29,878 bases of DNA from a virus. Taxonomy: Duplodnaviria; Heunggongvirae; Uroviricota; Caudoviricetes. Positions 1 through 29,878 of this stretch are shown here, one piece after another. Both the position numbers and the translations under genes were made by a program. The stretch lies in the IMG/VR virus record IMGVR_UViG_2675903394_000003; one strand, 5' to 3'. How positions within the stretch are numbered: the stretch's first letter is position 1; the number at the start of each line of letters is the position of its first letter. The notes below the pieces were generated by a model, which did not search any database, was not told where the DNA came from, and saw nothing but the letters and a program-made list of their open reading frames with translations.

Positions 1-219
1 TTACATCCACATAATTTGCTGCCCTGACGGCAACGGGTGCGGCCTTACGGCGTGGACTTCTCCCGGCTTCACGATGTATCGCTGTACCGACTCATAAGTG
101 ATGAACGTGGCGCTGCAATTCACGTTCTGACACTGGTGATAACGCTCTTTTGTCGTGTCAGTGATATAGCGACTTGTACGCGCATGTGCGGCATGCTGGC
201 ATAAAGGACAATGAAACAT
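1..219 (-). CDS. ogr: Ogr, zinc-finger late gene transcription activator (72 aa)
   Basis: Sequence MFHCPLCQHAAHARTSRYITDTTKERYHQCQNVNCSATF with C-x2-C...C-x4-C, recognised as P2 Ogr; ATG confirmed at 217-219; the track ORF start at 282 is an upstream extension. Confidence 0.93.
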   Translation of the reverse strand: MFHCPLCQHAAHARTSRYITDTTKERYHQCQNVNCSATFITYESVQRYIVKPGEVHAVRPHPLPSGQQIMWM

Positions 220-300
220 CGCGAGCACCTCTTCCGGTTTTGTTGATGGTGCCATTTTAGTTAATTTATCCTTATAAAACAAACAGATAAATAAAATACA

Positions 301-1464
301 TCACTCATCATCTTCTGTTTCGTACTCCACATCAGAAAGCCTGACCTCAAGCTCTAAGGACGTCGTGAAGCCGCTATTATTCAGAAAATGTGTCACCTTA
401 GTGATTGTCCAGTCCTGCTCGTCTATGACGCGCTTAAAGCCTGACACTCTGACCGGTGTTTCCGTGTAAATATCTGCCCGACCGGTAGCCAGGCTAATGG
501 AGAACTCCGCAACGCCCCGTTGCAGTTTATCCCACTTCGCCTGAGCGGCGCGCATGGCCTGCGCTTTCGTGGCATATACCGTGGTCAGGGCAAAAACATT
601 GTCAGCCTCACCGGCCATGTATTCACCTTCGCGCGCTTCCGGTACTTTTGGCGCTTTCTTCTGCCTGACCGGTTTCGCTTTCGGGTGCTCCAGTGCGCGC
701 AGGTGTTTTTCTTTCTTTTTGCGTTTCAGTTTTACCTTCTGCTTTTGCGGCTTCGGGTCTTTGGTGTGAAGCCACTTTGCCGTTACGCCGGTATAGGCTC
801 CACGGTCAGCAATCGCAAAATGATGACGGTCGCCGTCGCTGCGGGTGATGATGACCTGCGGGATTTTCTTACCGCTGGCCGTCACCCCCTGCCCCGCCTT
901 AAGAAACAACAGTTTTCCCATTTTTACCGAGACCTCACCGCCGTTGCGTTCTGCAAGACGGGTCAGGAATTTCGCATCAGACTCCTGCGACTGGTCGATG
1001 TGCGGGATTTTAATTCCGGCCAGTGACGGAGCGACACTGGCTTCCAGCCTGTTACGGGTGGCTATCGCCTCAACAATCGCACCGAGCGTGGTGTCATGCC
1101 AGGAGCCTTCCCGGCGGGAATTGAGCGTCCCGCGAAAATCTGCACTCCGGGCGCGGATGGTGACCACATCCGGCGCGCCCCGGTGTTCAACCTCATCAAC
1201 GGTAAATTTCCCTTTGCATACCAGGGCAAAACCTTTCCAGCCGATATACACCGTCAGGACAGCGCCACGAACCGGCAGTCCGACCTGCCCGTCGGCATCG
1301 TTCAGTTCAATATCAAGCTGGTCAGCCTCAAAGCCCCGGTTATCCGTCAGAGTCATGCTCATCAGACGGTCGCTGATATTGCCGGTAATATCCCTGCTGT
1401 CGAGCATCAGCATGTAATCCGGCGTCAGCGTACTGCCTGCATCAAATGTCAGTGCATCCAGCAT
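301..1464 (-). CDS. D: Tail protein D (late control gene D family), 387 aa
   Basis: Size and position between U and ogr; lysine-rich internal segment; ATG at 1462-1464 overlapping the U stop. Confidence 0.92.
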   Translation of the reverse strand: MLDALTFDAGSTLTPDYMLMLDSRDITGNISDRLMSMTLTDNRGFEADQLDIELNDADGQVGLPVRGAVLTVYIGWKGFALVCKGKFTVDEVEHRGAPDVVTIRARSADFRGTLNSRREGSWHDTTLGAIVEAIATRNRLEASVAPSLAGIKIPHIDQSQESDAKFLTRLAERNGGEVSVKMGKLLFLKAGQGVTASGKKIPQVIITRSDGDRHHFAIADRGAYTGVTAKWLHTKDPKPQKQKVKLKRKKKEKHLRALEHPKAKPVRQKKAPKVPEAREGEYMAGEADNVFALTTVYATKAQAMRAAQAKWDKLQRGVAEFSISLATGRADIYTETPVRVSGFKRVIDEQDWTITKVTHFLNNSGFTTSLELEVRLSDVEYETEDDE

Positions 1465-1943
1465 TATCCCGCCCCCGTCATACCTGTGAATTTAGTCGCC
1501 ATACTGCCAGCCTTACCGATGAGCGATTCCGCCTGTTTACCGATATCGCCATAAAGCGCGGCCAGTGATTCGTCAACGCGGGTGAGCGACAGCGTAAAAT
1601 CAATTTTTCGGGGTGTGCCGTCTGCAAAGAAAATACTCCCTGTTTCACTCACCTTGCTGATGACATACATGCCGTAAATCATGCCAGTGCCATCCAGCAA
1701 CGGCCACGCCCGGCCTTCATCTGCCATCAGCCTGAGCGTGGTCATCGTCAGCTTGCCGCCAGTCAGTTCGGGATAAAGCACACCGGCAAGCGTCATGTTT
1801 TCCTCACCCACACCGAGAAACTGGTAGGCATCCCGTTTACCGATACGGGAATTTGACGGCCAGCGATAATCTGATTCACGCTGCATGGTCTGGTGTGGCA
1901 GCGTCTGGCGCATAAAAACAAACATACCTAACGCGAGCATCAT
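1464..1943 (-). CDS. U: Tail protein U, 159 aa
   Basis: Synteny T-U-D, length as P2 gpU, ATG confirmed. Confidence 0.9.
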   Translation of the reverse strand: MMLALGMFVFMRQTLPHQTMQRESDYRWPSNSRIGKRDAYQFLGVGEENMTLAGVLYPELTGGKLTMTTLRLMADEGRAWPLLDGTGMIYGMYVISKVSETGSIFFADGTPRKIDFTLSLTRVDESLAALYGDIGKQAESLIGKAGSMATKFTGMTGAG

Positions 1944-1957
1944 TTTTCGTCACCTCC

Positions 1958-4405
1958 TTAACCGTCATGCATCATGCTGGCACGGGCGCGCGCACGTTTA
2001 TCCCGCTCGTATTTTTCGAGCGCATCCTGTAACTGGCGGTCAAGCTGTGTCCCCGGCGCAGTACCACCCGTCAGGCTGATGTGATATTCGTTTTTACTCT
2101 GGTCTACATAAGAGCGGCCAGCCGGTGCCGTGACCGGCTGATAAGCCTGATAGCCTGCATAAGAGCTGGTCGCCGGAATATAACCACCGGTGCCATACGT
2201 GGCGGCATTAGTCCTTGCGGCGGTCTGGTCAAGTGTGTCTGACTCTTTGTTGATAACACCGAGTTTTTCCAGTACCCAGTCAATACCACTGCGCAGTTTG
2301 TTGAACGCATTAAGCGGCAGCATCAACGCGTCAGCCAGTGCCTGCCCGAACATGACGCCCGTGTCACGGCAACGGTTCAGGGTGTCCTGTGTGGCTTTAA
2401 CCGGGGCAATCAGGTTTTTAAACCACTGCCACGCGGCCTGTAACTTTTCGCCCAGCCAGTCAAACACCGGCTTCAGTGGCGTGAACAGTTCCCCCACCGG
2501 CGCAAATGCCGCTTTCAGCCCTTCAACCACACCGCCAAAGAATGCGCTGACAGGCTCCCAGTATTTACGGATAAGCAACGCCCCGGCGACAATGGCAGCC
2601 ACCACGGCCACAACCGGCCAGCTAATAGCCCCGATGGCGGTCATAACAGCACTGCCAACCGTCGTGAAGATTGCCCCCATTGCGCCTGCTGCCGCGATGA
2701 TGGCATTGATGCCGGTGATAACCGGCCAGGCTACGAGGCCAATGGCACCGATGACACCAGTCAGCGCCAGTGCACCACCGACAATGAGGCCGATGGTTGA
2801 CGCCAGTGATTTGTTTTTCTGGATCCAGCCGTCGAGTTTTAACACATACTTTGTGGCCGTCTGCGTGAGATTACGCAGTGCGCCTTCCTGCTGGTCAAAC
2901 AGGTCAGTTCCCACCGCCTCATAAGCGGACTGAAACTCCTTAAAGTCACCGCCGAGGTTATCCTGCATGATTTTAACCAGCTCTTCCGTTTTACCGTCCG
3001 AGGCTTTCAGCGTGGCGGTCAGCTTATCCAGTTTTCCGCTTGCTGCCGCTGCCAGTAAAACGTTCGCTGATTTCAGGGCTTCCTCACCAAAAATGGTTTT
3101 AAGGTATTCCCCCTTCTGAGACGTTCCCAGCTTGTGTTTATCAAAGCTGGCCTGAATCTCTTTCAGAATGGTGAACAACGGACGCATATTTCCCTTTTTG
3201 TCCGAGGTTTTAACGCCAAGCTCTTTGAGTGCATCCCATGCTTTTCCAGTCGGTGCCTGTAATCGGGTGACAACGGCGCTGCTACCCGTCCCCGCCATTG
3301 ACCCCCTGATGTTATTGTCATGCAGCACACCTGTCATGGCTGCTGCCTGTTCAAGACTTACACCTGCCGTCTTCGCAACCGGGCCGAGGTAAGTCAGTGC
3401 ATCACTGAGTCCCTGAAAATCAGCCGCCGACTTATTCATCGTTGCCGACAACACGTCGCCCACATGGCTGACATCATCATTTGACAGTTGAAACGATGCC
3501 TTAGTCCCCAGCAACAGTTGCGCGTTTTCTTCCATCGACCGCTGATTCGCCAGTGCCATATTCAGCGTGACCGGCGTTGCCGCCTGAATAGCCGCAGCAT
3601 CTCCACCCGCTTTCGCAATAATAATCTGCGCACCGGCCGCATCATCCGCCGAGGCGGCGGTATTGTCGCCGAGCTGGCGCGCCTGTTTGCGTAATGCGGC
3701 CATTTCGGTGGAGTCTTTTGCCACACCGAGCACGGCCTGTAATTCTGAGTTTTTCTGCGCAAACTCATAACCGGGCATCAGCAGCTTAACTCCGGCCATC
3801 GTTCCCGCCGCCGCAATCCCCACACCGGCAGCGCCTACTGAGGCCATATTTCCGGCCAGTTCCTTTCCTGCCTGATAACGCTGTTTGACTGCGTTAAGTT
3901 TTGCCTGTTGTGCACTGACACGCGCCAGCGCGTCACGCTGACGGTTAAGCTGGGCGGTGGTTTCACTGATACGGTTTTTCAGCCCTCGTTCATCATGCGC
4001 CAGATTACGGGTATTAATACCCGCCTGACTCAATTCCTGACGCTGGCGCTGTACCGACAATCTCAGGCTGTTATATTTCGCCTGTAACTCAGACACATTT
4101 TTACGCGCGGCTTCCATTGCCTTTGCCTGTGCATTTGTCGGTCGTTCAGTATTTTTAAACTGGACAGCCAGAGCTGCGGCTTCCTGTCTGGCTTTTTTCA
4201 GTTCCTGACCAGTCACGGCGAGCTGTGCACTGGTCTTGCGAAATCCCTCAATACGGGATGCCTGACCGTTCAGCTCGCGCAGTGATTTTTGTGTGTCCCG
4301 GATATCCCCCGACAGCGACTTACTCGCTGTACGGATGGATTTAAACGGGCGGGATGCCTGGTCAACAGCCCTGAGCAATACCTGTAATTTTACATTGTTA
4401 CTCAT
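1958..4405 (-). CDS. T: Tail tape measure protein T, 815 aa
   Basis: Length identical to P2 gpT; coiled-coil-rich N-terminal half and Gly/Ala-rich hydrophobic segment; follows E/E'. Confidence 0.93.
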   Translation of the reverse strand: MSNNVKLQVLLRAVDQASRPFKSIRTASKSLSGDIRDTQKSLRELNGQASRIEGFRKTSAQLAVTGQELKKARQEAAALAVQFKNTERPTNAQAKAMEAARKNVSELQAKYNSLRLSVQRQRQELSQAGINTRNLAHDERGLKNRISETTAQLNRQRDALARVSAQQAKLNAVKQRYQAGKELAGNMASVGAAGVGIAAAGTMAGVKLLMPGYEFAQKNSELQAVLGVAKDSTEMAALRKQARQLGDNTAASADDAAGAQIIIAKAGGDAAAIQAATPVTLNMALANQRSMEENAQLLLGTKASFQLSNDDVSHVGDVLSATMNKSAADFQGLSDALTYLGPVAKTAGVSLEQAAAMTGVLHDNNIRGSMAGTGSSAVVTRLQAPTGKAWDALKELGVKTSDKKGNMRPLFTILKEIQASFDKHKLGTSQKGEYLKTIFGEEALKSANVLLAAAASGKLDKLTATLKASDGKTEELVKIMQDNLGGDFKEFQSAYEAVGTDLFDQQEGALRNLTQTATKYVLKLDGWIQKNKSLASTIGLIVGGALALTGVIGAIGLVAWPVITGINAIIAAAGAMGAIFTTVGSAVMTAIGAISWPVVAVVAAIVAGALLIRKYWEPVSAFFGGVVEGLKAAFAPVGELFTPLKPVFDWLGEKLQAAWQWFKNLIAPVKATQDTLNRCRDTGVMFGQALADALMLPLNAFNKLRSGIDWVLEKLGVINKESDTLDQTAARTNAATYGTGGYIPATSSYAGYQAYQPVTAPAGRSYVDQSKNEYHISLTGGTAPGTQLDRQLQDALEKYERDKRARARASMMHDG

Positions 4406-4825
4406 TCGTGTTTCCGCTTCGCCGGAGCGCCTTTTCGCGCCATGTGATGAGTTCGGTCAGGCTCATGGGATACAGTTCTGATGGCGGCCAGTGAAATACC
4501 ACTGCCACATCCGCCATCAGGTCATCGACCGACAGATTTTTCGGAAACGTCACTGCACCGAGTTCGGCGACAAAAAACCGACCACCTTACCGGCCAGCGC
4601 CACAAGGTCAGGCAGTTCCAGCGCGGCGACTTCCTGCTCGGTCAGCATCGGTGCCGTCATGCGCGGCAGCACCTTAATCAGTGCATCGACTTCGGAGTTT
4701 GCAACCGCAGCCAGACTGACACCGCGCAGCGTCCCGGCATTGGGTTTCATCAGCGTGACCTGTTCGATAACCTGCTCACCACGTTTGACCGGATTTTCCA
4801 GGGTAATGACATTTTCTTTGTTCAT
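4398..4825 (-). CDS. E+E': E+E' tail chaperone made by programmed -1 ribosomal frameshift (predicted 142 aa)
   Basis: Slippery heptamer T_TTT_TTG on the minus strand (plus 4571-4577) at E codons 84-85; the -1 frame stays open for 57 codons to a TAA at 4398-4400 that overlaps the T start; 85+57=142 aa as in P2. Confidence 0.8.
4550..4825 (-). CDS. E: Tail assembly chaperone E, 91 aa
   Basis: Sequence MNKENVITLENPVKRGEQV... matches P2 gpE; ATG confirmed. Confidence 0.92.
   Translation of the reverse strand: MNKENVITLENPVKRGEQVIEQVTLMKPNAGTLRGVSLAAVANSEVDALIKVLPRMTAPMLTEQEVAALELPDLVALAGKVVGFLSPNSVQ
4571..4577 (-). other. Slippery site TTTTTTG for the E/E' -1 frameshift
   Basis: Read directly from the minus-strand sequence; X_XXY_YYZ in the E frame (GGT TTT TTG). 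Confidence 0.8.
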
Positions 4826-4881
4826 GGTTTTCTCACTTCTGAATCAGGGTTAACCGGTCAGCCTGGCTGACCGTATGAAAA

Positions 4882-5400
4882 TCACAGGCCGATATTTCGG
4901 CGGTGTTGCTCCAGCCGGTCGACGCCGTTCACCTTCTCAATCATGTTGATGGTGTCGATTTCGACCAGCTCCTTACCGTCCATCGTCAGCCGGAAATAAG
5001 TACAAATCACCGGGAGTTTCGATTCGGTATCCTCTCCCTGTTTACCCTCTCCGGTGTCGACTTCTTTCTGACGCCCACGCATGACCACTTCGACGGCCAC
5101 CGTTTCGCCGGTATCGTCGCGCTGGTAAGAACCAGCAAAACGAATCGGTACGGCATCAGCACTGGTTGCAGCGTAAAGCTCCCAGATAACCGAATCCGGG
5201 AATCCACCGAGCGACCACTCCATTGACAGCGCATCATCATCAAGGCCGAGGTCTACCGGTGCGCTGCCGTTCATTCCCGCACCGCGATAATTTTCGAGCT
5301 TACGGGTCAGTTTTGGCAGCGTGACGGAATTTGCAACGCCCTGATAGCTGTAGCCGTTCAGAAAGACATTCATGTATTTGAGTTTGCGCGGCATTGCCAT
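4882..5400 (-). CDS. FII: Tail tube protein FII, 172 aa
   Basis: Synteny and length as P2 FII; ATG confirmed. Confidence 0.92.
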   Translation of the reverse strand: MAMPRKLKYMNVFLNGYSYQGVANSVTLPKLTRKLENYRGAGMNGSAPVDLGLDDDALSMEWSLGGFPDSVIWELYAATSADAVPIRFAGSYQRDDTGETVAVEVVMRGRQKEVDTGEGKQGEDTESKLPVICTYFRLTMDGKELVEIDTINMIEKVNGVDRLEQHRRNIGL

Positions 5401-5412
5401 CGGTCAGGCTCC

Positions 5413-6603
5413 TTAATTGCTGTTAACCGAGGTGACCAGATTTGCCAGGTATTTATCGGTGATACGCTGGCGCAGGGTCAGGTTTTCGAGAGGAGGCACC
5501 GGGGTATAGTCGTAGTCGATATACAGTTTTCCGGCCTTGAGGGTTTCCGCATCGTTGGATTCTTCGCTGAACCAGCAGGTCGCATCCACGATATAGCCGT
5601 TTGTTTTCAGCTCACGGAATTTGGCATTGATGCCGTCAACGATGTCGCGAATCAGCGTTGCGGTGATGGGCTTGTCCACCGCCCACATGTGCGCCTCAGC
5701 CATCGTGTCGGCCAGCACCTGCGCGGTGCGGGTGTAGTTTTCAAAGAGGAACAGCGGGTCATCAGAGCAGGTACGGTTACCCCAGAAGCGGAAACCGTCA
5801 CGGCGAATCAGCGTTGTGACGCCTGACTCGTTCAACAGGTCAGCATCGGTGTCGGACTCCTGCAAATCCCAGAATACGGACGCACTGATGCCGGTAACAC
5901 CGTTTACCCCGACGTTGGACAGCGTTTTATGCCAGCCCTGCTCCTGGTCGATTTTAGCGCGCAGACCCAGCGCACGGGCGGTGGCATACGCGGTGGCGGT
6001 GGTACTGGTGACCGTATCCCATGCGAGGAAATCCGGCCAGATGACCATCAGCTCACGCTGACTGAAATTCTGGCGATAGGCTTTCACCTCGGAAATGGTC
6101 TTACAGCCCCATGCGCTGATATATCCGAAAGCGCGCAGCTTCTGACAGACTGATGCCAGTGCAACAGCCACCTCTTTGGTATCCAGCCCCGGCACACCAA
6201 GAATACGCGGTTTAACACCGGTTACCGACTCCGCCGCCAGCAGGGCTTTCAGTCCGGTGTACTGACCGTTTTCGTCGGTGGTGCCGATGATATTGGAAAC
6301 GGTCTGCGCGAGTTTCGTTTCCTCGTCGTCGCCGGTGCCGTCTTCCACACGCACGACAACGGTGACCGGTTTTGACTGGTCGGCGATGGCCTGCAACGAT
6401 GCCGCCAGCGTGCCTTTTTTACCAGCCTTTGCAATTGCGCTCTGCACATTGGTAATCAGCACCGGTTTATTGAGGGGGAAGGTTTCCGCATCCGCATCGC
6501 TGGCTGTGCAGACCATGCCGACAATGGCCGTGGATACGGTGGAAATGACGCGGGTGCCGTCGTTAATCTCCAGCACCTGCACGCCGTGATGATAGTCACT
6601 CAT
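5413..6603 (-). CDS. FI: Contractile tail sheath protein FI, 396 aa
   Basis: Synteny and length as P2 FI; ATG confirmed. Confidence 0.93.
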   Translation of the reverse strand: MSDYHHGVQVLEINDGTRVISTVSTAIVGMVCTASDADAETFPLNKPVLITNVQSAIAKAGKKGTLAASLQAIADQSKPVTVVVRVEDGTGDDEETKLAQTVSNIIGTTDENGQYTGLKALLAAESVTGVKPRILGVPGLDTKEVAVALASVCQKLRAFGYISAWGCKTISEVKAYRQNFSQRELMVIWPDFLAWDTVTSTTATAYATARALGLRAKIDQEQGWHKTLSNVGVNGVTGISASVFWDLQESDTDADLLNESGVTTLIRRDGFRFWGNRTCSDDPLFLFENYTRTAQVLADTMAEAHMWAVDKPITATLIRDIVDGINAKFRELKTNGYIVDATCWFSEESNDAETLKAGKLYIDYDYTPVPPLENLTLRQRITDKYLANLVTSVNSN

Positions 6604-6703
6604 CCGTTTAACTCCGTGGTTAATGGGTGAGTGGTATTTTCAGTTGTGCCGGAGATGTCAGGCTATTTGTCCCGGTTGGCTAATCGACAGCACAACCACC
6701 GAT

Positions 6704-6729
6704 AAAGAAAAAGCGGACAATAAGCCCGC
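6704..6729 (-). terminator. Probable rho-independent terminator downstream of G
   Basis: Minus strand reads GCGGGC-TTATT-GTCCGC (one mismatch in the stem) followed by TTTTTCTTT, 8 nt after the G stop. Confidence 0.5.
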
Positions 6730-6736
6730 CTTGTGT

Positions 6737-7264
6737 TTATTGCGGCATTTCCGGCCATTCAGGATTTGCAGGATCCACACGACTGACCAGAACGCTGTAG
6801 CGTTCCCATGCTTCCAGTCGGCGGCGCTCCTCATCTGTTGCCATATTCAGCCTGACAGCGCGCTCCAGCGGCAAAATCACGGATTCAGCTTCGGAAAGTA
6901 AAGTTGCCTTTTGTGATTCTGCCAGTTGCTGCTGTTCGTCTGCCGTATAAATCCGCTTAATCACGGCACCATCCTTAAACATCCATTTACCTGAGTCATC
7001 AGCACGTCGGTTGGCGGTAATATCAGGAACCTCGGCAACGCTAAAACCTTCAGGGTTAAGCGTTGAAGCATCTCTGGTGATGCCGACAATTATATTATTC
7101 TCGTCGTAAACAATCTTTATCGTGTCTTCCTGAAAATTACTTACTTCCTCATACCAGTTTTTTCCGTCTTCAGACCATAACCAGATAACATCAAAATTTT
7201 TTGTCAGTTGATATTGGGCAACAGTTTTGGGATTACCCGCAGTAATATTTTTTAAATGCTGCAT
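6737..7264 (-). CDS. G: Tail fiber assembly protein G, 175 aa
   Basis: Position directly downstream of H, length as P2 gpG; N-terminal part is AT-rich. Confidence 0.88.
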
Positions 7265-7267
7265 AAA

Positions 7268-9358
7268 TTACACCTGTGCGACGTTATACCATGTGCCATT
7301 AATGTATTTTTGTATTGGTCTGAATACTGCCGGATCATCGCCATCAACTTCGCCGACAATGCCAAGCCCTGTAATTACATGGCCTGATTTCTCATACATC
7401 ACGCCTTTTTGCATGGTCTGAACAACACGCGTACCCAGGCGAACATCTTTCACATAGCGGGAATCAAAATTTCCGTAATCTGATGGGTTAACACGTCCAG
7501 TAACACTCAGGCCATGCCCCATTGACACTCCGCCATTGGCGTTATTGATAGTCAGCGGTCTTAAACCGTTCCATGTTCCAAATTTATCGCCAGAGGCCGT
7601 CAGCATTAAATATGTGCTGCCGCCATCATTCCTGATAAAGAATCCATAATTGCCATAAGCAATGCGCAGACCATTAGCACTGAGCGATGTAATTTCACCT
7701 CTTGAACGAAGACCATAAGCAGAGCTGAGTGATAATTCTTCCTGAGCATCAGTATTACCTGTCGCCCAGCGAATTACCCCGCCCTGTACTGTTTCATGCC
7801 AGATAGTGTCTCCTTCTCCACCACGAAACTTTCTGAGATATTTTTTGCCGCCTCTGGTGCCGGAACATAAGGCCGTAGACATATAGGCATTCTGGCTTCC
7901 ACTATCCTGATTAATAGTTCCAGACATAGAATCGCCGTAACGGTTCCAGTCACGCCGCCAGCCAGGAGCATAGTTGTCCCCGTGGTTAATATAAGTAAAT
8001 TGCGCGCTTGTAGCGCCCCCACCGCTTGATGTTGTTGGTGTGGTAATACGAATAGTCATTGCAGACTTTATGCCCATTACCTCAATAACAGCGCCAGCAA
8101 GATGAATATTGCCACAGCCAGTATCGGTAATAAGTTTATTATTGGCATATGACCAGGAGCCTTTACACATCCAGTATGGGTGATTAAAAGCACCTACCGA
8201 ATCAAGCCACTCAATAAACTGGGCTGTAGTCCAGTCTCCACCTTCGGTGCTCAAAGCGCCGCTATAAGCACGACAGGCACCAATATTTTTCGTGAAAGTA
8301 TCCTTTCCCGGAATATCCGCACCGTTCTTATCTTTCTGAAGACGTTTTTCAGCATTATCATAGGCAGACTTCACCGCTTTTGGCGTTGCAGCCAGCGTTT
8401 CAGAATCGCTGTTGATGGCACTACTGAGCTGAACAAGACCTTTCCGCGCCGTGGTGGCATCCTGTGCAGTGTATTTCCCGTTAGCAAGGTCATACGCTGT
8501 CTTAACCGCCTTTGGCGTTGCCGCAAGCGTTTCAGAATCGCTGTTGGTGGCGCTACTGAGCTGGACAAGGCCTTTTCGCGCTGTGGTGGCGTCCTGTGCG
8601 GTATATTTCCCGTTAGCCAGGTCATATGCTGCTTTTACCGCTTTTGGCGTTGCGGCGAGCGTTTCAGACGTGCTGTTGGTGGCACTACTGAGCTGGACAA
8701 GGCCTTTTCGCGCTGTGGTGGCGTCCTGTGCGGTATATTTCCCGTTAGCCAGGTCATACGCGGCCTTTACCGCTTTCGGCGTTGCGGCCAGTGTTTCAGA
8801 CGTACTGTTGGTCGCACTGCTTAACTGAGTAAAACCTTTTTCGGTCAGCGAGGCGTCCGGGTGACGTCGTGACTGTTCGTGCTCTGCAATTTTGTCATCA
8901 ACGTAATCCTGCGTCGCCATCACCGTTGTGGTGTCAATGGTCAGCGCCACTGAGGCCACACTGCTGACGATGATGACCATGCGGCAGGTCTGCGAACGCC
9001 CTGAGCCTTCGGCAAGGGCAGGCTTATAACTTTCGGCCATGTTCGCCACGGCAATTAACGTTCCCGCATCATCGTACAGGCCAAGCTCACGCATCCAGAA
9101 ACCGCCCACCTCCGGCGGAATAACCAGCTCTGCGATAATATAATTACTGTTTCGTTTGTCCTGGCTGATTTTGTTCAGCGCATGTCGCCAGACTTCATGG
9201 ATAAGCCCGGTCTGTCCGGCATCCGGGACAGGCAATTTACCACCGCCATCCCCGACGGCCATCGTGGTAATATTGACCTTCCGCCCTCCCGGCGCGGTTG
9301 CCGCTGCCAGCTTTGCTGCACCGGCAGTGGTGATAACGGTTTTGAATTTTGTGCTCAT
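7268..9358 (-). CDS. H: Tail fiber protein H, 696 aa, with four tandem ~44-aa repeats and a divergent C-terminal receptor-binding region
   Basis: N-terminus MSTKFKTVITTAGAAKLAAATAPGG... recognised as P2 H; repeats of TAQDATTARKGLVQLSSATNSxSETLAATPKAVKAAYDLANGKY. Confidence 0.92.
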   Translation of the reverse strand: MSTKFKTVITTAGAAKLAAATAPGGRKVNITTMAVGDGGGKLPVPDAGQTGLIHEVWRHALNKISQDKRNSNYIIAELVIPPEVGGFWMRELGLYDDAGTLIAVANMAESYKPALAEGSGRSQTCRMVIIVSSVASVALTIDTTTVMATQDYVDDKIAEHEQSRRHPDASLTEKGFTQLSSATNSTSETLAATPKAVKAAYDLANGKYTAQDATTARKGLVQLSSATNSTSETLAATPKAVKAAYDLANGKYTAQDATTARKGLVQLSSATNSDSETLAATPKAVKTAYDLANGKYTAQDATTARKGLVQLSSAINSDSETLAATPKAVKSAYDNAEKRLQKDKNGADIPGKDTFTKNIGACRAYSGALSTEGGDWTTAQFIEWLDSVGAFNHPYWMCKGSWSYANNKLITDTGCGNIHLAGAVIEVMGIKSAMTIRITTPTTSSGGGATSAQFTYINHGDNYAPGWRRDWNRYGDSMSGTINQDSGSQNAYMSTALCSGTRGGKKYLRKFRGGEGDTIWHETVQGGVIRWATGNTDAQEELSLSSAYGLRSRGEITSLSANGLRIAYGNYGFFIRNDGGSTYLMLTASGDKFGTWNGLRPLTINNANGGVSMGHGLSVTGRVNPSDYGNFDSRYVKDVRLGTRVVQTMQKGVMYEKSGHVITGLGIVGEVDGDDPAVFRPIQKYINGTWYNVAQV
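8377..8830. repeat. About 3.5 tandem copies of a 132-bp repeat inside H
   Basis: Near-identical 132-bp units starting near 8377, 8509, 8641 and 8773; they also generate spurious plus-strand ORFs 8180..8824 and 8451..8828. Confidence 0.85.
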
Positions 9359-9368
9359 TATTCCTCAC

Positions 9369-9899
9369 TTATCCGGGGTAAACCGTAATTACATCGCCGT
9401 CATAAGCCACACCACCGGCGAACAGGTAGCCGGGAATGTCCTGGGTAATGTTCAGACCAATAAGGTGACGGCTTGCGGGTTTGGCATCAGCAATCAGTCG
9501 CTCCATTTCCAGATACATTTCCTCTGTGATGCCGCTTTCCAGTACACCAATATCGAGCCGGAAGGTGCCGGGCGGGTCATTGTTTTCCCACCACTCCGTC
9601 ACATTGATGAGATAGCCGAGCGGCTCCACCACACGCCGGATTGCGCCGATAGTGCCTTTATGACAGTGGATGAAATAGGCATCGCGGATAACGGCGCGTT
9701 TTGTCGCTTCCGGCCACTTTTCATCCCACCTGTCGACCGAAAACGCCCACGCCAGCCACGGCAGCAGATTTGCCGGGCAGGTGTCCGGGTTCCACAGCTC
9801 ACGAATACTGACCGGTGTTTTTTCAATTTCCGCACAGGCTTTTGCGGCGGCAACTTCAAGCGGTGATGAGCCGGTCGGCAGTAGTCGCGAATCACTCAT
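9369..9899 (-). CDS. I: Baseplate protein I, 176 aa
   Basis: Synteny J-I-H, length as P2 gpI. Confidence 0.9.
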   Translation of the reverse strand: MSDSRLLPTGSSPLEVAAAKACAEIEKTPVSIRELWNPDTCPANLLPWLAWAFSVDRWDEKWPEATKRAVIRDAYFIHCHKGTIGAIRRVVEPLGYLINVTEWWENNDPPGTFRLDIGVLESGITEEMYLEMERLIADAKPASRHLIGLNITQDIPGYLFAGGVAYDGDVITVYPG

Positions 9900-10800
9900 C
9901 CGAGCCTCCGGTCACGACGCTGTATTCGGTACAGAAAGACGCCTGCGTACTGTTGAGCACGATATCGGCCAGCGGTGCAGCCAGTTCGACACGCTGCACG
10001 CCTTCCACATGCAAAGCGGCATAAATGGCAGACAGACGGATGTCACGCCCCAGCCGGTGCTGTGCCGTGATGTACGCTTCCAGTTTTTTCACGGCGGCAG
10101 CGCGGATGGGTTCGCTTTCGGGACCAGGGTAAAGGTAAAGCGTGGCGTTTATCTGGTATTCAACGATGGCGGCAGACTGCACGGTCACGCGGTCGGCCAC
10201 CGGCCTGACGTCCTCGCCATTAAGGGCGTTACGCACCACAGCCAGCAGGTCTTCGGATGCGACACCGTTATTTTCACGTGACAGCACAGAGATGGTGACA
10301 CAGGCCGGAGACGGACTGGTGACAGAGATATCCGCGACACGCCCGTCGGCACTGCGACCATGATACTGATAGGCTCCCACCGACCCGGCGACGCTTAAAC
10401 CTTCAAACGCCTGCTGAATACGCAGACGATAATCCGTGTCAGATTCCATCACTGCCGGTGTCGGCGGGATGGTCGAATCATCTGCCGGGGTGATAATCAG
10501 GCGCGTGGTGTTGTAATTGGCACCAATCACATCAAGGTCATTACCGGCGGCACAGGCCAGCATCACCGCCCGTGCGGCCTCATTCACACGCTGACGCCAG
10601 ATAAGCTCACGATAAGCATTTTCCTCCAGCAGTTTGACGAGAGGCTCGGATTCCAGCGTCAGGGTACGGGCGACCGCCTCCTGCTGGTCTTCCGGGTAAA
10701 GGGAAATCAGTGTCGCCTTGCGTTCGGCGAGAATGGTTTCAAAGTCCAGCTCCTCAACCACATCCGGTGCGGGTAGCTGGTTCAGGTCGATAATCGGCAT
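9892..10800 (-). CDS. J: Baseplate wedge protein J, 302 aa
   Basis: Synteny and length as P2 gpJ. Confidence 0.9.
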   Translation of the reverse strand: MPIIDLNQLPAPDVVEELDFETILAERKATLISLYPEDQQEAVARTLTLESEPLVKLLEENAYRELIWRQRVNEAARAVMLACAAGNDLDVIGANYNTTRLIITPADDSTIPPTPAVMESDTDYRLRIQQAFEGLSVAGSVGAYQYHGRSADGRVADISVTSPSPACVTISVLSRENNGVASEDLLAVVRNALNGEDVRPVADRVTVQSAAIVEYQINATLYLYPGPESEPIRAAAVKKLEAYITAQHRLGRDIRLSAIYAALHVEGVQRVELAAPLADIVLNSTQASFCTEYSVVTGGSDE

Positions 10801-10804
10801 GGTT

Positions 10805-11152
10805 TCAACTCACAGGGATGGTTAACGAAAGTGGCTGGCCGGTGTCGTTGTGCTGGCCGGTTAACGTGACCGTCATTCGCCCGTCAAAGCTGCGCGCCGT
10901 GGTGACGGATGACAGGGTGACGCGGGGTTCCCATTTCAGCACCGCCATGTAACAGGCGACCTTAATCTGCAACTCAAGCGCCGGGGTCTGCGGCTGGTCA
11001 ATCATTGACGCCAGCAACGAGCCGTAATCACGACGCATCACCCGTGAGCCGACCGGTGTGCGCAGGATATCGCCGATACTCTGGCTGATATGCTCAAGGT
11101 CAGTGACAGTCAGGCCATCACTGCGATTCATTCCGAGATAACGCGCTGTCAT
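10805..11152 (-). CDS. W: Baseplate protein W (gp25-like), 115 aa
   Basis: Synteny V-W-J, length as P2 gpW. Confidence 0.9.
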   Translation of the reverse strand: MTARYLGMNRSDGLTVTDLEHISQSIGDILRTPVGSRVMRRDYGSLLASMIDQPQTPALELQIKVACYMAVLKWEPRVTLSSVTTARSFDGRMTVTLTGQHNDTGQPLSLTIPVS

Positions 11153-11784
11153 AAAGGACTCCCGGTTGTGCCGCCGCTGTCGCCGGGGTGTTTATGGGTA
11201 TGCAGTACCTTACCGTTTGATGAGAGTTCACCGCCGGTGTGTTCAATGTTGCCGCGCATCGCCCCGCCCTTCTGCACTTCCAGCGTGCCGGTGATCAGCT
11301 TGTTTGTGCAGACCACCTCCGGTGTGTCCAGGGTGATGCGGGTTGATGCTTTCACCATGACCACCGGCACCGTGGCAGTAACAGAATCAGAAGCCGTCAC
11401 GCTGGCCGTTTTAATTCCGCTTACCGTAAGCGCACTGGTTTCAGGTTCATACTCAATCACCGCCCCGTCAGGGAAACGGATATGCAGGGCATCCGCCGAC
11501 GCAGACGGCGCGGGGTTATCGCCGGAATAAATCCCCGGCAGAACGAACGCCGTGTCGAGTTCACCGCCCACGGCCAGAATCAGCACCTGCTCCCCCACGG
11601 AAGGTGCCCACCATGTGCGCGAACGACCGGCACGATGGGTCAGCCACTGAAGCCAGTCAGTGCACATGCCGCCGGTCTGCACACGGCAGCGACCGGCGTT
11701 AAGGTCGGTTTCGACGACAAGGCCGGTGCGAATCATGTTGCGCAGTACGCGCGCGAGTTCCTGAATATTTGCGAGAGTGTTCAT
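11149..11784 (-). CDS. V: Baseplate spike protein V, 211 aa
   Basis: Synteny and length as P2 gpV. Confidence 0.9.
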   Translation of the reverse strand: MNTLANIQELARVLRNMIRTGLVVETDLNAGRCRVQTGGMCTDWLQWLTHRAGRSRTWWAPSVGEQVLILAVGGELDTAFVLPGIYSGDNPAPSASADALHIRFPDGAVIEYEPETSALTVSGIKTASVTASDSVTATVPVVMVKASTRITLDTPEVVCTNKLITGTLEVQKGGAMRGNIEHTGGELSSNGKVLHTHKHPGDSGGTTGSPL

Positions 11785-11850
11785 AACGGGAAGGATGCCG
11801 CCGGGTCATACCGGCGGCAATGTGACGATGAGGTGTCGGGAATGACACAA

Positions 11851-12303
11851 CTAACGGTCGAGGTGCGCCAGAATAATCTCTTCAATCATCTGCACATCCT
11901 CACCGGTAAAGCCGAGCAGGGGACGCGCCGGATAATCAATTTTCTTACCGTCTTTCCGGTTTTCTTCCGACAGACCGAACTGATGCACACTGGCGATTTT
12001 CGGTGACTTTCCGCCGTAAAACTCCATTGATGCCTGTTCCGGGCTGGCGCGGATATGCAAAAAACGACTGGTGATAAGTTTCGCAAACATTTTTCGCTTA
12101 ACGCGACCGGTCTTTTTTCTGGTGCTCTGCTGCTGGCGTGGTGCGTAGGGTGTGCCGTCCGGGGCTTTCTGTGCCATCACCCGGCGCTGCTGACTCTGCC
12201 GCAGACGTTTCGCCAGTTCGGCACTCAGTCGCCGACGCCCTGACGGTGACAGCGATTCAATCAGTCCGGCCAGCCGGTCTTCAAAACGCTTAAACTCATT
12301 CAT
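11851..12303 (-). CDS. S: Tail completion protein S, 150 aa
   Basis: Synteny R-S-V, length as P2 gpS. Confidence 0.88.
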   Translation of the reverse strand: MNEFKRFEDRLAGLIESLSPSGRRRLSAELAKRLRQSQQRRVMAQKAPDGTPYAPRQQQSTRKKTGRVKRKMFAKLITSRFLHIRASPEQASMEFYGGKSPKIASVHQFGLSEENRKDGKKIDYPARPLLGFTGEDVQMIEEIILAHLDR

Positions 12304-12763
12304 TCCACTTGCTCACCAGTTCGCCATTGATATAAAGCTCCATCGGGCGGGTGACCGGCTCCGGCGGCGGGGGTTCCGGGATATTCTTCACATGCAGCGC
12401 GCCGTCCACCTCACTGACCAGCGTGCGCTCGGTCAGCATCAGGCTGATGCTGATATCAAAGCTGCTGTCATTGTTGATGTCTGCATAAAACGTGAAGCCC
12501 TTTTTCTGGCCTGCGTCGGTGGTCATGATGTCGGGCTGATTTTCCCGCAGCCACGCCAGCACCGGCACGATGAGCAGGTCAAAATCACCGGTAAAGTCGG
12601 TCACAATGACATTGAGCGTGTAACGCTTTTCGAATGACAACGACGCCGCCAGTGTGGAGGCAATACTCCCGTTATCCACGAATATCCGCAGCATATCGGG
12701 GTTAGTTTTCAGCACCGTGACGGCATCAGTCAGCGCCCTGCGCAGGCTGTCGGGTTTGAGCAT
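12296..12763 (-). CDS. R: Tail completion protein R, 155 aa
   Basis: Synteny, length as P2 gpR. Confidence 0.88.
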   Translation of the reverse strand: MLKPDSLRRALTDAVTVLKTNPDMLRIFVDNGSIASTLAASLSFEKRYTLNVIVTDFTGDFDLLIVPVLAWLRENQPDIMTTDAGQKKGFTFYADINNDSSFDISISLMLTERTLVSEVDGALHVKNIPEPPPPEPVTRPMELYINGELVSKWNE

Positions 12764-13016
12764 CGTTTTCGTCCTGACAGTGTTTAATCATTTTTACCTG
12801 GCTGGCACAGCGTGCCAGCGCGTTCTCAAGCTGCCGGATATCAGCACTTAAATCGCCGTTCGTCTCCGGGTCACTGCCCGGCATCGGGCAAAGGCTCACT
12901 TTCGGGCAGGCGTTGGCGACAATCACTGGCGTCTGCGCAGGCGGGGCGCTGGTGCAACCGGCGCACAGCATCAGGCAGGTCAGCGCCGTACCAGCGGCGA
13001 AAATCTTCGTTTTCAT
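12726..13016 (-). CDS. lysC: LysC, Rz1-like outer-membrane lipoprotein (o-spanin), 96 aa, in an alternate frame overlapping lysB and R
   Basis: Starts MKTKIFAAGTALTCLMLCAGC (signal peptide with lipobox-like AGC), Pro-rich mature part; ATG at 13014-13016 inside lysB. Confidence 0.75.
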   Translation of the reverse strand: MKTKIFAAGTALTCLMLCAGCTSAPPAQTPVIVANACPKVSLCPMPGSDPETNGDLSADIRQLENALARCASQVKMIKHCQDENDAQTRQPAQGAD

Positions 13017-13296
13017 TAAGTAACCTCGTGATGGTTTTCTCGCGCTGTGCTTCACGCTTCGCGGCGTTCTCCAGTTCCTGACGCAGTGCCACCTGCGCCA
13101 GCTCGTTTTTGTCTGCCCTGGTGAGGGCAACATGAAGCTGATTTTTCAGCATGGTGATGGTCGCCTGCTGCCCACTGGCGACGTTGTTCGCCCTGTCCAG
13201 CGAGGCGCGCAGGCTGGCATTTTTGTGTTTCACCAGAAACAGACCGGCCACCGCCAGCGATAACAACACGACCAGCACAATCATCAGCTTTGACAT
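12871..13296 (-). CDS. lysB: LysB, Rz-like inner-membrane spanin, 141 aa
   Basis: N-terminal TM helix then coiled-coil region; position after lysA; length as P2 LysB. Confidence 0.85.
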   Translation of the reverse strand: MSKLMIVLVVLLSLAVAGLFLVKHKNASLRASLDRANNVASGQQATITMLKNQLHVALTRADKNELAQVALRQELENAAKREAQREKTITRLLNENEDFRRWYGADLPDAVRRLHQRPACADASDCRQRLPESEPLPDAGQ

Positions 13297-13709
13297 GGTT
13301 CCCGTCCCTCAAGACGCTGACGACAGGCTTTACGTATCAGCCGGAAAAACAGCGACGCCACAAGATAAATCAGCGCGGTAAAAATCCACCCGGCAGCGAC
13401 CAGCGAGATAAACGTCGCCACCATCACCACCAGAGCCGCTGCCCGCCTGCGCCACGGCACCGGCTGCAAAAACAGCGACGTGACAATCTTCACGGCCAGC
13501 GATTCCGGCGGCAGCTCCCGCCCGTAGCGTTCCAGCACATACTCCGTGGCATACACGCCGACACCACCGGCAACCACACAGATAACCGTCGCCAGAATCG
13601 CCCAGGTGGCAACAAAACTGACGGCCACGCTCTGCGGGTAAATCAGGGACAGTGCCAGCATCAGCGCCAGCGACACGTTCAGCATCAGTGAAAGGGATAA
13701 TTTCTTCAT
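13284..13709 (-). CDS. lysA: LysA, membrane protein of the lysis cassette, 141 aa
   Basis: Multiple hydrophobic helices; position between K and lysB as in P2. Confidence 0.85.
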   Translation of the reverse strand: MKKLSLSLMLNVSLALMLALSLIYPQSVAVSFVATWAILATVICVVAGGVGVYATEYVLERYGRELPPESLAVKIVTSLFLQPVPWRRRAAALVVMVATFISLVAAGWIFTALIYLVASLFFRLIRKACRQRLEGREPCQS

Positions 13710-13723
13710 GGTGTTTACTCCGT

Positions 13724-14221
13724 TTAAGCCGGTACGCCGCCAGCGGTACGCCAGACGGTGACCAGTTTTTCCAGTGAATGCTCACGCTGACCGTAACCGG
13801 CACCCGGCAGGGACGCCCAGATATTGCGACAGCGTGAAATGGCGCGTTCAATGCGTCCCGCCCGGATGTCATCCAGTGCACCGCGTTCGCGGATCAACTG
13901 AATGGCGAGTCTGTCCTGTGACAACGGACTGAAATCCGGCAGGGCAAGCTGTTTGCGGTAATGCGGCCAGAACAGGTAAAGCTGCTGATAGCGCCCGGAG
14001 GCCGTGGATTTTTCACCGCGACGGTTAAACACCTTCGCCGGTCGGCCATGTGCGAACGGGTGGTCACTGTAGTCGGTGAAGATTTCCGGCGTCCCGTCCA
14101 GTCCGGTGACTATCACGTCATAGCCACGGTTTTTCGTCAGCGGATGATTCGCCGTCCCTTCGGACACCGCCAGCATGTCGAGAAAGGCAGCGATATTCTG
14201 ATGCGTGTTAATTACCGGCAT
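13724..14221 (-). CDS. K: Endolysin K (lysozyme), 165 aa
   Basis: Position after the holin, length as P2 gpK; start overlaps the Y stop (TAATG). Confidence 0.9.
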   Translation of the reverse strand: MPVINTHQNIAAFLDMLAVSEGTANHPLTKNRGYDVIVTGLDGTPEIFTDYSDHPFAHGRPAKVFNRRGEKSTASGRYQQLYLFWPHYRKQLALPDFSPLSQDRLAIQLIRERGALDDIRAGRIERAISRCRNIWASLPGAGYGQREHSLEKLVTVWRTAGGVPA

Positions 14222-14502
14222 TACGGTTTCCCCCTGCCCTTAAAACGACGCTGAATGGCAATCTCAATCACCTGATAACCGGCGATACCCAGCATGGAGC
14301 CGATGCCGCACACCGCAGGCAGTGACAGGTCAGGAAACTGCACCAGAACAACACCGGCAACCATCGAGACAAAACCACCGAGCAACATGCGCCCGATAAA
14401 CAGACGCGGGGTGATGGGTTCACCACCGGCAAGCACCTTGCCGACAACAATCAGCACCCCAATCATGAAAAGCGACAGGACGCTTTTTTCTTCTGCTGTC
14501 AT
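14221..14502 (-). CDS. Y: Holin Y, 93 aa
   Basis: Small protein with hydrophobic helices upstream of the endolysin; length as P2 gpY. Confidence 0.88.
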   Translation of the reverse strand: MTAEEKSVLSLFMIGVLIVVGKVLAGGEPITPRLFIGRMLLGGFVSMVAGVVLVQFPDLSLPAVCGIGSMLGIAGYQVIEIAIQRRFKGRGKP

Positions 14503-14505
14503 GCG

Positions 14506-14709
14506 TTACTCCCACAGATTGACAGTTTCAGCCACGGGCGCGGTCTGAACGTCGGGCAGTTCGACGGCGGTGCCGTGCGGCAGCACCGCACCCAGTTCAG
14601 CCAGTCCCGGATTTGCGGCGAGCACGGTCTCAACCACGCCCTCAGTGCGCCCGTAATACCGGACACAAATGGCGTCGAGCGTGTCGCCCTGTAGCGCAAA
14701 GGTCTTCAT
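14506..14709 (-). CDS. X: Tail protein X, 67 aa
   Basis: Sequence MKTFALQGDTLDAICVRYYGRTEGVVETVLAANPGLAELG recognised as P2 gpX; ATG at 14707-14709; the track ORF start is an upstream extension. Confidence 0.9.
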   Translation of the reverse strand: MKTFALQGDTLDAICVRYYGRTEGVVETVLAANPGLAELGAVLPHGTAVELPDVQTAPVAETVNLWE

Positions 14710-15218
14710 CAGATTTGACTCACAATGCAGCGCGGCTTGTCCTGGATACGCGCCACCGCCCAGCGCATATCCCGCCACAGCTCATCAATGGTGCTGTCAA
14801 TGCTGTCGGCCTTCTTGTCGCCTTTCGCACTGGCATCCACACCGCGATAACGTTCATAAAGTGACGCGGTCGCCATCGCACACACGGCGCGCTCGTAGTA
14901 AAAAACTTTGATGCTTTCACCGTCGATGTCGTCCGCTGGAACGTCCGCCAGACGCGTAAAACCGGCGGCAATTTTCTGTTCGCGGTACTCGTACAGCTCC
15001 GCATTTGTTTCCGCCATGCCTGACTTGATGGCCTCACGCAGACGGGCGGGGGCGACGGTCTGCTCAAGGCGCATACGTTCCCGGACGTGCTTCGGGTCGA
15101 TATCGGGAAAAAAGAACGTGTTTTTAATCACCGGCTCGTCGCCTGCCGGTTGCGGGATGACCACCGTACCCTCACCGGATACAGGAGCCTCCTTTCGCGG
15201 AATAATCAGCGTCATCAT
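14709..15218 (-). CDS. L: Head completion protein L, 169 aa
   Basis: Starts MMTLIIPRKEAP; length as P2 gpL; the track ORF extends 20 codons upstream of the likely start. Confidence 0.88.
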   Translation of the reverse strand: MMTLIIPRKEAPVSGEGTVVIPQPAGDEPVIKNTFFFPDIDPKHVRERMRLEQTVAPARLREAIKSGMAETNAELYEYREQKIAAGFTRLADVPADDIDGESIKVFYYERAVCAMATASLYERYRGVDASAKGDKKADSIDSTIDELWRDMRWAVARIQDKPRCIVSQI

Positions 15219-15317
15219 GACTACCTCTGAAAAGTCGGGCGGTGGACGCCGGTACAGTGTCAGGTGATTCACCCTCACTGACCGGCGTGCCGCCCTGGCG
15301 CGGGGCGCATTCGGTTG

Positions 15318-16061
15318 TTAACTGGCTTTCTTTTTCGGGCGTCCACGTTTTGCCGGTGTCACGCTCCGGGTCTTACGCGGGGTACGGGTGGCCGCTTTTG
15401 GCTGCGGCTCCGGCTTCGGTTTCAGCTCCCGCTCCAGTCGTTCAATCTCTTTTTTGACGCCTGCCTGACAGTCGAGCTGTGTCGCGCGTTGCAGGTGCGC
15501 CAGCGCACCTGCGGCATCACCAGCGTCACGCAGAAACAGACCGGTGATTTTGTGCAGCTTTGCGCGCACTTCATCAGGCATATCAGCCGTGGCGGTAAGT
15601 TCAAGGGTGTCCGTCAGCAGGCGGGTATCCACAGACTCACCGGCAGCGTGGGCGCGCATGGCCGCGAGCGCCACCTCCTCGGTGAACATGTACGGCGGGG
15701 TGCGGCGGTGTTTACCCGGCATGGTCAGACCGTACTTCAGGGCATAACGGGCAATCTCCAGCGCACCGGCAATATCGCCGGTATCCAGACGCCACAGCAT
15801 GACCGTCATCAGAATGTCATCCTGTGCACCTTTGCCCTGCTCCAGCACACCGTTCACCCACGGCAACCAGAACGGCAGCAGTTCGCGTTTTTTCGCGGCC
15901 TTCAGCTCTTTTGAATAAATCGCTTTCAGTGTGCGCTGGTCTGCGGCCAGCTTGACCAGCATCTGCTCATAGACAGTTGCATGTCGCAGCGGGGCGGCTT
16001 CCCGCTGCGCGGTCATCGCTGCCGAGACCCGCATCATGTGGCGCTGTGCGGGACTCGTCAT
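15318..16061 (-). CDS. M: Terminase endonuclease (small) subunit M, 247 aa
   Basis: Synteny N-M-L, length as P2 gpM. Confidence 0.9.
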   Translation of the reverse strand: MTSPAQRHMMRVSAAMTAQREAAPLRHATVYEQMLVKLAADQRTLKAIYSKELKAAKKRELLPFWLPWVNGVLEQGKGAQDDILMTVMLWRLDTGDIAGALEIARYALKYGLTMPGKHRRTPPYMFTEEVALAAMRAHAAGESVDTRLLTDTLELTATADMPDEVRAKLHKITGLFLRDAGDAAGALAHLQRATQLDCQAGVKKEIERLERELKPKPEPQPKAATRTPRKTRSVTPAKRGRPKKKAS

Positions 16062-16064
16062 CGG

Positions 16065-17138
16065 TTACGCTCCCGGCTCTGCGGTCGCCTTAGCCGGTGT
16101 GGAGAAATCACCGACCTTAATTTTTTCCACCAGACAACCGGCGGCGTAGTCTTCCACCACGTAATCAATGTTCATTGACTCGTAGTTCTCCACGCGGTCG
16201 AGTTTCGGGTTTTCCTCAATCACGCGGCGATGGCTGTCATCCATGTAGTAGATGGACAGGTTTTCCAGCTTCGTGATGAGCATCGCATCCGCCGGGAAGT
16301 ACGGGACGCGTACCGCTGGCAGGTTACCGATGCGTTTCTGGCTGATGATGACGTCAGCGGCCAGCATTTCGCTGTTGTCCTGCTCCTTGTTGACGATGGG
16401 GAAATATTTGTCCGCCAGTAGCTGACGCCCCACAATCACCACAAGGTCAGGGTCTTCCTGATACCACGGCTCAATCAGGTTGTTGGTCGCATCCATCACC
16501 AGTGCATCAAGGCTGGCATAATCACCGCCCTTACCCACGCGGATGACCTCAGAGGTGGTGTGCCCTTCCTCGTCAGTGACCTTGCTCATCACGCGCGCCG
16601 GGGCTTCATTGCGGTATTTCTGCAGCCAGCCGACCGCCACATCCTGCAGCATCGGATTGCTGCTGCGGTCAGAGGTTTCGGCACGCTTCACGCCGTTAAA
16701 ACCGGCCATGATGAAATCAAGGGACTGGCGTTTGATAATGGCGTTACGGATACGAAGCTGGAAATCCTGATAACGCGCCCACAGGTCAAGCGTTTTGTAG
16801 CGGATATAAAAATCGAAGTTAATCTGGTCGCATTCGTACTTGTTTGACGCCAGCTTCGAGAAGTCCTTTGGCTGACGCTCGGTGCCACCGGCGGTGTCGG
16901 TGGTGCTGGCGATGGAGCCAGTGACACCGATACCAATTTTTTCCCCTTTCATTTCGCTGACCGGCACAATGTTGATGCGGGTCAGAAAATCAGAGGACTC
17001 CTGCATGGTGTTCATCAGGGTCTGGGTGACCGACGGTTCAACGGTGAATTTTTTCGACACATCACCGGCGTCGATGCCGTTCAGTTCGGCAACACGGGAC
17101 AGGTAGGCATTAAATTTAAAACGGGTTTCCTGGCGCAT
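16065..17138 (-). CDS. N: Major capsid protein N, 357 aa
   Basis: Synteny O-N-M, length as P2 gpN. Confidence 0.93.
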   Translation of the reverse strand: MRQETRFKFNAYLSRVAELNGIDAGDVSKKFTVEPSVTQTLMNTMQESSDFLTRINIVPVSEMKGEKIGIGVTGSIASTTDTAGGTERQPKDFSKLASNKYECDQINFDFYIRYKTLDLWARYQDFQLRIRNAIIKRQSLDFIMAGFNGVKRAETSDRSSNPMLQDVAVGWLQKYRNEAPARVMSKVTDEEGHTTSEVIRVGKGGDYASLDALVMDATNNLIEPWYQEDPDLVVIVGRQLLADKYFPIVNKEQDNSEMLAADVIISQKRIGNLPAVRVPYFPADAMLITKLENLSIYYMDDSHRRVIEENPKLDRVENYESMNIDYVVEDYAAGCLVEKIKVGDFSTPAKATAEPGA

Positions 17139-17196
17139 AGTTTTTCCTGAAATTAAGGGTTAATCGTGAAGGTTTTCCCGGACTGACTGACGCCGG

Positions 17197-18051
17197 TCAG
17201 CAGTTCGTCATCAGGGCGTCACCGCCACCACCGGTGGCCTTGCTGCGGCGCTGCTGGGTCAGACTTTCGGTGTGGTCGAGACTGTTTTTCAGGCGGGTGA
17301 ATGCCTGGCTGGTTTCATCCGCCCTGTCAGTCACATCCTGCTTAAGTGCGGAAAAGGCGTTTTCCATCTCAGCGAGGCGCTGCTCAGTGGCGCTCAGTTT
17401 TTCCTGCACATGTTCAGCGACAGCGGTCACCGCTTCATGCACGTCATTCAGACGGGCGTCATCGCTGGCCTGTTTGCGGCCAAAAATGGATTTCACCTTT
17501 TCGGTCAGGGCGGTGAACACGGTTTCAGGCAGGTCTTCAAATTCCAGCTCAACAGGCGTTGCCACTGAAATCAGGTTTTCAGGGCTTAATTTGAAGCGGT
17601 TCAGAGGGTTGTGTTTTGCCGTGCGGCAGAATTCCAGGTATTCCGTGCCGAGGCTTGCCGGGTCATCGGTGACGGCCAGACCCACCAGATAACATTTGCC
17701 GGTGTTGGCAAAGTTCGGCTGAATTTCCATTGAGGTGTAGACCTTCTGCGCGGCCTTGTTCATCGCGATAAGGTCATCGGTCGGGGTGATTTTCGCAAAC
17801 AGCGCCCATTTGCCTTTCAGCGCCGAATCATCGTCAATCTTTTCGGCCTTCAGTTCGACCACATCGCCATAACGCTTAAAAATACCGTCAGGCAGGATGC
17901 CGCGCAGATGTTCCAGGTTAATGCGGCAACCATAGACTCGCGGGTCAAAGGTTTCGGCCATTTCCTGAATATCCTGCGCACTGATGACACGCCCGTCACA
18001 GGTGTCACCCTCAACGCCGATACGAAAGAATTTTGAGACTTTTTTTGCCAT
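17197..18051 (-). CDS. O: Capsid scaffolding protein O, 284 aa
   Basis: Start taken at MAKKVSKFF (ATG 18049-18051) giving the P2 gpO length; the track ORF start at 18117 is an extension. Confidence 0.88.
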   Translation of the reverse strand: MAKKVSKFFRIGVEGDTCDGRVISAQDIQEMAETFDPRVYGCRINLEHLRGILPDGIFKRYGDVVELKAEKIDDDSALKGKWALFAKITPTDDLIAMNKAAQKVYTSMEIQPNFANTGKCYLVGLAVTDDPASLGTEYLEFCRTAKHNPLNRFKLSPENLISVATPVELEFEDLPETVFTALTEKVKSIFGRKQASDDARLNDVHEAVTAVAEHVQEKLSATEQRLAEMENAFSALKQDVTDRADETSQAFTRLKNSLDHTESLTQQRRSKATGGGGDALMTNC

Positions 18052-18224
18052 TGTCAGGAGTCCTGAATAGTGATTAGAGGAGTCACATGTCGGCATCAGT
18101 TTCCCGACGATGCGCATCCTCCGCCATCAGTCCCGGATGGCTTATCACTGACACAACAGCACCTTAGCGAATCGCGGGGCGCGACTCAGTAGCCTTGCCG
18201 TGTATTCATCACGGCGAGGTATTC
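18052..18224. promoter_or_regulatory. Divergent O/P intergenic region, expected location of late promoters
   Basis: Inference from P2 organisation only; no canonical TGT-N12-ACA activator site was found. Confidence 0.4.
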
Positions 18225-19997
18225 ATGACCATCACCACAGACACCACTCTTTTACACGACCCGCGTCGTCAGGCGGCGCTGCTGTACTGGCAGGGATTTT
18301 CCGTGCCGCAGATTGCCGCCATGTTGCAGATGAAACGCCCGACGGTGCAGAGCTGGAAACAGCGCGACGGCTGGGACAGCGTTGCCCCCATCAGCCGTGT
18401 CGAAATGAGCCTGGAAGCGCGGCTGACCCAGCTCATCATCAAACCGCAGAAAACCGGCGGTGACTTCAAGGAAATTGACCTGCTGGGACGCCAGATTGAA
18501 CGACTGGCACGGGTAAATCGCTACAGCCAGACCGGCAACGAGGCAGACCTTAATCCGAACGTCGCTAACCGCAACAAAGGCGGGCGGCGCAAACCGAAAA
18601 AGAATTTTTTCAGTGACGAAGCCATCGAAAAGCTGGAGCAGATTTTCTTTGAGCAGTCTTTCGACTATCAGTTGCACTGGTATCGCGCCGGGCTTGAGCA
18701 CCGCATCCGCGATATCCTGAAATCCCGCCAGATTGGCGCGACATTTTATTTTTCCCGCGAGGCGCTGCTGCGCGCCCTGAAAACCGGTCATAACCAGATT
18801 TTTCTGTCGGCCAGTAAAACGCAGGCGTATGTGTTCCGCGAATACATCATCGCCTTTGCCCGTCTGGTTGACGTTGACCTGACCGGTGACCCGATTGTCC
18901 TGGGCAATAACGGCGCAAAACTGATTTTTCTCGGCACCAACTCCAACACCGCGCAGAGCCATAACGGCGACCTGTACGTCGACGAGATTTTCTGGATCCC
19001 GAATTTTCAGGTACTGCGTAAGGTGGCATCAGGTATGGCCTCACAGAGTCACCTGCGTTCGACCTATTTCTCCACCCCGTCCACGCTGGCGCACGACGCC
19101 TACCCGTTCTGGTCGGGTGAACTGTATAACCGGGGACGCGCCAGCGCCGCCGAACGCGTGGAAATCGACGTCAGTCATAACGCCCTTGCCGGTGGGCTTC
19201 TCTGTGCGGACGGCCAGTGGCGACAGATTGTCACCATTGAGGACGCCCTGAAAGGTGGCTGCACGCTGTTCGACATTGAGCAGCTCAAACGCGAAAACAG
19301 CGCCGACGATTTTAAAAACCTGTTCATGTGTGAATTTGTTGACGACAAGGCGTCGGTGTTCCCGTTCGAGGAGCTGCAACGCTGCATGGTCGACACGCTG
19401 GAAGAATGGGAAGACTATGCACCCTTTGCCGCCAATCCGTTCGGCTCCCGCCCGGTATGGATTGGTTACGACCCGTCACACCGTGGCGACAGTGCCGGAT
19501 GCGTGGTGCTGGCACCGCCGGTGGTGGCCGGTGGCAAATTCAGAATACTTGAGCGTCACCAGTGGAAAGGCATGGACTTTGCCACTCAGGCGGAATCCAT
19601 CCGCAAACTCACCGAAAAATACAACGTCGAATACATCGGTATTGATGCCACTGGCCTCGGTGTCGGCGTGTTCCAGCTCGTGCGCTCGTTCTATCCCGCC
19701 GCGCGCGACATCCGCTACACGCCGGAAATGAAAACCGCAATGGTGCTCAAGGCAAAAGACGTTATCCGCCGAGGCTGTCTGGAATATGACGTCAGCGCCA
19801 CCGACATCACCAGCTCGTTTATGGCTATCCGCAAGACCATGACCAGCAGCGGACGCAGTGCCACCTATGAGGCCAGCCGCAGCGAGGAAGCCAGCCACGC
19901 CGACCTCGCCTGGGCGACCATGCATGCCCTGTTAAATGAGCCACTCACCGCCGGTATCAGCACCCCGCTGACATCCACCATTCTGGAGTTTTACTGA
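18225..19997 (+). CDS. P: Terminase ATPase (large) subunit P, 590 aa
   Basis: Start at ATG 18225 (MTITTDTTLLHDPRRQ) preceded by GAGGT; the track start at 18195 is a TTG; length as P2 gpP. Confidence 0.92.
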   Translation: MTITTDTTLLHDPRRQAALLYWQGFSVPQIAAMLQMKRPTVQSWKQRDGWDSVAPISRVEMSLEARLTQLIIKPQKTGGDFKEIDLLGRQIERLARVNRYSQTGNEADLNPNVANRNKGGRRKPKKNFFSDEAIEKLEQIFFEQSFDYQLHWYRAGLEHRIRDILKSRQIGATFYFSREALLRALKTGHNQIFLSASKTQAYVFREYIIAFARLVDVDLTGDPIVLGNNGAKLIFLGTNSNTAQSHNGDLYVDEIFWIPNFQVLRKVASGMASQSHLRSTYFSTPSTLAHDAYPFWSGELYNRGRASAAERVEIDVSHNALAGGLLCADGQWRQIVTIEDALKGGCTLFDIEQLKRENSADDFKNLFMCEFVDDKASVFPFEELQRCMVDTLEEWEDYAPFAANPFGSRPVWIGYDPSHRGDSAGCVVLAPPVVAGGKFRILERHQWKGMDFATQAESIRKLTEKYNVEYIGIDATGLGVGVFQLVRSFYPAARDIRYTPEMKTAMVLKAKDVIRRGCLEYDVSATDITSSFMAIRKTMTSSGRSATYEASRSEEASHADLAWATMHALLNEPLTAGISTPLTSTILEFY

Positions 19998-21031
19998 TGA
20001 GCAAGAAAAAAGGGAAAACACCGCAGCCAGCGGTGAAAACAATGACCGCCAGCGCCCCGAAAATGGAGGCATTCACCTTTGGTGAGCCGGTGCCGGTACT
20101 CGACCGCCGTGACATTCTGGATTACGTCGAGTGCATCAGTAACGGCAGATGGTATGAGCCACCGGTCAGCTTTACCGGTCTGGCAAAAAGCCTGCGTGCT
20201 GCCGTGCATCACAGCTCACCGATTTACGTCAAACGTAATATTCTGGCCTCAACATTTATCCCGCATCCGTGGCTTTCTCAGCAGGATTTCAGCCGCTTTG
20301 TGCTGGATTTTCTGGTGTTCGGTAATGCGTTTCTGGAAAAGCGTTACAGCACCACCGGTAAGGTCATCAGACTGGAAACCTCACCGGCAAAATATACCCG
20401 CCGTGGCGTGGAGGAGGATGTTTACTGGTGGGTGCCGTCCTTCAACGAGCCGACAGCCTTCGCGCCCGGCTCCGTGTTTCACCTGCTGGAGCCGGATATT
20501 AATCAGGAGCTGTACGGCCTGCCGGAATATCTCAGCGCCCTTAACTCTGCCTGGCTGAATGAGTCGGCCACGCTGTTCCGCCGCAAGTATTACGAAAACG
20601 GCGCTCATGCCGGATATATCATGTACGTCACCGATGCCGTGCAGGATCGCAACGATATCGAAATGCTTCGCGAAAACATGGTGAAGTCGAAAGGCCGCAA
20701 TAACTTTAAAAATCTGTTTCTCTATGCCCCACAGGGGAAAGCCGACGGCATTAAAATTATCCCCCTCAGTGAAGTGGCAACGAAGGACGATTTTTTTAAT
20801 ATCAAAAAAGCCAGTGCCGCTGACCTGCTGGACGCACACCGCATCCCTTTTCAGTTGATGGGCGGCAAGCCGGAGAACGTCGGGTCGTTGGGTGATATTG
20901 AGAAAGTGGCAAAGGTCTTTGTCCGCAATGAGCTTATCCCGTTACAGGACAGGATCCGCGAGATAAACGGCTGGCTCGGTCAGGAGGTCATCCGCTTTAA
21001 AAACTACTCACTGGACACTGACAACGGCTGA
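19997..21031 (+). CDS. Q: Portal (capsid vertex) protein Q, 344 aa
   Basis: ATGA overlap with the P stop; length as P2 gpQ. Confidence 0.93.
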   Translation: MSKKKGKTPQPAVKTMTASAPKMEAFTFGEPVPVLDRRDILDYVECISNGRWYEPPVSFTGLAKSLRAAVHHSSPIYVKRNILASTFIPHPWLSQQDFSRFVLDFLVFGNAFLEKRYSTTGKVIRLETSPAKYTRRGVEEDVYWWVPSFNEPTAFAPGSVFHLLEPDINQELYGLPEYLSALNSAWLNESATLFRRKYYENGAHAGYIMYVTDAVQDRNDIEMLRENMVKSKGRNNFKNLFLYAPQGKADGIKIIPLSEVATKDDFFNIKKASAADLLDAHRIPFQLMGGKPENVGSLGDIEKVAKVFVRNELIPLQDRIREINGWLGQEVIRFKNYSLDTDNG

Positions 21032-21036
21032 ACATC

Positions 21037-21058
21037 GCCGCCTGCGGGCGGCTTTTTT
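21037..21058 (+). terminator. Rho-independent terminator after Q
   Basis: GCCGCC-TGCG-GGCGGC followed by TTTTTT, 6 nt after the Q stop. Confidence 0.8.
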
Positions 21059-21200
21059 ACACCCCGTCATCACGCCCTCACACGCTCACCACCGCACAAA
21101 ACACCCCACAGACACACCAACGCCCCGGCGCACAATCTAAACGCCATCACGACGCGCTCAGACGCTGAAAAAATAAAATCAGCACCACCGCCAGCGCGCA

Positions 21201-21219
21201 GTGCTTTCCCCGCCTCGCC
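21201..21219. other. cos: cos site (19-nt cohesive end, intact as expected in a prophage)
   Basis: GTGCTTTCCCCGCCTCGCC is the reverse complement of GGCGAGGCGGGGAAAGCAC, which I recall as the P2 cohesive end; it lies between Q and the accessory region as in P2. Confidence 0.8.
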
Positions 21220-21242
21220 CGCCCGCTTCATAGGGCGGTTTT
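21219..21242 (+). terminator. GC-rich hairpin with a short T-run next to cos
   Basis: CCGCCC-GCTTCATA-GGGCGG followed by TTTT; function uncertain. Confidence 0.3.
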
Positions 21243-21425
21243 AATGCAGTTGCACGAACAATCCAGATTCGCGCCAGCTCTGACAATATACTGTCAGAGC
21301 AAGCACGTCTGACGCATGCAAAAAAATGCATCTTTTGTATGCAATGCAGAAATCAAACAAATTTGAGTATAAATTAACGATGAGTCCTATGATTTTTAAC
21401 TTCATCCCTAGCAGTTAACAGCAAA

Positions 21426-22361
21426 TTAAAAGTCTTTATCTGCCTGATACTGCCCTGAACAGTAGTAACAACGATACTCAACATCACCATCATCCATTGG
21501 CCAAATGCTCATTTCGCTGCTGGGAGCCTGCGCACCACAACAATCGCAAGCAACATCAATATCATCACTATCTTCATTCTGACAAAAAGTGCATTTGTAA
21601 CCCGTAGAAGACTCATCAGAGGGAATCATTGTGTCGTTAGAACACTCAGGACATTCATAAACTTTCCAATCGACCAATTCATAAAATTTATGCCTAACCC
21701 CATAAAAAGCTTCAGCCTCTCTTTCTTCAACTTCTTTCTTGGCTTCAGAGAGCCGATGAGAGTATTCATCAGCTAAAGTTTGAAATATCTGTAAGTTATC
21801 TGCACCGACTTCATCTTCAAGATTAAAAAGATCGAAGATATCAATAAACTCAGCTACCCCCCGGACGAGGCGTCCAATACACAAGCGCGCGTCTTTAGGA
21901 GTAAGTCTGAATTGATAATGCTCAATATCATTTCTTAAATTCTTTATCCAAGCTATATCATTACAAAAATCAATATCTACAAAATCAACCCCAGTTATGC
22001 CGCATTTCTCACACTTAGCAAAGTTTAGTGCCTGATCTAAGGTTATCGTATATGGCTTAGATTTCCCTTCAATGAACCTTCCTAAATCAACGCCATCCTC
22101 GATAATTTTATTATATGCGTCTAAAAGACTGATTGATTCTTGCTTTGCTCTTGTAGCTATTTGTTTATAGCAATCGGAATACAGTAAATTTTCATCTACT
22201 GTAACAATATATAACTTCAACACCAGCTCAAGAAAATGTGACAAATGCAAGATAGCAAATTTATATTGCCGCAATTCTCCTCTCTGCCCTAACTCATACT
22301 TCGCTAAAGCTTCATTAAAACTATCAATAGCATTCTCTTGTAAATCCAGTTGATATTCCAT
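21426..22361 (-). CDS. Hypothetical cysteine-rich protein (311 aa from the preferred start) with an R-x4-H HEPN-like motif and C-terminal CxxC pairs; candidate defence-associated protein
   Basis: Long ORF in AT-rich cargo; preferred start is the ATG at 22359-22361, preceded by AGGTGA, while the track start at 22406 has no RBS; motif LRNDIEHY at nt 21918-21935; CPEC...CTFC and CDCC...CYYC at nt 21459-21653. Confidence 0.7.
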   Translation of the reverse strand: MEYQLDLQENAIDSFNEALAKYELGQRGELRQYKFAILHLSHFLELVLKLYIVTVDENLLYSDCYKQIATRAKQESISLLDAYNKIIEDGVDLGRFIEGKSKPYTITLDQALNFAKCEKCGITGVDFVDIDFCNDIAWIKNLRNDIEHYQFRLTPKDARLCIGRLVRGVAEFIDIFDLFNLEDEVGADNLQIFQTLADEYSHRLSEAKKEVEEREAEAFYGVRHKFYELVDWKVYECPECSNDTMIPSDESSTGYKCTFCQNEDSDDIDVACDCCGAQAPSSEMSIWPMDDGDVEYRCYYCSGQYQADKDF

Positions 22362-22426
22362 TACATCACCTAAAAAATTCATATTTATATGAGTGCAGAA
22401 AACCATTCAGCACTCATTGCTTATAA

Positions 22427-23158
22427 TCAATTATCTAATATTGATACAACCTCTCCCGTTCGTATGTCGACGCGCGCAGCTATAGTCTGCTTAACCACTC
22501 CACCATAAGCATTAGTACCGCGAAACGTAGTTTTCACAATAGCGTACGGGTCTTTATTCAAAACCAAATGATATACCGTTGACACATGTTTATAAGATGA
22601 ATCATCGTTCATATTATCTTTAATTAGTTTTTCCAATGGACGATAAGAACCATCCCAACCACTAAAATTACTCTGAAATGTATCAAGATTGATTTTATTG
22701 TTTAGTGAATTCGGGTCATTTTCATAATCATTAAAGCACCACCCAAGAACATCACCGAGTTTCAACTCATCATCTTTGGTAAATGTATACTCACTCATGC
22801 AGGCATAAAACGCATCTGACGCGGTGGCTGGAACTTCCTTAAAATCAATGTAACTATTCACAATATCGTGTCGTGTTTTCTTTGACTCGTTCCGATATTC
22901 CTTGAGTGTTTTTTCACCATATTCGAATGTTTTTTGGACTTTGTGTTCTGCAACGGTTGATGTTTCAGTTTTAGCAACTGGCTGGCTTTTTTCTGTTGGA
23001 TAGAGTATTGAACCAATTATGCTCAATACAAAACCTCCTCCGAGATAAACCGCACTTGCACGTTTGCGGTTTGGCATTCGCACCAGTGATGGCTTGATTA
23101 ACCCGATGAAGAAAGCAACGAAAAAAGCGAGTGATAGAAAAGCGATTATAGTATCCAT
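22427..23158 (-). CDS. Hypothetical membrane protein (243 aa from the preferred start) with two N-terminal TM helices and a ~180-aa C-terminal domain
   Basis: Hydrophobic segments IIAFLSLAFFVAFFIGLI and AVYLGGGFVLSIIGSILY separated by the basic loop KPSLVRMPNRKRAS; preferred start is the ATG at 23156-23158, preceded by AAGGA; AT-rich. Confidence 0.7.
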   Translation of the reverse strand: MDTIIAFLSLAFFVAFFIGLIKPSLVRMPNRKRASAVYLGGGFVLSIIGSILYPTEKSQPVAKTETSTVAEHKVQKTFEYGEKTLKEYRNESKKTRHDIVNSYIDFKEVPATASDAFYACMSEYTFTKDDELKLGDVLGWCFNDYENDPNSLNNKINLDTFQSNFSGWDGSYRPLEKLIKDNMNDDSSYKHVSTVYHLVLNKDPYAIVKTTFRGTNAYGGVVKQTIAARVDIRTGEVVSILDN

Positions 23159-23381
23159 AGCTATCCTTTTTGCATCATCCACATAAAAAATCGACCTCAT
23201 GTTAGCAACAGGATGCTTACTTTTGAATATTTGTAAGTTGTTGGCTCTCCAACCTAACTCCTTTCAACCGTCAAAAACCGGCACCAACGCAGTAAAAATA
23301 TGTCTGTCAACTAACGCCTCGCTTCGCTCGTTGTTCAACCCCGCCAGCCCTGAAAACAAGTTTCACGACTGGCGGCGTTCT

Positions 23382-23588
23382 CTATCGTCTGCGTGGTGGT
23401 GGCGTAACTCTTGATTGACCGATATGATTAAACCGCCCGTAATTATCCCGGACTATTTCGGCACACCCGACCAGCTCATCGGGCGTCATATTTTCGTTGA
23501 CCATAATCCGCTGTAAACGCTGAACAATAGCCATCAGCTTGATATTTTTAGTTTTATGGTGCGGTATCTCGCCTGGTATTCTGTGCAT
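23382..23588 (-). CDS. Hypothetical small protein (68 aa)
   Basis: ATG at 23586-23588 overlaps the upstream stop as TAATG (translational coupling); the track ORF start at 23600 is a GTG. Confidence 0.45.
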   Translation of the reverse strand: MHRIPGEIPHHKTKNIKLMAIVQRLQRIMVNENMTPDELVGCAEIVRDNYGRFNHIGQSRVTPPPRRR

Positions 23589-24043
23589 TATCCAAGCCAC
23601 CCGTTTTGCTGTGCACGCTCCATCTGTTCATCTGAATAGTTCCATGCTCCATCCGTGGCAACCATTGCCCCGCCAGACATCCCCGTCTCTGGTTCATACA
23701 TAACAGCAAGGCCGAGCTGATGCATAATTTCATGATTAATTCTGAATACCAGACCACGCTCACTAAGTTCTTTCCAGTTCACAATCTCATATGCGCCTGT
23801 ATTAAGCAGCTCAATACTTAGCAAGACATAATCTTCCAGCCAGTCTGACAGGTCAGTAACATCTGTTATCCGGGCTTCAACCTTTCGCCCCGTATACACA
23901 CCCTGCACCCATTCATGCAAAATCAACGTGTCCCCGTGCTCATAATTACGGTCATTTTTCCGAAACTCTGCGCGTTTCTTTCCTTCCAGCACAAGGTCGA
24001 AATATTTTGCGTGCAGCTTTACCTCGTGAATTTTTGCCATCAT
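23588..24043 (-). CDS. ASCH/DUF3850-like (PUA-fold) protein, about 151 aa
   Basis: N-terminal MAKIHEVKLHAKYFDLVLEGKKRAEFRKNDRNYEHGDTLILHEW resembles the DUF3850/ASCH signature as I remember it; ATG at 24041-24043 overlaps the A stop and is preceded by GGAG. Confidence 0.6.
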   Translation of the reverse strand: MMAKIHEVKLHAKYFDLVLEGKKRAEFRKNDRNYEHGDTLILHEWVQGVYTGRKVEARITDVTDLSDWLEDYVLLSIELLNTGAYEIVNWKELSERGLVFRINHEIMHQLGLAVMYEPETGMSGGAMVATDGAWNYSDEQMERAQQNGWLG

Positions 24044-26325
24044 CTCCACTCCATTACTGTTGAGAATCCCGGCCACTCATCAGCGACCGGATACGTGAAT
24101 TTTTTCCCGTCATAATTTACAGTCGCGCCACGCGCCAGCGCCTCAAGCTCCCATCGCTGCGGCCTGATACCGTTCTGAGCAAGGTCAACGCGGATACGGG
24201 TAATTTGCATTCGTTCCGACCGGGTCAGTCTGGCCGATGGCGCTATTTCATGCGGTTTTAACGGGCTTCCGGCTCTTTGCTGACGATTTGGTGTTCTCAG
24301 GCCGTGTTTTAATGCGCCCCTGAGCGCCCTCACGACCTCCGGGTCATTCCATTCGATAACACCGTCATCAACCAGATTAAGCACTGCTGCGGCGTGTTCA
24401 GAAGGTGTGGGAGCCGGTAACGAAGCATCACTGCTGGCAGGCTTTCCACAGTTATTGACAGGACTCCGAGGCGCGGCGATGCCGCTTTTTAAAGTCAAAG
24501 GCTCCACGACCGGAACTTTCGGCACAATGCGCCAGTCCGTCGTTCTGGTGATATGAATATGACGCGCGCCGAGATGCGGCGCGTAAATGCCGACCACTCT
24601 CTCGACCTCTTCCTCGTACTCGTTAACGTCATCCGACGGGCTACGGGCGACCCTGACAGTCTGACAATCGCGCGGGACATTTGCCCCACCCTGCGCGCTG
24701 ATATACAACGCAAAATCACCACTGTCTGCGGCGGCGCGTGCAGCCTCGACGCGCTCGTCAAACTCATCAGCAATGCTGACGCCGCGCGGCAATTTGCGTA
24801 GTTCACGGTAAGCCCCCATTGTCGGCAGACCAACCGTTTTAAATTGCGGGATGCGCCACGTTGACGCCCATGCAGTAACAGCCGCGGCAGTATCTTTCAG
24901 CGGTCTGCCGGTATCGTTATCGAGCTGACCATCCAGTGCATAGCCGTCGATGTTTTTTGAGATGTATTTCGCGATATACCCCGCAGCACCACCCCGATTA
25001 AGGTGTTTTGCCTGAAAACGGTTTCGCGCGGCTCCTCTTTCGTCGCCATCCTCTTTGAGCGCATAGCGACGCATGATTTCGATAATCTGGTTACGCTGGC
25101 GTGGATTACAAAAAAGCATCATATGCCAGTGCGGCGTTCCGTCGTGGTGTGGCTCGACGACTCGCAAACCGTAGACCTGTAAATCATTATCCTTGAATGC
25201 CGTGCGCATCAGGCTCCAGATACGGCAGAGATATCGCTGCGCATCCTTTGGATTAAATGCCTCATCATTCCAGCCGTGATTAAGCTGGACGGTTTTACTT
25301 TCGCCTTTTCCGACCTGACGTGTCGGGTGATACTTTGACGGTGCGGTCAGCGTGATAAACATCCCCACATCACCCTCTGCGGCGGCGTAACGCTCAATAC
25401 CGGCGATGGTGTTCATCAGCTCCATCCGGCGAATTTCAGGATTAGAAATACTGCCCATCACCTTACTGATAAGGTCGATGCGCTCGCCGGTTTCCCTGTT
25501 TTCAAGGTCACACGATTTAAGAAATTCCAGATTTGCCTGGCGGCGTGCACGCACATCCCGAATGGCATGTTTACTGGCATAAGGAGAACGGTCTTTATTG
25601 ACCTCCCCGACAGCTATCAGTAACGCCTCATGCCAGCGCATACGCTGGCCTTTAAGCTGATGAGTCCACCACTCATCGTTAAACAGGCGGGCAATGGCAG
25701 AATATGCCTGCCTCGTGGTCATCTGTCCTTTACGGTATTTTTTCCAGTAGAGAGGGGAAATATTGAAAGCACGTGCAGCGCCAGCAACATGACCATAGAG
25801 GTGAGCCTGCGCCTCATCCGTAAACAGCGATTCTTTCTCGCCATGCGCATCCACCCAGGCATCGCAGAGTTCCTCATACATCATGAAAAGCTGCGATGAA
25901 ATACGGGCGGCAAACTTTTTCAGCTCCTTGTCATTCATTCCAGGCAGGCGCGCATAGTGGTCGCGCTCTGCCAGAAACAGCAACGACGCGTCGGTGTTCA
26001 TTTCATGGCGCTGATTCACGCGCTCAATGCGCGGCCATAAACGACGCTGAAAAGTGGATGTGAGGAAATAAAACCCGTGCACCGGGCTTTTATTGCGCCG
26101 GATGTAGTCATAGCGTGAAGTAAACAGCGAGCGCAAAAAGTAAGGCAGGCGGTTAATCGTGGATAAAACACCTTGCACCTGACGCATCTCGTCACGTGTA
26201 AGGGGTCTTTCGCGCCCGACAGCCTCGCGTGGCGCGTTCCATGCATAAGCACCGGTAAACATCTTACCGGTGCCTGCGGCAAATGCTGACGGAGGGACAA
26301 AACGCCCGGAGGCTTTAACGGCCAT
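24040..26325 (-). CDS. A: Replication initiation protein A (rolling-circle nickase), 761 aa
   Basis: Start at MAVKASGRFVPP (ATG 26323-26325) gives the P2 gpA length; the track start at 26367 is a TTG. Confidence 0.92.
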   Translation of the reverse strand: MAVKASGRFVPPSAFAAGTGKMFTGAYAWNAPREAVGRERPLTRDEMRQVQGVLSTINRLPYFLRSLFTSRYDYIRRNKSPVHGFYFLTSTFQRRLWPRIERVNQRHEMNTDASLLFLAERDHYARLPGMNDKELKKFAARISSQLFMMYEELCDAWVDAHGEKESLFTDEAQAHLYGHVAGAARAFNISPLYWKKYRKGQMTTRQAYSAIARLFNDEWWTHQLKGQRMRWHEALLIAVGEVNKDRSPYASKHAIRDVRARRQANLEFLKSCDLENRETGERIDLISKVMGSISNPEIRRMELMNTIAGIERYAAAEGDVGMFITLTAPSKYHPTRQVGKGESKTVQLNHGWNDEAFNPKDAQRYLCRIWSLMRTAFKDNDLQVYGLRVVEPHHDGTPHWHMMLFCNPRQRNQIIEIMRRYALKEDGDERGAARNRFQAKHLNRGGAAGYIAKYISKNIDGYALDGQLDNDTGRPLKDTAAAVTAWASTWRIPQFKTVGLPTMGAYRELRKLPRGVSIADEFDERVEAARAAADSGDFALYISAQGGANVPRDCQTVRVARSPSDDVNEYEEEVERVVGIYAPHLGARHIHITRTTDWRIVPKVPVVEPLTLKSGIAAPRSPVNNCGKPASSDASLPAPTPSEHAAAVLNLVDDGVIEWNDPEVVRALRGALKHGLRTPNRQQRAGSPLKPHEIAPSARLTRSERMQITRIRVDLAQNGIRPQRWELEALARGATVNYDGKKFTYPVADEWPGFSTVMEWR

Positions 26326-26590
26326 ATGAGCCAAAAGCCTCTGAACAACGCTTGCTGAGTTGTTCAACCTGCGCGTTTAAATCAGCAAAAGATTTTGCGC
26401 TTCCGGTCAGAATATCGTGATGCATCAGGCCGGAAACGAGCTGGCTTAATTTCGGGTAATAACCAACCACCGCCAGCCATTCCTGACCGGCGTTTTTACC
26501 GCTTTCAGCTCTCTTTTTCTCGTGGAGAATAAACTGAAAGCTGTCACTGGTAACGACATAACGTTCGCCAATTTCAATACGAATACTCAT
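26315..26590 (-). CDS. Early-operon hypothetical protein (orf83-like), 91 aa
   Basis: ATG confirmed; overlaps the A start; position as P2 orf83. Confidence 0.7.
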   Translation of the reverse strand: MSIRIEIGERYVVTSDSFQFILHEKKRAESGKNAGQEWLAVVGYYPKLSQLVSGLMHHDILTGSAKSFADLNAQVEQLSKRCSEAFGSYGR

Positions 26591-26811
26591 GCCGTTCTCC
26601 GGTAATGTTTGTTTTTTGCTTCAAAGACTGACTGACAGGAAACACAACGCGTGGCTGACGGATAAGCCGCACGACGGGCAGCAGGTATTGGCGCGTCACA
26701 CTCTTCGCAAACCAGCGCAGAAACACCGCAATGCTTCCCCCTTGCCGCGTTAATCTGGCGCTCCAGTAATTCAGCCTGTTGTTCCTGAATAAAATCCACG
26801 TTGTCCGGCAT
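26587..26811 (-). CDS. TraR/DksA-type C4 zinc-finger protein (orf82-like), 74 aa
   Basis: C-x?-C...C-x2-C pattern (CGVSALVCEEC...CVSC); ATGA coupling to the downstream ORF. Confidence 0.75.
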   Translation of the reverse strand: MPDNVDFIQEQQAELLERQINAARGKHCGVSALVCEECDAPIPAARRAAYPSATRCVSCQSVFEAKNKHYRRTA

Positions 26812-27113
26812 TACCAGCTCCTTTTGTAGTTCAGTTTCTTAAATTCATCAGCGCAATAGCTGGCGATTTCTGTCGTTAATTTCGTCAGTTCATCCACGGA
26901 GGAGATTTGCTTGTTAAATACAGCGCGTTTCACAAGTAAATTGACTACATCAGACAGGAGGTTTAATTCGTTCTGATAAATCGCGATAACAGATTCAGTT
27001 ATTTCGCGTTTTTCTTTATCAAGACCAAGTTGAATAAGAGACAAATCGCCATTTTTCATAACGGCGATTTTTAAGGTGTTATTCAGTAATACAACTGAAT
27101 GAGAACAGGACAT
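26811..27113 (-). CDS. Early-operon hypothetical protein (orf81-like), 100 aa
   Basis: ATG at 27111-27113; the track start at 27116 is a TTG. Confidence 0.6.
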   Translation of the reverse strand: MSCSHSVVLLNNTLKIAVMKNGDLSLIQLGLDKEKREITESVIAIYQNELNLLSDVVNLLVKRAVFNKQISSVDELTKLTTEIASYCADEFKKLNYKRSW

Positions 27114-27337
27114 CAAAGCACCTCCCCGCGAGATAATCCGATATTGTGAAATTTTTCCGACTCCTGACTGAGCAGCTCGACTATCTCCACGCGGGATAAC
27201 TCCGCCTTTGTGATGTGGCGAATCATGGCGTCAAGATGAGAAGAAAAGCGCGTCGCAGCGTCGGCCTGTGCTTCGGTTCTGGCCTGTTGCAGTAGTAATG
27301 CGTATTTACCGCACTGATTTTCAGAAACTGTATGCAT
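27113..27337 (-). CDS. Early-operon hypothetical protein (orf80-like), about 74 aa
   Basis: ATG at 27335-27337 preceded by GGAG; the track start at 27370 is a TTG. Confidence 0.55.
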
Positions 27338-27400
27338 GACTTTCTCCAGGCAAAAAGAAGCCCCGCACAATTAAGTGCGTTAAAAACTCTGGTTAATTAC

Positions 27401-27901
27401 TTAATGCAGATATTGCTCTGGTTTTACCGACGTCAGAATTGTCGGTGCATACTCAAACAGACTGAATAATTCACGTAATGCACGGAATAAAGCATCACGC
27501 CAGTAACATGATTCTTCATTAATTCGCCAGTATGGCTGGTTAAATTCTTTTTCTGTCAGTCGTGCGTGCATAAATAAAGTGCGACGCTGACTGACGGTTA
27601 AAAAACTAATATATGCATACTCACTTGCGCCAACCTGACGGCGTTTTGAGAATGCCCCACGCAATTCATCAATTGCACATACCAGTCGTTCACGTTCGAC
27701 ATCATTCATTTCTTCAAAACGCATCGTTGCGTGACGCTGTTTTAACTGAGCATGGAAGCAAACCGTTAGTCGTTCGCGCTCCATCATCTGATTATAATAA
27801 TCGCATGTCTCCTGCCAGCGAGGGACGGCCAGATGCTTACCAATTATCCGGCGCATAGTTGCTGGCTGTTTTTCAACGAGATTGAGCGTCATCACTGTCA
27901 T
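27401..27901 (-). CDS. B: Replication protein B (helicase loader-like), 166 aa
   Basis: Length and position as P2 gpB; ATG overlaps the upstream ORF stop (ATGA). Confidence 0.82.
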   Translation of the reverse strand: MTVMTLNLVEKQPATMRRIIGKHLAVPRWQETCDYYNQMMERERLTVCFHAQLKQRHATMRFEEMNDVERERLVCAIDELRGAFSKRRQVGASEYAYISFLTVSQRRTLFMHARLTEKEFNQPYWRINEESCYWRDALFRALRELFSLFEYAPTILTSVKPEQYLH

Positions 27902-28095
27902 TTCCAGACCCTCCGGCTTTTCAGAAAGGTCAGAGCCTTTTTTAACGGACTCTGTTTTTTGGTACGGATAATGATTCCCTTGCGCCCCTTCCCGTGGGTG
28001 ATGGTGAAGTCAATCGCCCTGGGGCTTTCGTTACGCAATAACTGAGCAATACAACGAGGCTCATTCATGCTCACAACCCCATCCACAAAAGCCAT
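27898..28095 (-). CDS. Small early protein (orf78-like), 56-65 aa
   Basis: Stop overlaps the B start (translational coupling); start is either the ATG at 28095 or the ATG at 28068. Confidence 0.5.
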   Translation of the reverse strand: MAFVDGVVSMNEPRCIAQLLRNESPRAIDFTITHGKGRKGIIIRTKKQSPLKKALTFLKSRRVWK

Positions 28096-28343
28096 GCATC
28101 GCGCTGTTCAACCGGTCGGTTATAAAACGCCTCATGCACACCGCGATTGAACTCAGGAATGAAAACCAGTTTGTCGCCTGCGCGAGCATTTGGTTTGTTT
28201 GGATCACGAAACTCAACAACCGGCAGCTTATTAGCTTTAATCATTTCAACAACCGCAGTACGCGGTTTTCCGAGCAATTCTGCGAACTTATCAGGGTGTA
28301 CCGCGTCAATCGGATACTGAATTACATAGTTGTTTGCGTCCAT
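28071..28343 (-). CDS. cox: Cox-like excisionase / transcriptional regulator, 90 aa
   Basis: First early-operon gene opposite C; motifs KLPVVEF, RAGD and DAWLLWMGL resemble P2 Cox; ATG at 28341-28343 with AGGTG; the track start at 28388 is a TTG. Confidence 0.75.
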   Translation of the reverse strand: MDANNYVIQYPIDAVHPDKFAELLGKPRTAVVEMIKANKLPVVEFRDPNKPNARAGDKLVFIPEFNRGVHEAFYNRPVEQRDAWLLWMGL

Positions 28344-28491
28344 AAAACACACCTGTCGTGCTAATCTTATTTGTTCCAGCCCTTTCAAAACCGCTCAGGA
28401 ACGCTCCTGACTGGCTGGACTCACGCCCCAAAAGGTTTCCAAACAAGTACCTTTTGAGGGGAATATAGTCTCCATAAGGGAACCATGTCAA
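28344..28491. promoter_or_regulatory. Immunity switch region between cox and C, expected to hold Pe, Pc and operators
   Basis: Position between the early operon and the repressor gene; contains a perfect 8-bp inverted repeat CAAAAGGT-N12-ACCTTTTG at 28429-28456 and TCAGGA-N4-TCCTGA at 28395-28410. Confidence 0.55.
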
Positions 28492-28785
28492 ATGAAAATA
28501 TCGGAGAAACTTCGCGCAATCCGCAAAGCTGAGGGATTAACGCAAAAAAAATTTTGCGAACTTAGCGGATTAGCACTTAGCTCATTGAAAAATTACGAAG
28601 GAGGACATAAAGAGCCTGGACTACAAATCGTAAAGCAAGTGGTAAACACGCCTCTGTTTAAAAAATATACACTGTGGATTATGACAGATGAGGTTGCGCC
28701 AGAAGCCGGGCAGATTTCCCCGGTCGTCGCACACTCTGGGCAAGAAGAAACAACCTCGTCACACTCAGACCGCAAAACTGGCTAA
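28492..28785 (+). CDS. C: Immunity repressor C (HTH), 97 aa
   Basis: HTH-like segment LTQKKFCELSGLALSSLKNYE; C-terminal KYTLWIMTDEVAPEAGQISP...ETTSSHSDRKTG resembles P2 C; position before int. Confidence 0.8.
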   Translation: MKISEKLRAIRKAEGLTQKKFCELSGLALSSLKNYEGGHKEPGLQIVKQVVNTPLFKKYTLWIMTDEVAPEAGQISPVVAHSGQEETTSSHSDRKTG

Positions 28786-28897
28786 CTATTTACCGAAATT
28801 ACATGCACATAAAATGCATGTTACTGGTAAAAAAATATTCACCACACAACCATAAAGGGTCAAACAACAAGAAAACACGTGCTCATCGGAGGGCTTT

Positions 28898-29878
28898 ATG
28901 AGTATCAGAAAGCTCGATGATGGACGTTATGAAGTGGATATTAGGCCTCGCGGTCGCGATGGAAAGCGCATCCGCAGGAAATTTGAAAGAAAAGCTGAAG
29001 CACTAGCATTTGAGCGATACACAATCGCCAATGCCAGTCAGAAAGAATGGGGAGGCCAGCGAGCAGACCGCCGAACTTTGACAGAATTGCTCGACATCTG
29101 GTGGAAATACCACGGGCAAAACCACGAGCATGGGACAAAAGAGTTTAATCATCTGCTCAAAACCATCAGCGGTATAGGTGATATACCAGTGAGTCGGATG
29201 AACAAAAGGGCTTTGATGGATTATCGCTCCATGCGACTACGTGATGGCATCAGTGCTGCAACGATAAACCGCGACATGTACCGATTATCCGGCATGTTCA
29301 CAAAATTAATTCAATTAGATGAATTTTCCGGGCAACACCCAATTCACGGACTGCCGCCACTGACGGAGGCTAACCCTGAAATGACGTTCCTAGAAAAAGC
29401 AGAAATCGAAAAACTGCTAAATGTTTTGACTGGTGATGACTTACTTGTCGCGCTTTTATGTCTGAGCACTGGAGGAAGATGGACGGAAGTTGCCACGCTA
29501 AAACCAGCACAGATTACAAGTTGCAGGGTTACCTTCCTGAAAACCAAAAACGGTAAAAAGCGAACAGTGCCGATATCTGAGGAACTGGAGAAAAAAGTTA
29601 AAGAGGAGGCCAGCGCCAAATTGTTCAAGGTCGATTATGAGAAGTTTTGCGGGATTTTACGCAGAGTAAAACCTGACATACCTCCCAATCAGGCAACCCA
29701 CATTCTGCGGCATACATTCGCAAGCCATTTCATGATGAATGGGGGCAACATAATTGCACTGCAACAGATTCTGGGGCATGCGAGCATTCAGCAGACAATG
29801 ACCTATGCGCATCTTGCGCCTGACTACCTGCAGAACGCCGTCGCTCTGAATCCACTAAAAGGCGGAGTGACGTTATAA
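28898..29878 (+). CDS. int: Tyrosine integrase, 326 aa
   Basis: C-terminal catalytic signature HILRHTFASHFMMNGG...LGHASIQQTMTYAHL (R, H-x-x-R, Y); GGAGGG upstream; terminates at the window edge. Confidence 0.92.
   Translation: MSIRKLDDGRYEVDIRPRGRDGKRIRRKFERKAEALAFERYTIANASQKEWGGQRADRRTLTELLDIWWKYHGQNHEHGTKEFNHLLKTISGIGDIPVSRMNKRALMDYRSMRLRDGISAATINRDMYRLSGMFTKLIQLDEFSGQHPIHGLPPLTEANPEMTFLEKAEIEKLLNVLTGDDLLVALLCLSTGGRWTEVATLKPAQITSCRVTFLKTKNGKKRTVPISEELEKKVKEEASAKLFKVDYEKFCGILRRVKPDIPPNQATHILRHTFASHFMMNGGNIIALQQILGHASIQQTMTYAHLAPDYLQNAVALNPLKGGVTL

Follow-up and report, generated by a model that had tools for sequence, protein, structure and literature searches.

A P2-type tail assembly chaperone cassette in a prophage: the -1 frameshift site of gene E and a possible upstream Shine-Dalgarno-like stimulator

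INTRODUCTION

Phage lambda makes its tail assembly chaperones gpG and gpGT on the slippery sequence G_GGA_AAG. The gpE/gpE+E' pair of P2-type phages resembles lambda gpG/gpGT (Levin 1993; Xu, Hendrix and Duda 2004, 2013, 2014) in that it also lies between the major tail (tube) and tape measure genes, in the common N-terminus of its two products, in a -1 frameshift shortly before the first ORF ends and in the absence of a strong downstream structure. The presumed role is also alike: a fixed ratio of the chaperone to the chaperone plus a recruiting domain (PMC5009743). In contrast, sequence similarity between the two pairs is undetectable, they belong to different Pfam families, the P2 tail is contractile, and the slippery sequence in E is T_TTT_TTG. 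Fusion polypeptides of P2 are said to have been described by Christie et al. in 2002 (J Bacteriol 184:6522), reportedly with a frameshift efficiency of ~10%. Other accounts give P2 the heptamer TTTTTTG with 91-aa and 142-aa products (PMC3091744), note that its E' has no ribosome binding site and is preceded on the 5' side by a T6G run (PMC3931495), and put the frameshift efficiency of P2 and its relatives at 2–3 times that of lambda G-T (PMC5009743).

Further relevant systems are the -1 frameshift signals of E. coli dnaX and IS911/IS3, which have an SD stimulator on the 5' side (Larsen 1994; Prere 2011; Sharma 2014). In these, as in E, the X_XXY_YYZ heptamer is preceded at a distance of a few nucleotides by an internal SD-like sequence. 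Unlike E, dnaX and the IS elements add a downstream hairpin or pseudoknot and use the efficient heptamer A_AAA_AAG.

Here we describe the corresponding locus in a stretch of 29,878 nucleotides from a tailed-phage record (IMG/VR IMGVR_UViG_2675903394_000003; Caudoviricetes), hereafter the window. A preliminary description of this DNA had proposed a conserved programmed -1 frameshift that produces E+E'.

RESULTS

Anatomy of the E/E' overlap

Gene E, whose 0-frame product is a tail assembly chaperone of 91 aa according to the ORF list and translation, occupies positions 4550..4825 of the minus strand, with its ATG at 4825..4823 and its TGA at 4552..4550. The slippery heptamer T_TTT_TTG is found at 4577..4571 (minus strand), precisely at E codons 84–85 where the preliminary description had placed it. 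It corresponds to nucleotides 249–255 of E and is in the X_XXY_YYZ phase, formed by the final base of codon 83 (GGT) together with TTT (codon 84, P site) and TTG (codon 85, A site). When G4571 is read again, the -1 frame continues for 57 sense codons (VAELGAV...SGNTNE) and ends at the TAA at 4400..4398. Our re-translation thus reproduces exactly the open frame that had been claimed, and likewise the claimed 142-aa product: the fused E+E' region (4398..4825, minus strand) consists of 85 codons in the E frame followed, after the -1 shift, by these 57, and has the same length as the deposited P2 gpE+E'. The E' stop, said to overlap the T start, falls within codons 2–3 of T, and the two ORFs overlap each other by 8 nt, as ATGAGTAA. 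The strand was left unstated in the preliminary description; E, E+E' and T are all on the minus strand.

A TAA of the -1 frame at 4587..4589 (minus strand), 9 nt 5' of the heptamer, sets the 5' limit of the region in which a shift can be productive. Because this TAA, read as 4589..4587, closes the -1 frame upstream of the heptamer, a productive shift is confined to an E/E' overlap of 37 nt. The heptamer lies inside this overlap, six codons ahead of the E stop.

Identity with phage P2

Between positions 4300 and 4900 the window shares 98.2% identity with bacteriophage P2 (AF063097 / NC_001895). Over E, E' and the T start we counted 7 differences from P2 in 481 nt, none of them in the heptamer. 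The homologous place in the P2 record has entries for gpE, for gpE+E' as a joined CDS ('-1 frameshift; essential tail protein') and, as a misc_feature, for the 'site of -1 translational frameshift'. The deposited P2 gpE+E' (AAD03292.1, UniProt O64312, TAPFS_BPP2) has the junction ...GFLVAELG..., as predicted for the window. The heptamer, the shift junction, the -1 frame stop, the overlap with T and the sizes of 91 and 142 aa are all identical to those of P2, and the fused proteins differ at three residues (D10E, S29N and I110V). Identity of 98–99% to P2, together with the annotated gpE+E', supports the assignment of the locus to the P2-type tail chaperone pairs made in the preliminary description.

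Judged from its sequence, the locus almost certainly belongs to a P2-like (Peduovirus) prophage and is its tail assembly chaperone cassette, E / E+E', expressed by -1 ribosomal frameshift; no observation spoke against the frameshift. From the identity of ~99% to P2 we infer that the 142-aa fusion would also be produced in the prophage, and the essential role of E' in tail assembly and lytic growth, which is taken from the P2 record, is predicted to hold there too. A P2-type E/E+E' frameshift is already known, and the finding is correct and ordinary.

Protein families and gene neighbourhood

Residues 7–85 of E match Pfam PF10109 Phage_TAC_7 (E 3.8e-12, 46.5 bits versus a cut-off of 25), and the protein also matches PHROG 103 'tail protein' (E 6.8e-45). 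The exact E protein is present on at least 1000 contigs under the name 'phage tail assembly protein'. An alignment of 19 fused homologues delimits a conserved E' domain at fused residues 104–139 (4410..4517, minus strand) with the motif DDLMADxAVxFHWPPSE...WRE, coded solely in the -1 frame. E' was assigned to Pfam PF06528 Phage_P2_GpE (E 5.8e-22, 77.4 bits versus a cut-off of 23) and to PHROG 1756 (E 3.1e-28). A search of NCBIfam gave no match to E or E+E', and a PDB sequence search returned no homologue.

The gene adjoining E upstream is FII (4882..5400, minus strand), which encodes the tail tube protein (Pfam PF04985 Phage_tube, E 7.5e-60). Downstream, gene T (1958..4405, minus strand; ATG 4405..4403) encodes the 815-aa tail tape measure protein, as identified by Pfam PF10145 PhageMin_Tail (E 1.4e-44) and the P2 annotation; its own SD is weak (-3.7 kcal/mol). 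Pfam assignments further place the sheath at 5413–6603, GpU at 1464–1943 and GpD at 301–1464, all on the minus strand. The order FII (tube) – E/E' – T (tape measure), within an FI-FII-E-T-U-D operon, is that of a P2-type pair. The locus also shows what defines the conserved frameshift of long-tailed dsDNA phages (Xu, Hendrix and Duda 2004): overlapping ORFs between the major tail and tape measure genes, the second in the -1 frame and devoid of start signals of its own. The element as a whole is P2-like and arranged in prophage order, with ogr at the left end and int at the right end, and is distinct from the P2 reference genome.

Conservation across relatives

Relatives were sought with a degenerate pattern, at the DNA level, of the motif [MVI]ADIAx[IV]FHW. 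In all 21 phage-database loci, with protein identities of 36–98%, the frame of E' is -1 relative to that of E, and the overlap holds a slippery heptamer that is in phase. The heptamer is an in-phase T6N with an open -1 frame in 19 of these 21 loci, and GGGAAAG or AAATTTT in the other two. Among distinct IMG/VR loci, 100/105 carry an in-phase T6N with an open -1 frame and 2/105 a GGGAAAG-type heptamer. The conservation that had been claimed is thus borne out in 21/21 phage records and 102/105 distinct viral contigs, down to ~36% identity. A tblastn search with the fused query matched 421 phage records, 401 of them over at least 80% of its length, and the match came in two pieces in 57 of 60 among the matches listed. 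The seventh base of the heptamer is G in 95 of 115 relatives; A and C account for 8 each and T for 4. Phages with this arrangement include those of Enterobacteria, Burkholderia, Ralstonia, Pseudomonas, Vibrio, Aeromonas and Mannheimia, and the locus occurs in ~1,580 of 5,426 complete E. coli genomes.

Alternatives to ribosomal frameshifting

E' could instead be an independent 51-aa protein, started at the GTG at 4553..4551 by termination-reinitiation coupling across a GTGA overlap with the E stop. An ORF initiated at this GTG is indeed present (4553..4398, sharing 4 nt with the E TGA), and PGAP names an independent E' ORF 'GpE family phage tail protein' (51 aa, GTG start). However, no SD precedes the GTG (-2.6 kcal/mol), and a GTGA or ATGA overlap is seen in just 7 of 115 distinct relatives. 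Only 5/115 have a -1-frame start codon with an SD-like sequence ahead of it, whereas the in-phase heptamer is near universal. The -1-frame residues V/A-A-E-x-G, encoded between the heptamer and the GTG, are conserved, and both the P2 record and published accounts describe E' as part of a fusion. We therefore regard independent synthesis of E' as very improbable.

Slightly less probable still is stuttering of RNA polymerase on the T6 run, by which one U would be added and a subset of mRNAs would encode E+E' in a single frame. The homopolymeric run is there, and an extra U would yield a near-identical protein with GFFVAELG at the junction, a variant that was found once in the protein collection (the 142-aa E. 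coli protein QTN08932.1). Yet the run has just six T in 112/115 relatives, a longer one being possible solely in the 4 TTTTTTT loci, and efficient slippage by E. coli RNA polymerase generally takes runs of ~9 or more. All T6 heptamers counted keep the X_XXY_YYZ phase; in the three loci that lack a heptamer there is no T6 run in another phase either. The non-random seventh base and an SD-like element at a fixed distance (see below) also speak against transcriptional slippage. Since the phase, the seventh base and a ribosome-binding motif matter only to ribosomal slippage, the transcriptional mechanism is disfavoured.

A -1 frame open over at least 57 codons is seen at only 1.9% of codon positions in 14 tail genes from the window (mean open length 14 codons), and among the 15 in-phase X_XXY_YYZ heptamers of these genes only that of E has a -1 frame extending beyond the 0-frame stop; the E heptamer and its open -1 frame exceed chance expectation. 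A functionless coincidence in the prophage can be dismissed: the probability of an in-phase X_XXY_YYZ within the 37-nt overlap is ~5% (an estimate, 12 positions x 1/256) and a lone sequence by itself would leave coincidence possible, but a stretch of the -1 frame codes for the Pfam GpE domain, with the E-value given above, and the comparative data across phage groups already refute it.

Downstream RNA structure

The fold of +1..+61 (-16.1 kcal/mol, z 0.18) shows no significant structure. Downstream folds across 22 loci have z near 0 with nothing consistent among them, RNAalifold predicted zero pairs over 14 diverse loci, and Rfam gave only two sub-threshold chance matches, both on the opposite strand. 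There is accordingly no stable conserved structure a few nucleotides 3' of the heptamer of the class in which a hairpin or pseudoknot stands 5–9 nt downstream, and published work agrees (PMC3091744). Downstream RNA structure plays no part in the shift. The downstream stimulatory structure for which the preliminary description proposed a check was thus not found; a conserved upstream Shine-Dalgarno-like element was seen instead.

A 10-bp hairpin (CTGATGGCGG / CCGCCATCAG) does occur at +51..+93 (window 4520..4478; 101-nt fold, z = -2.67). We rejected it as a stimulator: it is too distant from the heptamer, it stays intact in none but the close enteric relatives, and the conserved LMAD / WPPS codons fall at the same place.

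Upstream SD-like element

The upstream element is AGGTG at 4583..4587 (minus strand), 6 nt from the heptamer, a candidate 5' stimulator. Positions -11..-6 read R-A-G-G-T-G in 115 distinct relatives. The E/K codon at this place ends in G in 88 of 92 cases versus 42.7 expected, a sign of constraint at synonymous sites in a statistic that ignores phylogeny; among 56 representatives with <75% ungapped identity the figures are 35/38 versus 17.6, phylogeny again being ignored. Across -200..+60 the AGGTG element has the strongest anti-SD complementarity. Stimulatory SD motifs have been described as AGGKG at 6–17 nt (PMC4066793), and AGGTG at a spacing of 6 agrees with both the motif and the spacing. 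By this definition a qualifying SD motif is present in 95 of 115 distinct relatives versus 10.7% at control positions, and ~17% of relatives are without one. The 6-nt spacing is at the low edge of the published ranges, which are 6–17 nt (PMC4066793) and 9–14 nt (PMC5009743).

Because U6G alone shifts at just 0.12–0.77% (0.118, 0.247 and 0.765% in E. coli reporters; PMC4066793 Table S3), AGGTG is a plausible stimulator. The IS911 stimulators, SD included, raised U6G merely ~2-fold in reporters (PMC4066793). On balance we propose, tentatively and with somewhat more doubt than confidence, that the conserved upstream AGGTG may stimulate the -1 shift at the weak U6G. In the searchable literature, which excluded Christie 2002 and Xu 2004, we found neither an upstream SD stimulator for P2 nor an SD mutation experiment.

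Heptamers that end in a pyrimidine are better shifters; an SD accompanies 7/12 of them versus 88/103 of the rest (p ~0.03), a difference too weak and phylogeny-dependent for reliance.

DISCUSSION

By analogy with P2, most ribosomes would read E through to its TGA and give the 91-aa chaperone. A minority would slip one base back on U_UUU_UUG while the P-site UUU is paired with tRNA-Phe and the A-site UUG with tRNA-Leu, and would continue in the -1 frame to a 142-aa E+E' that carries the GpE domain and terminates on the T start. Tandem slippage after decoding of Leu would leave the junction ...VVGFLVAELGAVTFPK, while P-site-only or transcriptional slippage would leave ...VVGFFVAELG.... Pairing of AGGTG with 16S rRNA may raise the efficiency of the intrinsically weak U6G. 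If the analogy with lambda gpG/gpGT extends to binding partners, the E part common to both products would bind the tape measure protein, and recruitment of the tube protein FII would fall to the E' part. In such a scheme the frameshift would set the ratio of E to E+E' needed for correct tail assembly.

The preliminary description was right that simple ORF calling misses the fusion, as RefSeq/PGAP lists E' separately as a 51-aa protein. RefSeq splits E' off in the inspected genome, and the same two feature names appear in 8/8 among the matches listed. The 142-aa E+E' would be better annotated as a joined CDS than as a separate 51-aa 'GpE family' gene. That E and E+E' form a chaperone pair of fixed ratio in the assembly of phage tails is textbook knowledge, and for the window the finding has annotation value only.

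For the family, the upstream element may be of wider interest. If SD stimulation does take place, it would explain how U_UUU_UUG, with no downstream structure to help, attains the several percent reported for P2, and also why the family keeps a weak, G-ending heptamer. A weak heptamer with an SD-like motif on its 5' side, and nothing structured downstream, would make E a clean natural test case for stimulation by an SD only.

Identity with the tail genes of phage P2

At the level of sequence, the locus is none other than the P2 E/E+E′ cassette, which corresponds in myoviruses to lambda G/GT, and every sequence-level feature of membership in that cassette is present. The P2-type tail chaperone pair proposed in the preliminary description was correctly identified. 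We found that window positions 4300–4900 match 74 phage records at 95–99% identity; identity to bacteriophage P2 is 98.2%, with 7 differences over 481 aligned nt and none in the slippery heptamer. Besides gpE, the P2 record lists a joined gpE+E′ CDS, described as 'shares amino terminus with gpE; -1 frameshift; essential tail protein', and marks the 'site of -1 translational frameshift' as a misc_feature. The deposited P2 gpE+E′ (AAD03292.1 / NP_046780.1 / UniProt O64312, 'Tail assembly protein E′') has the junction exactly ...GFLVAELG..., and the window's fused protein departs from it by three substitutions. Pfam identifies the neighboring genes as those of the P2 tail (sheath FI, tube FII, tape measure T, U and D). 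With ogr at its left end and an integrase at its right, the window as a whole is a P2-like element arranged as in a prophage. In P2, fusion polypeptides reportedly showed ~10% frameshifting (Christie et al. 2002), and complementation in that study is said to have indicated that E′ is essential. From near-identity to P2 we infer that the window's prophage would likewise produce the fusion protein and depend on E′.

Two further minus-strand regions of the window carry other genes. Two ORFs (326 and 257 aa; 21426–23200) are situated between the replication genes and the cos/Q side, in the position occupied by tin/old in P2. Pfam shows no domain in either, and the 326-aa protein partially matches the PADLOC candidate system PDC-S64 (E-value 2.1e-17); the two ORFs may be cargo for defence against phages, carried at a hotspot known to vary in P2. 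A 162-aa ORF with DUF3850/ASCH and DUF7415 domains (23588–24076) adjoins the replication gene A region.

Anatomy of the frameshift site

E, the tail assembly chaperone gene, is a 91-aa ATG-to-TGA ORF on the minus strand (4825..4550). A TTTTTTG heptamer (4577..4571, minus strand) occupies nt 249–255 of E in the context ...GGT AAG GTG GTC GGT TTT TTG TCG CCG..., and its T_TTT_TTG phase comprises the third base of codon 83 and codons 84 (Phe) and 85 (Leu). From re-read G4571, the -1 frame runs through 57 sense codons (VAELGAVTFPKNLSVDDLMADVAVVFHWPPSELYPMSLTELITWREKALRRSGNTNE) to a TAA at 4400..4398 (minus strand), giving a fused E+E′ of 142 aa. This TAA falls in codons 2–3 of the downstream 815-aa ORF, the tape measure gene T (ATG at 4405..4403, minus strand; overlap string ATGAGTAA). 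The heptamer at E codons 84–85, the 57-codon open frame free of early stops, the overlap with the T start and the 142-aa product had all been described beforehand, and all agree with the ORFs, the phase and the fused translation. Since another -1-frame TAA lies at 4589..4587, 9 nt 5′ of the heptamer, a productive shift is confined to just 37 nt.

An open -1 frame of at least 57 codons occurs at 1.9% of codon positions across 14 tail genes from the window (mean 14 codons). These genes contain 15 in-phase X_XXY_YYZ heptamers, and only that of E leads past the 0-frame stop, by 51 codons. E belongs to PF10109 (Phage_TAC_7, 'tail assembly chaperone proteins E, or 41 or 14'), while the -1 frame encodes PF06528 (Phage_P2_GpE, E-value 5.8e-22); PHROGs concur with Pfam on both. 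A second in-phase TTTTTTG at 12058–12064 (minus strand) lies in a 150-aa ORF (11851–12303). There the -1 frame is open for 37 codons and ends inside the gene; the heptamer would yield a truncated product and is most likely due to chance.

Conservation among relatives

The E/E+E′ frameshift was correctly observed, the evidence supports its interpretation, and the feature has been described before: in P2, a -1 shift at TTTTTTG yields the 91-aa E and the 142-aa E+E′ (Lynch et al. 2010, PMC3091744), E′ has no ribosome binding site and P2-like phages share the arrangement (Lee et al. 2014, PMC3931495). In the model for lambda G/GT, the binding partner of G is the tape measure protein and that of the T domain is the major tail protein; frameshift efficiency in P2 and its relatives is 2–3 times that of lambda (Atkins et al. 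2016, PMC5009743).

The conservation claimed in the preliminary description holds broadly. The fused protein matched 421 phage records (tblastn), at least 80% of the query being covered in 401, and 57 of the 60 matches listed align in two pieces. We compared P2 and 20 diverse loci (36–77% protein identity) from phages of Klebsiella, Salmonella, Erwinia, Enterobacter, Yersinia, Burkholderia, Stenotrophomonas, Ralstonia, Serratia, Pseudomonas, Aeromonas, Vibrio, Mannheimia and Citrobacter and from a faecal contig. In 21/21 loci E′ is read in the -1 frame with respect to E, and the overlap holds an in-phase slippery heptamer (TTTTTTG 17, TTTTTTT 1, TTTTTTC 1, GGGAAAG 1, AAATTTT 1). Scanning IMG/VR with a pattern for the E′ motif returned 105 distinct loci. 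In 100 of them a T6N heptamer lies in phase and the -1 frame stays open as far as the motif (seventh base G 82, A 8, C 7, T 3); the other five have a GGGAAAG-type site (2) or no heptamer (3).

Several loci depart from the common pattern. In a Pasteurellaceae branch (Mannheimia phage PHL101, L019, and IMG/VR loci L078 and L087) the slippery site has moved and the frameshift is retained: the lambda-type heptamer G_GGA_AAG replaces T_TTT_TTG and sits elsewhere in the E/E′ overlap. IMG/VR loci L081 and L112 encode distant E′ homologues (motif AAKLIADIAIVFHW); their overlap holds no canonical X_XXY_YYZ heptamer, the sole candidate being TCT_TTT_ATC, where P-site-only slippage on U_UUU could occur, and this subgroup may use a different shift mechanism. 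In L080 (IMGVR_UViG_2823426463_000001), E and E′ form one continuous frame (...AGFCCRS...), the end of E′ is disrupted and no in-phase heptamer was found. Its T run appears to be one base shorter, and either an error in sequencing the homopolymer or decay of the prophage is the probable explanation.

Alternative origins of E′ and its annotation

Translation of E′ from its own GTG start is the reading implied by PGAP in the one record inspected (L142), where E′ stands alone as a 51-aa 'GpE family phage tail protein' initiated at GTG (4398–4553, minus strand) and not as part of a joined E+E′ CDS. Such a start is very improbable: the GTG lacks a Shine-Dalgarno (SD) sequence (-2.6 kcal/mol), a GTGA or ATGA overlap occurs in just 7 of 115 distinct relatives, and only 5/115 have any -1-frame start after an SD-like sequence. 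RNA polymerase slippage on the T run is slightly less credible still. The run is 6 in the large majority of relatives and can be longer only in four TTTTTTT loci, all counted T6 heptamers share one phase, and the three heptamer-less loci have no out-of-phase T6 run. The single phase, together with the biased seventh base and the ribosome-binding motif kept upstream, is expected of ribosomal, not polymerase, slippage. Chance coincidence of heptamer and open frame is excluded by the Pfam match of the -1 frame and the conservation across relatives.

The PGAP entry bears out the earlier remark that simple ORF calling would miss the fusion. As the locus is present in 1,583/5,426 complete E. coli genomes, stand-alone annotation of E′ looks like a widespread shortfall. 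In most annotated relatives (loci L003, L004, L006, L008, L011, L012, L014, L015, L017) the E′ stop and T start overlap by 4–14 nt. Because of this overlap and the weak SD of T (-3.7 kcal/mol), T may be translated through coupling to the ribosomes, a minority, that enter E′ after the shift.

Candidate stimulatory elements

The preliminary description had proposed checking for a downstream stimulatory structure; folding, RNAalifold and Rfam revealed none in the right place. The +1..+61 segment folds no better than shuffled sequences (z 0.18), +1..+45 folds in 22 loci have z scores scattered about zero, RNAalifold gave no consensus pairs for 14 diverse loci, and an Rfam search found nothing. No downstream hairpin was found in P2 or three Burkholderia relatives either (Lynch et al. 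2010, PMC3091744). At +51..+93 (4520..4478, minus strand) the arms of a perfect 10-bp inverted repeat (CTGATGGCGG ... CCGCCATCAG) pair into a hairpin (101-nt fold, z -2.67). Only close enteric relatives keep this hairpin intact; it coincides with the conserved LMAD / WPPS codons of E′ and is too distal for a classical frameshift stimulator.

Upstream, an SD-like AGGTG (4587..4583, minus strand) lies within TAAGGTGGTCGG at 4589..4578, and R-A-G-G-T-G occupies -11..-6 relative to the first T across the 115 loci. The E/K codon there is G-ending in 88/92 loci versus 42.7 expected from the other E/K codons of those genes (35/38 versus 17.6 among 56 representatives with <75% ungapped identity), and the following Val codon is GTG in 74/93 versus 43.3 expected. 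Positions -11..-3 (9 nt) show the strongest anti-SD complementarity within -200 to +60 (mean -8.75 versus -2.09 ± 1.44 kcal/mol). The window's AGGTG has a spacing of 6, close to the lower limit of published spacings (9–14 nt is given in PMC5009743), and 95/115 relatives fit the stimulatory-SD definition of Sharma et al. (PMC4066793; AGGKG, spacing 6–17 nt) versus 10.7% of control positions in the same genes. The codon biases, the anti-SD peak and this excess, all in statistics uncorrected for phylogeny, support a real nucleotide-level constraint on the motif.

In reporters, U_UUU_UUG frameshifts at 0.118% without a stimulator, 0.247% with IS911 stimulators, a gain of only about 2-fold, and 0.765% with the IS3 pseudoknot (Sharma et al., Table S3). 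These rates are far under the level reported for P2, and therefore some element of the P2 context must stimulate the shift. The SD-like motif, the only conserved candidate found, is a putative stimulator. Alongside the known frameshift, the presence of a conserved SD-like element next to a heptamer of low intrinsic strength is a side observation of modest weight.

Follow-up and report, generated by a model that had tools for sequence, protein, structure and literature searches.

A tandem repeat encoding four 44-residue PF03406 modules in tail fibre gene H of a P2-like prophage

The window, i.e. the whole stretch of 29,878 nucleotides analysed here (IMG/VR virus record IMGVR_UViG_2675903394_000003), contains the gene order W-J-I-H-G (GPW_gp25, Baseplate_J, Tail_P2_I, H and Caudo_TAP) and, besides, the tail sheath, gpD, terminase, portal, gpA and integrase. 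Gene H, its first domain and its immediate neighbours are located as follows.

6737-7264, minus strand: tail-fibre assembly gene, homologue of G, downstream of H (PF02413 Caudo_TAP, 118 bits)
7268-9358, minus strand: tail-fibre gene H, 696 aa (open reading frame; PF12571, four PF03406 stretches, PF21446)
8864-9358, minus strand: N-terminal baseplate-attachment domain, aa 1-165 (PF12571 over aa 1-151; 97% nucleotide identity to P2 H)
9369-9899, minus strand: homologue of tail protein I, adjoining H on its upstream side (PF09684 Tail_P2_I, 187 bits)

The match of H aa 1-151 to Pfam PF12571 (Phage_tail_fib, the tail-collar fibre N-terminal domain) scores 197 bits and, together with the P2-like gene neighbourhood, identifies the window as a P2-like prophage and the open reading frame as its gene H. 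By this domain and by its place in the W-J-I-H-G order, the reading frame that bears the repeat array is a P2 gpH-type tail fibre, so that the name tail fibre H given in an earlier sequence-only reading is borne out by PF12571, by tail protein I upstream, by Caudo_TAP downstream and by baseplate J and W beyond. As a gpH homologue the protein would be a fibre trimer bound to the baseplate, and its assembly would require gpG. An E. coli gene annotated as 'tail fiber protein' shows 97% nucleotide identity to this H. BLASTP matches at 100% (rounded) are proteins of Escherichia albertii and E. coli (P0125-P0127), and one protein at 99% identity occurs on 476 contigs.

Tandem Repeats Finder, run on the whole window, returned a single strong array with a score of 684, containing 3.5 copies with 89% matches and 0% indels; all other tandem arrays in the window score 37 or less. 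Read in frame on the minus strand, it corresponds to four 44-aa units spanning aa 166-341 (nt 8336-8863). The longest exact direct repeat in the window, 74 bp at a spacing of 132 bp, lies inside this array.

8732-8863, minus strand: repeat unit 1, aa 166-209 (PF03406 and in-frame alignment; first third without repetition)
8600-8731, minus strand: repeat unit 2, aa 210-253 (homology to P2 stops within it, at about nt 8634)
8468-8599, minus strand: repeat unit 3, aa 254-297 (in-frame alignment)
8336-8467, minus strand: repeat unit 4, aa 298-341 (Mu-type terminal unit, …KAVKSAYDNAEKRLQ)
8358-8818, no strand: repeat as delimited in the DNA (3.5 copies of period 132)
8685-8758, no strand: 74-bp perfect direct repeat, copy A (unit 1/2 boundary)
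8553-8626, no strand: 74-bp perfect direct repeat, copy B (junction of units 2 and 3; offset from copy A by 132 bp)

Pfam PF03406 (Phage_fiber_2) matches four stretches of H, with 267.8 bits against a gathering cut-off of 22, the best stretch being aa 170-210 (profile positions 1-41 of 42). The array thus belongs to this family, with a score above gathering and serial copies in a tail-fibre protein. Tandem Repeats Finder, the reading frame and the four PF03406 stretches agree on what had been proposed from the letters, a 132-bp tandem repeat encoding four 44-aa repeats in H; the consensus peptide quoted for it was correct, and the interval assigned to it, 8377-8830, falls inside the in-frame array and spans the stretch whose nucleotides are repeated (aa 177-328). 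The description of the copies as near-identical in nucleotide sequence holds for the protein, units 2 and 3 sharing 95% of their residues, but not for the DNA: whole-unit identity is 89% for units 2/3, 78% for 1/2, 77% for 3/4, 75% for 2/4, 71% for 1/3 and 62% for 1/4. Between any two units, 14-50 of the 132 positions differ, mostly synonymously. Unit 1 departs from the others in its first third and unit 4 in its last quarter, and because these two parts are unrelated to the remaining copies the DNA-level repeat comprises 3.5 copies and not 4.

P2 gpH (NP_046775), encoded at the same gene position (W-J-I-H-G), has 669 aa and two units, against 696 aa and four units in the window. The two genes share 97% nucleotide identity over gene nt 1-725, that is, the N-terminal 165 aa and about 1.7 units. 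The homology ends at nt 725, within unit 2 and just past its ATPKAVK core, and beyond this point no relationship is left up to the final ~220 nt, where the identity is 77% and the C-terminal ~70 aa of both proteins are again related. The terminal unit ends in …KAVKTVMDETNKKAP in P2 H and in …KAVKSAYDNAEKRLQ in window H, and the distal part that follows is 416 aa long in the former and 355 aa in the latter. The excess of 27 aa over the 669 aa of P2 H was therefore right as a length, although repeat number by itself does not account for it: 88 aa are gained with the two extra units and 61 aa lost with the shorter, different distal part. With the end of P2 homology lying within unit 2, the repeat acts as a mosaic joint as well. 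The distal part can be divided as follows.

7907-8359, minus strand: distal segment, aa 334-484, a close homologue of the variable part of S', the G(-) fibre of phage Mu (238.6 bits by phmmer to residues 177-329 of the solved domain, PDB 8ju3_A)
7547-7741, minus strand: Gp34_trimer-like segment, aa 540-604 (PF21446, 83 bits; matches Mu S, 5yvq, and T4 gp34)
7268-7480, minus strand: C-terminal end common to P2 H and Mu S, aa 627-696 (76.7% nucleotide identity to the 3' end of P2 H)

A search of the PDB extends the match to the Mu S and T4 gp34 structures over H aa 519-623. The distal part of window H is thus a mosaic, in part Mu S'-like.

Copy number was compared among relatives in three samples: 80 IMG/VR loci with an H N-terminal domain at least 97% identical, 120 full-length database proteins, and seven annotated phage or E. 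coli loci; units were counted by means of an HMM derived from the four copies in the window. Across the 200 full-length H proteins that share the N-terminal domain, units are spaced by exactly 44 aa in 590 of 590 cases and their number ranges from 1 to 6 with a mode of 4, the databases being a source in which many sequences are short-read assemblies, able to miscount perfect repeats. The comparison of related prophages suggested in the sequence-only reading thus does find variation, between 1 and 6 units and always by whole steps of 44 aa. The 74 complete IMG/VR H genes, chosen solely by their N-terminal domain, have one unit in 1 case, two in 18, three in 1, four in 41 and five in 13; four units are therefore the usual state of coliphage H and the two of P2 a minority. 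In other genera of the Enterobacteriaceae, the readable H proteins of 28 species contain 1-4 units; the first unit begins at aa 165-166 in all but one of them, in which it begins at aa 193. Terminal units are of two types: the P2 type (…KAVKTVMDETNKKAP) closes arrays of 1-2 units, whereas arrays of 3-6 have the Mu type (…KAVKSAYDNAEKRLQKDxNGADIP). Searches with the N-terminal 229 aa returned mostly 'partial' proteins that stop in or just past the array. A loose pattern was also seen between copy number and distal length, in the sense of compensation towards a constant total length, among classes that are not phylogenetically independent.

Gain and loss can be followed among 73 proteins with at least 85% identity to the window distal domain: four units are present in 66 of them, three units in three, five in another three and six in a single one. 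Full-length members form a ladder of 652, 696, 740/743 and 784 aa for 3, 4, 5 and 6 units; two four-unit entries lie off it, with 683 and 697 aa as listed. The repeat is hence polymorphic in copy number by whole units (alleles of 652, 696, 740 and 784 aa; three units in E. coli ES5 against four in S10). Complete genomes contain 3-, 4- and 5-unit alleles, the last one in H78 (record span of 1134 for a query span of 1001). The order of units in the variants of this class is 1-3-4, 1-2-(3/4 hybrid), 1-(2/3 hybrid)-4, 1-2-3-2-4 or 1-2-3-3-3-4, and these differences imply several independent in-register gain or loss events. We infer that such orders bear the signature of unequal exchange between units. 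In some arrays (L022, L041) neighbouring units are 99-100% identical, which indicates recent duplication. RecA-dependent exchange in E. coli needs ~25-30 bp, and the 74-bp tract of the window is well above this length; a crossover within it would yield exactly the observed 1-3-4 allele. Chi sites, as recombination hot spots, are absent from the window.

The units of the window find their best matches in units at the same position of other phages, unit 3 being 100% identical to unit 3 of another IMG/VR locus (L011). Comparison of 36 distinct four-unit arrays gave an identity of 0.915-0.948 between units at the same position, and the identity between units 2 and 3 was 0.89 within arrays and likewise 0.89 between arrays; concerted evolution or homogenisation of units was thus not found in these 36 arrays. 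The pN/pS ratio of orthologous units is 0.04-0.07, and paralogous units of the window differ at 31-69% of synonymous and 3-14% of non-synonymous sites. Synonymous diversity amounts to 0.17-0.28 in the array against 0.065 in the neighbouring N-terminal domain, a 3- to 4-fold difference. Because the units are positional orthologues, show no homogenisation and have so low a pN/pS, the array is old and stable, its peptide strongly constrained and its duplications ancient. The idea that four copies are a recent or unusual expansion was rejected, as four is the mode and the units are closest to same-position units elsewhere. Two plus-strand reading frames, 8180-8824 and 8451-8828, were likewise rejected as genes and regarded as antisense read-through of the stop-free repeat, since the pN/pS ratio also suits the minus-strand frame.

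Taken as a whole, the reading that we favour, with a probability of roughly 0.8, is that the array consists of PF03406 shaft modules, gained and lost in register, in an old and common four-unit allele that also serves as a mosaic joint. Four consecutive 44-residue modules follow directly on the baseplate-attachment domain of a gpH-type fibre, which would be trimeric. From their position and modularity, they may build the proximal part of the shaft as a stack of identical blocks, and their number would then set the distance between the baseplate and the receptor-binding distal part. As the units are 132 bp long and in frame, and still have exact tracts of up to 74 bp in common, whole modules could occasionally be added or removed in register, through replication slippage or unequal recombination, giving alleles of 1-6 units. 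The window allele is the common four-unit form, inherited unit by unit under strong purifying selection, and the highly conserved unit DNA provides one joining point between the conserved 5' half of H and varied receptor-binding 3' halves.

Searches of the PDB by sequence and by profile, with the array and with the unit profile, found the module solely in the deposited sequences of Mu S/S', in one copy; no relation to the alpha/beta repeats of T4 gp34 was detectable, the other PDB matches (E > 0.7) being noise. An AlphaFold2 single-sequence model of aa 140-475 has a mean pLDDT of 38. No published structure of a PF03406 module was found in the literature or the PDB. In the Mu cryo-EM paper the fibre is modelled at its N terminus only (PMC11915804), and the module, termed Pf2, is described as little known (PMC3368898) and gave conflicting models (PMC8078820).

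Other explanations have been considered both for the variation in copy number and for the array itself. The locus could be a hypervariable contingency locus, in which frequent switching of copy number would maintain mixed fibre lengths in the lysogen or phage population; this takes the length change by unequal recombination raised in the sequence-only reading to its stronger form. The 74-bp perfect direct repeat, the 3-6-unit alleles with an equal distal domain and the few arrays with 99-100% identical neighbouring units are what such a locus would contain. Nevertheless, four units dominate (66 of 73 in the distal class, 41 of 74 in IMG/VR), the units are positional orthologues without homogenisation, paralogous units have accumulated synonymous differences at 31-69% of sites, and proteins listed at 99-100% identity turn up in numerous independent assemblies, among them the protein on 476 contigs mentioned above. 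These four observations point to rare events and not to frequent switching, which makes a contingency locus improbable: changes in copy number are rare departures from the four-unit norm. That the repeat, or its copy number, is an artefact of assembly is barely credible. Many database H proteins are 'partial' and end in or just past the array, where assemblers evidently have trouble; yet the window units differ at enough positions (14-50 of 132) for unambiguous assembly, and the 696-aa architecture is present in complete chromosomes and in proteins listed as 100% identical from independent assemblies.

The array might also be viewed mainly as DNA, that is, as a linker for homologous recombination by which 3' halves of P2-like, Mu-like and lambdoid type are swapped, copy number being a by-product. 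The end of P2/window homology in unit 2, just past the ATPKAVK motif, the association of P2-type terminal units with 1-2 copies and of Mu-type ones with 3-6, the 82-86% nucleotide identity of the repeat DNA to lambdoid stf genes, and the raised synonymous diversity of the array (0.17-0.28 against 0.065 in the N-terminal domain) all argue for exchange at this place. A role as recombination joint between fibre halves has long been associated with P2 H. A similar linker role was proposed in a tail-fibre atlas preprint for another mobile, copy-variable fibre domain (10.1101/2024.10.28.620165). Against this as the main role, a pN/pS of 0.04-0.07 and the invariant 44-aa spacing imply that the protein module itself is constrained, and not DNA alone, and a second mosaic joint lies outside the repeat, past KDxNGADIP. 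The linker as main role is possible, with the odds somewhat against it, and it complements the favoured explanation and does not exclude it. Finally, the very high conservation of the unit across unrelated fibres would suit ligand-binding modules, for a surface polysaccharide or an assembly chaperone, as opposed to structural spacers. This is very improbable, however, given that the units adjoin the baseplate-attachment domain, far from the C-terminal end that binds receptor or chaperone; it is this end that matches the crystal structures of Mu S/S', reported with the Mu fibre assembly protein, and the unit is combined with many different distal domains.

The unit number might in addition act as an adaptive 'ruler', matched either to the receptor-binding domain at the distal end or to how deep the surface layers of the host are (LPS O-antigen, capsule). 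Behind this idea stands the finding that P2-type distal parts have 1-2 units and Mu-type ones 3-6; as an explanation it is rather doubtful. Were it true, gain and loss in register would let a prophage lineage re-tune the reach of its fibre quickly. The feature itself is already known, being a curated Pfam domain repeat in its commonest allele, with 99-100% identical proteins public many times, and its discovery value is small. Its practical use lies in the annotation of prophage tail fibres and in the choice of fusion points for engineering P2-type fibres or tailocins, where it matters that the repeat is both a junction of mosaic exchange and a site at which short-read contigs break.

The module is widespread. 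A search of 1.84 billion representatives with the unit profile (E <= 1e-3) found it in 5353 protein clusters at the 50% identity level, individual proteins containing as many as 22 stretches, and 3079 of 5426 complete E. coli genomes contain a match to the repeat DNA. Most of the 5' 1100 nt of H is present in 377 complete E. coli genomes. P2 H is a textbook carrier of the PF03406 module. Four close counterparts of window H have the same N-terminal domain, unit types and Mu-type junction: H of E. coli S10 has four units and the same distal domain (97% nucleotide identity); that of E. coli ES5, a complete-level chromosome assembly, has the window-type distal domain after three units; that of the peduovirus P37 (Yersinia/Escherichia) has three units and a longer distal part, reaching 720 aa; and that of the peduovirus vB_YpM_46, also with a longer distal part, reaches 764 aa.

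Mu tail fibres S and S' are represented by PDB 5YVQ, 8JU3 and 9KI1. In Mu S the module is present once (residues 111-151), aligns with unit 4 of the window and is followed by a KDxNGADIP segment as in window H; the C-terminal ends of Mu S and of window H are also related. Unlike window H, Mu attaches its fibre by another N-terminal domain and has just the one unit, and it swaps its distal parts through inversion of the G segment, whereas no invertible segment is evident in the window.

Lambdoid Stf-type fibres have in common with window H the PF03406 module of ~42-44 aa, which occurs in variable number in many tail fibres, and the repeat DNA retains its 82-86% nucleotide identity also to stfR of K-12. 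The family corresponds to the 'Pf2' domain of lambda Stf, StfR and the collagen-like fibres of EHEC prophages (PMC3368898). In lambdoid fibres the module comes after a different N-terminal domain and often forms an alternating super-repeat of 42 and 58 aa with up to 11-12 copies (P0241, P0242), whereas in the window it follows the PF12571 domain with a strict period of 44 aa.

Synonymous diversity differs sharply between the two adjacent parts of the tail-fibre gene H that were compared in the same 36 phages, which carry distinct four-unit arrays. In the region 8336-9358, pS is 0.17-0.28 in the repeat units and 0.065 in the adjacent N-terminal domain, that is, three to four times higher in the units, a pattern that fits the import or exchange of repeat segments. 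The repeat DNA is itself widespread: positions 8510-8843 (gene nucleotides 516-849) share 82-86% nucleotide identity with lambdoid side-tail-fibre genes, among them those annotated 'prophage tail fiber N-terminal domain-containing protein' and stfR of the K-12 Rac prophage, and matches occur in 3079 of 5426 complete E. coli genomes.

The array (8336-8863), or the point just past it, is often a contig break, probably because the repeat is common to several prophages in each genome, with a median of two places per genome. Among the best 120 database matches to the N-terminal 229 amino acids of H, 'partial' proteins are the majority, and 34 end within 15 amino acids of the last detected repeat unit. 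Unit counts taken from short-read assemblies should be treated with caution. Two open reading frames cross the repeat on the opposite strand:

8180-8824, plus strand, antisense ORF of 214 aa
8451-8828, plus strand, antisense ORF of 125 aa

Their standing as genes is unsupported, and they are regarded as repetitive stop-free read-through.

Elsewhere in the prophage, the gap between the fibre-assembly and tail-sheath genes is only 133 nt (6604-6736); P2 carries the cargo gene fun(Z) at this site, whereas here the site is empty. The stretch from the portal gene to the gpA side of the prophage contains two cargo ORFs (21426-23200, minus strand), and a further ORF adjoins the gpA replication gene:

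21426-22406, minus strand, cargo ORF of 326 aa, with a weak PADLOC match (E 2e-17, N-terminal 85 aa only) to the candidate defence family PDC-S64, no Pfam match and nothing closely similar in the phage collection
22427-23200, minus strand, cargo ORF of 257 aa, with 97% DNA identity to 'Orf97' of Peduovirus P22H4 and no match in the family search
23588-24076, minus strand, ORF of 162 aa with ASCH/DUF3850 and DUF7415 domains

Immediately beyond the fourth unit, H continues with a short segment:

8270-8335 (aa 342-363), post-repeat segment KDKNGADIPGKDTFTKNIG

The distal classes of H begin to diverge immediately past the motif NGADIP, and a second mosaic joint is therefore placed there, outside the repeat. 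The segment can be aligned with KDRNGADIPNKPLFIQNLG of the phage Mu fibre S, which comes after the single repeat unit of that protein, and also with NGADIPGKDTFTKNIG, the beginning of the stretch with a match to Mu S'. Two lambdoid-type fibres from outside the window (P0241 and P0242) contain 11-12 near-canonical copies of the H unit, in a 42/58-aa alternation that makes up a 100-aa super-repeat, and one of them ends in a P2-type terminal unit with P2-like distal sequence.

Follow-up and report, generated by a model that had tools for sequence, protein, structure and literature searches.

The window analysed here, the whole 29,878-nucleotide stretch of the IMG/VR virus record IMGVR_UViG_2675903394_000003, contains two open reading frames between gene A and cos/Q, both verified on the minus strand and both flanked by genes of the P2 backbone (Table 1). 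A gap of 65 nt separates the upstream gene, which encodes a membrane protein, from the downstream gene, which encodes a cysteine-rich protein. The GC content is 0.354–0.390 over positions 21501–23000, compared with 0.52–0.58 in the flanks; coordinates and composition agree with the initial annotation, which had described two genes on the same strand with a markedly lower GC content than their surroundings. In one near-identical Escherichia coli genome, GN04171, RefSeq gives identical starts and stops for proteins of 311 and 243 aa. Longer starts at 22406 and 23200 were discarded, since the homologues begin with MEYQ and MDT and RefSeq takes the shorter versions. Shine–Dalgarno-like sequences are found at both adopted starts, AGGTGA before 22361 and AAGGA before 23158. 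A scan for promoters and terminators returned no convincing site for either gene, with 10 promoter-like matches as against 6.8 ± 2.9 in shuffled sequence. Of 5426 complete E. coli genomes, only one carries the full two-gene stretch.

Table 1. Features of the cos-proximal cargo region and its flanks, in coordinates of the window.
Feature	Coordinates	Strand	Remarks
Terminase	18195–19997		P2 backbone flank
Portal	19997–21031		P2 backbone flank
cos 19-mer	21201–21219	−	Right limit of the cargo region; single exact match, 0 expected by chance
Candidate single-protein HEPN RNase	21426–22361	−	311 aa; conserved motif and PDC-S64 match
Variable insert, codons 57–128	21978–22193	−	Between HEPN helices 2 and 3; candidate specificity determinant
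Conserved intergenic hairpin	22389–22417	−	After the orf97 stop codon, ahead of the HEPN gene's ribosome-binding site
Orthologue of coliphage 186 orf97	22427–23158	−	243 aa; full-length homology to 186 Orf97
Conserved hotspot boundary element, 70 nt	23311–23380	none	Holds the inverted repeat GCCGCCAG/CTGGCGG
DUF3850/ASCH	23588–24040		P2 backbone flank
Replication endonuclease A	24040–26325		P2 backbone flank

The 19-mer that limits the cargo region is presumably the P2 cohesive end, and the adjoining positions 21221–21343 share homology with the right end of phage 186. The 70-nt element is common to the record named Peduovirus P2, Wphi and Yersinia P2-like phages. In the window this element is found upstream of orf97, in phage 186 (30344–30412) and in loci L102, L111, L113, L122 and L127 immediately after orf97, and in the record named Peduovirus P2 at the left edge of the cargo, which there is a methylase. 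The cos-proximal region of P2-like phages is a known cargo hotspot (Rousset 2022, PMC9122126), in agreement with the early view of the two genes as accessory cargo at such a site, and its cargo is not all defensive, partition systems and a cytolethal distending toxin being found there too. The exact locus of the window is listed in Table S5A of that study as 'hypothetical' and untested there, and the 'Putative HEPN' that was tested (P2 construct pFR103, E. coli S88) is another gene from another locus. P2 old, P2 tin and AbiP2 occupy the same slot between gene A and Q, likewise as independent cargo stacked in the hotspot. They have no sequence or domain relation to either window protein, so that the two genes are indeed unlike old and tin.

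By its homology, the membrane protein is an orthologue of Orf97 of coliphage 186 (U32222.1, AAC34191.1). Tblastn aligns residues 1–243 at 77.4% identity (E 3e-118), and in both phages a protein of 243 aa is encoded between gene A and cos. The 186 GenBank record, which shows no further gene between orf97 and cos, states of orf97 that "expression from plasmid blocks 186 infection". Transmembrane helices are predicted at residues 2–21 and 31–52, as expected of the two-helix membrane protein recognized at the outset. Between these N-terminal helices is a basic loop, and after them come a disordered linker and then a C-terminal domain that is conserved, with two invariant cysteines, C120 and C141, and an HdeA-like helical part (AF2 model, pLDDT 82.8). 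Orf97 would be held in the inner membrane by the two helices. The loop between them, RMPNRKR, would be cytoplasmic by the positive-inside rule, in which case the C-terminal domain would face the periplasm. The window Orf97 is most likely an envelope superinfection-exclusion factor against P2/186-type phages, a phenotype transferred from 186 Orf97 by homology. Profile searches and structure prediction with fold search, to which the initial annotation had pointed, were informative for the cysteine-rich protein, with a match to PDC-S64 and a HEPN bundle fold, but not for Orf97: library scans yielded nothing above noise in Pfam, NCBIfam and PADLOC and only function-unknown families in PHROGs, and Foldseek matched the model only to uncharacterised proteins of BFVD. 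For neither protein did a search of the PDB with sequence profiles turn up anything useful.

The Orf97 family is confined to Enterobacterales, keeps a length of about 243 aa throughout and is widespread in P2/186-like prophages, the gene being present in approximately 5% of complete E. coli genomes. In 80 IMG/VR loci it always has gene A on one side and portal on the other (within the fetched stretches, portal is downstream in 77 of the 80 and gene A upstream in 76). The slot downstream of orf97 contains only the 70-nt element and the terminator t95b in phage 186; it is empty in about 12 of the 80 loci, with some 500 nt to portal, and in the others it is filled by at least 10 unrelated cargo families. 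These include AbiP2 (E 5.6e-162; on the opposite strand in locus L152), a DUF262 protein resembling NsnA/PD-T4-2_A, and PDC-S31, in keeping with the variability of cargo expected across P2-like prophages. The cysteine-rich gene is found in only 9 of the 80 loci. Moreover, megablast homology of the window with other E. coli prophages ends at the orf97 stop codon, at 22426–22440, and the cassette of the cysteine-rich gene (~21344–22426) occupies the variable slot.

The cysteine-rich protein, which had been considered impossible to assign to a family, is, by its motifs and profile match, a HEPN protein that matches PDC-S64 and borders DUF3644. Its AF2 model (pLDDT 89.6) is an alpha-helical bundle resembling solved HEPN domains, with HEPN helices at about residues 7–55 and 130–175, an insert at 57–128, a long helix at 187–219 and two C-terminal Cys4 zinc ribbons at approximately 235–301. 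HEPN domains are defined by an Rx4-6H motif, in which the Arg is followed by a polar residue, and by an upstream conserved acidic residue in Ex3[KR] (PMC3710099). In an alignment of 33 sequences, namely the window protein and 32 relatives, the motif LRNxIEH (L-R143-N144-D-I-E-H148) has invariant H148, N144 and E147, with R143 kept in at least 90%, and the upstream motif, E45-L-V-L-K49, has invariant E45 and K49. Seven cysteines of the C-terminal region are likewise invariant, with the CxxC pairs preserved across the alignment, which upholds the original description of a cysteine-rich protein with an R-x4-H motif.

All 33 aligned sequences match the PADLOC profile PDC-S64 (best E 1.2e-29). The window protein does so with E 1.6e-17 and 61.5 bits, its best stretch covering only residues 4–87, and is thus a divergent long form with the 57–128 insert. 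Pfam DUF3644 (PF12358) is matched by 11 of the 33 (best E 1.5e-6), and shorter relatives have a precomputed PF12358 hit. The window protein has no match to this family, and in a Pfam scan it reaches no Pfam HEPN model. PDC-S64 is a single-gene 'phage defence candidate' in PADLOC, not found by that name in the text of the literature searched, and the window gene is likewise a single gene with no conserved neighbour. The Rx4-6H motif is also common to the EC042_2821/DUF3644 HEPN family, in which zinc-ribbon fusions and an association with restriction-modification operons have been described (Anantharaman et al. 2013, PMC3710099). However, besides missing a PF12358 match, the window protein has no wHTH or restriction-endonuclease domain.

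The least conserved part of the HEPN protein is the insert. Mean pairwise identity is 0.36 over residues 57–128 as against 0.58 in the HEPN core, and between the window protein and its 83% relative the insert is 56% identical, compared with 92–97% in the core and first zinc ribbon; in relatives of 270–280 aa it is largely missing. The catalytic and zinc-binding residues are invariant across identities of 30–83%, pointing to an active enzyme kept under purifying selection. The most likely mode of action is that of a stand-alone RNase working by abortive infection, the RNase role being deduced from motif and fold. The same invariance weighs against another reading, in which the protein would have no anti-phage role, being either an inactive remnant or an addiction or selfish module of the toxin type, and would sit in the hotspot only because insertions are tolerated there. 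HEPN domains are common as toxins of toxin–antitoxin pairs (PMC3710099), and the non-defensive cargo of the hotspot mentioned above would fit such a module; nevertheless, there is no adjoining antitoxin-sized conserved gene, and this reading is considered improbable.

The relatives of the HEPN gene are mostly chromosomal. Those from Klebsiella and E. coli at about 70% identity are located in an ICE and beside an integrase, and some relatives have defence-type neighbours (HsdR, KAP NTPase, a DUF1156-type methylase, an AAA+RloB pair). No conserved partner was found in 80 genome loci, where no neighbour family recurs in more than 8, and the ORFs on either side vary from locus to locus among the 95 loci of more distant relatives. 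The gene is absent from 50,697 phage records.

This distribution bears on the possibility that the HEPN protein works within the cycle of the phage itself and not in defence, for instance as a nuclease for host-RNA shut-off or processing upon induction. The 186 record places orf97 in an SOS-dependent p95 transcription unit ending at t95b, and in 186-type loci the HEPN cassette replaces the t95b terminator region, with a DinI/Tum-like gene upstream, and the HEPN gene of these relatives lies downstream of the LexA-controlled p95-tum-orf97 operon. However, a gene that is so rare and patchy, and most of whose relatives are chromosomal, some beside restriction or defence-type genes rather than in phages, does not look like a part of the phage cycle. 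Moreover, whereas 186 orf97 follows tum in the LexA-controlled operon, the window orf97 has no tum and is preceded by DUF3850/ASCH and a 68-aa ORF, and is followed by a further cargo gene. The LexA box CTGT-N8-ACAG does not occur in the 222-nt intergenic region upstream of it; the nearest LexA-like site, with one mismatch, is inside the ASCH gene at 23624–23639. SOS/LexA control of the window orf97 was rejected on these grounds, there being no LexA box nearby and no DinI/Tum-like gene upstream, and a role of the HEPN protein in the phage's own cycle seems quite unlikely.

The remaining question is whether the two genes form one system. Their linkage is not trivial. Among HEPN relatives at least 80% identical, orf97 is directly upstream in all 8 viral contigs and in an Enterobacter genome, and P2-type and 186-type backbones share the orf97–HEPN block in the same order, with about 75% of nucleotides identical. 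The intergenic hairpin is also conserved: RNAalifold on 7 loci at approximately 75% nucleotide identity gives 13 pairs, 6 of them with compensatory changes, and, since no T-run follows, the hairpin is not a canonical intrinsic terminator. Together with the shared strand, the short gap and a good ribosome-binding site, these features could suggest a coupled system in which Orf97 would sense or gate phage DNA arriving at the inner membrane and would either license a cytoplasmic HEPN RNase or restrain it. Unrelated small membrane proteins ahead of several closer HEPN relatives could hint at analogous partners, as one precedes the HEPN gene in 4 of about 7 independent closer relatives outside P2/186-like phages: a 134-aa protein with 2–3 predicted helices (L178/L179), C-terminally anchored proteins (L006, L007) and a DtrJ-like protein (Klebsiella ICE). 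The 134-aa ORF was rejected as a conserved HEPN partner, being confined to the two related loci L178 and L179.

However, several observations speak against such coupling. The gene orf97 stands alone in phage 186 and in the loci with an empty slot, and elsewhere it is paired with other cargoes, including AbiP2, a known single-gene system. Conversely, no orf97 was found within 5–6 kb of HEPN relatives at 30–67% identity (80 genome loci and 10 viral loci) or beside the more distant relatives (0 of 95 loci), co-occurrence being limited to relatives at least 80% identical, all within P2/186-like phages. A hydrophobic upstream ORF of any kind occurs in only 22 of the 95 loci, a share that we take to be close to chance level, on a rough estimate of membrane-protein frequency rather than a measured control. 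In addition, Orf97 and its HEPN partner do not co-diversify: each HEPN-linked Orf97 has a closer relative (92.6–97.9%) among Orf97 proteins with other or no cargo, whereas it is only 77–78% identical to the HEPN-linked Orf97 of the other backbone. Finally, the predicted cytoplasmic parts of Orf97 amount to a loop of about 10 residues and helix ends only. The coupled system is thus unlikely, and slightly lower still is the likelihood of an envelope-to-cytoplasm pair with the RNase as a back-up killer or, more generally, of a HEPN clade that might pair with interchangeable small membrane proteins. Nevertheless, some linkage between orf97 and the HEPN gene persists, in the adjacency in two backbones and the covarying hairpin.

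Co-occurrence wherever either gene is found, which a dedicated two-gene system would exhibit, is not seen. With a probability of roughly 0.6, the interval is best explained as a stack of two accessory genes, each independent of the other, at the cos-proximal hotspot of a P2-like prophage and not as one system. The initial annotation, which saw a previously undescribed defence or exclusion system, is sustained in so far as each gene is best read as serving defence or exclusion. It does not hold for a single new pair, as orf97 occurs alone or with many partners and distant HEPN relatives are never beside it, nor for the claim of novelty, as orf97 is a named gene of phage 186 with a reported exclusion phenotype and the locus had already been catalogued.

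The closest studied analogue of the HEPN protein is RAZR/PD-T7-4, which offers the best available model for its activation. RAZR, a single protein with a zinc finger and a HEPN domain, is not toxic on its own, and phage proteins activate it (Zhang et al. 2026, PMC13017515). As in the window protein, a Cys4 zinc-ribbon module and a HEPN domain are joined in one polypeptide, in mobile elements of E. coli, and a variable region could plausibly determine specificity. However, the zinc finger of RAZR is N-terminal and its HEPN domain, of the DUF4145 type, is C-terminal, whereas the order is reversed in the window protein. Moreover, the first zinc ribbon of the latter is as conserved as the HEPN core, its most variable part being the insert within HEPN, and neither the DUF4145 nor the PD-T7-4 profile matches the window protein or any of the 33 aligned sequences, which places it outside RAZR itself. 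By analogy with RAZR/PD-T7-4, the HEPN protein would be inactive in uninfected cells. Upon infection, a phage-made product may bind to its variable surfaces, namely the second zinc ribbon and the 57–128 insert, and thereby shift the active sites within a HEPN dimer or oligomer into a new position; cleavage of RNA and an arrest of translation would follow.

At the P2/186 hotspot, adjacency alone would not justify calling a two-gene 'system'. The gene orf97 appears as a semi-resident first gene of the hotspot, with the truly variable slot downstream of it, a distinction that aids the parsing of such loci. PDC-S64, in turn, offers a compact HEPN candidate in a single protein, whose catalytic residues are conserved and whose insert varies; it would be useful for comparison with RAZR, in which the domain order is the opposite. 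The exclusion phenotype of Orf97 was noted decades ago and appears unstudied since, and a structural hypothesis can now be put forward for it, in which a periplasm-facing HdeA-like domain would be carried on a two-helix membrane anchor.

The window is a nearly complete P2-like prophage in which a row of four genes lies between replication gene A and cos. The initial annotation had singled out the last two, and its coordinates for both, the 65-nt spacing between them, the R-x4-H motif and CxxC pairs of the Cys-rich protein, and the low GC of the pair (a trough of 0.35-0.39 vs. 0.52-0.58 in the flanks) are all correct. Its proposal that they form a two-gene system fares worse, since each gene is found without the other and the pairing is most likely an artefact of adjacency. 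As for the surroundings, the DUF3850/ASCH gene and the 68-aa ORF accompany orf97 in E. coli P2-type prophages and are replaced in 186-type relatives (locus L086) by a DinI/Tum-like gene and a 60-aa ORF. A 54-aa ORF on the minus strand (21241-21405), which begins 20 nt past the HEPN stop, enters the stretch near cos where phage 186 has no coding sequence and is unannotated in the RefSeq twin genome, is probably spurious.

Features of the locus and of the loci compared with it (L-numbers, viral contigs or genomes)
Feature	Locus	Position	Strand	Remark
Replication gene A	window	24040-26325	-	P2 backbone, upstream of the four-gene row
DUF3850/ASCH gene	window	23588-24040	-	first after A; product DUF3850/ASCH + DUF7415
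68-aa ORF	window	23382-23588	-	second after A; phrog_11386, function not assigned
70-nt element	window	23311-23380		upstream of orf97; holds GCCGCCAG/CTGGCGG inverted repeat
243-aa ORF (orf97)	window	22427-23158	-	third after A
311-aa ORF (HEPN gene)	window	21426-22361	-	fourth after A
Variable insert	window	21978-22193		codons 57-128, between HEPN helices 2 and 3
cos 19-mer	window	21201-21219		after the 311-aa ORF; P2 cohesive end
Portal gene Q	window	19997-21031		beyond cos, divergent from the four ORFs
70-nt element copy	L102	5747-5815
70-nt element copy	L111	5748-5815
70-nt element copy	L122	5741-5809
Small membrane ORF	L178	4538-4942		same strand, upstream of HEPN relative
Small membrane ORF	L179	4540-4944		same
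Small membrane ORF	L006	5482-5889		same
Small membrane ORF	L007	958-1287		same
Small membrane ORF	L087	4303-4998		same

To judge from its sequence, the membrane protein is Orf97 of coliphage 186, to which it is 77.4% identical over the full length (tblastn, phage records). In the 186 GenBank record, which notes that 'expression from plasmid blocks 186 infection', orf97 follows tum within the LexA-controlled p95 operon, is flanked by the partial terminator t95a and terminator t95b, and is the final gene ahead of cos; a passage of Owen et al. 2017 (PMC5322425) credits this tum-orf97 SOS operon to Brumby et al. 1996. The family occurs only in Enterobacterales and keeps a steady length of ~243 aa, with two invariant predicted N-terminal transmembrane helices and an invariant basic loop (RMPNRKR) joining them; a variable linker then leads to the C-terminal domain, in which two cysteines are invariant.

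Motifs and profile matches mark the Cys-rich protein as a single-gene HEPN candidate. In an alignment of 33 sequences (30-83% identity; Enterobacter, Klebsiella, Pectobacterium, Pseudomonas, Aeromonas, Vibrio, Acinetobacter, and others), N144, E147, H148, and E45xxxK49 are invariant, R143 is nearly so (motif LRNxIEH), and the CxxC pairs of the C-terminal region are conserved. The PADLOC candidate family PDC-S64, a name not found in the literature searched, is matched by all 33 sequences of the alignment, the window protein among them, and Pfam DUF3644 by 11 of the 33. According to Anantharaman et al. (PMC3710099), DUF3644 corresponds to their EC042_2821 HEPN family, for which they report zinc-ribbon fusions and a place in restriction-modification operons. 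No relative of the HEPN protein is encoded in the INPHARED phage records.

Both proteins can be placed; the initial annotation, from sequence alone, had assigned neither to a named defence family. The cos-proximal hotspot was described by Rousset 2022 (PMC9122126) and Vassallo 2022, and the exact locus (WP_004099442, WP_004099447, and WP_004099450) is present in Table S5A of the former, where both proteins of the pair (WP_004099447 and WP_004099450) are labelled 'hypothetical' and fall outside the tested systems. Orf97 is already a named gene, and the candidate family that includes the HEPN protein is catalogued though not validated. What was found is thus a new and so far untested example of kinds already known.

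Orf97 is an autonomous gene; what varies is the slot downstream of it. The orf97 segment (22426-23380) is present in 261 of 5426 complete E. coli genomes and the whole two-gene interval in just one, similarity to other prophages ending at the orf97 stop codon. In each of 80 IMG/VR loci, orf97 sits between gene A and the portal gene, ~490 to 2800 nt away from the latter; the slot is empty in ~12, as in phage 186, and the others carry at least 10 unrelated cargo families, including AbiP2 (opposite strand, E 5.6e-162), a DUF262 NsnA/PD-T4-2_A-like protein, and PDC-S31. The two commonest cargoes, a ~215-aa protein with N-terminal membrane helices (F0; 20 loci, L160 ~5816-6475) and one of 260 aa anchored in the membrane at its C-terminus (F2; 18 loci, L114 ~1543-2343), match no PADLOC model and appear to be unstudied. 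Moreover, each HEPN-linked Orf97 has a nearer relative (92.6-97.9%) among Orf97s with different or no cargo than among HEPN-linked Orf97s from the other phage backbone, with which it shares only 77-78% identity; thus, Orf97 tracks the phage backbone, not its partner.

The 70-nt element upstream of orf97 is common to a record named Peduovirus P2, where it forms the left edge of the cargo, Wphi, Yersinia phages, and 186-type phages. It lies directly downstream of orf97 in 186 (L188, 30344-30412) and several other loci, flanks the gene on both sides in L102 and L111, and looks like a cassette boundary at which recombination is anchored. The HEPN cassette itself spans ~21344-22426; its right-hand neighbour, 21221-21343, shares homology with the 186 right end.

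Elsewhere, the HEPN gene is distributed as a stand-alone defence-island gene would be. Its relatives from 80 species-representative genomes and 10 viral contigs have no orf97 within 5-6 kb, and their commonest neighbour family occurs at just 8 of the 80 loci; among the genes nearby are HsdR, a KAP NTPase, a DUF1156-type methylase with a helicase, an AAA+RloB pair, and a reverse transcriptase. Relatives at ~70% identity are carried by an ICE in Klebsiella and adjoin an integrase in E. coli. A 52% relative in viral contig L180 (1895-5915), with a tail-fibre gene and a reverse transcriptase (RVT_1, 413 aa) close by, may belong to another accessory locus, in a P2-like phage from a different genus.

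That orf97 and the HEPN gene are a true functional pair seems improbable, even though all HEPN relatives of at least 80% identity (eight viral contigs and one Enterobacter genome) carry orf97 immediately before the HEPN gene and the block is colinear, at ~75% nucleotide identity, across P2-type and 186-type backbones. Between loci of that identity, a hairpin separating the orf97 stop from the HEPN start (22389-22417, minus strand; no T-run after it) persists, 6 of its 13 pairs showing compensatory changes; it may act as an attenuator, a processing site or a 5' stabiliser. Several closer HEPN relatives elsewhere also follow small, mutually unrelated membrane proteins, too few to tell from chance; however, a hydrophobic upstream ORF occurs in only 22 of 95 HEPN-relative loci, which we judge to be near chance. 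These upstream proteins include one of 134 aa with 2-3 predicted membrane helices, two that are C-terminally anchored, and one DtrJ-like. We read the adjacency instead as common ancestry: a cassette was inserted in the slot behind orf97 and later passed around by recombination between orf97 and cos.

By analogy, RAZR/PD-T7-4 is the best working model for the HEPN protein. RAZR, recently solved, combines a zinc finger and a HEPN domain in one protein, is harmless until the binding of phage protein rings activates it to cleave RNA non-specifically, and owes its specificity to the variable zinc-finger domain (PMC13017515). The window protein is not itself a RAZR family member, its domain order being reversed and DUF4145 and the PD-T7-4 profile unmatched. 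Whereas RAZR varies in its zinc finger, the window family varies most in the insert inside the HEPN domain (mean identity 0.36 vs. 0.58 in the core), which is 56% identical between proteins matching 92-97% in the core and is largely missing from relatives of 270-280 aa; the second zinc ribbon is next (0.44), and the first is as conserved as the HEPN core. From this pattern, we propose a phage-made trigger that the insert, and perhaps also the second ribbon, would bind, and a possible structural or RNA-binding role for the first ribbon.

Follow-up and report, generated by a model that had tools for sequence, protein, structure and literature searches.

A DUF3644-type HEPN protein with a predicted two-zinc module as likely defense cargo next to cos in a P2-like prophage

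Introduction

The virus record IMGVR_UViG_2675903394_000003 (29,878 nucleotides, referred to here as the window) carries at positions 21426–22361, on the minus strand, a gene for a cysteine-rich protein. A preliminary description, made from the sequence alone, noted an R-x4-H motif of the kind found in HEPN RNases together with C-terminal CxxC pairs, and proposed an abortive-infection effector or sensor. By our estimate, chance would produce an R-x4-H approximately 0.3 times in a protein of such length, and the motif by itself therefore proves nothing. The locus thus raises the question of whether this protein is a genuine member of the HEPN superfamily, what its cysteine-rich C-terminus contributes, and what such a gene might do in the genome in which it resides.

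Results

The gene lies in the cos-proximal slot of a P2-like prophage

The window represents a P2-like prophage and encodes a terminase, a portal protein, gpA and an integrase. The gene is located between those for the portal protein gpQ (19997–21031, plus strand; identified by Pfam Phage_portal and the RefSeq annotation) and, on the opposite side, the replication protein gpA (24040–26367, minus strand; Pfam Phage_GPA, E 3e-124). Its stop codon is approximately 200 bp from the 19-mer GGCGAGGCGGGGAAAGCAC (21201–21219, minus strand), the cohesive-end (cos) sequence of P2; the match is exact, with 0 expected by chance. The interval between gpA and gpQ is the defense hotspot of P2-like phages and, in P2 itself, the home of old and tin, exclusion genes that are expressed in the lysogen (PMC9122126).

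The GC content is 34–40% across positions 21400–23200, compared to 52–58% in the flanks, as expected of acquired cargo. The content of the slot varies, as it should for hotspot cargo, with other genes present there in related phages. Homologues with 81–83% identity occupy the same slot in two 186-like prophages, one of which resides in Enterobacter. The gene is rare: a survey of 5,426 complete E. coli genomes revealed it in 1, and a tblastn search with the protein gave no match among 50,697 phage records, which argues against a core function in P2.

Two other elements of the region were observed. Between the stop codon and cos, at 21270–21307, there is an inverted repeat with the core GCTCTGACA-N6-TGTCAGAGC that is not followed by a T-run; it might bind a protein or form a terminator-like hairpin. 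Just after gpA, where the hotspot has its inner edge, an orf91-like protein with DUF3850/ASCH and DUF7415 is encoded (23588–24076, minus strand); this protein matches PADLOC PDC-M11B weakly (E 0.022).

The coding sequence at 21426–22361, stop codon included, specifies 311 amino acids and is backed by the open reading frame list, by 128 homologues and by RefSeq, in which the identical 936-nt sequence is present as WP_004099450.1, a "hypothetical protein" of E. coli GN04171. An in-frame ATG at 22406 would extend the protein to 326 amino acids. The start at 22361 is nevertheless the correct one: a Shine-Dalgarno sequence (AGGTGA, 22366–22371, minus strand) precedes it with a spacer of 4 nt, RefSeq has the same coding sequence, and the typical length of the homologues is approximately 311 amino acids. 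The ATG at 22406 is probably not in use. A promoter scan at the gene gave a score within the shuffled background.

The N-terminal region is predicted to adopt a HEPN fold and has a conserved R-x4-H motif

In the AF2 model, the DUF3644-type HEPN domain comprises residues 1–175 (21837–22361, minus strand) and forms a four-helix up-down bundle, as is characteristic of the superfamily, with helices at residues 7–26, 31–55, 130–147, and 155–175. A family-specific insert (residues 57–129) separates helices 2 and 3. [quoted passage not shown]

In the HEPN superfamily, helix 3 ends in the Rx4-6H motif, the arginine of which is followed by a polar residue, a conserved acidic residue on helix 2 is often part of an E-x3-[KR] motif, and inserts between helices 2 and 3 are common (PMC3710099). 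The active-site layout of the model agrees with this description in each of these respects. The predicted catalytic R-x4-H (R143-N-D-I-E-H148, within LRNDIEHY at residues 142–149) is encoded at 21918–21935 on the minus strand, where its codons were verified by hand, and N144 provides the polar residue. Helix 2 carries E45-L-V-L-K49 (22215–22229, minus strand), an E-x3-[KR] motif whose E45 and K49 are invariant in an alignment of 70 sequences.

To assess conservation, we used the 128 homologues, which were retrieved in a search of 5.8 billion proteins, derive mainly from Gamma- and Betaproteobacteria and have identities down to approximately 35%. Residues were counted over the 117 homologues of at least 260 amino acids. 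R143 is present in 116 of these and H148 in all 117, N144 occurs in at least 90% of homologues, and nearly all of the 117 have the consensus R-N-x-I-E-H-[Y/F/H]. It is this conservation that lifts the motif above chance. The assignment of LRNDIEHY to the Rx4-6H signature of HEPN RNases is therefore borne out, the motif being near-invariant and positioned as described for the superfamily (PMC3710099). The additional likeness to the HepT variant, which the preliminary description saw in the nearby tyrosine, is not supported, as this tyrosine alternates with phenylalanine and histidine and stands at position +1 from H148 rather than +2.

A single family member deviates at the arginine. P0090 of A. 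baumannii (locus L010, 3128–4042) has a tryptophan at the position of R143 (GVWNAIEH), and its gene is located directly 3′ of a gene for an Mrr_cat restriction endonuclease; this protein may be inactive or rely on an alternative residue.

The C-terminal region comprises a linker and two predicted zinc sites

The HEPN domain is followed by a helical linker (residues 176–230; 21672–21836, minus strand) that includes a long helix at approximately residues 187–219 in the AF2 models and is more variable than the HEPN core. Beyond the linker, two zinc sites are predicted. The first, C237-x2-C240 with C257-x2-C260 (21582–21653, minus strand), is formed by four invariant cysteines on what are beta-hairpins in the AF2 models, with a conserved TMIP...SSTGY motif between its two CxxC pairs. 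The second, C272-x2-C275 with C298-x2-C301 (21459–21548, minus strand), is predicted from the conservation of its cysteines. Among the 117 homologues, C237, C240, C257, C260, and C275 are present in all, and C272 and C298 in 99%. C301 scores 62%, a value for which an alignment shift is probably part of the cause, as 90 of the 117 have four CxxC pairs within their last 95 residues.

The four C-terminal pairs had been recognized from the sequence at the outset and are indeed conserved; the spacers, given then as 17 and approximately 21, are 16 between CPEC (237–240) and CTFC (257–260) and 22 between CDCC (272–275) and CYYC (298–301), which is immaterial. A further cluster, CEKC...C, had also been pointed out. 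Its cysteines are present in the protein but poorly conserved (C117 in 50%, C120 in 79%, and C133 in 30%), and for this reason we rejected the cluster as an additional metal site. Across the family, conservation is highest in the HEPN core and the first zinc site and lower in the insert, the linker and the second zinc site.

No informative structural match was found for the zinc module. An exhaustive profile search retrieved 920 cluster representatives at E ≤ 1e-3, including 309 at E ≤ 1e-10. [quoted passage not shown] P0345, also among the finds of this fusion type, is a fragment. The occurrence of the module on both HEPN and PIN_8 proteins indicates that it is a discrete unit, combined with two RNase-type effectors. 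A different arrangement is seen in P0305 (238 amino acids), which on reading its sequence appears to join an HsdS-like N-terminal fragment to this family's zinc module. Its gene was probably truncated or fused, and would stem from a copy that resided within a type I restriction-modification (R-M) system.

The protein is a peripheral member of PDC-S64 and a remote relative of HEC-08

Direct sequence searches of Pfam, NCBIfam and PDB with the query gave nothing significant, with DUF3644 below the reporting threshold, and a Foldseek search of PDB with the full model gave no full-length match (best E 0.79). Weak matches of the query to NrdD and zinc-finger entries were rejected, as they are due to CxxC spacing only. 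The relatives are more informative: 29 of 70 match Pfam DUF3644, and a few match other HEPN models. DUF3644 corresponds to the EC042_2821 family, which was placed in the HEPN superfamily in 2013 (Anantharaman et al., PMC3710099).

The query matches the PADLOC model PDLC05059 of PDC-S64 (E 1.6e-17, 61.5 bits, judged by HMM E-value and without the coverage cut-offs of PADLOC itself). As the match to this model of 339 positions falls into two or three separate stretches, the best of which covers residues 4–87 only, we regard the query as a peripheral member. All 70 relatives that were tested match PDC-S64, with a best E-value of 3.8e-32. PDC-S64 is a single-gene candidate, one of 145 phage defense candidates from a guilt-by-embedding screen (bioRxiv 10.1101/2024.01.29.577857); our literature search found no paper mentioning it.

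A link to experimental work is provided by HEC-08 of E. coli ECOR52 (WP_001313577.1, 366 amino acids), an Hma-embedded protein in which a DUF3644 HEPN domain precedes several zinc-finger-like elements; it lowers plaquing and loses its defense activity upon mutation of H128 (bioRxiv 10.1101/2024.01.29.577857, preprint). We took its sequence from Table S2 of the preprint, collected the family and aligned 47 members. With HEC-08 as a single sequence, neither hhalign nor hmmsearch gave a signal strong enough for a decision, but with the HEC-08 family alignment the link is clear: hhalign aligned the two families over 220 columns with 95.3% probability (E 2.3e-8, 19% identity). The alignment extends through the first zinc site and pairs NAIDSF with NGLDFL, ELVLK with EILLK (E45/K49 with E56/K60 of HEC-08), R143 with R123, and H148 with H128. 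The HEC-08 HMM gave no match to the query at E ≤ 1 and matched 2 of the 70 relatives, weakly (E 5.5e-4); we therefore call the query a relative of HEC-08 and not a member of its family.

Homologues of HEC-08 itself (P0122–P0240, HEPN and zinc-finger proteins of approximately 366 amino acids) are often named "hsdR" by NCBI, a name that they seem to have acquired because they lie within restriction or Hma loci.

Relatives occur in defense-rich neighborhoods and have no conserved partner gene

We analyzed 85 loci from different species, clustering the open reading frames within 3.5 kb by BLASTP. The largest neighbor family, which is integrase-like, occurs in 9 of the 85 loci, and there is no conserved partner gene; the absence of an obligatory partner is in line with the single-gene character of PDC-S64. 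Five of the 85 relatives (L074, L075, L077, L078, and L080) are embedded between HmaA and HmaB. These homologues are approximately 270–314 amino acids long and have the same orientation, and in three of the five loci AbiLi/AbiLii is embedded as well. Further relatives adjoin AbiL, PifA, Lamassu (Cap4 nuclease and SMC), AIPR or Mrr. Among the remaining settings are an ICE-like island, where the relative neighbors TraG-D_C and DtrJ-like genes, the end of an inovirus prophage, and an element that encodes a serine recombinase.

In the window, the immediate upstream neighbor of the HEPN gene, in the same low-GC stretch, encodes an Orf97-like protein of 243 amino acids (22427–23158, minus strand; the longest open reading frame runs to 23200). 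It is a membrane protein with two N-terminal hydrophobic segments that matches phrog_3403 and gave no Pfam or PADLOC match. The DtrJ-like gene that precedes the Klebsiella homologue is not related to it. The Orf97-like gene is also immediately upstream in the two 186-like prophages, with 77% identity between the two lineages compared, and the two genes could conceivably form a two-gene unit in the P2/186-type lineage. A general obligatory partnership was rejected. Orf97-like proteins are encoded in 33 phage records, P2/186-like and from Yersinia, Salmonella, Vibrio, Erwinia, Aeromonas, and others, of which none contains the HEPN gene, and the Orf97-like gene is lacking beside all relatives outside P2/186-type prophages. 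We therefore treat it as an independent neighbor, for which a role in superinfection exclusion or defense is conceivable.

Discussion

A probable function in defense

The gene studied here belongs to a catalogued candidate family, of which it is an uncharacterized member, and is a remote relative of the validated defense protein HEC-08. The suggestion that a HEPN domain joined to zinc ribbons would make a defense effector has gained support from this homology to PDC-S64 and HEC-08 and from the genomic context. We hold with good confidence that it is a defense gene. The fuller statement, that it encodes a HEPN RNase with a zinc module and acts as stand-alone defense cargo in the P2-like cos-proximal hotspot, is one that we consider likely.

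HEPN domains generally cleave RNA, and HEPN RNases use composite sites. On the strength of this general knowledge and of the H128 result for HEC-08, we infer that the HEPN domain would cleave RNA, with R143-N144-x3-H148 together with E45 and K49 forming a predicted metal-independent endoribonuclease site. With a single HEPN domain per chain and composite sites of this kind, the active enzyme is probably a homodimer. The linker would connect this nuclease to a compact module with two predicted Cys4 zinc sites, which most likely controls it, either by sensing a cue of infection or by binding the RNA substrate. Expressed as stand-alone cargo from the gpA–gpQ slot, the RNase would respond to infection by a competing phage or mobile element by cutting host or invader RNA, so that replication of the invader would be blocked. 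The presumed outcome is that competing phages are excluded from the lysogen, possibly by abortive infection.

Alternative interpretations

The target might be plasmids or other non-phage elements, with the protein acting in the manner of Ishtar rather than as an anti-phage abortive-infection RNase. Ishtar clears plasmid RP4 with little cell death. Integrons and P4 satellites carry it as a single gene, whose product combines a HEPN domain (DUF4145 or DUF3644) at the N-terminus with a C-terminal domain (bioRxiv 10.64898/2026.07.06.735840); the relative beside TraG-D_C and DtrJ-like genes in an ICE-like island would fit such a role. We nonetheless find it unlikely. The listed Ishtar homologues that we examined are approximately 175–250 amino acids long and lack the zinc-site cysteines, and the signature strings of our family occur 0 times in the Ishtar homologue table (Table S3); on these two grounds membership of Ishtar was ruled out. 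Moreover, the closest tested relative, HEC-08, is anti-phage, and prophage hotspots typically serve competition between phages (PMC9122126).

The protein could also stabilize the prophage as a toxin, in a toxin-antitoxin or addiction module with the adjacent Orf97-like protein or its own zinc module as the antidote. The 33 phage records with an Orf97-like gene and without a HEPN protein speak against this idea, as do the relatives outside P2/186-type prophages, which lack the Orf97-like gene, and the want of a conserved neighbor family. HepT-MntA was rejected: neither flank has an MNT nucleotidyltransferase gene, and the tyrosine of the HepT R-x4-H-x-Y motif is absent, the residue after H148 being Y, F or H at +1. 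An addiction module is accordingly improbable. Slighter still, in our judgment, is the chance of an inactive HEPN protein or one without a role in defense, for instance an RNA- or nucleotide-binding regulator of the phage life cycle. Some HEPN domains are non-catalytic (PMC3710099), and one relative has lost the arginine; against this, R, N, H, and the E-x3-K motif are almost invariant across a family that has diverged to approximately 35% identity. A part in the life cycle is further countered by the distribution of the gene, in 0 of 50,697 phage records and 1 of 5,426 complete E. coli genomes, and by relatives that reside in non-phage islands and inside Hma systems. An RNase serving as defense cargo thus remains our preferred reading.

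Implications

Our analysis adds a HEPN and zinc-module gene to the contents of the P2 cos-proximal defense hotspot and links three items that were formerly separate, the PDC-S64 candidate family, HEC-08, and the Hma-embedded niche; it brings no new principle. As the source is an E. coli prophage, the gene can be tested directly in E. coli. The zinc module that it has in common with PIN_8 nucleases offers a handle on how single-gene RNase defenses are controlled. It is possible, though we regard this only as a tentative idea, that the linker and the two-zinc module form a portable control or targeting domain that has been swapped between unrelated RNase effectors. If so, and if the module recognizes one conserved cue or substrate, such as a feature of the ribosome or tRNA or a common phage product, there would be a broader class of zinc-module-guided RNase defenses, and the P2 cargo gene would offer a case of it that is easy to test in E. 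coli.

Comparison with known systems

The gene occupies the slot beside cos, between gpA and gpQ, that holds old and tin in P2, but the proteins encoded by old and tin are unrelated to the HEPN and zinc-module protein. Old, for instance, is an ATPase-Toprim nuclease. Ishtar (Ist1/Ist2 of Acinetobacter baumannii) resembles it as a single gene on mobile elements that combines an N-terminal HEPN domain with a C-terminal domain; the latter is, however, a zinc-free beta/alpha domain, and the activity tested for Ishtar is plasmid loss and not phage defense. With PDC-S64 the gene has in common that it is a single, defense-associated gene of a kind that is sometimes embedded in other systems, whereas the copy in the window lies in a prophage hotspot and not inside BREX, DISARM or a type I R-M system. 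The EC042_2821/DUF3644 family is similar in its conserved Rx4-6H motif, its fusions to ZnR and its occurrence in R-M operons (PMC3710099); the description of 2013 was computational, and gave the HEPN-ZnR architecture without a function (PMC3710099).

The closest comparison is with HEC-08. The homology is remote, the C-terminal half of the HEC-08 family has approximately 16 invariant cysteines compared to 7–8 in the query family, and HEC-08 occupies an Hma niche whereas the query occupies the P2 hotspot. Both are nevertheless single genes for a protein with an N-terminal DUF3644-type HEPN domain containing RNxxxH and with C-terminal CxxC pairs, and five relatives of the query share the niche of HEC-08 between HmaA and HmaB.

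Follow-up and report, generated by a model that had tools for sequence, protein, structure and literature searches.

P2 is a model phage, and current work treats the interval between its replication gene A and its portal gene Q as a reservoir for defence genes. The published survey of this gpA-gpQ defence hotspot counts genes of the kind described here within the interval, its supplementary tables hold 'DUF3850/ASCH + hypothetical...' arrangements, and its cloned old-tin construct includes Orf91 (PMC9122126). In reference P2 (NC_001895), orf91 (30316..30645) overlaps gene A (28034..30319) by 4 nt and its product is annotated as a 'DUF3850 domain-containing protein'. The same genome region of coliphage 186 holds an SOS operon (p95-tum-t95a-orf97-t95b), and in Salmonella phage PSP3 a small gene, gp37, lies between A and cos/Q. 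At the domain level, phage loci have ASCH domains fused to N6-adenine methylases and ParB or encoded in operons with them (PMC4738411), and phage ParB-CTPase-DUF3850 fusions are on the published record. In the literature searched we found no functional study of orf91, DUF7415 or phage ClpX-zinc-finger proteins.

We analysed a 29,878-nucleotide stretch of Caudoviricetes DNA (IMGVR_UViG_2675903394_000003; hereafter the window), in which two open reading frames, ORF1 and ORF2, follow gene A and together span exactly 23382-24043 (Table 1). As features these two are already known, in annotated and near-identical public copies: RefSeq E. coli genomes list both as CDS, and both are intact at 95-98% identity in several sequenced Peduovirus genomes. 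What we add is a two-domain Orf91, the chimeric nature of the Orf91 of reference P2, the finding that both genes are optional and distributed in modular fashion, the recognition of ORF2 as a selected gene with ClpX-zinc-finger relatives, and a structured element 3' of it. We give a probability of about 0.6 to the explanation as a whole, in which ORF1 and ORF2 would be separate accessory genes on a P2-type early operon with the roles proposed below. Judging from sequence, it is very probable that both are genuine, optional genes of the early operon, coupled and of the families named here; the molecular roles that we propose for them are tentative and less likely than not. A preliminary description of this stretch did not include the DUF7415 half of ORF1, the truncated P2 chimera, the ClpX-zinc-finger relatives or the downstream RNA element.

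Table 1. Features of the locus, in window coordinates.
Feature	Position	Strand	Evidence or remark
Replication initiator gene A	24040..26325	-	PF05840 Phage_GPA, E 3e-124
ORF1, Orf91-family protein, 151 aa	23588..24043	-	phrog_1812 full length, E 1.5e-82
DUF3850 / mini-ASCH (PUA-like beta-barrel), ORF1 residues 5-77	23813..24031	-	PF12961, PF04266, 3iuw
DUF7415, Pfam core, ORF1 residues 87-129, contains HEIMH	23657..23785	-	PF24187, E 1.9e-14
ORF2, 68-aa helical hairpin with PPRRR tail	23382..23588	-	phrog_11386, E 1.6e-38; 128 homologues
Conserved structured 3' element, 71 nt	23311..23381	-	Directly after the ORF2 stop, outside 23382-24043

The minus strand carries all features of the pair. 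With the gpA of P2, Wphi and L-413C, gene A shares 97-98% identity, and it probably starts at the ATG at 26325, which gives, as in P2, a protein of 761 aa (MAVKASG...); in the program's list of reading frames the frame extends to a TTG at 26367. The A stop is the TGA at 24042-24040, and the first ATG of ORF1 (24043-24041) overlaps it as ATGA, followed by a second in-frame ATG at 24040-24038. Either ATG has been used by RefSeq annotators, the second (24040) giving a protein of 150 aa. The sequence leading into ORF1 is AATGGAGTGGAG followed by ATGATG, with one GGAG 5 nt ahead of the first ATG and another abutting it. At the next junction, the TAA stop of ORF1 (23590-23588) and the ATG of ORF2 (23588-23586) have one base in common (TAATG), and the Shine-Dalgarno sequence of ORF2 is weak here (GGTGG/TGGA). 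Both junctions, with the GGAG ahead of the first, read as the preliminary description had reported them.

The same arrangement is found at a considerable evolutionary distance. In the divergent lineage L082, where A is ~45% and ORF1 ~51-62% identical to the genes here, the trio of A, an ASCH-DUF7415 gene and a small ORF keeps overlapping or abutting starts with TAATG-type junctions. Because the start/stop coupling is kept in this lineage and both ORFs are conserved as proteins, the earlier suggestion that they are translated as an extension of the early operon appears well supported by the sequence comparisons. A scan of 21000-24600 for promoter-like signals gave 10 sites against 7.7 +/- 3.2 expected, with none above chance, and no LexA box was found in 21300-24200; on these scans we rejected a promoter or LexA box of their own for ORF1 and ORF2. 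The next genes downstream in the window encode an Orf97-like exclusion candidate and a PDC-S64-like protein. In having an Orf97-like gene the locus resembles the 186 SOS operon; however, 186 has no ORF1 after A and no ORF2, and the window has neither the LexA box nor tum. The junctions and their conservation show ORF1 and ORF2 as two separate, non-essential accessory genes at the 3' end of a P2-type replication operon, very probably translated by coupling.

The N-terminal half of ORF1 had been called ASCH- or DUF3850-like in the preliminary description, and profile searches agree, placing both families above their gathering thresholds. The DUF3850 match scored 64.8 bits (cutoff 22.9, E 8.4e-18) and covered profile positions 1-77 of 77, and the ASCH match scored 41.8 bits (cutoff 21.2, E 1.8e-10). 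The closest structure, PDB 3IUW, is a structural-genomics structure of an Enterococcus faecalis EF protein named 'activating signal cointegrator', which matched in sequence with E 1.4e-13 and 40% identity across 76-80 residues. The AlphaFold2 (AF2) model of this domain (pLDDT ~80) superposed on 3IUW by Foldseek with a TM score of 0.89 and an rmsd of 1.4 Å, so that the predicted structure shares the PUA-like beta-barrel. The GxKxxExR motif, which Iyer et al. are said to have described in 2006 as the ASCH signature, is common to both proteins: in ORF1 it reads from the translation as G21-R28 (GKKRAEFR), and it aligns to K-T-F-E-I-R of 3IUW. In contrast to ORF1, which adds DUF7415, 3IUW is a stand-alone domain of 83 aa. 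Taken together, ORF1 belongs to the P2 orf91 family, of DUF3850/ASCH type, as judged from these profile and alignment matches.

The next Foldseek matches of this domain after 3IUW were YqfB, PH0355 and the TRIP4 ASCH domain, and with them comes the question of whether ORF1 might be an enzyme. One form of this idea is an ASCH hydrolase or nuclease like YqfB (an ac4C amidohydrolase) or ZmASCH (a ribonuclease), both of which appear in the fold search (YqfB with E 1e-2), and the GxKxxExR motif of ORF1 would fit it. However, the characterised ASCH proteins (YqfB, TRIP4 ASCH and ZmASCH) are larger and only 11-17% identical to the ORF1 domain, and the ~75-residue minimal barrel of ORF1 shows 11-12% identity and TM scores of ~0.35-0.5 to YqfB and ZmASCH, from which it follows that the barrel is without much of these larger enzymes. 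We propose instead that the ASCH barrel might bind nucleic acid, likeliest DNA or RNA with a modified base at the replicating genome.

The second form of the enzyme idea, a zinc metalloprotease, concerns the C-terminal half of ORF1. This half matched DUF7415 with 54 bits against a cutoff of 27, and conservation reaches to about residue 146, the match to phrog_3954 covering residues 85-146. By tblastn the domain is present in 834 phage records, mainly of T4-like Klebsiella phages and of T5-like Salmonella and Escherichia phages, where it is found stand-alone or in tandem within early-gene clusters. Klebsiella phage Miro gp178, gp113 and gp114 of the T5-like Salmonella phage Stitch and CDS0082 of Pseudomonas phage QdP_Psa3 all score above the Pfam cutoff and have in common with ORF1 the core W.EL...GL.(F/W)RIN.EI.HPLGLA....ETG.S.GA....DG.W.Y. 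In these lytic phages the domain is stand-alone, in tandem or joined to other regions, whereas ORF1, from a temperate phage, joins it to an ASCH barrel. A database search with the DUF7415 domain alone returned close relatives only, and the AF2 model of this part, built from a 13-sequence alignment, is of low confidence (pLDDT 36-56).

The HEIMH sequence within DUF7415 is invariant among close P2-like homologues, as a metalloprotease would require of its HExxH. Across the wider family, however, the first His is replaced, by R in Miro gp178 and in L082, by N in Psa3 CDS0082 and by F in Stitch gp114, and no third conserved zinc ligand was found in the DUF7415 comparison. Because the HExxH is not conserved in the family, we rejected a metalloprotease for ORF1, and with both of its forms considered the enzyme reading seems to us quite improbable. 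Within the coupled-accessory explanation, DUF7415 (~55-65 residues) might serve as an effector module or in protein interaction rather than as a protease.

Matched in the preliminary description to the position of P2 orf91, the gene does align with P2 Orf91 (NP_046796), which follows A with the same 4-nt overlap. The two proteins are not colinear over their full length, however: P2 Orf91 has 109 aa compared to 151 aa for ORF1, with 96% identity over its first 75 residues and a different C-terminus. The P2 homology to the window runs to 23820 and is followed by a deletion of 232 nt (window 23819-23588, the DUF7415 region); a further 27 nt of homology, at the start of ORF2, are followed by tin/old cassette sequence. 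The deletion joins the Orf91 frame to the first ~9 codons of ORF2 (HRILGEILP). Because of this deletion and the 27 nt of ORF2 homology beyond it, the reference P2 Orf91 is, by alignment, a truncated chimera of an ASCH domain and ~9 ORF2 codons that lacks DUF7415, and the window looks like the carrier of the fuller, undeleted form, with 151 aa and an intact ORF2. Site-specific recombination has reportedly been proposed at the P2 tin/old (TO) region.

Other relatives show different states of the gene pair. L-413C keeps an orf91 of 150 aa and no more than 13 codons of ORF2, both genes are present in P22H4, 'P2SIAC10' and many prophages (P22H4 gp41 and P2SIAC10 gp04 are 97-98% identical to ORF1), and gp91 and gp92 of Wphi look like frameshifted readings of ORF1 and ORF2. 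We find that any role of ORF1 and ORF2 is dispensable, because P2 grows without DUF7415 and nearly all of ORF2, and because about three-quarters of the related E. coli prophages have neither gene.

To put numbers on this distribution we took as denominator the 1520 complete E. coli genomes in which the 3' end of this type of gene A is present. The pair is kept in 344 of them (~23%), and in most of the others similarity ends within the last 5-30 nt of A. Since only this fraction keeps the pair, ORF1 and ORF2 are both optional and neither is universal backbone, as far as these genomes go. The preliminary description had offered backbone accessory genes or cargo for the two; a universal backbone does not hold up against 344/1520, and an early-operon accessory fits the overlapping starts on the strand of A.

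That leaves the possibility of hotspot cargo, in which ORF1 and ORF2 would be expressed from the prophage and serve lysogenic conversion or anti-phage defence like tin/old. The pair does lie inside the gpA-gpQ defence hotspot, whose survey holds DUF3850/ASCH arrangements in its tables and Orf91 in its old-tin construct; the patchy distribution just described and the exclusion and PDC-S64-like candidates downstream also fit. However, the ORFs are on the strand of the repressed early operon with starts that overlap the preceding stops, and the promoter scan offers no signal above chance from which a prophage might express them. A search of PADLOC-DB gave for ORF1 a best E of 0.022 across 20 residues, which is not significant, and nothing for ORF2. 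Furthermore, DUF3850 accompanies gene A on either side in different lineages: it lies directly before A, overlapping the A reading frame, in the 186-like contig L044, and the Serratia prophage L021 has the order Dam methylase, DUF3850, PAPS reductase, A. DUF7415, for its part, occurs mostly in strictly lytic T4-like and T5-like phages, which points to a function that benefits the phage. The recurrence of DUF3850 beside A, the overlapping starts, the lack of an above-chance promoter and the lack of PADLOC matches thus favour ORF1 and ORF2 as accessories of the lytic operon over defence cargo expressed from the prophage, and at the level of sequence we consider the cargo reading unlikely.

The overlapping stop and start codons, together with the co-occurrence of the two genes in two divergent lineages, could also suggest an obligate two-component unit, for example a toxin-antitoxin or a sensor-effector pair. 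ORF2 is detectable in 470 E. coli genomes (~9% of complete E. coli genomes), and in ~73% of these copies (344/470) it adjoins ORF1. But each gene is also found without the other. ORF2, which in every case lies between A and Q, the portal gene, on the same strand as A, occurs without ORF1 after tumA/tumB with an upstream LexA box (PSP3, L007 and several prophages), after a DUF2158 gene and a hypothetical gene (L016), or tightly abutting unrelated genes of 58-101 aa (L009, L011, L027 and L037); the variable genes found ahead of ORF2 in other loci gave no matches in Pfam. Conversely, ORF1 occurs without ORF2 in L-413C and P2, and DUF3850 and DUF7415 each occur alone elsewhere. An obligate pair is therefore very improbable, and we keep to two separate accessory genes. 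In 186-like phages, ORF2 lies downstream of LexA-box-controlled tum genes and would therefore be expressed at induction.

ORF2 itself is unannotated in some phage records, RefSeq versions of 50-51 aa start at internal codon 18/19, and there are no matches to it in Pfam, NCBIfam or PADLOC and no profile match in PDB. ORF2 residues 1-67 align to positions 1-68 of 69 in phrog_11386, and the homologues come from Escherichia, Salmonella, Citrobacter, Enterobacter, Buttiauxella and others. PSP3 gp37 is an orthologue, as are the mis-framed Wphi gp92 and the RefSeq 'meiotically up-regulated 80 protein' (73-79% identity). Like ORF2, PSP3 gp37 is followed by the structured 3' element; unlike ORF2, which is coupled to ORF1, it is free-standing, lies downstream of LexA-controlled tumA/tumB and has a copy of the element on either side.

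Might what is conserved in ORF2 be a non-coding element of DNA or RNA, for instance a recombination site or the 5' portion of the hairpin that follows? Besides the patchy annotation, two observations lean this way: the first 27-41 nt of ORF2 survive in P2 and L-413C without the rest, and a strongly conserved non-coding element follows directly. The codon analysis essentially refutes this idea. Between lineages, dN is 0.1-0.2 and dS is saturated (>1), giving a dN/dS of 0.05-0.17, and the first 16 codons show the same low omega and saturated synonymous sites. A core of KLMAIVHRLQQIMVNENLTPxELVGCAEIVRDNY is almost invariant, indels are of whole codons and confined to the tail, and the C-terminal end is kept as PPRRR or PPRRP. 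Free-standing copies have their own GAGGG or AGGAG ribosome-binding site, AF2 predicts a helical hairpin with confidence (helices at residues 10-31 and 36-59, core pLDDT >90; no Foldseek match in PDB or BFVD), and relatives carry this domain as an in-frame fusion with a zinc finger. We find a non-coding ORF2 scarcely credible, and conclude from the codon pattern that ORF2 is a genuine protein-coding gene under strong purifying selection. Both ORFs, whose lack of conservation would have counted against the preliminary description, are conserved as proteins.

An exhaustive profile search with ORF2 across 1.84 billion representative proteins returned only 31 clusters. In 6 of these the ORF2 domain (E 8e-11 to 3e-5 to ORF2) is fused to a zf-C4_ClpX zinc finger (PF06689, above threshold), in proteins of 101-122 aa from Pectobacterium, Serratia and Cedecea. 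One Serratia P2-like prophage has the order A, methylase-like gene, ClpX-zinc-finger fusion gene, hicAB, portal gene, which puts the fusion gene where ORF2 lies, and the same fusion architecture is seen in phage P88 gp19, between A and the portal gene, and in phage D6 orf93. The zinc finger of P88 gp19 matched the structure of the E. coli ClpX zinc-binding domain (1OVX) with E 2e-19, and the P88 and D6 fingers are ~80% identical to this ClpX domain; their N-domain aligned to ORF2 with an hhalign probability of 71%, a moderate homology. The window's ORF2, in contrast, has one Cys, no PF06689 match and a Pro/Arg tail where P88 gp19, D6 orf93 and the Pectobacterium, Serratia and Cedecea proteins end in a C4 zinc finger, so the finger belongs to the distant relatives only.

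Because these Enterobacterales prophages join the hairpin to a copy of the zinc-binding domain from the N-terminus of ClpX, we infer a ClpX-related role for ORF2, from domain fusion in distant relatives and not from membership of that family. ORF2 might act on ClpX-dependent recognition during induction and lytic growth, for example as a decoy or adaptor or by protecting a phage protein against ClpXP, and its conserved basic tail could, speculatively, be a docking peptide or a degron. One way to picture this is that the ORF2 hairpin would bind a phage or host client while the PPRRR tail docks on the ClpX zinc-binding domain, and that the Serratia, Pectobacterium, P88 and D6 relatives would make the same link through a ClpX-like zinc finger in cis.

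Directly 3' of ORF2 the rightward message would then meet the conserved structured RNA element. It consists of a 17-bp hairpin (23379-23337) and a short second stem, with a fold energy of -35 kcal/mol (z -2.8), and its last bases, GGCGTTAG, are the exact end of inter-phage homology. The element is 85-95% identical across loci whose ORF2 synonymous divergence is saturated. In a covariance model of 88 copies (R1), 95.8% of cells were paired, in an alignment fitted to the model and thereby favouring structure, with 17-45% paired in slid controls; 11 of the 17 pairs of the long helix showed compensatory changes. G-U pairs are frequent on the sense strand, which suggests a structure at the RNA level, as far as the alignment tells. 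No Rfam family matched at gathering thresholds, the best sub-threshold score being an irrelevant 20 bits against 60. The hairpin does not have the form of an intrinsic (rho-independent) terminator: it is followed by GGGGUUGAACAACGAG, with no U tract, and is absent from the terminator scan. Identity with the 186 terminator t95a was likewise rejected, t95a being a different hairpin. In phage 186 the element lies between orf97 and terminator t95b, the annotated t95b being ~25 nt further on.

The element is not tied to one gene. Among 120 viral contigs with the element, chosen by an exact 17-mer, the gene ending just 5' of it was ORF2 in 52, orf97 in 25 and dinI/tum in 23. Two copies flank ORF2 in two prophages as well as in PSP3, and two flank orf97 in one E. 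coli prophage. By its placement, the element resembles a shared 3' tail on alternative genes where the rightward transcript ends; possible roles are those of a stabiliser or processing site and, in addition, of a homology anchor for cassette exchange. The 71-nt element would in that case end alternative genes (tum/dinI, orf97 or ORF2) as exchangeable 'gene + hairpin' units. Taken as one proposal, that ORF2 is a ClpX modulator (decoy, adaptor or anti-adaptor) and that gene-hairpin cassettes are exchangeable in the Peduoviridae A-Q hotspot is a doubtful reading of these data, which we put forward as speculation.

Overall the locus holds no major surprise, and its functions are ones that we infer. 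For the biology of P2-like phages, sorting lytic-operon genes from prophage-expressed cargo in the A-Q interval changes the reading of hotspot surveys, and we mark ORF1 and ORF2 as probable lytic-operon genes because they are appended to A and because DUF3850 is attached to A in several lineages. Because the Orf91 of reference P2 is truncated, experiments on P2 would miss the small protein as well as DUF7415. We regard the 3' element as a candidate for a new RNA motif of phages, and the ClpX-zinc-finger relatives provide a first testable handle on the ORF2 family.

Among P2-like phages, the gene carrying ASCH/DUF3850 and DUF7415 domains (ORF1) and the 68-aa small ORF behind it (ORF2) vary in form. 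Orf91 of reference P2 is a deletion chimera: a 232-nt deletion has taken out DUF7415, so that the ASCH domain now reads in frame into the opening codons of ORF2, beyond which the tin/old cassette begins. The Wphi proteins gp91 and gp92 are ORF1 and the beginning of ORF2 read out of frame; either the 2002 sequence contains frameshifts or the genes have genuinely decayed. We also found a stand-alone DUF3850 gene immediately upstream of gene A, with overlapping reading frames, in 186-like prophages (Serratia prophage L021 and IMG/VR contig L044), and the gene order in the Serratia prophage is RNase T-like gene, Dam methylase, DUF3850, PAPS reductase, A. Some database names look misleading: N-truncated ORF2 copies of 50-51 aa at locus L016 are called 'meiotically up-regulated 80 protein', and P88 gp19 and D6 orf93, each a helical domain with a ClpX-type zinc finger, are called 'carboxylate--amine ligase'.

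The conserved element 3' of ORF2 contains a 17-bp hairpin showing covariation. It lacks a U tract, and no family for it was found in Rfam. In related phages it is placed after tum/dinI, orf97 or ORF2, in some cases as two copies on either side of one gene, and its last base is where homology between phages ends.

At the other end of the gene pair, DNA similarity ends 5-30 nt short of the stop codon of A in about three-quarters of E. coli genomes with this A-gene type, which places the boundary of the A-Q hotspot within the 3' end of the A gene. The mechanically called A ORF has a TTG start and 775 aa. Judging from the length of P2 A (761 aa) and from homologues that start MAVKASG, the gene itself probably begins at the ATG at 26325, which overlaps the end of an Orf83-like gene.

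Features of the window and of comparison loci.
Feature	Location	Strand	Remark
326-aa protein, phrog_20824	window 21426-22406	-	matches PADLOC candidate defence model PDC-S64, E 2e-17
257-aa membrane protein, coliphage 186 Orf97 homologue	window 22427-23200	-	phrog_3403, E 5e-147; probable start M15, about 23158
Conserved structured element, 71 nt	window 23311-23381	-	directly after ORF2 stop
Last codons of gene A	window 24045-24075		
Orf83-like gene	window 26315-26590		
Alternative gene A starts	window 26325-26367	-	TTG vs ATG
Reference P2 Orf91	NC_001895 4317-4646		compared with window 23561-23820
Wphi gp91 (93 aa) + gp92 (64 aa)	AY135739 3662-4177		out-of-frame readings
Stand-alone DUF3850 locus	L021 (Serratia prophage) 1332-1592		
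N-truncated small-ORF copies	L016 6524-6679		
P88 gp19	L022 3483-3815		
D6 orf93	L023 3522-3842		

The Orf97-like gene lies downstream of the hairpin element in the window, whereas in coliphage 186 it lies upstream; according to the 186 database record, plasmid-expressed orf97 blocks 186 infection. The C-terminus of the phrog_20824 protein is rich in Cys and weakly similar to an NrdD-like zinc ribbon, and this PDC-S64-matching protein is probably the hotspot's real defence cargo.

Follow-up and report, generated by a model that had tools for sequence, protein, structure and literature searches.

The 148-bp interval that separates cox from the repressor gene C in the window (the whole stretch of DNA analysed here, 29,878 nucleotides long) is probably a lysis/lysogeny switch of the WPhi type, in which C would act on two operator sites, O1 and O2, while the arms of a perfect inverted repeat (IR1) would form a shell around O2 with a role as a stem-loop. 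IR1 is a shell common to the whole P2/WPhi-like prophage family, placed around one of two repressor sites, and the switch is therefore an ordinary one. It represents a new immunity class of the known WPhi-type switch, with regulators of the P2-type C/Cox family, and has no new architecture. The anatomy of the locus, its homologies, and the conservation and covariation of the repeat are direct observations; from these sequences we infer that C binds O1 and O2 in this phage, where both transcripts start, and that the RNA has a role of its own.

The cox-C interval, its predicted promoters and candidate operators

The open reading frame list places the gap between cox and C at exactly positions 28344-28491, within the gene order int - C - control region - cox, C and cox pointing away from each other (Table 1). 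The Cox protein, of a winged-helix family and encoded first in the early operon, matches the Pfam family Phage_Cox (PF10743, E = 1.6e-22) and the P2 Cox structure 4LHF (E = 1.6e-18), and C, a helix-turn-helix protein of the P2 C type in which helix 3 is the recognition helix, matches the P2 C structures 2XCJ and 2L49 over residues 3-97 (E = 1.9e-26). The initial annotation had proposed an immunity switch belonging to a heteroimmune relative of P2. The switch and the divergence of both regulators are borne out by alignment, since neither protein is near-identical to its P2 counterpart (C 46.5%, Cox 39.6%), but both are closer to those of WPhi (64.9% and 81.1%, respectively). Heteroimmunity is a fair inference because no isolated phage in the phage collection searched has a C more than 65% identical to that of the window.

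Table 1. Positions of genes, promoter elements, candidate operators and repeats in and around the cox-C interval
Feature	Position	Strand	Description
cox	28343-28071	-	ORF of 90 aa, Phage_Cox family; lytic repressor and excision factor
Pc extended -10 (putative)	28359-28367	+	TGcTAATCT; start at ~28372; aligned to WPhi Pc annotation (AJ245959 1911-1875)
IR2	28375-28419		Second hairpin-forming repeat; TCCAGCC/GGCTGGA, inner TCAGGA/TCCTGA; predicted in folds of both strands
Candidate Cox-binding direct repeats	28390-28409		ACCGCTCAGG/AACGCTCCTG; 10-bp period; proposed by analogy with WPhi Cox
IR1	28426-28459		Perfect 8-bp arms CAAAAGGT (28429-28436) and ACCTTTTG (28449-28456) around the 12-nt spacer TTCCAAACAAGT; extended by CCC/GGG
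O2 (candidate operator)	28434-28451		GGTTTCC-AAAC-AAGTACC; inside IR1; positional homologue of WPhi O2
Pe -10	28467-28462	-	TATATT; consensus scan; aligns with annotated WPhi Pe feature
O1 (candidate operator)	28467-28484		AGTCTCC-ATAA-GGGAACC; fills Pe spacer; homologous to WPhi O1
Pe -35	28491-28486	-	TTGACA; consensus scan; abuts C start codon, as in WPhi
C gene	28492-28785	+	ORF of 97 aa, Pfam HTH_3; immunity repressor
int	28898-29878	+	ORF of 326 aa, Pfam Int_N and Phage_integrase; tyrosine integrase

Immunity classes have been grouped at a C identity of at least ~95% (PMC3448106). The window falls outside WPhi immunity class III, with a C only 64.9% identical and with a spacer and an O1 unlike the WPhi half-site TATTGGTGAC. 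On sequence grounds, by the criterion of at least ~95% identity, it constitutes a separate immunity class that is new relative to the phage collection searched, and the prophage thus carries an immunity type absent from the isolated phages of that collection. The UTI89 prophage PhiECO5 (class IX) was considered as a member of the same class and rejected, its repressor being a different protein of 113 aa.

The window is a P2-like prophage of E. coli, found with 100% identity in strain WP2-W18-ESBL-08. The prophage is rare among 5,426 E. coli genomes, being present in 3 at 99% identity or more and in 43 at ~91%. In one 91%-identical relative, E. coli L3Cip3 (L115, positions 3486-3823), the int end of the prophage adjoins cpxP, a gene that we take to lie close to the published WPhi attachment site. 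For that site only an MG1655 coordinate is listed (Table 1 of PMC3448106).

The early promoter Pe agrees with the consensus at 11 of 12 positions, has an 18-nt spacer, and aligns base for base with the annotated WPhi Pe; this strong promoter would fire toward cox on the minus strand, from a putative start at ~28456. At Pc no -35/-10 pair was found by consensus scan, and its position comes solely from alignment to the WPhi annotation. The weak Pc, near the start of cox, would fire toward C and int, and the two promoters would face each other. An out-of-frame ATG at 28486 (window 28486-28533), which shares bases with the Pe -35 (cATGTCAA), begins a frame of 15 codons, MSNENIGETSRNPQS; it belongs to the -35 hexamer, and with only this short frame it was rejected as the C start. 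The homologous ATG of P2 is the true C start (MSNTISEK...), and C of the window and of WPhi begins 6 nt further on, in another frame.

Judging from the sequence and from WPhi, C most likely shuts Pe through two related sites, O1 in the Pe spacer and O2 just downstream of the Pe start; in P2-type switches Cox in turn represses Pc. The two sites have GTYTCCA in common, in the same orientation and 33 bp apart, flanking the Pe -10. They are alike at 11 of 18 positions (per-position chance ~1e-3) and at 7 of 10 over the WPhi-equivalent 10-mers; the spacer of IR1 alone agrees with O1 at 6 of 12 positions, which is background level. Within the whole window the motif RGTYTCC-N4-RRGWACC occurs at O1 and O2 only. 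Each site is partly dyad-symmetric, which fits the published view that a symmetric C dimer occupies each 'half-site' (PMC2995052). The specific operators here are thus most likely O1 and O2, the arms of IR1 being a conserved shell around O2.

Conservation of the inverted repeat and of its spacer

The arms of IR1 and their 12-nt spacer are present as first described, and the right arm ends 35 nt upstream of the C start codon, close to the original figure of about 36 bp. Each 8-mer arm is single-copy in the 29.9-kb window, and with one mismatch or bulge the complementarity reaches 28426-28459 (11 nt, 91%). By itself IR1 is weak evidence, a mildly unlikely event by chance: 63 of 2000 dinucleotide-preserving shuffles of the 148-nt region (3%) give an equally long perfect repeat (at least 8 bp, loop of 3-20 nt), and the whole window gives 24 hits of this kind, which amount to ~17 distinct repeats. 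These counts are what speaks for IR1 as a chance feature of an AT-rich promoter region, an explanation that can hardly be credited and is refuted by the comparative data, as 39 distinct relatives keep the repeat in position while showing compensatory changes, and WPhi has it in identical form. It is this conservation across relatives that makes IR1 more than a product of chance.

The comparison covered 80 genomic loci encoding C homologues and 31 viral contigs, from which a WPhi-like set of 39 distinct sequences was used for the arm alignment. Complementary arms occur at the same position in all 39, and the spacer is 12 nt long in 38 of them. Standard pairs make up 82% of the arm pair cells against 75% in shuffles (a value reached in 0 of 500) and at most 57% when the partner is slid, and 33 arm cells are altered on both sides where 10.8 would be expected (again 0 of 500). 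More specifically, alignment columns 22 and 49 record a stepwise change at one pair, C-G, T-G and T-A, and an A-T pair is swapped to T-A in eight relatives, among them L090, L091 and L093; L092 and L094, which have a recognition helix (aa 17-44) matching that of these three, retain A-T. The position of the arms, their 12-nt spacing and their start at Pe +1 are constant from Escherichia to Photorhabdus, Xenorhabdus and Serratia. The AAAGGT/ACCTTT portion is conserved as sequence as well as in its pairing, and locus L038 has other arm sequences in the same geometry.

A scan of IMG/VR for the exact arms returned 55 loci in P2-like context, which fall into ~10 spacer classes, each with its own O1. 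Because identical arms accompany ~10 different spacer/O1 pairs, the arms cannot carry immunity specificity. The spacer matches its own O1 at a mean of 8.0 of 12 positions and the O1 of other classes at 6.35 (sd 0.96); the arms are therefore generic, and specificity is carried by the spacer together with O1. Among 13 relatives sharing the C recognition helix, O1 is nearly invariant and the arms vary, and O2 is better matched in relatives with the same recognition helix (e.g., GGTTTCCCTATGGATACC in L099). The initial view of the repeat as an operator thus holds in part: O2 lies at the centre of the repeat, whose inner GGT/ACC resemble the two ends of O2, but the arms are not the element of specificity. 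The innermost GGT/ACC of IR1 would accordingly be shared with O2, and the outer A4/T4 and C3/G3 blocks would be generic to the WPhi-like clade and would not set immunity specificity.

Reverse-complemented spacers are seen in some relatives. Locus L006 has the spacer CATTAAGTCAAA and L005 has CCTGACTTGATG, the reverse complement of which (CATCAAGTCAGG) agrees with the L006 spacer at 9 of 12 positions, between the same GGT/ACC ends; the observation also concerns L018, L002 and L003, and the sequences lie ~45-56 nt upstream of C in L005 and L006. Across loci, the best match of the spacer to its own O1 is direct in 20 and inverted in 20. O2 therefore copies O1 directly in some phages and in inverted form in others, and the switch of spacer orientation looks as if the spacer had been inverted in place between the arms.

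More distant C homologues have a different arrangement of sites. In L053, L061, L038, L075 and L107 (C start at 1501 or 1001), two clear palindromic sites of 16-20 bp flank the Pe -10 upstream of C. Examples are GGAACCTATATGGGTTCC and GACCCTATATAGGTTCC in L053, GTTCCTTGCGAGGAAC in L061, and perfect 18-bp arms in L107. These sequences suggest that dyad-symmetric sites are the family norm for C homologues.

Possible function of the arms

The arms CAAAAGGT/ACCTTTTG recur unchanged in WPhi, in the corresponding place and around another spacer (CACCAATACACA), and published work on its operator therefore bears directly on the window. Mutagenesis has shown the WPhi C operator to consist of two 10-bp direct repeats, TATTGGTGAC, which lie on either side of the Pe -10 at a distance of 34 bp from each other (PMC1904268); both sites, O1 and O2, are required (PMC1904263). 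These repeats were located at 1771 and 1805 of the WPhi locus (L001), which places O2 within the 12-nt spacer of the WPhi inverted repeat. The proposal that an inverted-repeat operator would mark a different switch architecture finds no support in this arrangement, as WPhi has the same arms and yet its C binds direct repeats. The arm content of the WPhi constructs can be derived from the oligonucleotides printed in PMC1904263: pEE938 stops right after O2, without the distal arm, and pEE939 and pEE940 have lost 6 and ~10 nt of the proximal arm. C represses all three as well as wild type in vivo (PMC1904263), and the arms are therefore dispensable for repression in WPhi.

Replacement of the phage flanks nevertheless has effects in WPhi. 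Without them the output of the Pe reporter is ~100-fold higher, for which the authors give no explanation, the gel shift with C shows two bands (vector flanks) rather than three (phage flanks), and slightly more protein is needed for a shift, although repression in vivo and the measured dissociation constants are unchanged (PMC1904263). The last base of the Pe feature in the WPhi annotation, C1793, is at the same time the first of CAAAAGGT, and the deletions described as lying 'between the start site and O2' begin one base past C1793 (PMC1904263), from which it follows that the early transcript begins at the foot of the stem. A text-term search of PMC1904263, PMC1904268, PMC2995052, PMC3448106 and PMC5009727 found no mention of the WPhi inverted repeat.

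We favour a shell function in which the RNA forms a stem-loop right at the 5' terminus of the Pe transcript, because the arms show compensatory changes and begin at the WPhi-mapped start of the early transcript. The same stem-loop would also lie within the Pc leader. In either transcript it would affect RNA stability or expression, not repressor recognition. 5'-terminal stem-loops protect E. coli mRNAs from 5'-end-dependent decay. The predicted IR1 hairpin of the window has an energy of -14.1 kcal/mol on the plus strand and -14.3 kcal/mol on the minus strand, and the means over the 39 relatives are -15.2 kcal/mol (z -3.7) and -14.0 kcal/mol (z -3.6); the energies are thus similar on both strands and show no strand preference. 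The fold of the 122-nt Pe leader of the window, in which IR1 is the 5'-terminal hairpin, beats 200 of 200 shuffles (z -3.0), and the fold of the Pc leader has a z of -1.9. A wobble test likewise picks no strand, with G-U-type cells numbering 20 for the Pc strand and 11 for the Pe strand, next to 58 other mismatches, and RNAalifold on the 39-sequence alignment gives a weak consensus of -1.5 kcal/mol. The outer C3/G3 pairs, being upstream of the putative Pe start, are not explained by a hairpin of the Pe transcript alone. Against the RNA reading, AAAGGT/ACCTTT is conserved as sequence, a pattern seen more typically where a protein or a promoter imposes the constraint; the Pe of P2 lacks a 5'-terminal hairpin, and the WPhi gel shifts alter when the flanks are replaced.

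A second hairpin, IR2, begins at about +3 of the putative Pc transcript, between the Pc start and IR1. Each of the 33 relatives tested is predicted to form a hairpin in the equivalent 59-nt region (mean z -2.9 and -2.5); the stem sequences differ, and the stems covary (CCAGTCCC/GGGACTGG in WPhi, CCAACCC/GGGTTGG in L005 and L010). These results come from per-sequence folds; pair counting was dropped, the right arm being out of register in several rows of the MAFFT alignment. The two hairpins suggest a symmetric design in which each transcript opens with a stem-loop, IR1 for Pe and IR2 for Pc. In the Pe-Pc region of WPhi, a 12-nt direct repeat is the binding site of Cox (PMC5009727), and repeats of the ACCGCTCAGG/AACGCTCCTG type recur as two copies of AMCGYT in L005, L007 and L010. 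No IHF-type site was seen by eye, no rho-independent terminator was found by a scan of 28200-28600, and Rfam 15 families gave no match up to E = 1 over 28000-28900 on both strands. IR1 was also rejected as an intrinsic terminator, having a 12-nt loop and no T-run following it on either strand.

That the arms themselves are the sequence read by C, an inverted-repeat operator replacing the direct repeats, is very improbable. In its favour, a repressor bound over the repeat, and so over the Pe start, would obstruct RNA polymerase; P2 C forms a symmetric dimer similar to palindrome-binding proteins (PMC2995052), and the likeness of O1 and O2 in the window is modest. However, identical arms are found in WPhi, which is probably heteroimmune (C 64.9% identical), and with ~10 other spacer classes, and WPhi constructs lacking either arm are still repressed. 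The arm centres, moreover, are 20 bp apart, too far for one helix-turn-helix dimer on two adjacent major grooves, and O1 has no second copy of the arms, though both sites are needed in WPhi. An arrangement in which the arms serve as symmetric DNA flanks of O2, favouring the strong bend induced by C and tuning affinity or the O1-O2 complex with no base-specific reading, is unlikely. For it speaks that the repeat and O2 have one dyad axis, with A-tracts ~11 bp and G/C runs ~16 bp from it, that strong DNA bending is a property of C proteins (PMC1904263), that AAAA/TTTT and CCC/GGG are retained as sequence blocks, and that hairpin energies lack a strand bias; the changes in band number and in the amount of WPhi C needed point the same way. 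It is opposed by the unchanged repression and dissociation constants of WPhi without flanks, by the absence of such flanks at O1, by the differing arm sequences of L038 in an unchanged geometry, and by the steps at columns 22/49 and the A-T/T-A swaps within one C class, which look like selection for pairing.

The extended dyad might also be without function, kept by template-switch (quasi-palindrome) mutation seeded by a partly palindromic operator, with the spacer occasionally flipped. The reverse-complemented spacer of L005 relative to L006, the even division of direct and inverted O1 matches, and perfect arms beside strongly diverged flanks are all as such a process would leave them. Mutation bias alone, however, should not keep the arms in 39 of 39 lineages, the constancy of position, spacing and Pe +1 start between genera is at odds with it, and a second, unrelated hairpin, IR2, is retained in the same leader; this origin is accordingly judged improbable. 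The reading preferred here remains that of C acting on O1 and O2, with the arms as a shell that functions as a stem-loop.

A broader reading, possible though on balance doubtful, is that WPhi-like switches carry an undescribed RNA layer and that C-family repressors bind dyad-symmetric sites. The ~85-nt overlap of the Pe and Pc transcripts would be made up of a pair of hairpins, both conserved and covarying; IR1, which encloses O2, would open one transcript, and IR2, which encloses the putative Cox-binding region, the other. By governing how stable the transcripts are or how sense and antisense RNA pair, they would tip the choice between lysis and lysogeny. As the comparative data suggest, each site of a C-family repressor would be dyad-symmetric, 16-20 bp long and occupied by a single dimer, and the sites could have either orientation relative to each other. 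If this is true, the 'direct repeats' known from P2 and WPhi would be degenerate forms of such sites, and the puzzle of a symmetric dimer acting on non-palindromic repeats would be eased.

Relation to known switches

The present result is mainly a correction: the repeat marks no new operator logic, and the locus can be annotated by its homology to WPhi. The family-wide dyad at O2 together with the second hairpin offers a modest, testable lead for the 100-fold effect of the flanks on WPhi Pe and for how a symmetric C dimer reads its sites.

The closest known system is WPhi (immunity class III, AJ245959), which resembles the window in gene order, in its face-to-face Pe and Pc (Pc being putative in the window), in a Pe -35 that abuts the C start, in arms that begin at the Pe start and enclose O2, and in an O1 within the Pe spacer. 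The candidate O1 and O2 of the window are 33 bp apart, against 34 bp in WPhi. The two differ at 4 of 9 positions of the recognition helix (LSSLKNYEG against LGTVKNYES) and in their half-sites (GTYTCCA... against GTCACCAATA), and the Pc-side region of the window has no copy of the 12-nt WPhi Cox repeat; overall DNA identity is ~73%.

In P2 (immunity class I) the regulators C (2XCJ) and Cox (4LHF) are homologues of those of the window; its promoters converge, as Pe and the putative Pc would here, and its Pe -10 stands between two repeated C sites, as it does here between the candidate O1 and O2. Its half-sites, however, are 8 bp long and 22 bp apart, and it lacks a CAAAAGGT-type repeat at the Pe start. 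A different perfect 8-bp inverted repeat, TTTAGTGC-N10-GCACTAAA, is present in P2 (L113, 1933-1958), where it lies past O2 on the downstream side, within the Pe/Pc overlap; the left arm of this repeat copies part of the operator half-site, and the right arm overlaps a sequence like a Cox box.

The CI/Apl switch of 186 is also that of a P2-like phage with face-to-face promoters, and its repressor binds inverted repeats; CI is a two-domain protein of ~196 aa that works with CII and distant operators (PMC1904263). CI is unrelated in sequence to C, and a 186-type CI with inverted-repeat operators is ruled out for the window, whose repressor is a 97-aa protein of the C type. The restriction-modification controller C.Esp1396I is a small helix-turn-helix dimer, structurally like P2 C, that places one dimer on each repeated palindromic site (PMC2995052). 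Compared by description, its sites, 15 bp from centre to centre, resemble the twin dyad-symmetric sites of the distant C homologues, although the system is an unrelated one.
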